Under the pieces are notes generated by a model. That model saw only the letters and a list, made by a program, of their open reading frames with translations, ran no database searches and had not been told where the DNA came from. From Macrostomum lignano (taxonomy: Eukaryota): 64,000 nucleotides of DNA. Location: assembly GCA_002269645.1 (NCBI GenBank), contig NIVC01001762.1, positions 62,001 to 126,000 of the forward strand, read 5' to 3'. Position 1 is the stretch's first letter, and each line of letters starts with the position of its first letter. The translations under genes were made by a program, and so were the position numbers. Below are positions 1 to 64,000 of the stretch, in pieces.

Positions 1-3000
1 GCAGCACTGGAAGGAGTCTGACACGTGAGCTGAATTTGCCTGCGGCTGTCAGTCGTTGGCAACTGACAGATTGAGTTTCAAGCTTGAATCCTGGGGAGTC
101 ATCCTGAATCTGCACTGAGAAATCCCTGAACCTGCCCTGAGGAATCGCTCCTGAACCTGTCCTGAGAAATCGCCTCTGAACCTGTCCTGAAAATCGCCCC
201 TGCGTCTGTCCTGAAGAATCGCCCCTGAGCCTGTGCTGAAGAATCGCCCCTGAACCTGTCCTGAGAAATCGCCTCTGAACCTGTCCTGAAGAATCGCCCC
301 TGCGTCTGTCCTGAAGAATCGCCCCTGAGCCTGTGCTGAAGAATCGCCCCTGAACCTGTCCTGAGGAATCGCCCCTGAACCTGTCCTGAGGAATCGCCTC
401 TGCAACTGTCCTGAAAAATCGCCCCTGAGCCTGTCCTGAAGAATCGCCCCTGAACCTGTCCTGAAGAATCGCCCCTGAGCCTGTCTCGAAGAATCGCCCC
501 TGCGTCTGTCCTGAGGAATCGCCCCTGAACCTGTCCTTAAAAATCGCCCCTGAACCTATCCTGAACAATCGCCCCTGAGCCTGTCCTGAAGAATCGCCCC
601 TGGACCTTTCTCGAAGAATCACCCCTGAAACTGTCCTGAAGAATCGCCCCTGAACCTGTCCTGAAGAATCGCCCCTGAGCCTGTCCTGAAGAATCGCCCC
701 TGAGCCTATCTCGAAGAATCGCCCCTGAACCTGTCCTGAAGAATCGCCCCTGAGCCTGTGCTGAGGAATCGCCCTTAATATCTACGAGTACTAGGATCCC
801 AAACCTGAACCCCTTAGAAATCTGACACGCGCTGATAGAAGAGAAAATTGCACTTTGCCAGGTCTTTGCCGCAATCACAATTAGCCAATAATTTTGTTTC
901 ACAAAATCGGATTCACAGCGAACCCATTTTTGCAGCCCTAGTTTTTGTCCCGCTGCCAGCCCTTGAGCTCCCATTTCTGCTCCGTTCGCTCCCCTTTCAC
1001 TGGACCTCTATTTCCCCTAACACTTGTTTGAACTTCTGCCCCACTGCTTCCCATGAGAGTCCCCCGCCCCCTCCCCCATTTTTATTGCCCCTCCTCCTCC
1101 TCGATTCCCATCTGACCCGGTTCCGCCACTGAGCTCACAGCAGCATTCGACTTCAATTTTTTGCTTTTTATATTGTTTAAAAAAGCGCATATTATCTCGT
1201 GTTGCCTACTAGCAGTAGGCTATTAAATATCTGCGTTTGGTTGCCTTTTTTACAGGCGAATTATCAGAAGTAGCAGGAAGGAAGGAAGGAAAGGAAGGAA
1301 AGGAAGGAAGGAAGGAAGGAAGGAAGGAAAGAAAGGAAGGAAGGAAGGAAGGAAGGAAAGAAAGGAAGGAAGGAAGGAAGGAAGGAAGGAAAGAAAGGAA
1401 GGAAGGAAGGAAGAAAGGAAGGAAAGGAAGGAAGGAAGGAAGGAAGGAAGGAAGGAAGGAAGGAAGGAAGGAAAGGAAGGAAGGAAGGAAGGAAGGAAGG
1501 AAAGAAAGGAAGGAAGGAAGGAAGGAAGGAAGGAAGGAAGGAAAGAAAGGAAGGAAGGAAGAAAGGAAGGAAAGGAAGGAAGGAAGGAAGGAAGGAAAGG
1601 AAGGAAGGAAAGAAGGAAGGAAAGAAAGGAAGGAAGGAAGGAAGGAAGGAAGGAAGGAAGGAAGGAAAGAAAGGAAGGAAGAAAGGAAGGAAAGGAAGGA
1701 AAGGAAGGAAGGAAAGAAAGGAAGGAAAGAAAAGAAGGAAGGAAGAAAGGAAGGAACGAAGGAAAGAAAGGAAGGAAGAAAGGAAGGAAAGGAAGAAAGG
1801 AAGGAAGGAAGGAAGGAAGGAAGGAAGGAAAGAAAGGAAGGAAGGAAGGAAGGAAGAAAGGAAGGAAAGGAAGGAAGGAAAGAAAGGAAGGAAGGAAAGA
1901 AAAGAAGGAAGGAAGAAAGGAAGGAAAGGAAGGAAGGAAGGAAGGAAGGAAGGAAGGAAGGAAGGAAAGAAAGGAAGGAAGGAAGGAAGGAAGGAAGGAA
2001 GGAAAGAAAGGAAGGAAGGAAGGAAGAAAGGAAGGAAAGGAAGGAAGGAAAGAAAGGAAGGAAAGAAAAGAAGGAAGGAAGAAAGGAAGGAAAGGAAGGA
2101 AGGAAAGAAGGAAGGAAAGAAAGGAAAGGAAGGAAGGAAGGAAGGAAAGAAAGGAAAGGAAGGAAGGAAGGAAGGAAAGGAAGGAAAGGAATTAAGGAAG
2201 ACAGAAACAGGGAAGGGAAGGGAAGGAAAGGAAGGAAGACAGAAGGCTCTGAATATCTCACAGTTAACCCCGGAATCGAGCCCCCGACGTTTGATTTAGG
2301 TTCTACTGTCAGCAATGTTTCAGACGGGAGAAGCCAGCTGCAATAACTAGATGTGTTTACCTGAACCCGGCAGGTACCAGCGCACGGCCAGCGCGGCCAA
2401 GGGCGCCAAGGAGCGGACCTCAGAGCTCACGCACAGCATGGCTAGCAGCTTCTCGCAGAAATGGTCATCAATGCGCAATTCTAACGCGTTTAAATCGTTC
2501 GAGGAGAAAGTTGGAAATGCCTACACCAATGTGAAGGTGAGTTACTATAGAGACCAAAGCAGCTCTCTGAATTGGCTTTGTTTTGCATCATCAGCTGACT
2601 GCAGCATTTGAAATCCCCGCCTCACCTCCGCTTCCTATTTGCGACAACACCTTAATTGCAGACGCGAACAAAGGTGCAGGTTTGAACTGTTGTGCCATGC
2701 CTATCCAGTGTTGTGCTGCGTCACTATAAGCTTTCAATGTTAGAGCAGGTTTATCTAAGATGTCATGGCTCGTGGGGGATTGCTAAGATGTCACGGCTCG
2801 TGGGGGGAATTGCTAAGATGTCACGGCTCGTGGGGGGATTGCTAAGATGTCACGGCTCGTGGGGGGATTGCTAAGATGTCACGGCTCGTGGGGGGATTGC
2901 TAAGATGTCACGGCTCGTGGGGGATTGCTAAGATGTCACGGCTCGTGGGGGGATTGCTAAGATGTCACGGCTCGTGGGGGGAATTGCTAAGATGTCATGG

Positions 3001-5652
3001 CTCGTCGGGAGGGGGATTGCTAAGATGTCACGGCTCGTGGGGATTGCTAAGATGTCACGGCTCGTGGGGGATTGCTAAGATGTCACGGCTCGTGGGGAGG
3101 GGTTGCGAAGATGTCATGGCTCGTCGGGGGGGGGTTGCTAAGATGTCACGGCTCGTGGGGGGTTGCTAAGATGTCACGGCTCGGGGGGGGGATTGCTAAG
3201 ATGTCACGGCTCGGGGGGGGGGAATTACTAAGATGTCACGGCTCGTGGGGGGAATTGCTAAGATGTCATGGCTCGTGGGGGAATTGCTAAGATGTCACGG
3301 CTCGTGGGGGGGGAATTGCTAAGATGTCATGGCTCGTGGGGGAATTGCTAAGATGTCACGGCTCGTGGGGGGGGGAATTGCTAAGATGTCACGGCTCTGG
3401 GGGTGGGAATTACTAAGATGTCACGGCTCATGGGGAATTACTAAGATGTCACGGCTCGTGGGGAGGGAATTACTAAGATGTCACGGCTCATGGGGGAATT
3501 ACTAAGATGTCACGGCTCATGGGGGAATTACTAAGATGTCACGGCTCGTGGGGAGGGAATTACTAAGATGTCACGGCTCATGGGGGAATTACTAAGATGT
3601 CACGGCTCATGGGGAATTACTAAGATGTCATGGCTCGTGGGGAGGGAATTACTAAGATGTCACGGCTCGTGGGGGAATTACTAAGATGTCACGGCTCGTG
3701 GGGGAATTACTAAGATGTCACGGCTCGTGGGGGAATTACTAAGATGTCACGGCTCATGTGGGAAATCGCTGGGTTGCACAGATGCTTTGTTCCAAAGCTC
3801 ATAGGGATCAGATATCTTAGGCTTCCAGGTTGGATGCTTTTTGCTTTAAACATCATTAAAGTGAATTGCATAAATTGAGGCTGCGATCTGAGAAAATTTG
3901 AGCAGTGAGCACTGTTTTAGAGATGGAAACTTTTAAATTTTCAAGAGTTTTATACTTATTAGTTTCATAGAGCCTTCAGTGTTGTCTTACCTATTGTTAC
4001 TCATTATTTACTCTGATTCCTTCCTGTCTGGCACGATTAACTGCACTGAGCTTGCTTTAGCAACCTTTTTATACTTTAATTGAATTTTTAATTGCTTAAT
4101 TGTTCGTCTTTTCTTGGACAGCTCATGAGCCCACTCGTTGGCTGTGCTGGTTGGGGGCAGGCAATGTACATTCTAGTGTACACTTCCTAAATAGAATTCT
4201 GCCTCTCGTCCCCCCTCCTAGCCAATCAGCGATCGATATTGGATAAAGAGAGTTCTATATACTGTATATATAAGCAACCTGTGCAGCCTTATATCTAGTC
4301 TGGTCTGACTATAATATAGATTTCAATATAATACATTTCTGCCGCGCTGACTCATGGCTGAGCATGACAATGATGAAGAAGATCTATTCGCCTACCTGTC
4401 CGTGGAGAGTCTGCGCCAGTTCCAGCCTTCTTCTTCTTCATTATTGACAACTCCGGATGCGGCAGTTGACGGCTCGGCCTCAGTGCGCGGCTTCCACCTG
4501 GCCCTGCTGGACCATTGCGCCAGCCTGCGCCAGCTGCCGCCGCCCGCCGACCCGGCGCTGCTCTCCGTGCTCTCCTGGTTCGCCGAGTCGCCCGCCTTCG
4601 TCCGCCTGCTCGGCCGCCTGTCCAGGGCGCTTCGCTTCCGCCAGCTGGCCCGCCTGTGCCGCCAGCTCGAGTCCGTGGCGCCGCTTAGCTCCGACGCCGC
4701 CGCCATCGCCGTCCGCCTCGTCGACACCCGCCTGCCGGTCGTCAGGGCCCGTCTGCTGCGCCAGCTGCTGACTGGAGCCGATCCGCGCCGTCTGGCGCTT
4801 AGTCTGGCGCGTTGCCGATTCCTACTGCGCCGCGCCAGTCAGCCCGCACAGCGGCGCCTCCTGCTGCCCCACTGCCGCTTGCCCGACACCGGCGCCGGCG
4901 CTGCGGCCGAGGCTGTCTGGCGCGACTGCCTCCTGCGGCGCCTGCTGGCCGCCTCGCTGCTGCCGAAGCCGGGCGAGTCGCCGGCAGCCGCCTGCCAGCC
5001 CCGCCTGGCCGCTCGCTGCCTCCTGCAGGCCGGGGGGCCGTCGGCTCCAGCTGCCTGCGTGGCCGGCTGCCTGCGGCTCCTGGCCCGCTCCGATCGACTT
5101 GACGCCACCGTCCACTGCCGCCTGCGCCTTCTGGCCGAGCTGACCGTCGTCCAGCCCGCTCTGTTGGCCAGCGCGGCTGACCGCTTGACTGTCCGGGACA
5201 GACGGCGCCTTCGCTGCCAACTGGCCGAGCTCCTGCCCGCTGCAGGCACCGCTGCTCCGATGCTCCACCTGCTGGCCCGCCTGGCCTGCCGACCCTCGGC
5301 CGTCTGGCTGGCCGAGCGGCTTGGCTCCGCACGCCGGCTGCTCGGCCAGCTGCTAGCTGGACGGCCACTGTCCGAGGACGCCGATCTGGCCGACCGGCTG
5401 GCCGACGTTGCCCGCAGGCGACTTCGGCGACGCTGCTTTGACCCGGTGCTGACTGAGCTCGATGAACTGGACGATGGCGGAGGCGGGGCAGCTGTCGCTC
5501 TGGCGCGGCGCTGCGTTGCCGACCTGCTTGCGGCGCTGGCCGCTGGTGACACCGCCTGGCTGGCCGAGTGGGGCCTCGGCTGCCTGCACCGCACCGCCTG
5601 GCTACTGGGCCTCTGACAGACGGCTGGGGTTTTTACTGTGTCTGTCTGTCTG

Positions 5653-5733
<81 letters not shown>

Positions 5734-5744
5734 CTCTGTCTCTG

Positions 5745-5797
<53 letters not shown>

Positions 5798-5800
5798 TAG

Positions 5801-5833
<33 letters not shown>

Positions 5834-5926
5834 TAGTGTCTGTCTGTCTGTCTGTCTGATGTCTGTGTGTCTGTCTGATGTCTGTGTGTCTGTCTGTCTC
5901 TGTGTCTGTCTGTGTGTCTGTCTGTG

Positions 5927-5995
<69 letters not shown>

Positions 5996-6229
5996 TAGTG
6001 TCTGTCTATTTTAGTGTCTGTCTGTCTGTCTGTCTGTCTGTCTTAGTGTCTGTCTATTTTAGTGTCTGTCTGTCTGTCTGTCTGATGTCTGTGTGTCTGT
6101 CTGATGTCTGTGTGTCTGTCTGTCTCTGTGTCTGTCTGTCTGTCTGTCTGTGTGTCTGTCTGTGTGTCTGTCTGTCTGTCTGTCTGTGTGTCTGTCTGTG
6201 TGTCTGTCTGTCTGTCTGTATGTCTGTCC

Positions 6230-6297
<68 letters not shown>

Positions 6298-6304
6298 GTC
6301 TCTG

Positions 6305-6381
<77 letters not shown>

Positions 6382-6474
6382 TAGTGTCTGTCTGTCTGTC
6401 TGTCTGTCTGATGTCTGTGTGTCTGTCTGATGTCTGTGTGTCTCTCTGTCTCTGTGTCTGTCTGTCTGTCTGTG

Positions 6475-6507
<33 letters not shown>

Positions 6508-6510
6508 TAG

Positions 6511-6543
<33 letters not shown>

Positions 6544-6636
6544 TAGTGTCTGTCTGTCTGTCTGTCTGATGTCTGTGTGTCTGTCTGATGTCTGTGTGTC
6601 TGTCTGTCTCTGTGTCTGTCTGTGTGTCTGTCTGTG

Positions 6637-6705
<69 letters not shown>

Positions 6706-6724
6706 TAGTGTCTGTCTATTTTAG

Positions 6725-6757
<33 letters not shown>

Positions 6758-6943
6758 TAGTGTCTGTCTATTTTAGTGTCTGTCTGTCTGTCTGTCTGAT
6801 GTCTGTGTGTCTGTCTGATGTCTGTGTGTCTGTCTGTCTCTGTGTCTGTCTGTCTGTCTGTCTGTGTGTCTGTCTGTGTGTCTGTCTGTCTGTCTGTCTG
6901 TGTGTCTGTCTGTGTGTCTGTCTGTCTGTCTGTATGTCTGTCC

Positions 6944-7011
<68 letters not shown>

Positions 7012-7018
7012 GTCTCTG

Positions 7019-7095
<77 letters not shown>

Positions 7096-8114
7096 TAGTG
7101 TCTGTCTGTCTGTCTGTCTGTCTGATGTCTGTGTGTCTGTCTGATGTCTGTGTGTCTCTCTGTCTCTGTGTCTGTCTGTCTGTCTGTGTGTCTGTCTGTG
7201 TGTCTGTCTGTCTGTCTGTCTCTCTGTCTCTGTGTCTGCTGCAGGGCTGTCCCGGAGGGGACACAGCGGGTAGGCGCGGGCGCCCATTCCGCTATCTCTG
7301 TCTCTGTGTCTGTCTGTCTGTCTGTCTGCCCATCGGTTTTTTAAATAACAGTTTTATCCATATTTAGCAATCAATAGCTTGTCTTTGAAAATCAGAGTCG
7401 CTTATTCTTTGCCTCTGCAGTACTTGCTGTTTTAGCTTTCTTAGTTAATAATAATCAGTTTTAATTATAATTTTTGCATGCCAGCTGCTTGCATGGGCGG
7501 CCGAGAGCGCGCCGGGGTTTCCAGCTTTCTGAATGCCTTTTCCTTTGTAGTTTCATAATTTCAAATTTATTGCTAATTATTTTTATTGCATAGCAGTTGC
7601 AGGAGTAAAATGCAATGTGCCTGTCAAAGACAAAGCACCAGCGCACATGCCTCTCCTAGCTGTTCCCCCTTCATGCAATTTCGCATGCCATAGCAACCAT
7701 TGAATCAGCCAGTCCTGGCAACTACTTTAGCAACCACTCTAGCCAGCGCTACCCACAGCACCCAGTTTAACCACTTTGAGCCCAGTTGCCATGGCAACCA
7801 GTCTTGGCAACCGCTATAATCCCTAAAGCTACCATCCCAATCCAACAATTCCAAGCTTGTTGCCATGGCAACCATCGCTAGCAACCGCTGCAATTCCTAT
7901 AGCTACCATCCCAAGCCAATAATTCCAAGCTTGTTGCCATAGCAACCAGCATTCGTTCCGCCCCAACCGCGCCCCACCGCAGGACCGAATCGCGGGCAGC
8001 AAGTCGGCGCAGAACTTCGACGAGGCGCTGTCCGAGGAGCAGCAGCGGATGCGTCGCCTCGAAGAGGAGGGCGAGGGCGACACCGCCGCCGCCACGGGTA
8101 CCCCGATCTCTTGA
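1..8114 (+). CDS. TPD52: Tumor protein D52 family gene, 3' part; exons <1-24, 2374-2536, 7983-8114
   Basis: Spliced peptide [17 protein letters not shown]...[38 protein letters not shown]...PIS*. [14 protein letters not shown] is the D52 motif. Donors GTGAGC (25) and GTGAGT (2537), CAG acceptors, phases 2 and 0 are consistent. Confidence 0.88.
95..760. repeat. 25-bp minisatellite GAATCGCCCCTGAACCTGTCCTGAA (TPD52 intron)
   Basis: Tandem units read directly. Confidence 0.95.
1255..2240. repeat. (GGAA)n microsatellite
   Basis: Direct reading; explains the 368/369-aa low-complexity ORFs. Confidence 0.97.
2752..3760. repeat. ~30-bp minisatellite GCTAAGATGTCACGGCTCGTG(G)nAATT
   Basis: Tandem units with variable G tract. 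Confidence 0.95.
4354..5616 (+). CDS. Intronless 420-aa Leu/Ala/Arg-rich orphan protein nested in the last TPD52 intron
   Basis: ATG-to-TGA non-repetitive ORF with the same GC-rich codon style as real exons in this window; in-frame TGA just upstream of the ATG; no family recognised. Confidence 0.7.
5637..7330. repeat. (GTCT)n microsatellite with ~710-714-bp higher-order duplication
   Basis: Identical 108-aa ORFs at 6104 and 6818 give an offset of 714. Confidence 0.95.
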
Positions 8115-8143
8115 AGCCACATCCATTCGGTTGTCATGGCAAC
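7685..8143. promoter_or_regulatory. Cluster of RFX X-box palindromes
   Basis: GTTGCCATGGCAAC (7785, 7859), GTTGCCATAGCAAC (7933), GTTGTCATGGCAAC (8130) and a partial site at about 7685. Function not shown. Confidence 0.45.
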
Positions 8144-8379
8144 CCACCTAGACGGACAGCATAGATGGAAATTGAAAAGCAAACAGAATTAACTTTAGCC
8201 CCTGTCTGTCTTGTTGTCAAAGCACTAAGTGTGGTTCTGTTCATGCATAGATTCCAAATTGTGTTCATTCACTTTTTTGTTTTTTTTTGTATTTTATGCT
8301 GAATCATATGCGTTATTTTTGGTTCATTGCGCTTACAATATTCAATACACCAGTTTACTCTGTTGTGCACTCTTGGCAT

Positions 8380-9970
8380 AGTATCTCAGTGTCTCTGGCC
8401 CACTTCTCACTTGTGTGTCTCAGTGTCTCTGGCCCACTTCTCACTTGTGTGTCTCAGTGTCTCTGGCCCACTTCTCACCTGTGTGTCTCAGTGCCCGATG
8501 CCCACTTCTCACCTGTGTGTTTCAGTGCCAGATGCCCACTTCTCACCTGTGTGTCTCAGTGCCTCTGGCCCACTTCTCACCTGTGTGTCTCAGTGCCTCT
8601 GGCCCACTTCTCACCTGTGTGTCTCAGTGCCAGATGCCCACTTCTCACCCGTGTGTCTCAGTGTCTCTGGCCCACTTCTCACCTGTGTGTCTCAGTGCCT
8701 CTGGCCCACTTCTCACCTGTGTGTCTCAGTGCCTCTGGCCCACTTCTCACCTGTGTGTCTCAGTGCCAGATGCCCACTTCTCACCCGTGTGTCTCAGTGC
8801 CTCTGGCCCACTTCTCACTTGTGTGTCTCAGTGTCTCTGGCCCACTTCTCACTTGTGTGTCTCAGTGCCTCTGGCCCACTTCTCACCTGTGTGTCTCAGT
8901 GCCCGATGCCCACTTCTCACCTGTGTGTCTCAGTGCCCGATGCCCACTTCTCACCTGTGTGTCTCAGTGCCCGATGCCCACTTCTCACCTGTGTGTCTCA
9001 GTGCCCGATGCCCACTTCTCACCTGTGTGTCTCAGTGCCAGATGCCCACTTCTCACCCGTGTGTCTCAGTGTCTCTGGCCCACTTCTCACCTGTGTGTCT
9101 CAGTGCCTCTGGCCCACTTCTCACCTGTGTGTCTCAGTGCCTCTGGCCCACTTCTCACCCGTGTGTCTCAGTGCCTCTGGCCCACTTCTCACCTGTGTGT
9201 CTCAGTGCCAGATGCCCACTTCTCACCCGTGTGTCTCAGTGCCTCTGGCCCACTTCTCACCTGTGTGTCTCAGTGCCAGATGCCCACTTCTCACCTGTGT
9301 GTCTCAGTGCCCGATGCCCACTTCTCACCTGTGTGTCTCAGTGCCCGATGCCCACTTCTCACCTGTGTGTCTCAGTGCCCGATGCCCACTTCTCACCTGT
9401 GTGTCTCAGTGCCCGATGCCCACTTCTCACCTGTGTGTCTCAGTGCCCGATGCCCACTTCTCACCTGTGTGTCTCAGTGCCCGATGCCCACTTCTCACCT
9501 GTGTGTCTCAGTGCCCGATGCCCACTTCTCACCTGTGTGTCTCAGTGCCCGATGCCCACTTCTCACCTGTGTGTCTCAGTGCCCGATGCCCACTTCTCAC
9601 CTGTGTGTCTCAGTGCCTCTGGCCCACTTCTCACTTGTGTGTCTCAGTGTCTCTGGCCCACTTCTCACTTGTGTGTCTCAGTGTCTCTGGCCCACTTCTC
9701 ACCTGTGTGTCTCAGTGTCTCTGGCCCACTTCTCACCTGTGTGTCTCAGTGTCTCTGGCCCACTTCTCACTTGTGTGTCTCAGTGTCTCTGGCCCACTTC
9801 TCACCTGTGTGTCTCAGTGCCCGATGCCCACTTCTCACCTGTGTCTCAGTGCCAGATGCCCACTTCTCACCTGTGTGTCTCAGTGCCAGATGCCCACTTC
9901 TCACCTGTGTGTCTCAGTGCCAGATGCCCACTTCTCACCTGTGTGTCTCAGTGCCCGAGGTCCACTTCTC
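8380..9970. repeat. 34-bp minisatellite CCCACTTCTCACCTGTGTGTCTCAGTGCCTCTGG
   Basis: 34-nt period; no unique spacers. Confidence 0.97.
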
Positions 9971-11309
9971 ACAGCTGTGTTCAAGTTCGAAACCCAATGA
10001 AATTCAAGATGAAGAAAAACGATGTATTAATTAAATAACAAAGGCAAATAAAGTTGTTTGGATTTGCTGTGTCTCACGCAGATTTTAAGCACTTTTTTGC
10101 ATCCATTGCTGATGACGTATGCTATAATTATAGTTTTCTGCATTACATAGCCGCTATGATAACTCCGAATTTGTAATTCCATGCATATAGTGCTGTCTGT
10201 TTGTCAGTGGTTTCATCGATTTGCACTTATGTTAATTTTACTATTACTGTTACTAATAATATTATTATTATTACTATTAGTTTGTGTTATAATTGCTATT
10301 TTGGTTGCGAGGTGATAGCTCGTAAAACTTTCAGTTTCATGCTTAGCCTGTCCTGATTAGTGACATGTCTGTTTACTGTCTGTTTCACGGTCTGTTTAAA
10401 CTGTTGTTTCTTTCTGTTGTTGTCTCGCTGTTTCTACCCTCCGCTGCGTGATTGGCACAGAAACTATGAAATATTATTATTATTATTATTATTTTATTGC
10501 TGATTCAGTTTCGTCTGTGATGTCCGGACTCCTACTAATAGTAGTACTGTACCATTTCGCACCGAGTCTATATTATTATACAATTGTTTTTTTTTTCATT
10601 TCGTTGAAAGTGCCCATTATAGCCTGTTGACTACAATATAATGAGTATTTTGTGATGTGCGTGTCTGGTTGTCTGTTATCAGGATTAATTTTAATAATGC
10701 CAATTGTCTTTGGCATTCTGTTTAACTAACACGCGACTGAGTTGCGAAAATTCGACTTTCTCAATGTAATTGATGAAGCCGAATCGGTCACTATGGCAAC
10801 AGGAATTAAAGTACACAATAGCATAGGGGCTACTTTATCCCAGTCGGCACTGTCTGTACAGTCAATACTTTTTAAATATTTGTCCTTGGCAACAAAGTCC
10901 ATTTCTGGGAATAAAAAGTTGCGATTTTTTGGTTCAGGGGTTTGACGGTCCTCGGCCTCGCGACTGTGCTCAAAATGGCCTCAGCTGTTAGGAAGCTTCG
11001 AGTTTTGAGCAGTCCTTGAGCTGTCGATGAGTGCTGAGCGATGAGGGATGAGAGTCTGTACTGTCCCCCAGCACAGAGTCTGCCGCCACGGCCAGGGATT
11101 TGGGCCGCCTCTGGTCGCTTGCTACCGCCGACTCGGCCGAGATTGAGCCCGGGATTTGCCCGGCCGATGGGATCTGAAGCTCAGAGCTGCTGTAGCTGCG
11201 AGTTTGAGGACACGGGGTTTAGTGGTACATGCAGCGTTACTGGGGCGTGGCAGTGGGATTAACTGATGCATGCTGCGATACCAAATTATGATTGGGGCAT
11301 TGAAGACTG

Positions 11310-12400
11310 GGAGATAAGGATAGAGAGCTGAGAGATGGGGGATAGAGAACTCGGAGATGGGGGGTAGAGAACTGAGAGATGGGGGATAGAGAACTGGGAG
11401 ATGGAGGGATAGAGAGCTGAGAGATGGGGGATAGAGAACTGGGAGATGGGGGATAGAGAACTGGGAGATGGGGGGATAGAGAACTCGGAGATGGGGGATA
11501 GAGAACTGGGAGATGGGGGGATAGAGAACTCGGAGATGGGGGATAGAGAACTGGGAGATGGGGGATAGAGAACTCGGAGATGGGGGATAGAGAACTGAGA
11601 GATGGGGGGATAGAGAACTGAGAGATGGGGGATAGAGAACTGGGAGATGGGGGGATAGAGAACTCGGAGATGGGGGATAGAGAACTGGGAGATGGGGGAT
11701 AGAGAACTGGGAGATGGGGGATAGAGAACTGAGAGATGGGGATAGAGAACTGAGAGATGGGGGGATAGAGAGCTGAGAGATGGGGGATAGAGAACTGGGA
11801 GATGGGGGATAGAGAACTGAGAGATGGGGGATAGGTATCAACCTTGGAGATGGGACAGAGAGCTGGGAGATGGGGGATAGAGAACTGGGAGATGGGGGAT
11901 AGAGAACTGAGAGATGGGGGGATAGAGAACTGGGAGATGGGGGATAGAGAACTGAGAGATGGGGGATAGAGAACTGAGAGATGGGGGATAGGTATCAACC
12001 TTGGAGATGGGACAGAGAGCTGGGAGATGGGGGATAGAGAACTGGGAGATGGGGGGATAGAGAACTGAGAGATGGGGGATAGAGAACTGAGAGATGGGGG
12101 ATAGAGAACTGAGAGATGGGGGATAGAGAACTGAGAGATGGGGGATAGAGAACTGAGAGATGGGGGATAGGTATCAACCTTGGAGATGAGACAGAAAGCT
12201 GGGAGATGGGGGATAGAGAACTGAGAGAGGTTGGGGGATAGAGAACTGAGAGATGGGGGATAGGTATCAACCTTGGAGATGGGACAGAGAGCTGGGAGAT
12301 GGGGGATAGAGAACTGGGACATGGGGGATAGAGAACTGGGAGATGCGGGATAGAAAGCTGAGAGATGGGGATAGAAAACTGGGAGATGCGGGATAGAGAG
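11310..12400. repeat. 22-23-bp minisatellite GAGAACTGGGAGATGGGGGATA
   Basis: Direct reading. Confidence 0.95.
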
Positions 12401-13022
12401 AGCATACAGAAAGCTGGGGTGGCCGGTGAAGATTGTTGCTGCAGGGAAGGCAGAAACTGCTTGTTAATTCTAAGCCGAATTCAGCCCTCATAATTCATAA
12501 AAATGCCACCCGTAGCGAAGTGGGGTGTCTGTATTTTGCTTTCGAAACAAATGCTCGGGACGAGCGGAGCCGGTCCAAGAATATTCAGACCAAAGAGATT
12601 TTTCAAGGCCGTGATCGCAGCTGCCTTTAAATGATGATGTATGACATAAAAATGCTGCAGGCCGCCATCGGTTGCATGGCAAAGCTTTGCTAAATACACT
12701 TCGATGCGGTGTGCGATCGGCGTTGGGTTGCCTCGGCCGTTAATCATAGCATGAAGGCTTTGATCTAATTTGATCTGCTGTAACTTTGAATATTTGCAGT
12801 CATGCGATTGCATCAGCTGGGCTGACTCTGCTTTAACCCGCCATTCGGCTGAGCCTCCTGCATCCCCTGGCCCACACTGCATCTAATTTCCCGAACTTTT
12901 TATGGCTATATTGTGTGTATTCCACTTCACTCCAGCTATCGGCTTTGCTGCTTTATAGAATTGCCTTTCCCCTGCTCTCTCACCCGCTTCCTCACCCGCT
13001 TCCTCACCCGCTCCAAAAAGTC

Positions 13023-13523
13023 TCACCTCTTCGAATTCCCAGCGACTCCGCAGTCGCTTAGCTCGCCAACTCCTCCCTCGGCAGCGGCGGCGGCTTCGCA
13101 GCCGGTCTCGCAGCTGGCCTCGGCGCCCAGCCTCAGCGGCAGAGTCAGCTGTGCCGCGGCCCCCTCCCGCCGAGCCGCCAGCTGGCCAAGCAGCCGCAGG
13201 TGCCGCCGCCTGAGCAACCAGTCGCGGAGCCGGCAGACGAGCGCGCCGAGCCCCAGCAGGCCGAGCATCGCCAGCAGGCACAGCGCCGTCCTGGCGCCGT
13301 CCCACGGATCATAGTGCAGCTGTTCGACTCTCGACTTCACCGAGTTGCTGCGATAGAATCTGCCCAGCTCGTCGTAGGAGATCAACCGGCCCTCCGGGTA
13401 AGCCGCAGGCGCCGGGAGGGTCCGCCAGCTGGCATTCAGCGAAGGCATTGCAGCCGTGCAGCATAGCTCGGCCCAGCCTGTGCCGCCCTGTTTAACTGTA
13501 GCCTGCAGGCGGGCCGGATCCAA
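13023..13523 (-). CDS. Small single-pass membrane protein, unknown family (first in-frame ATG 13448; probable donor at 13026; candidate downstream exons 12438-12408 and 11306-11237)
   Basis: GC-rich ORF with hydrophobic segment ALCLLAMLGLLGLGALVC followed by basic RLRDWLLRRR; AG|GTGAGA donor at the ORF end. The track start is a TTG. Confidence 0.6.
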   Translation of the reverse strand: MDPARLQATVKQGGTGWAELCCTAAMPSLNASWRTLPAPAAYPEGRLISYDELGRFYRSNSVKSRVEQLHYDPWDGARTALCLLAMLGLLGLGALVCRLRDWLLRRRHLRLLGQLAARREGAAAQLTLPLRLGAEASCETGCEAAAAAEGGVGELSDCGVAGNSKR

Positions 13524-14174
13524 TGGCCGCGCCGCTCCGAGAGGGGAGAAGGGAGGGGCCGTGGAGGACTAGAAGCTAGAAGTCTTGGTGAGGGGTTTCC
13601 CCTACACTCATTTTTAATTTCTCGTTTTAAATTCGTTTTAATCAAGCATGAGACCAACACTGGAGCAGATTATGCTCTTGTTATACTCTGATGCATCTTG
13701 AAAGATTGTTCGATTCTTACTAATTTCGTATTCGACACCTTGCAATCGGAATAATATAAGTCGCTTTTTGAAACTTGCGGGACTCCTTGGATTGCAGGGG
13801 AGGCGGGCTTGGGAACAAAAATAGACACGTGGCATCGCAACAATGGGATTCTGCAGGGGAGGCCAGATGGGAGAAATTCTGCATTTACGGGCTGCTGTTT
13901 GAATCCCACTGCCAAGGCTGCAGTTGAGGAGGGCGGCAGCTGCCAGCCGAGCCAATATTCTCTTCGAGCAAAATCTGGCGACTCAACGCAACATTTTCTG
14001 CTTTTTAAAATTCTCTTTGCAGAACTGAGCTGCCGTGCCTAACAATGGCACCGCGTTGAGCTGAGATCTGTTGATTGAAATACACGGCGCACTGCTATGG
14101 AATTGCAGGCTTCTCATTATCGCATCTGCGCATTGCCTCACTCTGCTCTGCTCACATCTGCTCTCAAATCTGGA

Positions 14175-15130
14175 TCTCTCCCTCTCCCCCTCACCCTCTC
14201 TCCCTCTCTCCCTCTCTCCCTCTCTCCCTCACCCTCTCTCCCTCTCTCCCTCTCACTCTCGATTCCTCTCTCCCTCTCTCCCTCTCTCCCTCTCCCCCTC
14301 TCTCCCTCACTCCCTCTCTCCCTCTCTCCCTCTCCCCCTTACCCTCTCTCTCCCTCTCTCCCTCTCTCCCTCTCTCCCTCACCCTCTCTCACTCTCTCCC
14401 TCTCACTCTCTCTCCCTCTCTACCTCTCTCCCTCTTCCCCTTACCCTCTCTCCCTCACTCCCTCTCTCCCTCTCCCCCTTACCCTCTCTCCCTCTCTCCC
14501 TCTCTCCCTCTCCCCCTTACCCTCTCTCCCTCTCTTCCTCTCTCCCTCTCCCCTTACCCTCTCTCCCTCTCTCCCTCTCCCCTTACCCTCTCTCCCTCTC
14601 TCCCTCCCTCTCTCCCTCTCTCCCTCTCTCCCTCTCTCCCTCTCTCCCTCACCCTCTCTCACTCTCTCCCTCTCACTCTCGATTCCTCTCTCCCTCTCTC
14701 CCTCTCTCCCTCACCCTCTCTCCCTCTCTCCCTCTCACTCTCTCTCCCTCTCTCCCTCTCTCCCTCTCCCCCTTACCCTCTCTCTCCCTCTCTCCCTCTC
14801 TCCCTCTCACTCTCTCCCTCTCTCCCTCTCCCCCTCACCCTCTCTCTCCCTCTCTCCCTCTCTCCCTCTCCCCCTCACCCTCTCTCTCCCTCTCTCCCTC
14901 TCTCCCTCTCTCCCTCTCCCCCTTACCCTCTCTCTCACTCTCTCCCTCTCTCCCTCTCTCCCTCACCCTCTCTCCCTCTCTCCCTCTTCCCCTCACCCTC
15001 TCTCTCTTTTCCTTCTCACTCTCGATCCCTCTCTCCCTCTCTTCCCCTCTTGCTCTACTCCCTCTCTCCCTCTACCTCTCTTTCTCTTCCTCTCCCCTCT
15101 CCCTCTCCCCATCTTCCACCCACTTTCTCA
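14175..15130. repeat. CT-rich polypyrimidine repeat (CTCTCTCCCT)n
   Basis: Direct reading. Confidence 0.95.
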
Positions 15131-17136
15131 TTATTTCTTCTCTTTTTATCTTGTCTCCCATTTTCTCCAACTGTTTTCAATCCTCTCTCTTCAATTCGCA
15201 TTCATCCTTAAGCATTATATTATCTCCGAGTGGCCCCCGCAGCACTCCAGAACCCAGTTAACCTGTTTTGCGCACCCATTTGCGCTCGCAGCATCCCGCC
15301 CCCTCTGCACCCTCTCCCCTCAATTCGTGCGCGTATCCTCGGTGACCTCGAACCCCCCCCGCCCCTAGCTTCGTCTCTCTGGCTTCTGGCATGCAACCAG
15401 CGTAAAAATGCCACCAATGCATCCCATAGAATCGGAGAGGACAGGGAGACAGAGATAGGATAAGATGTGCAAGGCTAATGGCGCAGCTGGGAGGCTGGCC
15501 GCGCACCGTAGTAGCCCTCAGGTCAGGTGAATTATTCATATGAAAACTGTCAATTACAGCTCATATACTGGCATACCGCATGCAGTAGAAAGGGAATGAA
15601 ATTTTCGCGGTGGATTATTGTCCCGAAATTTTAATGCAGTTGAATCGCACAGTATAGCCTGCAGCATATGGCCAACGAAGATAAAAAATCTATTTCAGGT
15701 GTCAGGCCCTCGGTTCGCCCTTGGAGAGGGCGCTCCCCCACGTGCTTTAATCTGCTTTATGAACCAATTCACCGAATTCATGAAGGTGTAGGACTGATTT
15801 TTGTCAGACAAACTAACCATATACCTTTAGGGTCTACCATTCTAATCATGGATCCATGAACAGTGATTTACAATCCAAGGGAACTCCGTCTATAGTACTT
15901 TCAATATGCAGCTAAGAATCGTTTTACATATATATAATAAGAGATAATATACAGAATTTGTTCACTGTCACTTAAAAAAGTACAATTGCAATCTATTGAT
16001 AATTGCACATTTGAATCAATCTGAAGTCCAATGGGCCTGCCCCTGCGTATTTTGCTTGCGGGGGCCCATATGGCATACTGAGGGAAATTTATGAGCACAG
16101 AGTCTCCCGGATTGTTGAGGGCATAGTCTTGCAGTCTGCAAGGTATCGGTGGTCCGAAAGTTCCATGTTGTCACCCGAATGACTTGCCTCGATTCCCCTA
16201 AGGATGTGTATACTGTAGCTATGGACAACTCCAATTTATTTACGTATACTTCGTTGGACCACCACGAAATACCATATACATGTGTTGTACTATACAAAAT
16301 GTATACATTACAATGTATACAAAAACTAACATAATGGACAAATTAAAATACAACATAGTAAAAAACACCGAGTCGAAATTATAGAATTTTATTTATTACT
16401 CTACTGGCAGTGGAAATAGAAGAAAAATACGCTAAGAAAAGAATCTATAAATACATTTCCAATTACATGTACTGTTCAACTAAATTAATAAATATTTCAG
16501 TCACTAACATATAAATACATGATACCACGGTCTTGGCTAGTAGGCGACTGTCGACCTGCAGTCATTTTTATCGTTGAACCACTGATAATGCTGCTGAAAC
16601 TCTGACTCGGTTAAACTTCTAGCTAATTAAGCCTTAAGCGCCGATAAATTAATGACATGTGCTGTTTAATTTAATTCATGTAAAATTAAAAGTACATGTA
16701 TGTCCTCTATCTGAGCATACAACAAATCGATAAGATTCTTAAATATCGAGTATTTGGAGTTCTAAAAAAAATCTGTATACTCTACTACAATTTTTTTCAC
16801 CAGGTAGTACCTAAGACAGATTTAAACTTATTTATGCAAAAATACTGTTGTGAGGCAGTGCTGTGTATCTTTTCGTAATCAGTTCTACACTCTAGCTCAT
16901 AAGTTAGGCATAAGGCAAAAAGCTTCTTAAAATCAAATATTTATCTTTCAGTATAAGTTAAACAGACATGGCATTTATTCTGCAAAAAATACTTGTTTTA
17001 TTTTATAAACAGCACCGAATTGATTTAAAGTAAAAAATCACATTTTATATAAATGCATGTTATCAGGTTGTCGTAGATCACTGTTTTTGGATCGACGATA
17101 GAATCTGCCATTTGTATTCAGTCTTGAAGACATACT

Positions 17137-20100
17137 ATGATATTATTTAAGGCTTTTCTGGCCTTGCTTTTAACCGGCTTTCACGTTTCTCTGTGCGAAA
17201 AATGTGGACCAGAATCGTTTGTGATAAAAAAGCATTCCATTATTCGCACCCAGGATTCCATTGCCAATGGTGCGTCTGTAATCCGATCGATACGCACTAA
17301 GACAAAAGAAGATTGTGAAAGGAAATGCTGTGAATCTGCGGATTGCACAGCTGCAATTTTTGAAGTTGCGGTATGTTGATTTGCAATAATATTTCAGTTT
17401 CGGCTCCTACCTTTTAATTTATTTTCTGCTAAGCTTCTTCTAATGAGCATGTCTAATTAGTTCAATTAAAACATAAAAAATCTTGAATTTGAATAGATTT
17501 TTTGTATTTAGTTATAGTTAAATCTGAGCTTTAAAAATATTTTTTGATATACCAACTATTCATGTAATATACTATTGTTATTTTAAGTATCACATATATA
17601 AAGTATTAAAAAGCTATTTACAAATCTAATAGTATTTTATACTGTATATAATACTTATAAACGAAGTAAACATTCATTTTTTCTCTTATTTCACTTCATT
17701 AAAACAGAACAAAAACCTGTGCTACCTATTCAACTGTGGAATTGCTGCTACCTTATGCAACTTTGAAAGCCATAATCGCTATGTGGCAGCTGTGCGGATG
17801 GCAATAATCCCTCCTACTCATAGCCAGACTAAAGACTCCAAGGCATCTATGGCTATAACTGCTAAACCCACACTGGCTAATAGTAAGTATGTTTCTTTAT
17901 ATAAAAGTGTATAAATATCACAATTAATTTCTATGCTAAAAATTGCTTACCATAGCTTGCTTAGCATATTTGTTGAGATTTAAAAAAAACTTTGTTATTG
18001 ATTGAAACAACAGCAATATATTTGCTTTATTGATTATGATGAAAAAATAATTAATTTTGCAATTGTGTCATTTTGTATTATTTTAATTAACTTTTTTTCA
18101 GCTTACCCATCTGCACTGAATATGTAAGAAAATTATGAGAAAAAACTTTTTTAACTTCTGGTTTCTGATTTGTTGCAAAATTGGCTTGTTCAAATTGTTT
18201 GACTGTTACCAAATTGGAATTTTTGGTGCTGGATGCTTTGCTCATTTCTAACTGGTTTTGGTGCAGATAATGCTGTATACATTTGGTTGTTGGAACCTAA
18301 AAGGAGTTTAGAATGTTATATAAAAGTACATTGCTTGTTCATTTTGCATCGTTCGGCATGCTACTGGTAGTAGCGGAGCGGAGTTGTGTGACGCGCTGGA
18401 ATGCATGGAATCCATTGTTATTATTAAAACAATAGCAGTGTGACCTTTTTTCGGCGCGTTTTAAAACTGTTTGACTTTGTTCTCTGAGCAGATCCTGCGA
18501 CCACTCAGTTGCCGCCGCCTCCGCCGCCGCCGCCACCACAGCCGCCACAGCAGCAGCCGGCTCCGACTCAAGCTCCAGTTGCTACGCAACCGCAACCGCA
18601 GTTGCAGCCGCCGCAGCCGCAGCAGCAGAAGAAGCCGGCTTCAGTTTGTCGCTACCCGGACCTACAGTTCCAATGCCGGGACATCACCAAGGCGCCGCAC
18701 TGCATCGCCATCTACGACCGCTGCGACGGCGTTGTCCACTGCGGCGATGGCAGCGACGAGGTCGATTGCACGGCCGCTTCTGCCGCCTCCTCCTCTCCCG
18801 CCGCCGTTGCGACCGCCCCCGGAAGCGCTGAACAGTCCAAGAACTATGGTAAGTACTGCAGTATTCAATATTAGGGTACTAACTAGGCGACGAAGTATTT
18901 AGAGCATAGTTTACTCGCACTGTTTACCCTCGATTGATTCAATTTATTCCTGACTGCTTACAGCCGACGCCAAATCGATTTTGCAAGCTGCCGCCGCCGC
19001 CGCTGCCGAGGCATCCGCTCGAACCAAACAGCAGCAGCAGATCCTGCAACAACAGCAGCAACTGCAGCAGCAGCAGCAGCAGCACCACACGGGTAAGGTG
19101 GCTGAGCACCACATGCTGGCCCAGAGCGTCCCGACGCCGCTGCCCCCCGGCGGCCGAATGTCCGACCTGCCGCGCGCCCAAGGCAGCTTGCAGCTCAGCC
19201 GGGCGCCGGTGCTGGCCGAGGACCAGCTGCCGAATGGGCCGGACAGCTTTCTGAAAAACCCGGCGGCCTCCCGCTACGGCTTGGATGACGCCACCGCGGC
19301 CGAACTGCTGCTGAGGAAGTCGGCAGACGATTGGGGATCGTCGGACAAAACGGGGCAGCGGTGGCTGCCAGCCAGCGACAGGTCGCTGGATTATGACCAG
19401 CTGGCCAACAGGCTGGAGCCCGAGACCATCTACAACCTTGGTGAGTCATGCTGCGCCTGTCTGGTCATAGATCTGTGTGTGTGGTCATAGATCTGTGTGT
19501 TCATAGATCTGTGTGGTCATAAATCTGTGTGGTCATAGATCTGTGTGGTCAAAGATCTGTGTGGTCATAGATCTGTGTGGTCATAGATCTGTGTGGTCAT
19601 AGATCTGTGTGGTCATAAATCTGTTTGGTCATAGATCTGTGTGGTCATAGATCTGTGTGGTCATAGATCTGTGTGGTCATAGATCTGTGTGGTGGTCATA
19701 AATCTGTTTGGTCATAGATCTGTGTGGTCATAGATCTGTGTGGTCATAGATCTGTGTGGTCATAGATAATTTATTCGCTTTCCAGACAAAGCCGACAGGG
19801 CCGCCGCCGCGCTGGAAAAATCTGACGCAGCCGACGCCGATTACTACCGACTTGGCGCCGCCGCCTACGCCGACCGGGACCCCGACAGCGCTCCGCCTGT
19901 CAGCGCCTACGACGCCGCGCCCAGCTACGCCGACTGGAGCTCCGCCGAGTCGCAGCGACGGCGCCAGCGTCTCAAACAGCTGGCAGCCTCGGCCGCCGCC
20001 GCCACCGCCGCCGCTGACCCGCCGTGGAGGCCTCGGTCTTCGGGCAGAGCCGCTGAAATCGGCGAGCTGGACCTGCCGTCTGGTCGGCGGGCCAAGCAGC

Positions 20101-21195
20101 GAGCCCGCACTGCCGCCACCGAGGCGCCTCTGAGAGGTTGGAAATGCAGAATTTTTCTTTTAAAAGCTTCAACTTTTCCTGGAATTGGGTTGTTCTTATG
20201 ATTCTTAGAAATCTTTCATAGAAAGCTTAGTCTCTTACTTGTAGAGCTTTATCTCTTTCCTAGAAAGCTTAGTGTCTTTCCTAGAAAGCTTAGTGTCTTT
20301 CCTAGAAAGCTTAGTGTCTTTCCTAGAAAGCTTAGTGTCTTTCCTAGAAAGCTTAGTGTCTTTCCTAGAAAGCTTAGTGTCTTTCCTAGAAAGCTTAGTG
20401 TCTTTCCTAGAAAGCTTAGTGTCTTTTCTAGAAAGCTTAGTGTCTTTTCTAGAAAGCTTAGTGTCTTTCCTAGAAAGCTTAGTGTCTTTCCTAGAAAGCT
20501 TAGTGTCTTTCCTAGAAAGCTTAGTGTCTTTCCTAGAAAGCTTAGTGTCTTTCCTAGAAAGCTTAGTGTCTTTCCTAGAAAGCTTAGTGTCTTTTCTAGA
20601 AAGCTTAGTGTCTTTTCTAGAAAGCTTAGTGTCTTTTCTAGAAAGCTAAGTGTCTTTCCTAGAAAGCTTAGTGTCTTTTCTAGAAAGCTTAGTGTCTTTC
20701 CTAGAAAGCTTAGTGTCTTTCCTAGAAAGCTTAGTGTCTTTTCTAGAAAGCTTAGTGTCTTTCCTAGAAAGCGTAGTCTTTGGATTTTCGAAAACCACCA
20801 GGTTGCTTGTGTTTTCCGGAAATTACTACTGCTATTACTATTATTGTCATAATCAGATATGTATCGAAATCCATTTCAACACGTCAATCGCTGCAGACTC
20901 CAGCCGCAAGTCGACGCCGTCGAAGCCGCAGCCTCCGAAGCCGTCGAAGCCGCAGAAGCCGCGGCCGCCAGTCGGCCTGACCGGCCAGTCGCAGGCGGAG
21001 CTGGCCGAGCTGATGGAGAACTACCGGCAGTCCCGCACAGCCGTGGTCGCGCTCGCCCTGGGCCTGGGCCTCAGCCTGGTCGCTGTGCTGTTCCTGACCT
21101 GCCGCATCCGCCAGCTGAGGGCCCGGTTCCGGCGCGGCGGCAAAGCGCTGACCAGCGACGAGGCGGACTACCTGATCAACGGCATGTACCTGTGA
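17137..21195 (+). CDS. LRP11: LRP11-like type I membrane protein (signal peptide, MANSC, LDLa, TM); exons 17137-17370, 17708-17882, 18492-18848, 18964-19440, 19786-20136, 20897-21195
   Basis: MANSC cysteine pattern (CERKCCESADC...CYLFNC...CNFESH), LDLa (FQC...CIAIYDRCDGVVHCGDGSDE), TM segment, C-terminal DYLINGMYL as in LRP11. All phases consistent (0,1,1,1,1); donor at 20137 (GTTGGA) is weak. No PKD domain seen. Confidence 0.9.
19460..19767. repeat. 16-bp minisatellite GGTCATAGATCTGTGT (LRP11 intron 4)
   Basis: Direct reading. Confidence 0.95.
20205..20775. repeat. 21-bp minisatellite CTAGAAAGCTTAGTGTCTTTC (LRP11 intron 5)
   Basis: Direct reading; gives (SFLESLV)n ORFs. Confidence 0.95.
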
Positions 21196-21494
21196 GGAGA
21201 GGGCAAGGCTGATCCTGTTGGAAAGAGAATTTCGGAAGCTGATAAGGGAGACCTGAGCAACTCGTAATTCGCTTTGTTTATGTTTGAGCACGAATTGTGT
21301 TATTGATAAACTATATTTCTACTTTGCAATACAATTTGTTGTCGTGTTCAAGGAGCCGCGCAGTGGTAAAAGGATTTGCTGTGTATACACTTATGGCTCG
21401 GCTGGCTCGCAAGTTAAGCACAGTCGGCTGCGGTTAGTACGATTCTGCGATAGGGTAGCGGCTTTGGGTAAAGTAACCCTAGGAGCAGTCTCGG

Positions 21495-21937
21495 TTAGGG
21501 TAGCCCTAGAGTAGATAGGATAGTCCTAGGGTAGATAGGATAGTCCTAGGGTAGATAGGATAGTCCTAGGGTAGATAGGATAGTCCTAGGGTAGATAGGA
21601 TAGTCCTAGGGTAGATAGGATAGTCCTAGGGTAGATAGGGTAGCCATAGGGTAGATAGGGTAGCCATAGGGTAGATAGGGTAGCCATAGGGTAGATAGGG
21701 TAGCCATAGGGTAGCCATAGGGTAGCCATAGGGTAGCCATAGGGTAGATAGGGTAGCCATAGGGTAGATAGGGTAGCCATAGGGTAGATAGGGTAGTCCT
21801 AGGGTAGATAGGGTAGCCATAGGGTAGATAGGAAAGTCCTAGGGTAGATAGGGTAGCCATAGGGTAGATAGGGTAGCCATAGGGTAGATAAGGTAGCCAT
21901 AGGGTAGATAGGGTAGCCATAGGGTAGATAGGGTAGC
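21495..21937. repeat. 20-bp minisatellite GGGTAGATAGGGTAGCCATA
   Basis: Direct reading. Confidence 0.95.
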
Positions 21938-22772
21938 AGTTTTGTTCGCAATCTGTAGCCCTCAAACTGCACTGCCTTTAATTAAAGCGGGTGCGCCACA
22001 TTTATCAATATATTGGAGGTTGTGAAGTGTAGCAGCTCCTTTTATTACTGGTGGCAATTGGTTTATCCTTGGTTTCCTGTATCCGTGACGCCGCACTCAC
22101 CCCCTTTCTATCCAAACTCGTCCGTCAGTTGATATTTGACAGTTCGCTATGGAAAAATCTTTCTCCAGAAATATTATACATTCATTTTTGTGCCCTCGAC
22201 AAAATTCTGAGCATAATTTGCTTTGGATTCTACTTACATCGGCCATAAAACAGTAGCATGTTGTGTTTTGTCAGTTTATATTTTTTCAGCTGAATGAACT
22301 AAAGCAGCGAATATCTGAAATTCTAGTTACTAAGTCATTCTTCCTTTTTTTATCTTAACAGTTTTGTTAATAATAATGTGCAATAATTGTTTTTTTAAGT
22401 TTGATAATTTTTGGGATGTTTTGCGGTGTTTGAACTGACATTAACCAGGTTTCATAACAAAAAAGTACATTTTGAAATCGGATTTTATTATCTTTTCTGA
22501 CTACTATTCATTTTAATGAGTAGCGCTGAATGCGAACGGCTGGTAAAATTTATTTATCACCACTCATCTTTGTCTTGTTTTTTTTCTCTGGTCATCTCAG
22601 AACCTACGACTACAATATACCCTTCTATGTTATTGTTGTTGTTTTCTGGTCAAATATATTGAAAAATATGAAAACCACTATTTTTCGACGGCTCATCCAA
22701 ACAAACTTTCCATGAATTTTCAAGGATACCTGGTTTTTTATTTTGTGCCCCACTCAACTTCAGTCGGGCAGG

Positions 22773-23062
22773 CTAGCTTATCACGTGACTTCGGAGACTA
22801 ATGTACATTTGCTTTGGTCTAGATTTACTAGACTAGCTTATCACGTGACTTCGGAGACTAATGTACATTTGCTTTGGTCTACATTTACTAGACTAGCTTA
22901 TCACGTGACTTCGGAGACTAATGTACATTTGCTTTGGTCTACATTTACTAGACTAGCTTATCACGTGACTTCGGAGACTAATGTACATTTGCTATGGTCT
23001 ACATTTACTAGACTAGCTTATCACGTGACTTCGGAGACTAATGTACATTTGCTTTGGTCTAC
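22773..23062. repeat. 60-bp tandem repeat, about 5 copies, each with ATCACGTGAC
   Basis: TCACGTGAC at 22781, 22841, 22901, 22961, 23021. Confidence 0.95.
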
Positions 23063-23454
23063 ATTTACTAGTCTAGCTTATCACGTGACTTCGGAGACTA
23101 ATTTACAATTGCACCTGTCTAATTAGCAAATTGCTCATTTTCTTCAGTTAATTAACGAAAAAACGCAATAAAACAGGAAGCCAAAATTGATTAAACGATG
23201 TTGCAATATAAATTCGGGTTTACTGCAGTGCCGGAAACGTCAATTAAGAGTTCGCGTAGGTGTTTCACAATAGGTAATAAAAAATTGGCGCAATTCCAGG
23301 CCCATACGATAAGGTTTAGGACAGAAAAATAACGAAATTGACGCGCTTCAGAGAAGCCTGTGTGACAGTCTCTTGCTATGAATCACGAAGCGGTAAAAAA
23401 TAAAGAAGTGTAAATTATTTACTCGACTGCTTCGGCACTAAAGTACATTTGATC

Positions 23455-23547
23455 ACTTTGTCACTCGCCTGTCACCCGCTAGTCACTCGCCTGTCACTCG
23501 CTAGTCACTCGCCTGTCACTCGCTAGTCACTCGCCTGTCACTCGCTG
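23455..23547. repeat. 22-bp repeat GTCACTCGCCTGTCACTCGCTA overlapping the orphan-gene stop codon
   Basis: Direct reading. Confidence 0.85.
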
Positions 23548-24405
23548 GTTGGCAAATTCGGCGCCAAGACGATGGCGGTTCCGTTGGCGTCCAGCGCTGT
23601 CGCATTTCGAGCCGCTCCCGACTTCGCCTCGTGCTTGCCGCCGCCGGAGGAGGAGGCGGCGACGGCGGCTGGCGGGTTCAGCGAGTCGCCGCCAGCAGCC
23701 CAGAAGGAGCGCCTGACCAGCGGCGCGTTGAAGTCGAAGATGCAGGCGTGGGCAGCCGAGAACGGCCGGAGGGACATGCGGCGCAGGTACACCAGAAGGT
23801 CGTCGGAGACAAGCTGCACGCGGGCCCTGGGCCACTCGGCTCGCATGAGCAAATTGCCTGGCGGAGGGTGAGCGCAATTTGTGCACAGACCAATTAGAGA
23901 CCTCAAACTCTGATCACTGATCAGATAGAGACCTGTACGGACAAATAAAACCGACCTAGACGGACCAATCAGGAAGTGACATGTGCTGACCAATCAGAAA
24001 GCGACATGTGCTGACCAATCAGAAGGCGACATGTGCTGACCAATCAGAAAGCGACATGTGCTGACCAATCAGACGGTGACATGTGCTGACCAATCAAAAA
24101 GCGACATGTGCTGACCAATCAGAAAGCGACATGTGCTGACCAATCAGACGGTGACATGTGCTGACCAATCAGAAAGCGACATGTGCTGACCAATCAGAAA
24201 GCGACATGTACTGACCAATCAGAAAGCGACATGTGCTGACCAATCAGAAAGCGACATGTGCTGACCAATCAGGTAGAAAGAGACCTATACCGGCTAATAG
24301 GTAATGACCCCGTACGGACCAATCAGTCACAGACGCAGTCATCTTCACTCTCTTCTAGAAGCTTCAGCTCACCATTGAGATCCACCAAGGCCACCAGGCA
24401 GAGGC

Positions 24406-24445
<40 letters not shown>

Positions 24446-27400
24446 CGACTGCGAGTGCGGCAGCTCCGAGTTGCTGGTCTTTCGGCTGTCTACGCAGTCG
24501 CCGCCGCCGCCTCCGCCGGTGCCCGCTGTGGCGTCGTCAGCGCCAGTCGCCCGGGCGCCCCGCTCGAAGACCAGCAGCGCGGCGAAGTCGCCGATGGCGT
24601 AAAGGCGAAACTCGCCGCTGCCGGTTCCGCCGACGCCGCCGCCGCCGCCAAGCAGGAGGCCGGCCAGCTCGAAGCTCTTCGGCGGCCCGAGGCCGACGCC
24701 GCGACGGTGAATCTCCAGGCAGGCCGGCGGCTGCGGTCGCAGCAGCAGCAGGTCGCCGGCGTTGGTGACGGCAATGGGCAGCGGCGAGGACTGCCGGCGG
24801 GGCAGGGTCAGCAGCGGCCGCAGCGTGGCGGCTTCAAGCAGCTGGTGGCGGGAGCCGCCGCTGAGCAGCAGGAGGGAGCCGTCTGGAGACAGGCAGAACT
24901 GGCGGGCCGAGTGGACGCTGCGCCGACAGAGCCGCTGCATTGGGCGCCGCCCGGCCGTGTCGAAGGCGCTGAAGATGAGCGGCTGCGGCTCCGCCTGCTG
25001 CTGCTGGCGCTGCGACCGGTGGGAGAGGGGGGTTCTGGGAGCGGTTCGCTGCTTGCTACTGGTTGGTCTAGAGAACAAGATCTACAGGCTCTATACAAAT
25101 GGTCTAGTGAACCCTAAACAGCGAGATCTAATGGCGAGCAAGAAAACCTCTCGGAATCCTGATATCAATTTTCAAGAGCCCATCGAGATCTACAGAACCA
25201 AATAGAGATCTACAGAACCCAATAGAGATCTACAGACCCGAATATAGATCTATAGAATATATTAGAGATCTACAAAACCCAGTACATATTTACGTAACCC
25301 AATAAAGATCTACAGAACACAATAGGGATCTACAGAACCCAATAGAGATCTACAAAACCCAGTAGAGATCTACCTAACCCAATAGAGATCTACAGAACAC
25401 AATAGGGATCTACAGAACCCAATAGAGATCTACAGAACACAATAGGGATCTACAGAACCCAATAGAGATCTACGGAACCCAATAGAGATCTACAGAACCC
25501 AATAGAGATCTACAGAACCCAATAGAGATCTACAGAACCCAATAGAGATCTACAGACCCGAATATAGATCTATAGAATATATTAGAGATCTACAAAACCC
25601 AGTACATATTTACGTAACCCAATAAAGATCTACAGAACACAATAGGGATCTACAGAACCCAATAGAGATCTACAAAACCCAGTAGAGATCTACCTAACCC
25701 AATAGAGATCTACAGAACACAATAGGGATCTACAGAACCCAATAGAGATCTACAGAACACAATAGGGATCTACAGAACCCAATAGAGATCTACGGAACCC
25801 AATAGAGATCTACAGAACCCAATAGAGATCTACAGAACCCAATAGAGATCTACAGAACCCAATAGAGATCTACAGACCCGAATATAGATCTATAGAATAT
25901 ATTAGAGATCTACAAAACCCAGTACATATTTACGTAACCCAATAAAGATCTACAGAACACAATAGGGATCTACAGAACCCAATAGAGATCTACAAAACCC
26001 AGTAGAGATCTACCTAACCCAATAGAGATCTACAGAACACAATAGGGATCTACAGAACCCAATAGAGATCTACAGAACACAATAGGGATCTACAGAACCC
26101 AATAGAGATCTACGGAACCCAATAGAGATCTACAGAACCCAATAGAGATCTACAGAACACAATAGGGATCTACAGAACCAAATAGAGATCTACAGAGCCC
26201 ATTAAAGATCTACAGAGCCCAATAGAGATCTACAGAACCGAATATAGATCTATAGAATCTAATAGCAATCTACAGAACCCAGTAGAGATCTACGTAACCC
26301 AATATAGATCTACAGAACCCAATAGAGATCTACAGCACCCAATAGAGATCTACAGCACCCAAAAGAGATCTACAGAAACCGCACCTGGCTGGAGCCCGAG
26401 CCGGCCAGCCGAGACACGAGCAGCACGGCGTCCTCGGAGGTCCAGTGGAAGCGGAGGAACCTCTCCGCCCTGCCGGCCACTGACTGTCCGAGCAGCAGCG
26501 CCCGCTTTGGTGCGTCTGTCCGGTCCGTCCACACGGTGAAGGCGGCCTCGGAGGAGGCTGACTTGCGCGAGGAGCTGCCGCTGCCGCCGAAGGAGCACCA
26601 GAGAGCACCGAGCGGCGACCGGCCGTGCCTGGACGCGGCGGCGACGACCTCGGCTGTCGGGGTCTCGTACGCGCCGACCCGGGTGCCGCTGGCCAGGCAG
26701 TGGAATTCGACTCGGCTGCGCAGGACCACGCAGAGCACATCGCGGTGGTCGAAGGAGACCAGGCTGACTGGCCGCCGATCGGCCGCCGGGAAGTCGATGG
26801 CGCGTCGCTTGCAGTTGCCGGCGGCGCCAGGCTGCCGGCGGTTGACGTAGACCTTGCGGCGGTCGGAGGTAAGCGCGGCGAAGTAGGTAGCGGTGAAGGC
26901 TACCTGGACGATGTTCACCTGGAGAGTAGGGTGACAGGTAAATAAGCAAGTAGTTCTAGCTTACATGTAGCGTAAGTGGATCGTCAGTGGAAATATGTCA
27001 AAGTCAAATATCTAATTAATTTTTAAGAGCCCTAAGAGTTATCGATTTCTAGTCTGGTTTCCGTAATCTAACCTTAATTTCTCTCTCCACCAACTCCTCA
27101 GCCAGCACCCCTCATTCGTCTCTACACCAACCCCTCAGCCAGCACCCCTCATTCCTCTCTCCGCCAACCCCTCAGCCAGCATCCTTATTCCTCTCTCCGC
27201 CAACCCCTCAGCCAGCACCCCTCATTCCTCTCTCCGCCAACCCCTCAGCCAGCACCCCTCATTCCTCTCTAAACCAAACCCTCAGCCAGCACCCCTCATT
27301 CCTCTCTCCGCCAACCCCTCAGCCAGCACCCCTCATTCCTCTCTCCGCCAACCCCTCAGCCAGCACACCTCATTCCTCTCTCCGACAACCCCTCAGCCAG

Positions 27401-27768
27401 CACCCCTCATTCCTCTCTCCGACAACCCCTCAGCCAGCACCCCTTATTCCTCTCTCCGACAACCCCTCAGCCAGCACCCCTCATTCCTCTCTCCGACAAC
27501 CCCTCAGCCAGCACCCCTCATTCCTCACCGGAAACCGGATATCCTGTGGCTCGACGCCCACTAGCCAGTTGGCCTGACGGCAAGCCGATGAATACGAGGC
27601 ACTCAACGCCAACTGTGGCGGCTGTTGCGGTGCTGCTGACGCAGACTTTGGCTGCTGCTGGAAGGCGGCCTCAGCCGAGGTGCCAGTGGGCTGTTCCGCC
27701 GTGCTCACCAGGTCGGTGCTGGCGGCTGCAGACACGGCCGCAGTGCGACTGAAGCCAGGTGCTTGCAT
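23538..27768 (-). CDS. Uncharacterised ~590-aa protein, possibly beta-propeller-like; exons 27768-27529, 26918-26385, 25009-24331, 23857-23538
   Basis: Four GC-rich exons joined by GT-AG sites with consistent phases (0,0,1); short beta-strand-like segments (e.g. QFCLSPDGSLLLLSGG); no family recognised. Confidence 0.72.
23965..24275. repeat. 25-bp minisatellite TGACCAATCAGAAAGCGACATGTGC
   Basis: About a dozen copies in the last intron of the orphan gene. Confidence 0.95.
25185..26376. repeat. 20-bp minisatellite AGAGATCTACAGAACCCAAT with 320-bp higher-order period
   Basis: Diagnostic variant block recurs at about 25221, 25541 and 25861. Confidence 0.95.
27085..27525. repeat. 37-bp minisatellite CCCTCAGCCAGCACCCCTCATTCCTCTCTCCGCCAAC
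   Basis: Direct reading. Confidence 0.95.
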
Positions 27769-27937
27769 TGCTTTGAAAAAGCGACTTGTGCTGCTTTCTT
27801 GTTGATCTTGGTGCCGATCCGGTCAAGATCTCACATCGATTTGAGTTGAGTGCTATAAACAACTGATCAACACCACAGTTTAGCCTAATTCATCTGCTCA
27901 GGGTCTGCATGCCATAGACGGCAGAGACAGACTTGAT

Positions 27938-27980
27938 GCATGGACTTCTATACTTGGCATCTAAGTATAGAAGTCCATGC
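27938..27980. other. Perfect 18-bp inverted repeat with 7-nt loop
   Basis: GCATGGACTTCTATACTT-GGCATCT-AAGTATAGAAGTCCATGC. Confidence 0.9.
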
Positions 27981-28179
27981 CTGATGGCCTCTGATAAGAA
28001 CTAATTTAGTTTTTAAATAGAGGTATTGCGGCATGAAATTAAATCACATATACTTTATTGCTTTTCACTCATCGTTTTATTTTGCCTATTCATCAAACTA
28101 CTGTATTCACAGAAAAATTGTGCATGCATAAGTGGTGCATTTGATGCATTCACAGAATCGATAAATTCACAGGATCTTT

Positions 28180-29290
28180 GTATTCACATAAACACTGTAT
28201 TCACATAACCACTGTATTTACATAACCACTGTATTCACTGAATCACTATATTCACAGAGTTAATTCAGTCGCAGAACTACTATATTCAGAGTCGATGCAT
28301 TCACAAAATTACTGTAGCCTCAGAATCCATCTAATTCGCAAAATTACCACATTCACAGAATCGATGCATTCACAGAATCGATGCATTCATAGAATCGATG
28401 CAATCACAGAATCACAGTATTCACAGAATCTATGCATTCACAGAATCGATGCATTCACAGAATCGATGCATTCACACAATCGATGCATTCACAGAATCGA
28501 TGCATTTACAGAATCGATTCATTCACAGAATCGATGCATTCACAGAATCGATGCATTCACACAATCGATGCATTCACAGAATCGATGCATTTACAGAATC
28601 GATGCATTCACAGAATCGATGCATTCACAGAATCGATGCATTCACAGAATCGATGCATTTACAGAATCGATGCATTCACAGAATCTATGCATTCACAGAA
28701 TCTATGCATTCACAGAATCGATGCATTTACAGAATCGATGCATTCACAGAATCGATGCATTCACAGAATCGATGCATTCATACAATCACTGCATTCACAG
28801 AATCGATGCATTCACAGAATCGATGCATTTACAGAATCGATGCATTCACAGAATCGATGCATTTACAGAATCGATGCATTCACAGAATCGATGCATTCAC
28901 AGAATCGATGCATTTACAGAATCGATGCATTCACAGAATCGATGCATTCACAGAATCGATGCATTTACAGAATCGATGCATTCACAGAATCGATGCATTC
29001 ATACAATCACTGCATTCACAGAATCGATGCATTCACAGAATCGATGCATTTACAGAATCGATGCATTCACAGAATCGATGCATTCACAGAATCGATGCAT
29101 TTACAGAATCGATGCATTCACAGAATCGATGCATTCACAGAATCGATGCATTTACAGAATCGATGGATTCACAGAATCACAGTATTCACAGAATCACAGT
29201 ATTCACACAACCGATGCATTCACACAACCGATACATTCACACAATCACTGCATTCACAGAATCGATGCATTCACAGAACCGATGCCCTTA
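28180..29290. repeat. 17-bp minisatellite GAATCGATGCATTCACA
   Basis: Direct reading. Confidence 0.97.
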
Positions 29291-30118
29291 CAGAAACACA
29301 GGAACTCCATATATCATAGAAAAAAGTAACAATTAAGGCAGGCAAAATGTTTCAAGTGAATCTGCCAGTCCAGCAGCTCCTCATGATCAGCTGATGATGA
29401 CCAGAAGCGGGCAGCTCAGTTTATATTTATGGAAAAGCCAATCTGAAATAAGCGGACACCAAACAGCCGCACAAAACAGAAGTGACTGGGACGGACGGCG
29501 TCTTTAAAAACAGTCGCGAATGTTGAAGGTTAAGTCAGAGGCTCTGAATAGAACACAGGAAAAAAGGGTTAGCTAGAAAAAGCCGGTTGCTAAGAGTAAA
29601 ACTCGGTTAAACTGTGCAAAATTTCAATACGAACCGCACAGTATTAAGACGCGGTCTTTGGTTCGAATTCCGCAAAAAACATCAAAACAATGGGAGAAGC
29701 AATGGGGCGGCGAGATCGGTTTCTTTCCGATAATTAAAAAGGCCAATTTTTACACACGACAAGGCGGTTAGCAACAAGCAGCAAAGGCAGAACATGCCAA
29801 ATTGTGTTTGAGCAAAACTGGGCACCTTAAGGTGGGAAAAACTCGAAAAGAATAAAATTTCAATGAGTAAAAAAGTTTTAAAAAAGACACAGCCTACAGG
29901 GAGGCACAAAACAGCTGGGGTATGCAAAGAGTGTAATTTGGCGTCCCGGGTTCGATTCCTGGCCAGGGATGATCGCTAGAAACTTCTACAGAAATGTGCT
30001 CGAACTGATTTATAAAGTTTCAAAGACTTTCTGTCTGCTCTACTATCAGTAGGTCGGTGAGGACCCTCGGAGCTAAAACTGAGAGGGGGTCACGGCAACT
30101 GGAGGCCTCATCAAGCGC

Positions 30119-33100
30119 CTAAGCAGTCTTGAGCAGGTGGGCGAACAGCTCGGTCTGCAGCGAGTCTGTCTTCTCGAACTCTTTCGAGGCGATCTTGCAA
30201 TAATCCAGGATGCGCTTCCACAGCTGTCCGACTGTGCACTTGGCCGACTGCAGCTTCTCGGACACCTCCTCCAGCTGCCGCGGTTGAACGGGGATGGAAA
30301 TCCGATGCTTTCATTTTGTAAGATTAAATAATTATAACGAAAAACTCTATTTATGCTACTAACTAGAAATGAGAACTTCTACTGCTGCTACTAAATGCCG
30401 ATATGTTTCGAAATCTATTTAACCAGTCATAAATTTGCACTTACCCGGTCAACCCGAGAATCGGAAAATTTGTGATACTGCAGCACCGGCAGCTCCAGCT
30501 GGGAGGCCACCAGCCACTGCAGCAGAGACTTCAGCTGAGGGTCGCCGCCGAAGGCGCCGCAGCCCCAGTTGCCCGTGACAACGCCGCGGGGCGCGCTGGC
30601 AGTCAGCTCGGGACACTGAAGCGGGATGAAGAGCGAGGTGGGGGGCAACTGCTCGGGAGCTGATCTGCACACTACGGTCACTCCTTGGGCACTCCAAGTA
30701 GCACTCTGGACTTTCACTCTCCGTAGCACTCTGGACTGTCACTCCCCGTAGCACTCTGGACTGTCACTCCACGTGGCACTCTGGACTGTCACTCCACGTG
30801 GCACTCTGGACTGTCACTCTCCATAGCAGTCTGAACTGTCACTCCCCGTAGCACTCTGGACTGTCACTCCCCGTAGCACTCTGGACTGTCACTCCAAGTA
30901 GCACTCTGGACTGTCACTCCCCGTAGCACTCTGGACTGTCACTCCAAGTAGCACTCTGGACTGTCACTCCCCGTAGCACTCTGGACTGTCACTCCAAGTA
31001 GCACTCTGGACTGTCACTCCAAGTAGCACTCTGGACTTTCACTCTCCGTAGCACTCTGAACTGTCACTCCAAGCAGCACTCTGGACTTTCACTCTCCGTA
31101 GCACTCTAAACTATCACTCCAAGTAGCAGTCTGAACTGTCACTCCAAGTAGCACTCTGGACTTTTACTCTCCGTAGCACTCTGAACTATCACTCCAAGTA
31201 GCAGTCTGAACTGTCACTCCAAGTAACACTCTGGGCTTTCACTCAAGGAAGCACTGTTAGAAATAAAGACTAAAAAATGAAATTGAAATAATAGACAGAC
31301 AGACATGCTGGAACTAAAAGCGAGTACAAGAGCAAAAAATAACGTCGAAAAACGAGAAAATCCACATAAAAACATACGCTGCTCTTTTGCATAGCAAACT
31401 ACTTACTGAGTAGTTTAGATAATGATTGAACGTCGCTCACTGCTTTTCAATTAATGACTGCAAAAAATCGCTTTATTTGTTGTGAAACAGAGCAATTGTT
31501 TGTAAAGCCAGTCATTCAACGCCATGAGGACAGGCTCAGTCTCATTGAGGCATGCCGCAATTTAATCGATATGTAGGGCAAATGTGCACTGGGTGAGAAT
31601 AGGCATACATACGTACATGGGGTGGGAGAGTCATATGTACATGGGGTGGGAGAGGCATACGTACATGGGGTGGGAGAGGCATATGTACATGGGGTGGGAG
31701 AGGCATATGTACATGGGGTGGGAGAGGCATATGTACATGTACATGGGGTGGGAGAGGCATATGTACATGGGGTGGGAGAGGCATACGTACATGGGGTGGG
31801 AGAGGCATACGTACATGGGGTGGGAGAGGCATACGTACATGGGGTGGGGGAGAGGCATATGTACATGGGGTGGGAGAGGCATATGTACATGGGGTGGGGG
31901 AGAGGCATACGTACATGGGGTGGGGGAGAGGCATATGTACATGGGGTGGGAGAGGCATATGTACATGGGGTGGGGGAGAGGCATATGTACATGGGGTGGG
32001 GGAGAGGCATATGTACATGGGGTGGGGGAGAGGCATATGTACATGGGGTGTGGGATATCGTATATAATGAGCAAGCGGGTTCATTATAAAGGCCAAAACT
32101 CTCACCTGTTTATAAGACTGCCGAAATGCCACATAAGCCTTGTTGGTGTCGCGCAGCAGGTTCTGCTTAACGTACTGCTCAGCGGGGAAGCCGCGGTACG
32201 GCACGGCGTCCATGGAGACGAGGCGGCTCGGCAGAATGCCGGCTTCGTCCGGCTGGAGCGATTCGCGCACCTGCCCGGTGAATTTCATTTTCAGCCCGTA
32301 GCCGTCGGACTGGCTGAACGGCTCGTAGCCCATGATGTACACGGCCTCGTTGTTGTCCATGGCCTCCACAAACAGCATGGAGGTGATGAGCTCCGGGTTG
32401 TGCACGAACAGGGTCTCCTCCTGGGGTGGGGTTGGCGGCAGGGCTGGGTTTAACCATGAACTGACTACTTTTAGTAAGATGGGAGAGTCAGAGTACGGGA
32501 GAGATGGGGAGAAGGGGTGAATTGAGAAAGAGATGGGAGGGATGAGATGGGAGGGGATGAGATGGGAGGGGATGAGATGGGAGGGGATGAGATGGGAGGG
32601 GATGAGATGGGAGGGGATGAGATGGGAGGGGATGAGATGGGAGGGGATGAGATGGAAGGGGATGAGATGGAAGGGGATGAGATGGGAGGGGATGAGATGG
32701 GAGGGAATGAGATGGGAGGGAATGAGATGGGAGGGGATGAGATGGGAGGGGATGAGATGGAAGGGGATGAGATGGAAGGGGATGAGATGGGAGGGGATGA
32801 GATGGGAGGGGATGAGATGGGAGGGGATGAGATGGGAGGGGATGAGATGGGAGGGGATGAGATGGGAGGGGATGAGATGGGAGGGGATGAGATGGGAGGG
32901 GATGAGATGGGAAGGGATGAGATGGGAGGGGATGAGATGGGAGGCGATGAGATGGGAGGGGATGAGATGGGAGGCGATGAGATGGGAGGGGATGAGATGG
33001 GAGGGGATGAGATGGGAGGGGATGAGATGGGAGAGGATGAGATGGGAGGCGATGAGATGGGAGGGGATGAGATGGGAGGGGATGAGATGGGAGGGAATGA

Positions 33101-34505
33101 GATGGGAGGGAATGAGATGGGAGGGGATGAGATGGGAGGGAATGAGATGGGAGGGGATGGGATGGGAGGGAATGAGATGGGAGGGGATGAGATGGGAGGG
33201 GATGAGATGGGAGGGAATGAGATGGGAGGGAATGAGATGGGAGGGAATGAGATGGGAGGGGATGAGATGGGAGGGATGAGAAGCAGAAGACGCACCTGCA
33301 ACACGCCAGTCAAGAGCACCCCGCCGCCCAGGAAGCTGTTGCCAAAGCAGACGTGCAGCAGGTTGGTGTCGGCGTCCTTCATGGAGGCCTCGGGCTCCAC
33401 CAGCAAGCGGCAGAGCGGGCGGGAGCTGGCGGCCAGCTTGGCGGAGGTCAGCAGCTCCTTGGACGGCAAGACGGAGCGGGCGACAACCAGCTTGCCGGCG
33501 GGCAGGCCCTCCCGCTGCAGCCGTTCGAAGTAGCTGAGAACGCATTGCAGCTTCTCTGCTTGGTGCGGAGTCCTGCAGCAGAAATTATTAGCAGCAAATC
33601 CTTCACTGCTCTACTTATAGTAATACACTAGAAAATACTGTGAAAAATCGCTCACGCTTCCTGAATGGCGGCGAAGAAGGCGGGAAAGCCGTTGGCCGAC
33701 ATGCTGATGGCCAGGTCCTTGGGGTGCTGCGGCATCACGCAGAGGAACGCGGCCGACAATAGCGAGGATACGAACTCGCGACTTAGCACAGTGACCGAGG
33801 CTAGGGATTTTGATTGGGATTATTTAACTGTTAGACTGGTATACTCTGTACAGTATTCAGGCTGTAACACACTGTCCAGTCTGTAAGCACAGGCTGTAAC
33901 ACACTGTCCAGTCTGTAAGCAAAGGCTGTAACACACTGTCCAGTCTGTAAGCACAGGCTGTAACACACTGTCCAGTCTGTAAGCAAAGGCTGTAACACAC
34001 TGTCCAGTCTGTAAGCACAGGCTGTAACACACTGTCCAGTCTGTAAACAGGCTGTAAGCACAGGCTGTAACACACTGTCCAGTCTGTAAGCACAGGCTGT
34101 AACACACTGTGCAGTCTGTAAACAGGCTGTAAGCACAGGCTGTACCACACACAGAGCAGAGAGCATCTCACCCTCCTGCTGGCAGGCGTAGTTCAGGGGC
34201 TCCCTGCCAGCCTCCAAGGCCAGCACGCGGTCCACCAGGAAGGGCAGCAGGCCCTGGAAGAACTGCTTGCGCTGCTCATCGCTCATGCGCTGCTCAATGA
34301 ACCGGCGCAGTCCAGTGAAAAACGAGCGCGCGGAACCGGCGCCCGTGGCCGGGCTGACGTAGTTCAGCATGTACTCCTCGTGCAGGTCGTCCAGCACTTT
34401 CACCAGCGCTTCAGGGTTCGGCTCGATTCGCTTCAGGGCCTCCAGGTGGCGCTTCAGCTTGGGCCAATTGGCCAGGTCCGTTGGTAGGGCGACTGGCGTT
34501 GCCAT
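30119..34505 (-). CDS. PARG: Poly(ADP-ribose) glycohydrolase, compact ~465 aa; exons 34505-34172, 33800-33656, 33572-33296, 32420-32106, 30615-30445, 30274-30119
   Basis: PARG signature [11 protein letters not shown]|[29 protein letters not shown]; six exons phase-consistent, 1398 nt in total. Confidence 0.95.
30680..31250. repeat. 25-bp minisatellite CACTCCCCGTAGCACTCTGGACTGT (PARG intron 4)
   Basis: Direct reading. Confidence 0.93.
31605..32052. repeat. 24-26-bp minisatellite GAGAGGCATATGTACATGGGGTGG (PARG intron 4)
   Basis: Direct reading. Confidence 0.95.
32530..33280. repeat. 15-bp minisatellite GAGATGGGAGGGGAT (PARG intron 3, splits the Q|EE motif)
   Basis: Direct reading. Confidence 0.97.
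33855..34150. repeat. 32-bp minisatellite GTAACACACTGTCCAGTCTGTAAGCACAGGCT (PARG intron 1)
   Basis: Direct reading. Confidence 0.93.
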
Positions 34506-34718
34506 GACAACTGGAAGGTGGCCGATAGGCGAGGGAATTAATGACTGAACTGGCTATTCAGGTATGACTGAGGCATGACTGAGGCGATTAATGACTGAGG
34601 CATGACTGAAACATCACTGAGACATGACTAAACTTGATCACTAAGGGTGAAAATAACTAGCCTAGTAAAAAAGATAAAAGCAGTAAAACAATTTCGCAAC
34701 CAACAAAATTCAAGATTA

Positions 34719-34739
34719 TTTATTCATCAATGATTTATT
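34719..34739 (-). terminator. Two AATAAA polyadenylation signals downstream of ZnT6
   Basis: TTTATT twice on +, about 150-170 nt past the ZnT6 stop, followed on - by a T-rich stretch. Confidence 0.6.
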
Positions 34740-34889
34740 GAGACAGCAAGAGTAATAATATTGTACATCAGTCCAAGAACCATTCACCAAAAGGCTCAGC
34801 ATAGTTACATAGTAGCTGAACAAAAGCAAGCCCCACTGTGTATATGTACATCCCCGGATATGCGCATTGCGAGGCAATTGTCATGCAGC

Positions 34890-37538
34890 TCAGTAGCGCT
34901 GATGAAACGTCGAACTGGATGTCGACGGAGGCATCGGCGGAGGCGGCGGGGGCGGCGGCAGCATGAAGCTGACCCCGGCGTGGCTGGTGAAGGGGTTCGG
35001 CGGAGCGAAGCTGGCGGGCAGCAGCAGGTCCGGCAGGTTGGCCTCGGACACCGCGGTCGACGCTGCTGACGGATGTGGTGATGAAGAACCGGCGAGAAAT
35101 GAAGAAGCCGAGGAGGCTGGGGCGACGGCGTGGGAGGCGGCGGCTGCGGATGGGGCGGCGGGCGGGGCGAACGGGTTGAAGCGGGGCGCCACCCAGCTGG
35201 CGGATGGCTGCAGGCCGCGGCTCCAGTCATCTTTGTAGACCTGCACTGTGAGGCCGGGCACCAGGTGGGCCAGCCGGTTGGTCACGTGGGCCAGCACAAG
35301 CTGTTCGGAGGCGTCGCGGCGGACTCGAACCTGGGACATTGGGATTAGAATTTACTCTGCTTTTAAAGATTTTTACGAACAGAAAATAGGCGAAAAATGG
35401 CAAAAATTTTCTGAAAAATGACAGTCACTAATTGGATACACTGTACCTATCTGTACACAGACATGAATAGAGTACACAGACCTGTACACAGACACGAATA
35501 GAGTACACAGATCTGTACACAGACGCGAATAGAGTACACAGACCTGTACACAGACACGAATAGAGTACACAGATCTGTACACAGACGCGAATAGAGTACA
35601 CAGACCTGTACACAGACACGAATAGAGTACACAGACCTGTACACAGACACGAATAGAGTACACAGATCTGTACACAGACGCGAATAGAGTACACAGACCT
35701 GTACACAGACACGAATAGAGTACACAGACCTGTACACAGACACGAATAAAATAAACAGACCTGTACACAGACACGAACAGAACACACAGACCTGTACACA
35801 GTCATGAATAAACTACACAGAATACATCAAATAGGCCTCACCTGCAGGCAGCCGTTGAGCTGTCCGAAGCCGGTCAGCCAGGTGCGCTCCTTGCGAAGCT
35901 CCAGCACCCCGTCAAGCGTGGCGGCCTCGCCGAGCGCCTTGTCCAGCTGGCCGACCAGGTGAGCCGGGGTGCTCTGCAGCAGAATCTTGCCGCAGTAGGC
36001 GGCCATTGGCGCCATGGTCACCACGACAACGAAGGCGGCCAGTACGGCCATTGTGATGTCGGCCAGCGAGGACTGGTAGGCGTCGAGTAGGCAGCTGGCC
36101 AGGAACAGGCACATGGCCGAGGACACCCCCAGCAGGGCCAGGGGGTTCAGCCTGGGCAGCAGCAGCTTGCTCAGGCCCGGCACGTGATGGCACAGGCTCT
36201 CGCTGATGTCAGTCACGTGCTCCTGCAGCCAGCTGGACGTGCTGGCGTCGATCACGTGATTGTAGGCCGGGTTCTCCACGCTGGAGTGGGGGGGGGGAAC
36301 GGTTGGGCAATAAATGGAATCTGCGGCTGTGAAGGTATACGCAACTGTTACAGCCTTGTACACAGCCACAAACAGAAACCCACACACCTGTACACAGCCA
36401 CAAACAGAAATCCACACACCTGTACACAGCCACGAACAGAAACCCACACACCTGTACACAGCCACAAACAGAAACCCACACACCTGTACACAGCCACAAA
36501 CAGAAACCCACACACCTGTACACAGCCACAAACAGAAACCCACACACCTGTACACAGCCACAAACAGAAACCCACACACCTGTACACAGCCACAAACAGA
36601 AACCCACACACCTGTACACAGCCACAAACAGAAACCCACACACCTGTACACAGCCACAAACAGAAACCCACACACCTGTACACAGCCACAAACAGAAACC
36701 CACACACCTGTACACAGCCACAAACAGAAACCCACACACCTGTACATAGCCACAAACAGAAACCCACACACCTGTACACAGCCACAAACAGAAACCCACA
36801 CACCTGTACACAGCCACAAACAGAAACCCACACACCTGTACACAGCCACAAACAGAAACCCACACACCTGTACACAGCCACAAACAGAAACCCACACACC
36901 TGTACACAGCCACAAACAGAAACCCACACACCTGTACACAGCCACAAACAGAAACCCACACACTTGTACACAGCCACAAACAGAAACCCACACACCTGTA
37001 CACAGCCACAAACAGAAACCCACACACCTGTACACAGCCACAAACAGAAACCCACACACCTGTACACAGCCACTAGATGCACCACGAGTCCAACGAGGCC
37101 GCCAAGCGCCAGGCCGCTAGGCGTGACATCGGGCGGTTCGAAGGCCCGCTCCACGCACTCCTTCAGCACGAAGAACACGCCGAGGATGGCCAGCATCAGG
37201 GAGGCGAACACCGCCAGCACTTCGAATCGCTCGTAGCCGAACGTGTAGGCCAGACAGCGCTGGCGCCGCTCAACCCAGAGGCTGACCAGGGCGACGCCGA
37301 TGTAGCACAGGTCAAACAGCAGCAGGCAGGTGAAGGCGCCCAGGGTCATGCTCGGGTTCAGGTGGCCCCACACAGTCAGCAGGCACACGCTGATCAGCAG
37401 GAGGCCTCCAACGGCCAGGATTCGCTTGGCCCGCTTCTCCTCGGCCTGCAGCATGGCCAGCTGCACCGCCAGCTCCCTGACAAATGCCACTACATTGCTG
37501 TAGGCGTCCCTGAGCTCGTGCAGCAGCGCTAGAATTGC
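34890..37538 (-). CDS. SLC30A6: Zinc transporter ZnT6 (cation diffusion facilitator); exons 37538-37060, 36280-35842, 35330-34890; start-codon exon not located
   Basis: YTFGYERFEVLAVFAS, STSSWLQEHV, GKILLQSTPAHLVGQLDK, RRDASEQLVLAHVTNRL, TVQVYKDDW match SLC30A6 motifs; phases 2 and 0 consistent. Confidence 0.93.
35440..35820. repeat. 31-bp minisatellite TGTACACAGACACGAATAGAGTACACAGACC (ZnT6 intron)
   Basis: Direct reading. Confidence 0.93.
36355..37073. repeat. 32-bp minisatellite, about 22 copies, spanning the ZnT6 exon/intron junction
   Basis: Sense unit GTGGCTGTGTACAG|GTGTGTGGGTTTCTGTTT; the first copy is partly coding. Confidence 0.95.
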
Positions 37539-37619
37539 CTGCGCATAACAACGGCATAACAACGGCATAACAACGGAACGATTGGAGTAAAATGGAGTAG
37601 AAACAAAATTATAGTTTAG

Positions 37620-38270
37620 AATCAGCCTAGTAACGCCCTAGATGCAGCCTAGCAACCGCCTAAGACATCGCCTAGCAACAGCCTAGATACCACCTAGCAA
37701 CAGCCTAGTAGCGCCTGAGATACCGCCTGGCATCAGACTAGATACCGCCTGAGATACCGCCTGGCATCAGACTAGATACCGCCTGAGATACCGCCTGGCA
37801 TCAGACTAGATACCGCCTGAGATATCGCCTGGCATCAGACTAGATACCGCCTAGCAACAGCCTAGTAGCGCCTGAGATGCCTGGCATCAGACTAGATACC
37901 GCCTAGCAACAGCCTGAGATGCCTGGCATCAGACTAGATACCGCCTAGCAACAGCCTGAGATGCCTGGCATCAGACTAGATACCGCCTAGCAACAGCCTG
38001 AGATGCCTGGCATCAGACTAGATACCGCCTAGCAACAGCCTGAGATGCCTGGCATCAGACTAGATACCGCCTAGCAACAGCCTGAGATGCCTGGCATCAG
38101 ACTAGATACCGCCTAGCAACAGCCTGAGATACCGCCTGGCATCAGACTAGATACCTTCTAGCAACAGCCAAGATCTTGCCTAGCAACAGCCTAGTAACAC
38201 CTTAGATATGCCCTGGCAACAGCCTAGATACCGCCTAGCAACAGCCTAGATACCGCATAGCATCAGCTTT
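37620..38270. repeat. ~42-bp composite minisatellite GATACCGCCTAGCAACAGCCTGAGATGCCTGGCATCAGACTA
   Basis: Direct reading. Confidence 0.9.
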
Positions 38271-38907
38271 AGATACAAAAGATAAGCTAAAATACAAGAT
38301 ATACAAGTGAGACTAACAACCATCCGAGCAACATAGTTGCTAGCCTAGCAACCAACCCAGCAACAAAGAAGCCAAACAAACATTTTACACCAAAAAAAGC
38401 CTCAAACTGAAGAACTTGGAGGCAAGTTTAAAATGAAACAGTTTAATAGTCAAGATACTGCTGTCACACAAAAACTAATTCAATTGCCAATGCGGTTAAA
38501 TATGATTTGAAGTACCAAAAACAGCAGCAACACGAAAAACTCGTACAGGCGTGTCCGGAAAAAACCAGACAAAAGAAGAGCAAAAACAGAAAAACCAGCA
38601 AAAAACGATTTTTGAAACAGTGCAAGACGGGCTCAGCTCAGGCAGCTAATATCTACACTAATAGCGACACTCTAAGAATGTAACAACGAAGGTACAGAAC
38701 ACTATAAAAGTTAAGTTTGATTATAAAACAACAGTTTCAATTCACTGACTATTGGCACAACAGTGGCTTGTCAGTAGTATAGTAAAAAAATTGTAGACGA
38801 TAAAATTTTTGGCATTATTAATTCAACAACGCTTAGGATCAGGAATTATTGTTAGATATGAAAATTCTCTGCCGGCCACTGAGCTGGCTTCGGGCCGCAG
38901 CCAGCAC

Positions 38908-39690
38908 CGTGAATGAGTGAATGGGTGAATGAGTGAATGGGTGAATGAGTGAATGGGTGAATGAGTGAATGGGTGAATGAGTGAATGAGTGAATGAGTGA
39001 ATGGGTGAATGAGTGAATGAGTGAATGGGTGAATGAGTGAATGAGTGAATGGGTGTATGAGTGAATGAGTGAATGAGTGAATGAGTAAATGGGTGAATGA
39101 GTGAATGGGTGAATGAGTGAATGGGTGAATGAGTGAATGAGTGAATGAGTGAATGGGTGAATGAGTGAATGGGTGAATGAGTGAATGAGTGAATGAGTGA
39201 ATGGGTGAATGAGTGAATGAGTGAATGGGTGAATGAGTGAATGAGTGAATGGGTGAATGGGTGAATGAGTGAATGAGTGAATGAGTGAATGAGTGAATGG
39301 GTGAATGAGTGAATGAGTGAATGGGTGAATGAGTGAATGGGTGAATGAGTGAATGAGTGAATGAGTGAATGGGTGAATGAGTGAATGAGTGAATGGGTGA
39401 ATGAGTGAATGAGTGAATGGGTGAATGGGTGAATGAGTGAATGAGTGAATGAGTGAATGGGTGAATGAGTGAATGGGTGAATGAGTAAATGGGTGAATGA
39501 GTGAATGAGTGAATGAGTGAATGGGTGAATGAGTGAATGGGTGAATGGGTGAATGAGTGAATGAGTGAATGAGTGAATGAGTAAATGGGTGAATGAGTGA
39601 ATGGGTGAATGGGTGAATGAGTGAATGAGTAAATGAGTGAATGGGTGAATGGGTGAATGAGTGAATGGGTGAATGGGTGAATGAGTGAAG
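38908..39690. repeat. (TGAATGAG/TGAATGGG)n microsatellite
   Basis: Direct reading. Confidence 0.97.
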
Positions 39691-40747
39691 CAGATTGGAA
39701 ACAGGAATTTTAGGCACGGGTGTTTGTCACTGCTGCTGGAGCTGAGGGTTGGGTACGGGTGTCAGAGATGGGAGTCAGAGATGGGTGTCAGAGATCGGTG
39801 TCAGAGATGGGTGTCAGAGATCGGTGTCAGAGATGAGAGTCAGAGATGGGAGTCAGAGATGGGTGTCAACGCTTAATTTATCAAGCGTTGCCTTGTGCTG
39901 AGGAGCCGCTGAGGCCCGAGAATCAAGCAATATGCGCGCACCTTGGCATAGAAAACAACACGCAGGAATAAAAAGCATTTTACTAAAAAAGCGAAATCAG
40001 AAAAACATCACACAGCAAAACAAAAACAGTATGGAGATACAACAGAATTCATTATTTTTATCGCGAAAGATTAACAAACGATAATGATTAATTATTGTTT
40101 ATATGCAAAAAATTGGAAATTTTTTACAAATCAGGGTTGCGGTTGGGTCATTAGGTGGGTCATTGGGTGGGTTTTGAGTGGGTGATTGGGTGGGTCATTA
40201 GTGGGTCATTAGTTGGGTTATTAGGGTCAATGGGTGGGTTTGGAGTGGATGATTGGGTCGGATATTAGGGGGGGGGGGTTGATTGGGTGGGTCATTAGTG
40301 CGTGATGTCACCTAATAACGATGGGAATGTAGAATTTCAAGCCCATGCTACTAACAGTAGCTGGAATGAACTCGCACCGATTTGAATTCAGGTCACAGCT
40401 GTCACAGTTTTTCGGACTCGGGCAATGAATATGAATGAAACAGAGCTATAGAAACACAAATAACGACAGGTTGACAAGTTGAGTGGTAAAAACTGCCGAT
40501 GTTAAAAAGGCCAGCAAGTGCTTCTGTGGCCGCTAGCTTTAGGCGGGTTACAAAATTATGTAAAAACGAATGAATCTTGATTGTAATTAGCCGAGCTGTA
40601 CAGAAAAAACTACGGAAAAACCGATAAAAAATCCTCAGTTGACTACTGAGTCAGTAGAAATATCAGGGTATTGCTGGTAAAACTTGATAAATTTAGTCAC
40701 AAAATGACATAATCGCATTTTAGATAACGGAAGGACTCCGGCCAAGG

Positions 40748-42270
40748 TCATCGCTGTCCAGCCGGCTGGCGCTGCTGCTGAGCGATGGCCAGAGTGCGGG
40801 CGAACTCGCGCAACTCCTCCACGCAGTGCTGCCCAATGTCGCGCAGAGCTTCGCGCAGAGCGTCGCGCACCGGGCCTTCCAAGCTGGAATTCTTGCTAAC
40901 CAGCACTTTGGCCACCACAGCGAAGGTGTCGCAGTCCTGCCTGTAGGCTCGCTCCAATTCGGCCTTCTTGGCGCGCACCAGACGCAGGATGCCGTCGCCG
41001 GCATCGGCGCTAACGCCGTGATTGTCGGCGTCGCAAAACGGCGGCTGCGACATCTGCGGCAACGACGGCGGCTGAAGCGGCGTTGCCAAGGACGATGTCG
41101 AAGGCCGAGCCGATGTTGTTGGCGGCGGCGGCGACGGTGGAGGCGGAGGCGGCGGAGAAGACACGGGCGGCGGCGATGGCGGAGACCTCGGTCCCAGCCG
41201 CCGGGGCTCGACGCCGCCATTCGAATTGTCGATGCCGTTGTTTGCCGCTGATGCTGACGTCGCCGCGGCCTCCTCGTCCTCCTCTGGCGGGCTGCGCGGG
41301 CCCCGACGGGCGGCGCTTCGAGTGCTGCTGCTCCTGCTGGGGCTGCGGCTGCGGCTGGTCGGGCTGCGGCTGCGACTGCGGCGGCGCTGGCTGCCAGACC
41401 GACTGCGGTTCTGCTTAGCGGGTGAGGGGGATCGGAAGGCATGTGAGAGTCTTGTTGGATAGAGGTACACGAGGCACTGGATTACTTTGCAGTGGGCGCG
41501 TGTAGTGCAGCTGTAGATAGGAGAATGACAACAGGGAGGGACTGAGGTCACTGCTCAATTGTATTATAAGGAAAATGAGGAACAGGTGAGAGACAAGTGA
41601 AGGACAGGGGAGAGATAGACAAGAGACAGGTGAGGGACAGGAAAGAGACAGGTGAGGGACAGGAAAGAGACAGGTGAGGGACAGGCAAAAGACAGGCAAG
41701 GGATAGGCAAGGGACAGGCAAGGGACAGGCAAAAGACAGGTGAGGGACAGGCAAGAGACAGGTGAGGGACAGGCAAGAGACAGGTGAGGGACAGGAAAGA
41801 GACAGGTGAGACAATACAAGAGGCAAGGGTGGCTGAGGCCCCAAGCTGGAGTCGGCGCGCACCTGCTGTCCGAATCGCCAGCCAGGCGCGGGCGGCGGCG
41901 ACCGGGAGCCGGAGAGTCCGCGGCCCTCCTGCGCCCGCTGAACTCGAGCCCTCAGCTGCGGGTCGGCCCGGACCCGCTGCCGGGCGCGGATCATGTCCTT
42001 GAACCAGACTATGCTGACTTTGCAGCCGAGCAGGCCGGACTCATTGTACCGGCGCATGATCTGCTTGGCAACTTCGTGAGAATCGAATCGCAGGGCGATG
42101 TTCAGCGCAGCCTGGCTGCCCGTGTAGGAGAAAAAATCGATGGAACAGTCGGCCTCTTTGTCGATAAAGTAGCGACGAACTTCGTCGGCTTTGATGCGCG
42201 ACGGCAGGCCCCGGATGTACAGGCAGTGACGGGACGGCGCGACCAGCGCCGGGTCTACGGCGTCGTTCAT
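40748..42270 (-). CDS. PPHLN1: RRM + RS-rich + Periphilin-1 C-terminal domain protein; exons 42270-41863, 41410-40748
   Basis: C-terminus ELERAYRQDCDTFAVVAKVLVSKNSSLEGPVRDALREALRDIGQHCVEELREF resembles periphilin-1 (EIEQVYRQDCETFGMVVKML...IGERCVEEL). Exon 1 has RNP2-like LYIRGL and an RRM-like pattern. RS dipeptides in the linker; phase 0 intron. Confidence 0.8.
41590..41815. repeat. 22-bp minisatellite GAGACAGGTGAGGGACAGGAAA (periphilin-like intron)
   Basis: Direct reading. Confidence 0.9.
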
Positions 42271-42384
42271 GGCCAATGGCTGCTGGCTGCCTCTGGCACG
42301 GGCATGGGGTGGTTTGCAGCAATCAATAAAAGTACACTGATACCGTTATTATAAGCTGCTTCTCTTAAGTTTGTGTGCATTAAA

Positions 42385-42530
42385 CAAAAGTATTCGCGTA
42401 CTTAAAAAGTACTCGCACACTTAAAAGTATGCGCGCACTTAAAAAGTACTCGCGCACTTGAAAGTAGGCGCGCACTTAAAAAGTACTCGCGTACTTAGAA
42501 AGTACTCGCGCCCTTAAGAAGTACTCTCGT
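42385..42530. repeat. ~20-bp quasi-palindromic repeat AAGTACTCGCG(C/T)ACTTAAA
   Basis: About 7 copies. Confidence 0.85.
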
Positions 42531-42889
42531 AGTGGAAAAATCTTACGATAGAAAACATTTTTAATGCAAAAATTATCTTATAAAAAGTTCAAACATCTAT
42601 TAGTAATTTTCGTGCAGGTTAACTTTGTAAAGTACAAATGCACTATCGGAAGTTCCGAAGACTAAGTTACAAGTCTCTACTTATTCAATTACAGCAGTTT
42701 GCTATCTTGACAACCAAAACCTACTCAACATGAGCTAACTAAAAACATTAGTCTGGTTCTTATTAAAAACAGAAAATTAAGCAATAAAGTCAGCGATCCA
42801 GCTCTAATAATCGATAACTAACAATTTCCCGTCCCGTATAATATCGGTTAACAGGACAAACCGAAGTTCGGTGTCATTATTATTATTAT

Positions 42890-43482
42890 TATTATTGAAA
42901 TTTTTCAATTTCTATCAATCAACTATTCGGACAGATATAAGCTGCGATAAACCAGTTCGAATAAATGAAAATTCGGGATAAAAATATACTTCGAATATAA
43001 ATAGATAGAAGAGAATTAATTATACTGAGCTGAGCAATGAAGGCCTACGCAGTGATGGACTGGCCAAAAACTCAAAATACAAGGAAGCGATAAGATCTGT
43101 GTAACTGCGAGTCCAAGTTTGAGTAAGCCGGCAAACTGCTTCCATAATGCCGACTGAAGACTTGCTAGCAGAGATTATAATAATTATATTATTATAATTA
43201 TTATTGAAATTTTTCAATTTCTATCAATCAACTATTCGGACAGATATAAGCTGCGATAAACCAGTTCGAATAAATGAAAATTCGGGATAAAAATATACTT
43301 CGAATATAAATAGATAGAAGAGAATTAATTATACTGAGCTGAGCAATGAAGGCTTACGCAGTGATGGACTGGCCAAAAACTCAAAATACAAGGAAGCGAT
43401 AAGATCTGTGTAACTGCGAGTCCAAGTTTGAGTAAGCCGGCAAACTGCTTCCATAATGCCGACTGAAGACTTGCTAGCAGAG
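42890..43482. repeat. Tandem duplication of ~309 bp of unique AT-rich sequence
   Basis: TTATTGAAATTTTTCAATTTC...GACTTGCTAGCAGAGA occurs at 42892 and 43201. Confidence 0.93.
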
Positions 43483-43494
43483 ACTTGCTAGCTA

Positions 43495-43504
43495 GCACAG
43501 ACAC

Positions 43505-43589
<85 letters not shown>

Positions 43590-43610
43590 TACAGACAGAC
43601 ATACAGACAC

Positions 43611-43647
<37 letters not shown>

Positions 43648-43702
43648 AAGACAGACAGACAGACAGAAAGACAGACAGGCAGAGACAGACAGACAGACAG
43701 AC

Positions 43703-43775
<73 letters not shown>

Positions 43776-43790
43776 CTAAGACAGACAGAC

Positions 43791-43855
<65 letters not shown>

Positions 43856-43924
43856 TACAGACACACAGACACACAGACAGACAGACAGACAGACAGACAC
43901 ACAGACAGACAGACATACAGACAC

Positions 43925-43968
<44 letters not shown>
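43495..43968. repeat. (CAGA)n microsatellite
   Basis: Direct reading. Confidence 0.97.
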
Positions 43969-43969
<1 letters not shown>

Positions 43970-44444
43970 AATACAAGCATAACAATAGATTACGCCCACA
44001 GCTATCAGAAACAAAATCGCGCCAGTGGACAGCATGAGATGCCGTTGGAGATTTGATGAAAAAGGTTGGTATGAATCAGCACAGACTAGATTAGTGAGAG
44101 CGGGCAGTCCAACATGTACAGCGCTGATTTAGCCTATCAGAGTAAACAGATTCCAAAGTCGAAAGGCAAAGAAATTAAACGTAAAAAACTGCAATAGGGA
44201 AGAAATTTGCTTGCAAAAAGAGCAAAGGAAAAAAATTACCAGACAAATTTAGTAGAGCCGGAGTAGATTGGGTGACATTGCTCATTGAATCGTAATTAAG
44301 CATTCGAGCAAATGATTGGCAAGTGAAGAATGTCATAATCATATTAATATTTAATATATGTATATATACTGAATACACTCGAAAGCTGAAAGCAAAAAAA
44401 TTGAATCAAAAAACGTAATTTTTAAAAGATGTGAAAACTCTTTT

Positions 44445-44848
44445 TTACCCTACTATCAGTAGGCAACCCGTGAGTCTTTAAATTAAATAATTCCGCATCC
44501 TCTTCACCCTACTATCAGTAGGCAACCAGTGAGTTTTAAATAAAATAATTCCGCATCCTCCTCACTCTACTATCAATAGGCAACCAGCGAGTTTTTAAAT
44601 TAAATAATTCCATGTCCTCTTCATCACTCTACTAACAGTAGGCAACCAGCGAGTTTTCAAATTAAATAATTCCATGTCCTCTTCATCACTCTACTAACAG
44701 TAGGCAACCAGCGAGTTTTCAAGTTAAATAATTCCATGTCCTCTTCATCACTCTACTAACAGTAGGCAGCAAGCGAGTTCTCAAATTAAATAATTCCATG
44801 TCCTCTTCATCACTCTACTAACAGTAGGCAACCAGCGAGTTTTCAAAT
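44445..44848. repeat. ~61-bp tandem repeat immediately 3' of the NHE stop codon
   Basis: CTACTA(T/A)CAGTAGGCAACCAGCGAGTTTT...TCCTCTTCATCACT, about 7 copies. Confidence 0.9.
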
Positions 44849-44854
44849 CGGTTT

Positions 44855-47800
44855 CTAAACGTTGGAACCGCCCAGGTCAGCGCGGACGACCACATTCTGC
44901 TGGCCGGGGCCGGCCGGATTCGCCAGGCCGCCGAAATCATTGAAATTGCCGCCAGCCGCCGGGCCGGTCGATGAAGTCGACGCTTCATCTTCGGGCGGGG
45001 CGTCATCCAGGTTGTCGGCTATCAGGTCGCGCTGCACAGAGGCCTGCGTCAGCTGTTCGTCGGTGGTCAGCAGCTGGGCCAGCGGCAGGCAGCAGCGAGG
45101 GCAGGTCTCCGTCAGGAGCGGCCGGGCATGCGTCAGCAGCGGCTTCAGCAGCCTTTGGTAAATATTTTCGGGTTTGTTGAATGAGCGACTGAGTAACAAA
45201 GTAATAGTCACGAGTTTGCGAGTTGAGTCACAGAAGTCACAGGTGTTTGGTGGCTGAGTAATAAGATTGCGTGGTTGAGTCATAAGATTCGGTGGCTGAG
45301 TCAGACGATTGGGTGGCTGAGTCAGACGATTGGGTGGCTGAGTCACACGATTGGGTGGTTGAGTAAAAGGTGGTTGAGATGGTTGAATAAGATCGGGTTG
45401 CTGAGTCACAAGATCGGGTGGCTGAGTCACAAGATCGGGTGGCTAAGTCACAAGATTGGGTGGTTGAGTAAAAGGTGGTTGAGATGGTTGAATAAGATCA
45501 GGTGGCTGAGTCACAAGATCGGGTGGCTGAGTCACAAGATTGGGTGGTTGAGTAAAAGGTGGTTGAGATGGTTGAATAAGATCAGGTGGCTGAGTCACAC
45601 GATTGGGTGGCTGAGTCACAAGATTGGGTGGCTGAGTCACACGATTGGGTGGCTGAGTCACATGATTGGGTGGATGTCACACGATTGGGTGGCTGAGTCA
45701 CAAGATTGGGTGGCTGAGTCACAAGATTGGGTGGCTGAGTCACACGATTGGGTGGCTGAGTCACATGATTGGGTGGATGTCACACGATTGGGTGGTTGAG
45801 TCACACGATTGGGTGGCTGAGTCACAAGGTGGCGGCGGCAGCTCACCTGTTGTCGAGGCCGTGCCAGGACCTGGCAAACCAGGCCCGGTTGCTGCCCCGG
45901 TTGGCGGCTGAGGCCATGGCGATCTCTGCCTCGGAGCCCTGAGAGGAGGCGGGCAGTTCAGAGATGCATATACTAAAATGAATATCTGTGTTGACAGCAA
46001 GAAATGAGAAATGAGATCAAATCGCAGAATGACATGCAGGGTTGTTAAAGCAGCACAACAATTGATTGCTTCTGACAGCGCAGGTGTTGAGTCAATATCC
46101 AAAAACATAGGAGACACGCACTGCACCGATGACGAGCGGCCCTACTGAGCACAACAGCAACCAGAGTTTCAATTCGAGAAACCCAACGGCCAAACGGCAA
46201 ATTTGAAATTTATCAAGTGCTAATAAGTGCAGTGAGATGAAATGAAAGGACACTGTGAAATAATTAGAAAATTGTTTTAATCGGGAACATTAAAACCCAC
46301 ATACAGACAACTCATTTTTAGTATATGGGAAGACTAGCCATGACCCCCCATTAGCGACCAATATTGTGTTTGACAGAAAAGGCCTTGTCATCTAGATTTT
46401 GCTTCTATAGTTTCAAGCATCCAATTAAGCTACTTAAAGTAGTTAGTTGCAAGGACAAGAATTAGATTTTAATAAAAAACTTCTAAAAAACAGAATTATT
46501 GAAGTAAAAATAGTTCAGACAGAAGATTGTAATGTTTTATTGGAGACAGAATTCCTAAAGGGAAGAGACAACTGACTACCTTGTCAACCAGCAGCAGCAG
46601 GTGATCGGTCTCGTGCTGCCAATTCGGCTGTCCATCCGCTGTGAGCAGCTGTTTTTATTATTAATGTTATGCAGCATTGTGCTCAGTTAGTACAAATTCG
46701 TACTAAGTTGCCAGTTGAGTAACAATTTATAGCATTCGATTAGTAACAGATACTTTATACAGTAAAATTTGGTGGCGGATGCATAGTAGCGGAAACTGGC
46801 TGGTGGGCCTGAGGGGGGTAGGCGGAAACTGGCTGGTGGGTCCGAGGGGGGGGCGGAAACTGGCTGGTGGGTCTGAGGGGGGGCGGAAACTGGCTGGTGG
46901 GTCTGAGGGGGGGGCGGAAACTGGCTGGTGGGTCTGAGGGGGGCGAAAACTGGCTGGTGGGTCCAAGAGGGGCGGAAACTGGCTGGTGGGTCTGAGGGGG
47001 CGGGGGCGGAAACTGGCTGGTGGGTCTGAGGAGGGGGGCGGAAACTGGCTGGTGGGTCTGAGGGGGGGGCGGAAACTGGCTGGTGGGTCTGAGGGGGGGC
47101 GGAAACTGGCTGGTGGGTCTGAGGGGGGCGAAAGGGGGCGGAAACTGGCTGGTGGGTCTGAGGGGGGAGGAAACGAAGCTGAGGGCCCAATAGGGGGAGG
47201 GGGCGGAAACGATGCCGAGGGTCCGATGGGGGGCGGAAACGATGCGGAGGGTCCAATAGGTGGCGGAAACGATGCGGAGGGTCCAATAGGGGGCGGAAAC
47301 GATGCCGAGGGTCCGATGGGGGGCGGAAACGATGCGGAGGGTCCAATAGGGGGCGGAAACGATGCCGAGGGTCCGATGGGGGGCGGAAACGATGCCGAGG
47401 GTCCGATGGGGGGCGGAAACGATGCGGAGGGTCCAATAGGGGGCGGAAACTGGCTGGTGGGTTCGAGAGGGGGACGGAAAGTGGCTGGTGGGTTCGAGAG
47501 GGGGGCGGAAACTGGCTGGTGGGTCCGAGAGGGGGGCGGAAACGATGCGGAGGGTCCAATAGGGGGCGGAAACTGGCTGGTGGGTTCGAGAGGGGGGCGG
47601 AAACTGGCTGGTGGGTCCGAGGGGGGAGGAAACGATGCTGAGGGCCCAATAGGGGGCGGAAACGATGCCGAGGGTCCGATAGGGGGCGGAAATGATGCGG
47701 AGGGTCCGATGGGGGGCGGAAATGATGCGGAGGCTTATTCATGCGACCACTTGTGAATAAACTGATGCCAAGAAAAACAAAACAAAACGACAAAGCAAAA

Positions 47801-50800
47801 ACAAAGTTAGTTGAAGACAACAAGACAGGTCTGGTAGACAATATGCTAATGATACACTTGCACAACAGTCGCGCCATCTGGTGCCTGTCTACATAAGCAT
47901 AGCACTGATTGCGCAATACCTGGAGCACGCTTGTGTAACTCCTGCGATCCCCGACCTCAAACTGTGGTTTTATCGGGGCAATGAAAAAGATGGAACAAGC
48001 ATAAAAGTAGCAGATTTTATGCGAACACTTTTCTGGGGACGTATACAGTAGGCAGGGTGAATTTTCTGCGCGCAGGGCTAACAAAAAAGGACAAATCCGG
48101 CTGCGACTCACCGATTGAATGTCCTCATAGTTTCTTTTGGGCGCCTCTTCTTCAACGCCAACTCTGCAGTTGGGGGGGGGGGGGGGGGGCAGTGAGAAAT
48201 TCAGGGTTCGCTGTTACAGACCTGCCGTTGTGTGCCGCTTTTTGAGTACTAAATCTGGATTTATAAAAACTCGGAGAGGGAGATTGGGAGAGGAAACAGG
48301 CAGGGGAGAGAGGAGAGAAGAGGCGATAGGGGAGAAGAGGGAGAAGAGGGAGGGGGAGAGGGAGAGGGAGAGGGAGAGAGTGAGAGGGGGACAGAGAAAG
48401 AGAGGGAGAGAGGGAGGGGGAGAGAGGGAGTGGAGAAAGGGAGAAAGAGGGAGAGGGAGAGAGGCAGAGGGAGAGGGAGAGAGGGAGGGAGTGAGAGGGA
48501 GGGGGAGAGAGACGGGGAGAGAGGGAGGGGGAGAGAGGGAAAGGGAGAGAGAAAGAGTGGGATCGAGAGAGAGAGAGAGAGCGGGGAGAGAGGGAGAAGG
48601 AGAAAGCAGGGAGGGAGAGAGGGAGAAGAGGGAGAGAGCGGGGAGAGAGAGGGAGAAGAGGGGAGGACAGAGGGAGGGAGCAGTGCGCAGGGAGGGGCAG
48701 GAGGAAGAGGCAGAGAGTGGCAAGAACTCAAACACGAATCCCCAGCCCAGAGCCCCAGCAGCGCCACGCTGACCTGATCCGCAGCCACTGCAGCATCTGG
48801 GTGGTGAGGCTGCCGCACAGCAGCACGGTGGCGATGACGATCAGCAGGGTGGTGGACAGCATCATCTTCCTGACGCTAGACGAAGTGTTCCGAATGGCCA
48901 AAGCGAAGGCGATAGCGCCGCGCAGGCCGGAGAACATGAGCATGTGCATCTTGTTGGCGCCGATGCGGTTCCGCCTGCCCAGGTTGAGCAGCAGGCACAG
49001 CGGGTACACGTTCAGCGCCCGGCCGAGGAGGATGGCGACAAAGGCGGCGAATATGAATACCGGATCCCACAGGTGGGAGCTGTAGGTGAACGTGCTGACG
49101 CCGATGTACAGGAATGTGAAATTCTCTGCTAGGAAGTTCAGCAGCTCGAAGAAGTTCTTCGTGGACTCTTTGGACTCGCGAGATAAATTGTTGTAGGTGT
49201 AGTGCGCCTGGAGGGGTGGTCATGGGGCGATTTTCAGGTGTGCTTATGAGCGATTCTCAGGTGTGCTTATGAGCGATTCTCAGGTGTGCTTATGAGCGAT
49301 TTTCAGCAGTGCTTATGAGCGATTCTCAAGTGTGCTTATGAGCGATTCTCAGGTGAGCTTATGAGCGATTCTCAGGTGTGCTTATGAGCGATTCTCAGGT
49401 GAGCTTATGAGCGATTCTCAAGTGTGCTTATGAGCGATTCTCAGGTGTGCTTATGAGCGATTCTCAGGTGTGCTTATGAGCGATTCTCAGGTGTGCTTAT
49501 AAGCGATTCTCAGGTGTGCTTATGAGCGATTTTCAGCAGTGCTTATGAGCGATTCTCAGGTGTGCTTATGAGCGATTCTCAGATGTGCTTATGAGCGATT
49601 CTCAGGTGTGCTTATGAGCGATTTTCAGCAGTGCTTATGAGCGATTCTCAAGTGTGCTTATGAGCGATTCTCAGGTGAGCTTATGAGCGATTTTCAGCAG
49701 TGCTTATGAGCGATTCTCAAGTGTGCTTATGAGCGATTCTCAGGTGAGCTTATGAGCGATTTTCAGCAGTGCTTATGAGCGATTCTCAAGTGTGCTTATG
49801 AGCGATTCTCAGGTGTGCTTATGAGCGATTTTCAGGTGTGCTTATGAGCGATTCTCAGGTGTGCTTATGAGCGATTTTCAGCAGTGCTTATGAGCGATTC
49901 TCAGGTGTGCTTATGAGCGATTCTCAGGTGTGCTTATGAGCGATTCTCAGGTGTGCTTATGAGCGATTTTCAGCAGTGCTTATGAGCGATTCTCAGGTGA
50001 GCTTATGAGCGATTCTCAGGTGTGCTTATGAGCGATTTTCAGCAGTGCTTATGAGCGATTCTCAAGTGTGCTTATGAGCGATTCTCAGGTATGCTTATGA
50101 GCGATTTTCAGCAGTGCTTATGAGCGATTCTCAAGTGTGCTTATGAGCGATTCTCAGGTGAGCTTATGAGCGATTCTCAGGTGTGCTTATGAGCGATTCT
50201 CAGGTGAGCTTATGAGCGATTCTCAGGTGTGCTTATGAGCGATTTTCAGCAGTGCTTATGAGCGATTCTCAGGTGTGCTTATGAGCGATTCTCAGTCAGG
50301 TGTGCTTGTGAGCGATTTTCAAATGAGGTCAAAGAGCAATTCTCAGGTGATCATGGGACAATTCTCAGGTGAGATCATGGGATAATTCTCAGGTGAGATT
50401 ATGGGACAACTCTCAGGTGAGATCATGGGACAATTCTCAGGTGAGATCATAGGATAATTCTCAGGTGAGATCATGGGACAACTCTCAGGTGAGATCAGAG
50501 ACAATTCTCAGGTGAGATCATGAGACAATTCTCAGGTGAGATCATGAGACAATTCTTAGGTGAGATTATGAGACAATTCTCAGGTGAGATTATGGGACAA
50601 TTTCAGGTGAGATCATGAGACAATTCTCAGGTGAGATTATGGGACAATTTCAGGTGAGATCATGAGACAATTCTCAGGTGAGATCATGAGACAATTCTCA
50701 GGTGAGATCATGGGTGATCTTCAGGTTCTCATGGTGCATGATGAACGCACCTGACAGATTCCGCAGAACAGCACAGCCACAATGCCGGTGCTTCTGGCAG

Positions 50801-51184
50801 CCTCGGCGGCCAAGAAGGTGCTGTAGCTCATCAGGATGAAGAGGCTGGACTCGAGCAGTGGGTGGTCGCGAACCCGGGTGTACTTGGTGATGAGGGCCGT
50901 CAGGCAGCCCATGGCGCTGCCGATGCCCAGGGCGCCGAAGAAGACGCCAAGGAAGCTGAGCACCGCCTTCAGGATGGCTTCGCCCTGAATGCCGCCGGCA
51001 GAGGCCGCCAAAGCGCCGTACTTCTCGATGGACTGCGACAGCACAATTGCAACGGCGTCGTTGAGCACGCTCTCGCCGAATACCAGGGCGTAGAGGTCCA
51101 CGTCGACGTTCAGGTCGTTGAAGATGGCGAGAACCGTGACTGGGGAGGAGTGGTTGGATTAGGTAAACGGACGGACAGAGAGAC

Positions 51185-51251
<67 letters not shown>

Positions 51252-51258
51252 GCAAGCC

Positions 51259-51329
<71 letters not shown>

Positions 51330-51553
51330 TAAACAGACAGACAGACACAGACACAGACATACAGCAAGCCAGACAGACAGACAGACAGACACTAAAACAC
51401 TAAGACAGACATACAGCAAGCCAGACAGACAGACAGACAGACATACAGCAAGCCAGACAGACAGACAGACAGACAGCAAGCCAGACAGACAGAACAGACA
51501 CTAAGACAGACAGACAGACAGACAGACACAGACAGACACTAAGACAGACATTA

Positions 51554-51590
<37 letters not shown>

Positions 51591-51702
51591 CACAGACAGA
51601 CAGACAGAGACAGACAGACAGCAAGCCAGACAGACAGAACAGACACTAAGACAGACAGACAGACAGACAGACAGACACAGACAGACACTAAGACAGACAT
51701 TA

Positions 51703-51751
<49 letters not shown>

Positions 51752-54700
51752 GCCCTGAGCTCACCCGGATCGGTGGCTGAGATGAGCGCCCCAAACAGGA
51801 GGCACTCGTTGAACAAAATGGAGCTGCCGATGCCGGTGCTGAGTCGGGTGATGCCATAGACCAGCGAGCTGGGGAAGGCAATGGCGGTAAAGCAGTTCAG
51901 TGTCACTAGCATATCGACAACAAAGAGAGATATGGACAGGAAATGGCGGATGACCCAGACAGACTCACCCAACAACAACGCAAGAGATAGTTGTGCCAAT
52001 GAAAGCCAATGTTAGAATGGCGCCAATGTTGCGAAAGAAATGCTTCTGCAAATTATAAATGATTAAGAGCGATAGTTACGACATTTACCTGCATTCACCT
52101 ATATTCACCTGCAATCACCTACGTTCACTTGTATTTACCTCCATTCACCTAATTTCACCCCCTTCATCTAATTTCACCTATATTCACCTGTATTCACCTA
52201 ACTTCACCCCCTTCATCTAATTTCACCTACATTCACTCGTATTCACCTAATTTTACTTCCATTCAACTAATTTCACCCCCTTCCCCTAATTTCACCTACA
52301 TTCACCTATATTCACCTAATTTCACCTACATTCACCTAATTTCACCTACATTCACCTATATTCACCTAATTTCACCTACATTCACCTATATTCACCTAAT
52401 TTCACCTACATTCACCTAATTTCACCTAAATTGATCTAAATTCACCTGCGTTCACCAGCATTTACTTAAATTCACACTATGAACTTATAGGGTAACTTTT
52501 GCAAATAAACTCTACCCTAGGAGTTTTGAAATGTTATTTAAATTGAAAACTGCCGAAATATTCAAATAAATTGCAATATTCAATACCGCATCGTGAAATT
52601 TCGAGCTCATAAATTTTGCTTCAACAATCCCCCTCCCTTTAAAGTTGTGAACTCACCCGCTTCATGCTGTACCCGGCGCAGAAGATAATCGGCGGCAGGA
52701 TGATGTTGAAGAACACCTCCGGATTGAAGGTGGCCTTCTCGTCTAATATCGGCGACCGAACCTCGTTGCCATAGAGACGCCGTTTATAGTCGTATTCGTA
52801 CACGCGGGACTGATTATTGTCCCCGATCTCCAGCATGGTCACCAGCACCTTCTCAGGCGGCAGGGCGTCGCTGCCGGGCAGTGAGCCGGTGGCGTTGAAC
52901 CGGCGAACTGAAAACTCGCTGGGCTGCGAGCCGTAGCGAATGATGGCGCCGACCAGCAGGCCTGGGTGGGGTGATTGGTTGCCAAGGTGGCTGATTTCAT
53001 TGGTTGCTAAGGCTTGAGTACTGGTTGCCAAGGTGGCTGATTTCATTGGTTGCTAAGGCTTGAGTACTGGTTGCCAAGGTGGCTGATTTCATTGGTTGCT
53101 AAGGCTTGAGTACTTGTTGTTAAGGCATCTGGGTTGCTAAGGGTTGATATTTTGAATAGTGATTGCAACACCACAAGTAGCATTTTTACTTCATACTAGT
53201 ATTGGATGCTTGTCAGCAGCATTAACAACTTAGCAAAAATAAAATTTGATTAAATTTTCTAATTAAAACTTTCTTAATCTTGGACCTAGCTGGAAAATTG
53301 TCACCATTTTCCAGCAAAAAATCTAGTGTTGAGGAAAAAATTTGATTGGCCTAGACAAAGCAAGGTATTTTATTTTAATCAAACTTTTATATACATACAT
53401 AACTACAATTACTAGCTAACCTTGTCATTGCTATTCTGGTCAGCATAAGCTATGGCAAAGATATAACCAGTTGCAAAATTGATTAATTTTTTATAATAAT
53501 ATATTTTTGACAAAGTTTGACAAATAAGAAGTTTTTATTTTGTTAATATGTTTTAAGGTATCTTAAAACAGGTAAAATTAGCAGGTAAAATATTAGAGGT
53601 TTTACATAAATGAAAGATTAGAATAAATAGAATCATCTGTATGATCATTGTGTAATTGTTAAAAAAAGGTTATATTAATACATAATATTTAAAAGTCTTA
53701 GCATAGAATCTTTGTTGCTAGTTGCTAATAAGAAATTTCAAACAACATTTGAATGATTCGTTTCTGAACTACTTTGACACTTTTAAAAAAAACAAAGGAT
53801 ATACAATCCTTTTGGTATACATATAATAGTGCATATTTCTATTGATTGTAACTTCCAACAAATTTTTACAAATACAAGTCAAAATGCATTGAAAACTTTA
53901 TTGTGCAAAAATTCTATAATGGTAAAAGGTATAACAATATCTTTAATTTGTTTTTAATTGTATTTGTTTAACTTATGGAAAGACAAATGACTTAGTCGAA
54001 AAGAAACTTACAAAGTTGTTTCAAAAGTTTTGCCATTTAGCCATTTCAAAAGCTTTTTTGTGAATATTTTTTGGTATTGAAAAGTACTTTTATATGAAAT
54101 ATATAGTACATAGTGTTTTCTTTTTATGTTTTTTCAATATATTTTTTTCTGCACAAATTCTAAGCAACCTCTGGATTTTCAACAAATGGACAAGTAAGAA
54201 TACCAAGCCCTCATTAAATTTTTCACCCTGAAAGGGCTAAAGTCAGCAGCAATTGAAGAGGAGATAGTCTATATACCCTATAACTTGTATTTCTCTGCAT
54301 ACTATCAAGCAACATTACAACACATTTGTATGGTAGGGTGAACCTTGAAAGTTGAGGCAGTAGCCAAGTTGTTTGATAAAGTTTGTTCAATTTGAGTTGC
54401 CAAAATTTCTAGCTTAGCTAGTTAGGTCACCTAGCTAAGCTAGGTCAAAAAAAGAGCTCCAATATCAAATCCTAAGGTATAACAAGATCAATGCCTGATG
54501 GGTACCCTGAATGCTTTCATAGGACCACAAGCAAAACCAACTTAGCTCATGTTGGCTTATGCTTGACCTCTACAATGAGAATTCAGATGGATTTAAAAAA
54601 GGAAATATAACTAAGGATAAGTACTAGATCTACCTACCACTATGACCTTAAGTCTAAGCAAGATTCCATAGAGTGGTAGTGCCCTAGGGAAAGGGCCTCC

Positions 54701-57700
54701 ATAAGTTTAAGCAAGCAAATTTAGCTATCAAGATCCTGGGCTGTTTTTTTTCAATTACTATCAAAGGATCCTACTAGCTAAATACCTATCTTTGGTATCT
54801 ACTTTGCTAAATAGCTAAGCTAGCTTCATCAGGCAGTTGTCTAGAAGAGGTAAGGGAAGCTGAGTACTAGCCTCTTGTTGTTTCATAACAATGCCCTAGC
54901 TCATACTGCCTAGGTTGTAGTGAATTCTACTAATATTGTAGGGTTCAAAATCCTTCCCTATCTTGCCTAATCACTAGATCTGGCATTTTCTTACTTTGAC
55001 TTAATTGCAAGGGGCTCTGTGCATCTAGATATAGTAAGTAGGCATTGCTGCCCTTTTCATTAACCCCTAACCTGACCTAGCACCTTCTGATTTCTATCTA
55101 TTTATTTTGTTAGCTCAAATAGCTATTTTGTTCATATCATTTCAAGTCTAATAAATAAGTCATCAGCCTTGCCAACCAATAGCTAGAGGACCAGCTGGCA
55201 AAGTTCTACACCAGTAGCATCTAGGTGCTATGCAACCAATGGCAGAAGTTTGTGTTCCACCATAGCCGTAGCTATGGCTATGGGATCCTATGGCAAATAT
55301 GATAAAATAGGTGCCTATGGCAGCTATGGATATGCCTATGGTTATACCCTATAACTTGTATTTCTCTGCATACTATCAAGCAACATTACAACACATTTGT
55401 ATGGTAGGGTGAACCTTGAAAGTTGAGGCAGTAGCCAAGTTGTTTGATAAAGTTTGTTCAATTTGAGTTGCCAAAATTTCTAGCTTAGCTAGTTAGGTCA
55501 CCTAGCTAAGCTAGGTCAAAAAAAGAGCTCCAATACCAAATCCTAAGGTATAACAAGATCAATGCCTGATGGGTACCCTGAATGCTTTCATAGGACCACA
55601 AGCAAAACCAACTTAGCTCATGTTGGCTTATGCTTGACCTCTACAATGAGAATTCAGATGGATTTAAAAAAGGAAATATAACTAAGGATAAGTACTAGAT
55701 CTACCTACCACTATGACCTTAAGTCTAAGCAAGATTCCATAGAGTGGTAGTGCCCTAGGGAAAGGGCCTCCATAAGTTTAAGCAAGCAAATTTAGCTATC
55801 AAGATCCTGGGCTGTTTTTTTTCAATTACTATCAAAGGATCCTACTAGCTAAATACCTATCTTTGGTATCTACTTTGCTAAATAGCTAAGCTAGCTTCAT
55901 CAGGCAGTTGTCTAGAAGAGGTAAGGGAAGCTGAGTACTAGCCTCTTGTTGTTTCATAACAATGCCCTAGCTTATACTGCCTAGGTTGTAGTGAATTCTA
56001 CTAATATTGTAGGGTTCAAAATCCTTCCCTATCTTGCCTAATCACTAGATCTGGCATTTTCTTACTTTGACTTAATTGCAAGGGGCTCTGTGCATCTAGA
56101 TATAGTAAGTAGGCATTGCTGCCCTTTTCATTAACCCCTAACCTGACCTAGCACCTTCTGATTTCTATCTATTTATTTTGTTAGCTCAAATAGCTATTTT
56201 GTTCATATCATTTCAAGTCTAATAAATAAGTCATCAGCCTTGCCAACCAATAGCTAGAGGACCAGCTGGCAAAGTTCTACACCAGTAGCATCTAGGTGCT
56301 ATGCAACCAATGGCAGAAGTTTGTGTTCCACCATAGCCGTAGCTATGGCTATGGGATCCTATGGCAAATATGATAAAATAGGTGCCTATGGCAGCTATGG
56401 ATATGCCTATGGTAGCTAGCTGTTCTTATGGCTACGACTACAGAAATATGGTAGTTGTTGTCACATTCCATAGATTCCTATAGCCATAGTTATTAATGTT
56501 AAAAAATGAAAAAATATTAGAAACAGGTAGAGTAAAACAAAGATACTTTTAGTAAACTATATTGTCAACTTAGAAACTTTTAAAATAGACCTAAAAAGTA
56601 CAATAAAACACTAGCAAACTCTAATTTTTATTAATGTGAAAAAGTTCAGCATTAGTACTTTCAGTAACAATTAAGTATTGTTGCTCTGAAAAAAAATTAA
56701 ACTTAATTTGCAGTTGTTTAAGCACTAGGTTATCTTCTTGATTCAAAATATTTTGTTTAATAGACTTTTTGTTAAAACTATGGCTACAACTATAGGAACT
56801 ACAGGAATATGGTAATATTGGGATCCCTATGGCTATGGAATATGAAGAATTTGGAATAAGCCGTAGTTTTGCTTACAGCTATGGCTACTGTACATGGACC
56901 TTCCTTACAGCAGAACACTAGCAGAAGTGCATTGATCATTGGAGGATGTGTTTAAAAAAATACAACATTATTCTAAAATTTCTACTTTAACTATGTGAAC
57001 AACAAAGTTGTTTGAACCCCTCATATTTTAGCTTAATTTTAATATATATATAAATAATATGCACATTATAAAAACATACAATAAAACTTTTTATTATAAT
57101 CTAAAATATATACAAATAATATAATTAAAAACTTATATATAGTCTTGGGAATAGATCCAGAAAACTATAAATGAGTTATAGATTAGGCCTACTAAGGTGC
57201 ATGTATATGTATATAGCCTATAAAATATTAAATAATAAAACTTAATACCATGATAGGGACATGCCTTAGGCCTATATATCCCCCCTATATCTACTACTGT
57301 GCAGTCTTGAATTAAATAAGAATTCTAAAAATTTTATATAATTCAATATTGATTTTAGTCTAGATAAAAGTTTCTATTTTATTTCTAGTATACTAGATAG
57401 ATAACTGTTCAGAAAAGTATTTCTTCTTTTTTATTTAAATCTTATGTTTATAATAGAGCAGCTTTAATGAATCAATAAATTTAGATAAAATAATTTAGTC
57501 AACTAAGAACACCAGATATTTTTATTTTTGCCTTGTATTCATACTTTTGAAATTATACATTGAAATTATATTATACATCGGAGTAATGAAACTTACCATA
57601 AATAACAGCCAAGCCTGTTTCATGAATATATCTTAATCTACGATGTTTAAACAGCCAAACTGTTAGAAGTGTAACAATTAATAAACCTAAATAAAGGAGC

Positions 57701-57789
57701 AATGTGAGGCTATCCGAAACATGGTTAGTTTCTACCCTACTTTCCTGGCTCTTCTCGACGCTTTTGTCGATTATCTCTTCGTCAGACAT
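44855..57789 (-). CDS. SLC9A6/7/9: Endosomal Na+/H+ exchanger, NHE6/7/9 clade; exons 57789-57597, 52961-52657, 52045-51969, 51868-51765, 51139-50751, 49207-48774, 48163-48112, optional 47961-47920, 45938-45847, 45152-44855
   Basis: [78 protein letters not shown]; all phases consistent. Confidence 0.95.
45250..45830. repeat. 21-bp minisatellite GGTGGCTGAGTCACAAGATTG (NHE last intron)
   Basis: Direct reading. Confidence 0.93.
46790..47735. repeat. G-rich ~30-bp minisatellites with GGCGGAAAC core, two unit types
   Basis: Direct reading. Confidence 0.93.
48285..48720. repeat. GA-rich purine tract
   Basis: Direct reading. Confidence 0.9.
49225..50715. repeat. Adjacent 23-bp (GTGCTTATGAGCGATTCTCAGGT) and 24-bp (TCTCAGGTGAGATCATGGGACAAT) minisatellites in one NHE intron
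   Basis: Switch at about 50330; shared ATTCTCAGGTG core. Confidence 0.95.
51170..51752. repeat. (CAGA)n microsatellite (NHE intron)
   Basis: Direct reading. Confidence 0.97.
52085..52460. repeat. ~10/20-bp TTCACCTA(AT/CA/TA) repeat
   Basis: Direct reading. Confidence 0.88.
54272..56413. repeat. Near-identical 1071-bp direct tandem duplication in an NHE intron
   Basis: TAACTTGTATTTCTCTGC at 54281 and 55352; only a few substitutions seen. Confidence 0.95.
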
Positions 57790-59489
57790 TGACCCTGTCG
57801 GGCTATTTGAAGTAATTTTTCAATAATAAGTATCTAGTATTGTAGCTAGCTTTTTCATTTATTTTTAAACTAATTCTCGATTTTTTAAACCAAGGATCAA
57901 ATGACCAGAACCTCTTTTTTTAAAAAACAGTTTGAAAAGGTTAAAGTGAAACTCAGATAAAGAATATCACATAGCACATCAGAATCAGATGTATTAACAA
58001 CTTAGTTCCAATAAAATATTACGTTTGAATTCATTCAACGTCAACAGACTTCGAGTTCACTATTTTAAACAAATGTTAGGAAGCATCAGCAGCAAAAGCA
58101 CTATTATGGTTTCAGGCTTAGTAGTTTAATTTCAGGACAAATAAAAGTTTTAAGATGTAATTGCTATCTAAAGATATTGATTGTAATATCTGCGTCAAAG
58201 TATTATGTAAATTTATCTAACTAGTTGTTGACCTGAGAAGGAAACTTGTATTCCTGATAACTTAGTTGTAGCCACAGATACTAAAAACACTAGATGGGTC
58301 ACTTAATACAAATTAAGTATTAAGTACACATTAAGTACACAGATTCCTTCAATGGCAGTTGATTTACCTAGCGCAGCTCCACTAGAACCAACTGCGTCTT
58401 GCTCTGCATCATTTCTACGACTGCATGCATGAATGGAAAAATGAGGATCCGAAATGTTATAAATTTTTAATCTACAATACATCATAATCAAAATATAGAA
58501 TTAACATTTATATCCAAAAAACTCTATACAGACGCCCAATAAGTAGCTTATTCACATGAAATTAGGCGAGTGCAGACCCTCTAGTGTTTTTATTGTCCCA
58601 TGAGTGCAGATAATGAAAAAAGCGTGCAGATAATGAAAAAAGCGTGCAGATAATAGCGTGTCTATGGTCACTAAGAAAATGTCTATGTTAGGAACTCCTA
58701 GCTGCAGGAACAAAAAGCGTGCAGATAATAAAGTACAGTGCTGTGACGAAGAATTTTTTCAACGCACGCTCAGTCATGGGACAATATGCCTACTACTAGG
58801 CTTACTCGTAAACCTAGGGTCACTCGAAAGCCTAGTAGTAATCTTACATTATCTATGGTTGTAGCATTTTAAAAATTGGGCCATCAATTCACATTAGCAT
58901 AGTAGTACTTTGTTGTCTTGTTAATTGCAGCTACATGTACATGTATCGACGTAAAGTAGATTCCCAACTAAAGTTAACTAAAGTAGAACGGACCATTTTG
59001 TCTGTCCATAGGTCAGACAGAAATCAGAAATTGCTTTCCTTTTGAACTCTTGTGCTTAATGCTACAAGTACAAGCTAATGACTCGCTGTAAAGAACAACG
59101 AAAAATACCGCGTTTTTACCATGCAGACAGCAAGTACTTCTAGTCTAGAAGTCCTTGGCAGACAGTAGACGACAAGCTCTTGTCTGTACTTACCGGATTT
59201 CCGCGGTACCGACGTGTCCTCGCCGTCCAGGTTCCGCACCAGGTCAGGAGCAGCTGATGCTACCCGCACCTTAAGCAAACCTGGATGCCTTAACTGGATG
59301 TCATAAACCTTGCTAGCCGAAAGGCGTTGCCTGCCCTGCATTGCTGCCTGTGGCTCACCGACACCGCTGGGGCATCGTAGATACTGAGCTCTCGAGAGAG
59401 AGCTAACAACAGGACCCTGACCCTGGATGCTGACGCCGTCAACAGCCCTCCGTGCGCAGGCTCTAAGACCATATGCCAGTGATACGTCA

Positions 59490-60082
59490 TTGAGATACGT
59501 CATTGAGATGCGTCATTGACATGCGTCATTTGAGAAGCGTCAGAGATAATCAGTTAGATGCGTCAGTGAGATACGTCAGTGAGGGAGATACGCCAGTGAG
59601 GTACATCAGTGAGGGAGATACGTCAGTGAGATACGTCAGTGAGGGAGATACGTCAGTGAGATACGTCAGTGAGGTACATCAGTGAGGGAGATACGTCAGT
59701 GAGGTACATCAGTGAGGGAGATACGTCAGTGAGGTACATCAGTGAGGGAGATACGTCAGTGGGGTACATCAGTGAGGGAGATATGTCAGTGAGATACATC
59801 AGTGAGATACGTCAGTGAGGGAGATACGTCAGTGGGGTACATCAGTGAGGGAGATATGTCAGTGAGATACATCAGTGAGATACGTCAGTGAGGGAGATAC
59901 GTCAGTGAGGTACATCAGTGAGGGAGATATGTCAGTGAGATACATCAGTGAGGGAGATATGTCAGTGAGATACGTCAGTGAGATACATCAGTGAGATACA
60001 TCAGTGAGATACGTCAGTGAGATACGTCAGTGAGATACGTCAGTGAGGGAGAAATGTCAGTGAGATACATCAGTGAGGTACG
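59490..60082. repeat. 13-17-bp minisatellite GTGAG(GGAG)ATACGTCA
   Basis: Direct reading. Confidence 0.93.
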
Positions 60083-60392
60083 CGCACTCTTATTGAGATA
60101 ATGAGAAATTAAAAGGCAATAAAACCCTCAATTCAATGCGACTTCTCTCGTATTTCTCCTAAGTACCGCTCGTACGCTCGTAAAACGCCATGCAGTGCAA
60201 CAATCGCGCATCAATTGATTTTGTTTTATTGAGCATCAAGTGCAGTTCGAATTGGTCATGAACTCGTGAGGCTGACTGATTAATCCATGCAACCATTTTT
60301 TCTGCGACAGACTATTTCCATCGCTCAACAACGTGGCTGGGGGGGGGATTGCACAGATGCTCAATCGCTCAAGATGCTTAAGCTAGAGGCTT

Positions 60393-61302
60393 CTAAACCA
60401 GAGCGTAGAAATCCCCCACGACGCTGCTCAGATTCGTAGGGACCAGCGGAAACTTCAGCAGGTAGCAGGGGTTGCTGCCTGCGGCCTGCTGGTTGAATAA
60501 CACACCCTGGCAGTCAGCCATGGAGCAGAGGCTGGCGCACTGGCGGACAGTAAAAGCTTCAGCAAGTGAGTAGAGCGGCTGGGTGTACGAGCTCACGGCC
60601 TCAACAATCGGCTTGCCAGCCTGCAGTCGGAGCAGCCCATTTTCTGAAATCACGTGGGCGGGATCAGGCAGTAAAATTGAAAAAAAAATTATGCATTAAA
60701 CGCAATTATCCGCGCGCTTGTGTGCCTTCTTAGGGGAGTCGGCGGAATGGGCAGTAATGCCTCTCGCCCGTTGTGTAACAATGTCACCTAAAGTACCCTG
60801 GCGTGCACACAGCCCCCGGCCTCTAACTAAAAACGACCGCATCACCGACCTGCATGACGCGCTCACCTTGGTAGGTCAGTTCGAAGACGGAGTTGCGACT
60901 GGCGGCGCCGCACACCTGCGAGCTGTTGCCTTTGCACTCCTGGTTGCACTGCGACTCCGGAGCCTCACCGTACGCCCCGTAGTGGTTGCCGCAATAGCAG
61001 CCGATGGCAGACTGCAGCCCCATGTAGGGGAAGCCGGCAGTTGAGCACACGTCCAAGCACAGCTGCCAGGTCATGCTGCCAGACACGTAGAAAGGTCCTG
61101 TACCACCTTTGCTGTAGTCGCCAATCTTGTGGAGGCCAACAAGGCCGTTGATTTCCGGCAAGCCGCCAACATAGTCCAGGTAGCAGCCCAGGTACTTCAT
61201 GCTGACTACCTGCCGGCCGGCGGAGATGGCAGCCGGAAGCAGCACAAGGAGAGCGCAGGCTGGCACGGCCAGCTTCAAGAATTGACGGCTTGACGGCTTC
61301 AT
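60393..61302 (-). CDS. Secreted WSC-domain protein with C-terminal PAN/apple-like module; exons 61302-60867, 60643-60393
   Basis: Signal peptide; WSC pattern YLGCYLD...MTWQLCLDVC...GFPYMGLQ...CYCG...CNQECKGNSSQVCG; exon 2 CASLC...CQGVLF...CYL; phase 1 junction; AATAAA on - at about 60225-60230. Confidence 0.85.
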
Positions 61303-61574
61303 TGAACTGCGGGTTAATGTGGCAGGCTTGGAGTCTTCGGTCTGACAAACAAGGCTTTGACTTTAGGAATCAAATCAGCAGCGATTCCTTAGTCTGCTCG
61401 ACTGAAGCGGCAACACCCAATTTATAATTTGTTCCGTTCAGAATTCCCAGCCGATGATGCCACTTAATTGAAAATGCAGAGATTGAAATATTGATTTTAC
61501 GTTCAGTATTCAATATCCGGTATTAGCACTCTTCTGTGGTGCAAGGTGTCAGTGCTCCAGTGCTTCAAGTATTG

Positions 61575-62865
61575 GAGCATTGCAGTGTTACAGTGATGCA
61601 GTGCTGCAGTGCTGCAGTGCTGCAGTGATGCAGTGTTGCTGTGTTGCAGTTATGAAGCATTGCAGTGTTGCAGTGTTGCAGTGATGAAGTGTTGCAGTGA
61701 TACAGTGATGCAGTGATGCAGTTATGAAGCATTGTAGTGATACAGTGTTGCAGTATTGCAGTGATGAAGCCTTGCAGTGTTGCAGTGTTGCAGTGTTGCA
61801 GTGTTGCAGTGTTGCAGTATTGAGGTGTTGCAGTGTTGCAGTGATGCAGTGTTGCAGTGTTGCAGTGTTGCAGTGATGCAGTGTTGCAGTGTTGCAGTGA
61901 TGCAGTGTTGCAGTGTTGCAGTGATGCAGCGATGAAGCATTGCAGTGTTGCAGTTTTGCAGTGTTGCAGTGATGCAGTGATGAAGTGTTGCAGTGATGCA
62001 GTGATGAAGTGTTGCAGTGTTGCAGTGATGCAGTGATGCAGTGTTGCAGTGTTGCAGTGTTGCAGTGTTGCAGTGTTGCAGTGTTGCAGTGTTGCAGTGT
62101 TGCAGTGATGAAGCATTGCTGTGTTGCAGTGTTGCAGTGATGCAGTGTTGCAGTGATGCAGTGATGCAGTGTTGCAGTGTTGCAGTGTTGCAGTGTTGCA
62201 GTGTTGCAGTGATGCAGTGTTGCAGTGTTGCAGTGTTGCAGTGATGCAGTGATGCAGTGTTGCAGTGTTGCAGTGTTGCAGTGTTGCAGTGATGAAGCAT
62301 TGCAGTGATGCAGTGATGAAGTGTTGCAGTGATGCAGTGTTGCAGTGGTTCAGTGATGCAGTGATGCAGTGTTGCAGTGTTGCAGTGTTGCAGTGATGAA
62401 GCATTGCTGTGTTGCAGTGTTGCAGTGATGCAGTGTTGCAGTGTTGCAGTGATGCAGTGTTGCAGTGTTGCAGTGATGCAGTGTTGCAGTGTTGCAGTGT
62501 TGCAGTGATGCAGTGATGCAGTGTTGCAGTGATGCAGTGATGAAGTGTTGCAGTGATGCAGTGTTGCAGTGGTGCAGTGATGCAGTGATGCAGTGTTGCA
62601 GTGTTGCAGTGTTGCAGTGTTGCAGTATTGAGGTGTTGCAGTGTTGCAGTGATGCAGTCTTGCAGTGTTGCAGTGTTGCAGTGATGCAGTCTTGCAGTGT
62701 TGCAGTGTTGCAGTGATGCAGTATTGCAGTGTTGCAGTGTTGCAGTGATGCAGTCTTGCAGTGTTGCAGTGTTGCAGTGATGCAGTCTTGCAGTGTTGCA
62801 GTGTTGCAGTGATGCAGTATTGAGGTGTTGCAGTGTTGCAGTGATGCAGTATTGAGGTATTTTAG
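61575..62865. repeat. 8-bp satellite (TGCAGTGT/TGCAGTGA)n
   Basis: Direct reading. Confidence 0.97.
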
Positions 62866-63397
62866 TGTTTGCCAGCTCATCGCAGCCCTTTTGCTACTGA
62901 GATTCTCACGACAGATTAAGCCGAGTAGCTGGAGCGGCTCATCAAAGAGCGGCTCTGATCTGAGGGTTTCCGTTGCCATGGTTTCTGCTGCATATTTTCT
63001 CAATGTTTAGAACAGCAAACAAATCAGGGCCTTTGAAATTGCCAACGATTTGATTGTAAAACAGAATTTTTTCGCTTCTATAGCTTAATCAGAATTAATG
63101 CTCCTAAAGGGCCCTTTGTTTGCCTGATTTGCTGATGCTTCAAGTGATAGCACCATCCTTGTTCTGTCCGCTTCTCACTACCTGCCAAATAAACCTGCGG
63201 CGAAGTCTGTAGCTCGCTCAGCTTTGATAATTGCGATAAATATCGCCAATATGCAGCCTGACTATCGATCAGAAAATTCTGCACACTTTTTTTTAATTTG
63301 CATCATACAGTATTCTAGCTCAAATTTTCTACTTGTTAGTAGGAGATCGCGCATGTTCGGTTGGGTTAAAATAGTTTTAGTGCTAAAGGGTGTAAAC

Positions 63398-64000
63398 AGC
63401 GGAAGCGACAGCGGAAGCGACAGCGGAAGCGACAGCGGAAGCGACAGCGGAAGCGACAGCGGAAGCGACAGCGGAAGCGACAGCGGAAGCGACAGCGGAA
63501 GCGACAGCGGAAGCGACAGCGGAAGCGACAGCGGAAGCGACAGCGGAAGCGACAGCGGAAGCGACAGCGGAAGCGACAGCGGAAGCGACAGCGGAAGCGA
63601 CAGCGGAAGCGACAGCGGAAGCGACAGCGGAAGCGACAGCGGAAGCGACAGCGGAAGCGACAGCGGAAGCGACAGCGGAAGCGACAGCGGAAGCGACAGC
63701 GGAAGCGACAGCGGAAGCGACAGCGGAAGCGACAGCGGAAGCGACAGCGGAAGCGACAGCGGAAGCGACAGCGGAAGCGACAGCGGAAGCGACAGCGGAA
63801 GCGACAGCGGAAGCGACAGCGGAAGCGACAGCGGAAGCGACAGCGGAAGCGACAGCGGAAGCGACAGCGGAAGCGACAGCGGAAGCGACAGCGGAAGCGA
63901 CAGCGGAAGCGACAGCGGAAGCGACAGCGGAAGCGACAGCGGAAGCGACAGCGGAAGCGACAGCGGAAGCGACAGCGGAAGCGACAGCGGAAGCGACAGC
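63398..64000. repeat. Perfect 12-bp repeat (GACAGCGGAAGC)n running off the window end
   Basis: About 50 identical copies. Confidence 0.98.

What the first reader, a model, noticed from the sequence alone, without database searches (positions are those of the whole stretch)
40748..42270. Periphilin (HUSH subunit) C-terminal domain fused to an RRM and RS region
The C-terminal helices closely follow the periphilin-1 dimerisation/TASOR-binding domain. Vertebrate periphilin binds RNA through a disordered N-terminus, and HUSH has been studied mainly in vertebrates. Here the domain is joined to a folded RRM-like module and an RS-rich linker, i.e. an SR-protein-like architecture. This suggests an invertebrate RNA-guided silencing or splicing-coupled adaptor, possibly an ancestral or alternative HUSH-like system, in a very repeat-rich genome. 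I cannot tell whether this architecture is already catalogued.
Basis: partly seen in the sequence, partly recalled or inferred. Interest (0 to 1): 0.75.

Follow-up and report, generated by a model that had tools for sequence, protein, structure and literature searches.

The report
Flatworm periphilin gene with an RRM
This is an ordinary two-exon gene of the flatworm Macrostomum lignano encoding its version of periphilin, in which a folded RNA-recognition motif and an arginine/serine-rich linker precede the periphilin dimerisation domain. That layout turns out to be the usual one across invertebrates rather than a new fusion.

Summary
On the minus strand, exon 1 (42270-41863) and exon 2 (41410-40748) join in phase 0 across a GT-AG intron to give a 356-aa protein. 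It is identical to the annotated Macrostomum lignano protein BOX15_Mlig022724g1.

The C-terminus is a true Periphilin_C domain (Pfam 80 bits; PDB 6swg E=2.9e-14; model TM 0.92, rmsd 0.5 Å). The four human residues tested for dimerisation and TASOR binding are conserved.

The N-terminus is a divergent RRM. It is below the Pfam threshold on its own, but it has a confident βαββαβ model, all top 50 Foldseek matches are RRMs, and 28 of 31 orthologous domains hit RRM_1. An RS-rich then Pro-rich disordered linker joins the two domains.

An exhaustive HMMER search found 74 proteins with this N-domain, and 40 also carry Periphilin_C. They come from flatworms, nematodes (C. elegans Y57G11C.9), a nematomorph, annelids, echinoderms, a hemichordate and amphioxus; none looked vertebrate. 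UniProt already auto-names them "RRM domain-containing" or "Periphilin-1 C-terminal domain-containing". So this is one more member of a catalogued but unstudied family.

I found no paper discussing the architecture. RNA binding, a TASOR-like partner and a silencing role are all inferred.

The parts
42271..42300 (-). Annotated 5' extension (untranslated leader) of the gene model, upstream of the ATG
   Evidence: P0001 begins RARGSQQPLA before the Met. The called gene is 1553 bp, equal to 40748-42300. An in-frame stop lies at 42348-42346.
41863..42270 (-). Coding exon 1, aa 1-136: N-terminal motif, RRM, basic helix and start of the linker
42004..42225 (-). RRM core, aa 16-89 (β1 16-23, α1 28-37, β2 42-49, β3 55-62, α2 65-75, β4 86-89)
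   Evidence: AF2 pLDDT is 92-97. All top 50 Foldseek PDB matches are RRMs, with target-normalised TM-score up to 0.78. The family profile hits nucleolin, PABP, PUB1, La and hnRNP H RRMs. RRM_1 matches 28 of 31 orthologous domains.
41920..41994 (-). Basic helical extension after β4, aa 93-117 (8 R/K, 2 D/E), starting from the family motif W89-F90-K-D92
   Evidence: Secondary structure; conservation; charge count.
41411..41862 (-). Intron of 452 nt, GT...AG, containing a 22-bp tandem repeat at 41582-41811
40748..41410 (-). Coding exon 2, aa 137-356 plus the TGA stop at 40750-40748
41291..41410 (-). RS-rich region, aa 137-176
   Evidence: 72% R+S, with 55% of residues in RS/SR dipeptides. Modelled as disordered, pLDDT <50.
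41033..41203 (-). Pro/Ser-rich disordered segment, aa 206-262 (24 Pro in 57 residues)
40769..41008 (-). Periphilin C-terminal helical hairpin, aa 271-350 (helices 271-309 and 311-350)
   Evidence: Pfam PF25234 at 80.2 bits. 6swg sequence match E=2.9e-14. Model against 6swg_B: target-normalised TM-score 0.92, rmsd 0.5 Å, 42% identity. L306, L313, V317 and L336 correspond to human L326, L333, I337 and L356.

Best explanation
The locus is the Macrostomum lignano periphilin-family gene Mlig022724.g1. It is one of two paralogues, and each is present on two near-identical contigs.

The protein has three parts:
- a divergent N-terminal RRM with a basic helical extension;
- a disordered RS-rich then Pro-rich linker of about 150 aa;
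- the periphilin C-terminal helical hairpin.

This is the common invertebrate form of periphilin. Vertebrate periphilin keeps the hairpin but has a disordered Arg/Tyr-rich N-terminus in place of the RRM.

Proposed mechanism, by homology with human periphilin. The C-terminal hairpins homodimerise through L306, L313 and V317. Each then offers a leucine-zipper face, including L336, to a helical segment of a TASOR-like scaffold. The RRM, basic helix and RS region bind nascent RNA. Together they would tether a chromatin- or RNA-processing complex to transcripts.

Shown here: the gene model, the identity of both domains, conservation of the tested interface residues, and the phylogenetic spread of the architecture.

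Inferred: RNA binding, dimerisation, a TASOR-like partner, and any silencing output.

My confidence in the identity and architecture is about 0.95. My confidence in the HUSH-like adaptor mechanism is about 0.4.
For: Gene model and junction.

Periphilin_C:
- Pfam 80.2 bits against a cut-off of 27.
- 6swg E=2.9e-14.
- AF2 pLDDT 95-97, and Foldseek against 6swg_B gives TM 0.92, rmsd 0.5 Å.
- Human L326, L333 and I337 (dimer) and L356 (TASOR contact; L356R abolishes silencing, PMC7544229) align to L306, L313, V317 and L336. These positions stay hydrophobic in all 21 aligned sequences.

RRM:
- βαββαβ model with domain pLDDT 89.8 and pTM 0.75.
- All top 50 Foldseek matches are RRMs.
- The family profile against PDB sequences gives nucleolin 1e-10, PABP 1e-9, PUB1 4e-6 and La 1e-5.
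- RRM_1 matches 28 of 31 orthologous domains, best 2.2e-11.

Architecture is widespread:
- 74 N-domain relatives, 40 of them with Periphilin_C.
- Taxa.
- Both Pfam thresholds are passed by the C. elegans, amphioxus, Owenia and Clonorchis proteins.

Context:
- Human periphilin is the RNA-binding HUSH subunit and binds through its N-terminus, and tethering it to RNA makes the N-terminus dispensable (PMC11754731).
- TASOR-like proteins (DUF3715-SPOC-DomI) exist in invertebrates (PMC10578480).
- Both folded domains are about 50% identical between the two Macrostomum paralogues, while the best local alignment reaches only 18% of the query. This fits purifying selection on both domains.
Against: - The Macrostomum RRM is degenerate. 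It is below the Pfam threshold. RNP1 position 3 is Asn57, where 35 of 53 relatives have Phe or Tyr. RNP1 position 5 is an invariant Ala across the family instead of the canonical aromatic. Canonical RNA stacking is therefore doubtful.
- HUSH has been described as vertebrate-specific (PMC7532188).
- Whether C. elegans has a HUSH-like complex is stated to be unknown (PMC7649781).
- The conserved leucines could simply maintain the hairpin or dimer rather than a TASOR interface.
- The C. elegans orthologue is regulated by alternative splicing coupled to NMD, alongside SR-protein genes (PMC5777819). That fits a splicing factor as well as it fits a silencing adaptor.
Confidence: 0.5

Rival explanations
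1. It is an SR-related splicing or mRNP factor. The RRM and RS region act in pre-mRNA processing, and Periphilin_C serves only as a dimerisation module. There is no HUSH-type chromatin silencing in flatworms.
For: - An RRM followed by an RS-rich stretch (46% RS/SR content in the best 50-aa window).
- RS-rich linkers recur in orthologues, for example 72% in C. elegans.
- NCBI names some orthologues 'serine/arginine repetitive matrix protein 1-like'.
- C. elegans Y57G11C.9 is listed among endogenous NMD-target isoform genes together with rsp-5, rsp-6, rsp-7 and hrpf-1. That is the typical autoregulation of splicing factors.
- HUSH has been called vertebrate-specific.
Against: - The residue whose mutation breaks TASOR binding in human periphilin (L356) is conserved, as are the dimer residues.
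- TASOR-like proteins exist in invertebrates.
- The RS stretch is short, internal and poorly conserved. The Macrostomum paralogue P0002 has only 28%.
- This reading and the HUSH-like reading are not mutually exclusive, since human HUSH senses intronless RNA.
Confidence: 0.3
2. The N-terminal domain is a pseudo-RRM used for protein-protein contacts, or is occluded by its own C-terminal helix. In that case any RNA contact comes only from the basic and RS-rich regions, as in vertebrate periphilin.
For: - An invariant Ala sits at RNP1 position 5, and Asn at RNP1 position 3 in both Macrostomum paralogues.
- Family-specific invariant motifs lie outside the canonical RNP sites: S13-x-H15 before β1 and W89-F90-[KR]-D92 after β4.
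- Structural neighbours include protein-binding or non-canonical RRMs: raver1 RRM1 bound to vinculin, the ALY RBD, and SRSF6 RRM2.
Against: - The RNP2 aromatic (Y18; Phe in 49 of 53) and two near-invariant arginines expected on the same sheet face (R20, R61) are kept.
- Most orthologues pass RRM_1.
- No partner is known.
Confidence: 0.15
3. The architecture is a gene-model artefact: the two exons belong to different transcripts.
For: None beyond the a priori possibility. The intron is full of a 22-bp repeat, and the annotated protein is flagged 'partial'.
Against: - The annotated protein is identical across the junction.
- The splice sites are canonical GT-AG in phase 0.
- The same N-to-C order occurs in the paralogue and in 40 relatives from many phyla.
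- An identical protein is called on two contigs.
Confidence: 0.02

Closest known systems
Human periphilin-1 (PPHLN1), subunit of the HUSH complex (PDB 6swg)
   Same: - C-terminal helical hairpin: 49% identity over 59 aa, model TM 0.92 and rmsd 0.5 Å.
- Dimer and TASOR-contact residues are conserved.
- A Ser-rich, low-complexity middle region.
- An N-terminal part expected to contact RNA.
   Different: - The human N-terminus is a disordered Arg/Tyr-rich self-aggregating region with no recognised RNA-binding domain.
- The flatworm protein has a folded RRM plus a basic helix, and a linker without any Tyr.
- No vertebrate protein appeared among the 74 relatives of the N-domain. None is more than 65% identical to the human C-domain.
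C. elegans Y57G11C.9 (UniProt Q9U203) and the other invertebrate 'RRM domain-containing / Periphilin-1 C-terminal domain-containing' proteins
   Same: - The same three-part architecture.
- The N-domain shows family motifs S-x-H, RGLP, A-x-RF and WF[KR]D.
- Periphilin_C sits at the extreme C-terminus.
   Different: - The Macrostomum copies are the most divergent in the RRM. They fail the Pfam RRM_1 threshold and have Asn at RNP1 position 3.
- Macrostomum has two paralogues with different intron positions.
- None of these proteins has a published function.
S. pombe Tas3 of the RITS complex
   Same: Douse et al. proposed this as the functional analogue of periphilin: a small, largely unstructured protein with C-terminal helical self-association that binds a SPOC/PIN scaffold, Chp1, which resembles TASOR.
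   Different: No sequence similarity was tested or seen here. Tas3 couples to Argonaute and small RNAs, not to an RRM.
SR and SR-related proteins
   Same: An N-terminal RRM followed by an RS-rich region. Structural neighbours include Npl3, Tra2β and SRSF6 RRMs.
   Different: The RS stretch is short (about 40 aa), internal and followed by a folded domain. The RNP1 motif is degenerate.

Membership tests
Periphilin family (Pfam PF25234 Periphilin_C) | C-terminal domain scores above the Pfam gathering threshold | tested here: met
   80.2 bits against a cut-off of 27, E=1.4e-22, aa 279-341. The paralogue P0002 scores 83.6 bits.
Periphilin family (Pfam PF25234 Periphilin_C) | Helical-hairpin fold as in the TASOR-periphilin core structure 6swg | tested here: met
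   AF2 helices 271-309 and 311-350 have pLDDT 95-97. Foldseek against 6swg_B gives target-normalised TM-score 0.92 and rmsd 0.5 Å over 69 columns.
Periphilin family (Pfam PF25234 Periphilin_C) | Hydrophobic dimer-interface residues (human L326, L333, I337) and the TASOR-contact leucine (L356) | tested here: met
   They align to L306, L313, V317 and L336. The columns read L 21/21; L 20 and I 1; L, I, V or M 21/21; L 17 plus V, I or M 4.
HUSH complex subunit (functional periphilin) | Forms a 2:1 complex with TASOR and acts with MPP8, SETDB1 and MORC2 in H3K9me3 silencing | not testable with these tools
   No way to search the M. lignano proteome or to co-fold complexes here. The literature says only that TASOR-like proteins occur in invertebrates.
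HUSH complex subunit (functional periphilin) | Disordered Arg/Tyr-rich self-aggregating N-terminal domain, as in vertebrate periphilin | tested here: not met
   The N-terminus is a folded RRM. The linker is RS- and Pro-rich and has no Tyr. This is a feature of the vertebrate protein, not of the Pfam family.
RRM (Pfam PF00076 RRM_1) | βαββαβ fold | tested here: met
   Secondary-structure order β1-α1-β2-β3-α2-β4. All top 50 Foldseek PDB matches are RRMs, with rmsd as low as 2.3 Å over about 80 residues.
RRM (Pfam PF00076 RRM_1) | Sequence score above the Pfam gathering threshold | tested here: not met
   12.1-14.7 bits against 20.7 for this protein, and no hit for P0002. It is met by orthologues (C. 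elegans 35 bits; 28 of 31 N-domains at E<=0.01) and by the family profile against PDB RRMs.
RRM (Pfam PF00076 RRM_1) | Canonical RNP2 and RNP1 aromatic residues on β1 and β3 | tested here: inconclusive
   The RNP2 aromatic is present (Y18). RNP1 position 3 is Asn57 and RNP1 position 5 is the invariant Ala59. The motif definition comes from general knowledge of RRMs.
SR proteins (definition recalled from the Manley and Krainer nomenclature: RRM(s) plus a C-terminal RS domain of at least 50 aa with more than 40% RS) | RS domain of at least 50 aa with more than 40% RS content | tested here: inconclusive
   The best 50-aa window (119-168) has 46% of its residues in RS/SR dipeptides. The continuous RS run is only about 40 aa, 137-176.
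SR proteins (definition recalled from the Manley and Krainer nomenclature: RRM(s) plus a C-terminal RS domain of at least 50 aa with more than 40% RS) | RS domain lies at the C-terminus | tested here: not met
   The RS stretch is internal. It is followed by 180 aa that include the folded periphilin domain.

The most novel reading that the evidence does not exclude
RRM-periphilin is the ancestral RNA reader of a HUSH-like, TASOR-containing silencing complex that predates vertebrates. In this reading a folded RRM, rather than a disordered Arg/Tyr region, selects nascent transcripts, and the RRM was lost on the vertebrate stem after the split from cephalochordates. HUSH-type genome surveillance would then be studiable in C. 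elegans and in the transgenic flatworm Macrostomum.
Probability: 0.3. Interest if true: 0.7.

Novelty: new member of a known kind. Interest (0 to 1): 0.4.

Why it matters
For this window, the result is an ordinary conserved gene with a correct two-exon model.

At the family level it is a useful pointer. Papers on HUSH state that no subunit has a recognised RNA-binding domain (PMC11754731) and call HUSH vertebrate-specific (PMC7532188). Yet invertebrate periphilin relatives, including one in C. elegans, carry an RRM directly upstream of the TASOR-binding hairpin.

If these proteins act with the TASOR-like proteins already noted in invertebrates, two things follow. The origin of RNA-directed, HUSH-type silencing moves back to early bilaterians. 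It also becomes testable in genetically tractable invertebrates.

If they do not, Periphilin_C is a more general dimerisation module of RNA-processing proteins, and its use in HUSH is the derived state.

Tried and rejected
- Word-index protein searches did not give the taxonomic survey I wanted. The full-length query found only the two Macrostomum proteins. The C-terminal domain alone found nothing. A 21-sequence C-domain profile found only 4 short fragments. The survey therefore rests on the exhaustive N-domain HMMER search, a local Periphilin_C HMM and 30 cluster look-ups.
- I suspected that some nematode relatives (P0034, P0052, P0062, P0066) end in a BESS-like motif. Pfam gave no such hit for the three I scanned (P0066 was not scanned), so I dropped the idea.
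- The supplement of Schöpp et al. 2023, which might list TASOR-like proteins by phylum, is not held.
- The gene identifiers Mlig022724 and Mlig019216 appear in no paper text.
- Overlapping ORFs in other frames and on the antisense strand (for example 41806-42354 +, 40826-41251 +, 40720-41442 -) have no Pfam match. I take them as by-products of GC-rich coding sequence and the intronic repeat.
- The neighbouring PARG gene (31542-33545) is curious given that TASOR is a pseudo-PARP, but I have no evidence of a link and treat it as coincidence.
I could not map conserved residues onto the β-sheet surface or see whether the C-terminal helix covers it.
Full report
**What is in the sequence**

The minus strand between 42270 and 40748 carries a two-exon coding gene.
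- Exon 1 runs from the ATG at 42270 to 41863 (408 nt, 136 codons).
- A 452-nt intron follows (41862-41411), beginning GT and ending AG after a pyrimidine-rich tract.
- Exon 2 runs from 41410 to the TGA at 40750-40748 (663 nt).
- The junction is in phase 0 and the product is 356 aa.

Third-codon GC is 0.80 and 0.77 in the exons. Overall GC is 0.65 and 0.69 in the exons, 0.54 in the intron and 0.49 in the whole window. The intron holds a 22-bp tandem repeat at 41582-41811. This repeat explains the repetitive ORFs listed there. Overlapping ORFs in other frames and on the antisense strand have no Pfam match.

**Source and gene model**

The spliced product is 100% identical over its full length to NCBI protein BOX15_Mlig022724g1 of the flatworm Macrostomum lignano (P0001). 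P0001 reads straight through the proposed junction...GWRFGQQ|NRSRSG....
- The gene is called on two contigs of assembly GCA_002269645.1 and spans 1553 bp, which equals window 40748-42300.
- The window is 100% identical to NIVC01001762.1 over the 5553 bp compared. The second copy, NIVC01000592.1, is 99.5% identical over 3419 bp of that stretch.
- A paralogue, BOX15_Mlig019216g2 (P0002, 332 aa), has the same domain order. Its intron positions differ.

**C-terminal domain**

- Pfam Periphilin_C (PF25234) matches aa 279-341 at E=1.4e-22, 80.2 bits against a cut-off of 27.
- The only solved relative is human periphilin-1 in the TASOR-periphilin core complex 6swg, at E=2.9e-14.
- AlphaFold2 with a 30-sequence alignment predicts two long helices, 271-309 and 311-350, with pLDDT 95-97.
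- Foldseek superposes them on 6swg_B with target-normalised TM-score 0.92, rmsd 0.5 Å and 42% identity.

Prigozhin et al. (PMC7544229) showed that human L326, L333 and I337 form the dimer interface. They also showed that L356 contacts TASOR and that L356R abolishes silencing. Chain position 27 of 6swg corresponds to residue 300 (18 tag residues plus residues 292-367 make the 94-residue chain). With that numbering the four residues align to L306, L313, V317 and L336 in the flatworm protein. All four columns stay hydrophobic in the 21 aligned family members.

**N-terminal domain**

On its own the Macrostomum sequence only grazes Pfam RRM_1. It scores 12-14.7 bits against a cut-off of 20.7, although the match covers profile positions 1-69 of 70. 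Three further lines show that it is an RRM.

1. Structure. The full-length model (pLDDT 92-97 in this domain) and a domain-only model (mean pLDDT 89.8, pTM 0.75) both give β1 16-23, α1 28-37, β2 42-49, β3 55-62, α2 65-75 and β4 86-89, followed by a helical extension to about residue 117. All of the top 50 PDB matches of the domain model are RRMs. Examples are Pes4 RRM3 (target-normalised TM 0.73), Mip6 RRM3 (0.78, rmsd 2.3 Å), Npl3, PABPN1, ALY, Tra2β and U1A.
2. Profile against PDB sequences. A profile of 31 orthologous N-domains hits nucleolin (1e-10), PABP (1e-9), PUB1 (4e-6), ZCRB1, La (1e-5) and hnRNP Q, H and A1.
3. Orthologues. 28 of those 31 domains hit RRM_1 at E<=0.01, the best at 2.2e-11.

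The domain is nevertheless atypical.
- The family keeps the RNP2 aromatic (Y18; Phe in 49 of 53).
- It has an invariant Ala at RNP1 position 5.
- In both Macrostomum paralogues RNP1 position 3 is Asn, where 35 of 53 relatives have Phe or Tyr.
- It has its own near-invariant motifs: S13-x-H15 before β1, R20-G21, A59-x-R61-F62 and W89-F90-[KR]-D92.
- The helix after β4 is strongly basic, with 8 R/K against 2 D/E.

**Linker**

Residues about 120-270 are predicted disordered, mostly pLDDT <50. Residues 137-176 are 72% Arg+Ser. The best 50-aa window (119-168) has 46% of its residues in RS/SR dipeptides. Residues 206-262 contain 24 prolines. RS-rich linkers recur in orthologues but vary widely, from 72% in the C. 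elegans protein to 28% in the Macrostomum paralogue. "SR-like" is a fair description. Membership of the SR protein family is not: the RS stretch is short and internal.

**How common the architecture is**

An exhaustive HMMER search of 1.84 billion representative proteins with the N-domain profile returned 74 proteins at E<=1e-3, 38 of them at E<=1e-10. A local HMM of the periphilin domain finds that domain at the C-terminus of 40 of the 74. Most of the rest are fragments or truncated models.

Source names for 30 of them cover these groups:
- flatworms: Clonorchis, Calicophoron, Dibothriocephalus, Protopolystoma, Macrostomum;
- nematodes: C. elegans Y57G11C.9/Q9U203, C. bovis, Diploscapter, Auanema, Pristionchus, Steinernema, Bursaphelenchus, Globodera, Thelazia, Plectus, Aphelenchoides;
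- a nematomorph: Gordionus;
- annelids: Dimorphilus, Owenia;
- echinoderms: Amphiura, Acanthaster;
- a hemichordate: Ptychodera, where the protein is named "periphilin-1-like";
- amphioxus.

All but one of the unlabelled hits are nearest to one of these, though for several the identity is low. None is more than 65% identical to the human C-domain, so none looks like a vertebrate periphilin. The C. elegans, amphioxus, Owenia and Clonorchis proteins pass the Pfam gathering thresholds for both RRM_1 and Periphilin_C. UniProt auto-names many of them "RRM domain-containing protein" or "Periphilin-1 C-terminal domain-containing protein".

The architecture is therefore the usual invertebrate form and is already catalogued by automatic annotation. 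The Macrostomum genes are simply its most divergent members in the RRM.

**Literature**

In the held library I found no paper that links periphilin with an RRM or describes an invertebrate periphilin.
- Y57G11C.9 appears in only three papers; in the one I opened it is one entry in a gene list. That paper lists it among endogenous NMD-target isoform genes, next to the SR-protein genes rsp-5, rsp-6 and rsp-7 (PMC5777819).
- HUSH papers state that HUSH is "vertebrate-specific" (PMC7532188).
- Schöpp et al. report TASOR-like proteins (DUF3715-SPOC-DomI) in invertebrates (PMC10578480).
- A C. elegans review leaves open whether HUSH-like complexes exist there (PMC7649781).

**Most likely mechanism**

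By homology, the C-terminal hairpin dimerises and offers a leucine-zipper face to a helical partner. The obvious candidate is a TASOR-like scaffold. The RRM, basic helix and RS region contact RNA. The protein would then tether a chromatin or RNA-processing complex to nascent transcripts.

- Shown here: the gene model, both domain identities, conservation of the experimentally tested interface residues, and the spread of the architecture.
- Inferred: RNA binding, dimerisation, the partner and the output.
- Confidence: about 0.95 for the identity and about 0.4 for the HUSH-like mechanism.

The main rival (about 0.3) is an SR-related splicing or mRNP factor that uses Periphilin_C only to dimerise. 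The RS region and the SR-gene-like NMD regulation of the worm orthologue support it. A second rival, orthogonal to the first, is that the degenerate RRM is a protein-binding pseudo-RRM (about 0.15). A gene-model artefact is essentially excluded (about 0.02).

**Verdict**

The locus itself is a new member of a known kind. The family-level point has modest but real interest and appears undiscussed in the papers I could search. Invertebrate periphilins carry a folded RRM where vertebrate periphilin has a disordered RNA-binding region, and this makes the antiquity of HUSH testable in C. elegans and Macrostomum.

Noticed in passing
window 41582-41811 (inside the intron 41411-41862): A 22-bp tandem repeat (about 10.4 copies, consensus ACAGGTGAGGGACAGGAAAGAG on the + strand) fills half of the intron. 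It produces long repetitive ORFs in several frames that are not genes.
   Followed up: partly
window 42386-42526: A 19-bp tandem repeat (about 7.5 copies, AAAAGTACTCGCGCACTTA) lies about 90 bp upstream of the annotated 5' end of the gene. Whether it has any promoter role is unknown.
   Followed up: no
window 38909-39689, 43497-43969, 42878-43483, 44450-44848: Dense satellites flank the gene: a 16-bp unit x49, (ACAG)n x119, a 309-bp unit x2 and a 62-bp unit x6.5. They account for the long 'HSFTHS...' and 'CLSVCLSV...' ORFs.
   Followed up: no
window 31542-33545 (-) and 36348-37568 (-); upstream gene seen in L002 1-7719: The neighbouring genes are a poly(ADP-ribose) glycohydrolase (PARG_cat_C, E=4e-26), a cation-efflux (ZnT-type) transporter (E=1.6e-15) and, upstream, a Na+/H+ exchanger. 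I have no evidence of a functional link to the periphilin gene.
   Followed up: partly
L001 and L002 (GCA_002269645.1 contigs NIVC01001762.1 and NIVC01000592.1): The gene and its downstream neighbours are present on two contigs. The window equals NIVC01001762.1, and the other copy is 99.5% identical in the gene with diverged flanking repeats. This fits the duplicated Macrostomum genome.
   Followed up: partly
L003 3001-6140 and L004 3001-6139 (paralogue P0002): The paralogue Mlig019216.g2 has at least three coding blocks, with an intron inside the RRM. Intron positions are therefore not shared with the window's gene.
   Followed up: partly
P0013 (UniProt A0A1I8F5Z8, M. lignano, 784 aa): A 'Na_H_Exchanger domain-containing protein' model carries a fragment of this RRM at residues 435-475. 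It is probably an older merged gene model of the periphilin gene with its upstream Na+/H+ exchanger neighbour.
   Followed up: no
P0052, P0034, P0062, P0066 (nematode relatives; Aphelenchoides and unnamed): The same RRM type occurs without Periphilin_C. P0052 joins it to a NIF phosphatase and BRCT domains, though this may be a merged model. The four share another short C-terminal motif (...LP...R.KL...) that has no Pfam match in the three I scanned.
   Followed up: partly
C. elegans Y57G11C.9 (P0030): The worm orthologue is listed among genes that produce NMD-targeted alternative isoforms, alongside the SR-protein genes rsp-5, rsp-6 and rsp-7 (PMC5777819). This hints at autoregulation of the kind seen in splicing factors.
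   Followed up: partly
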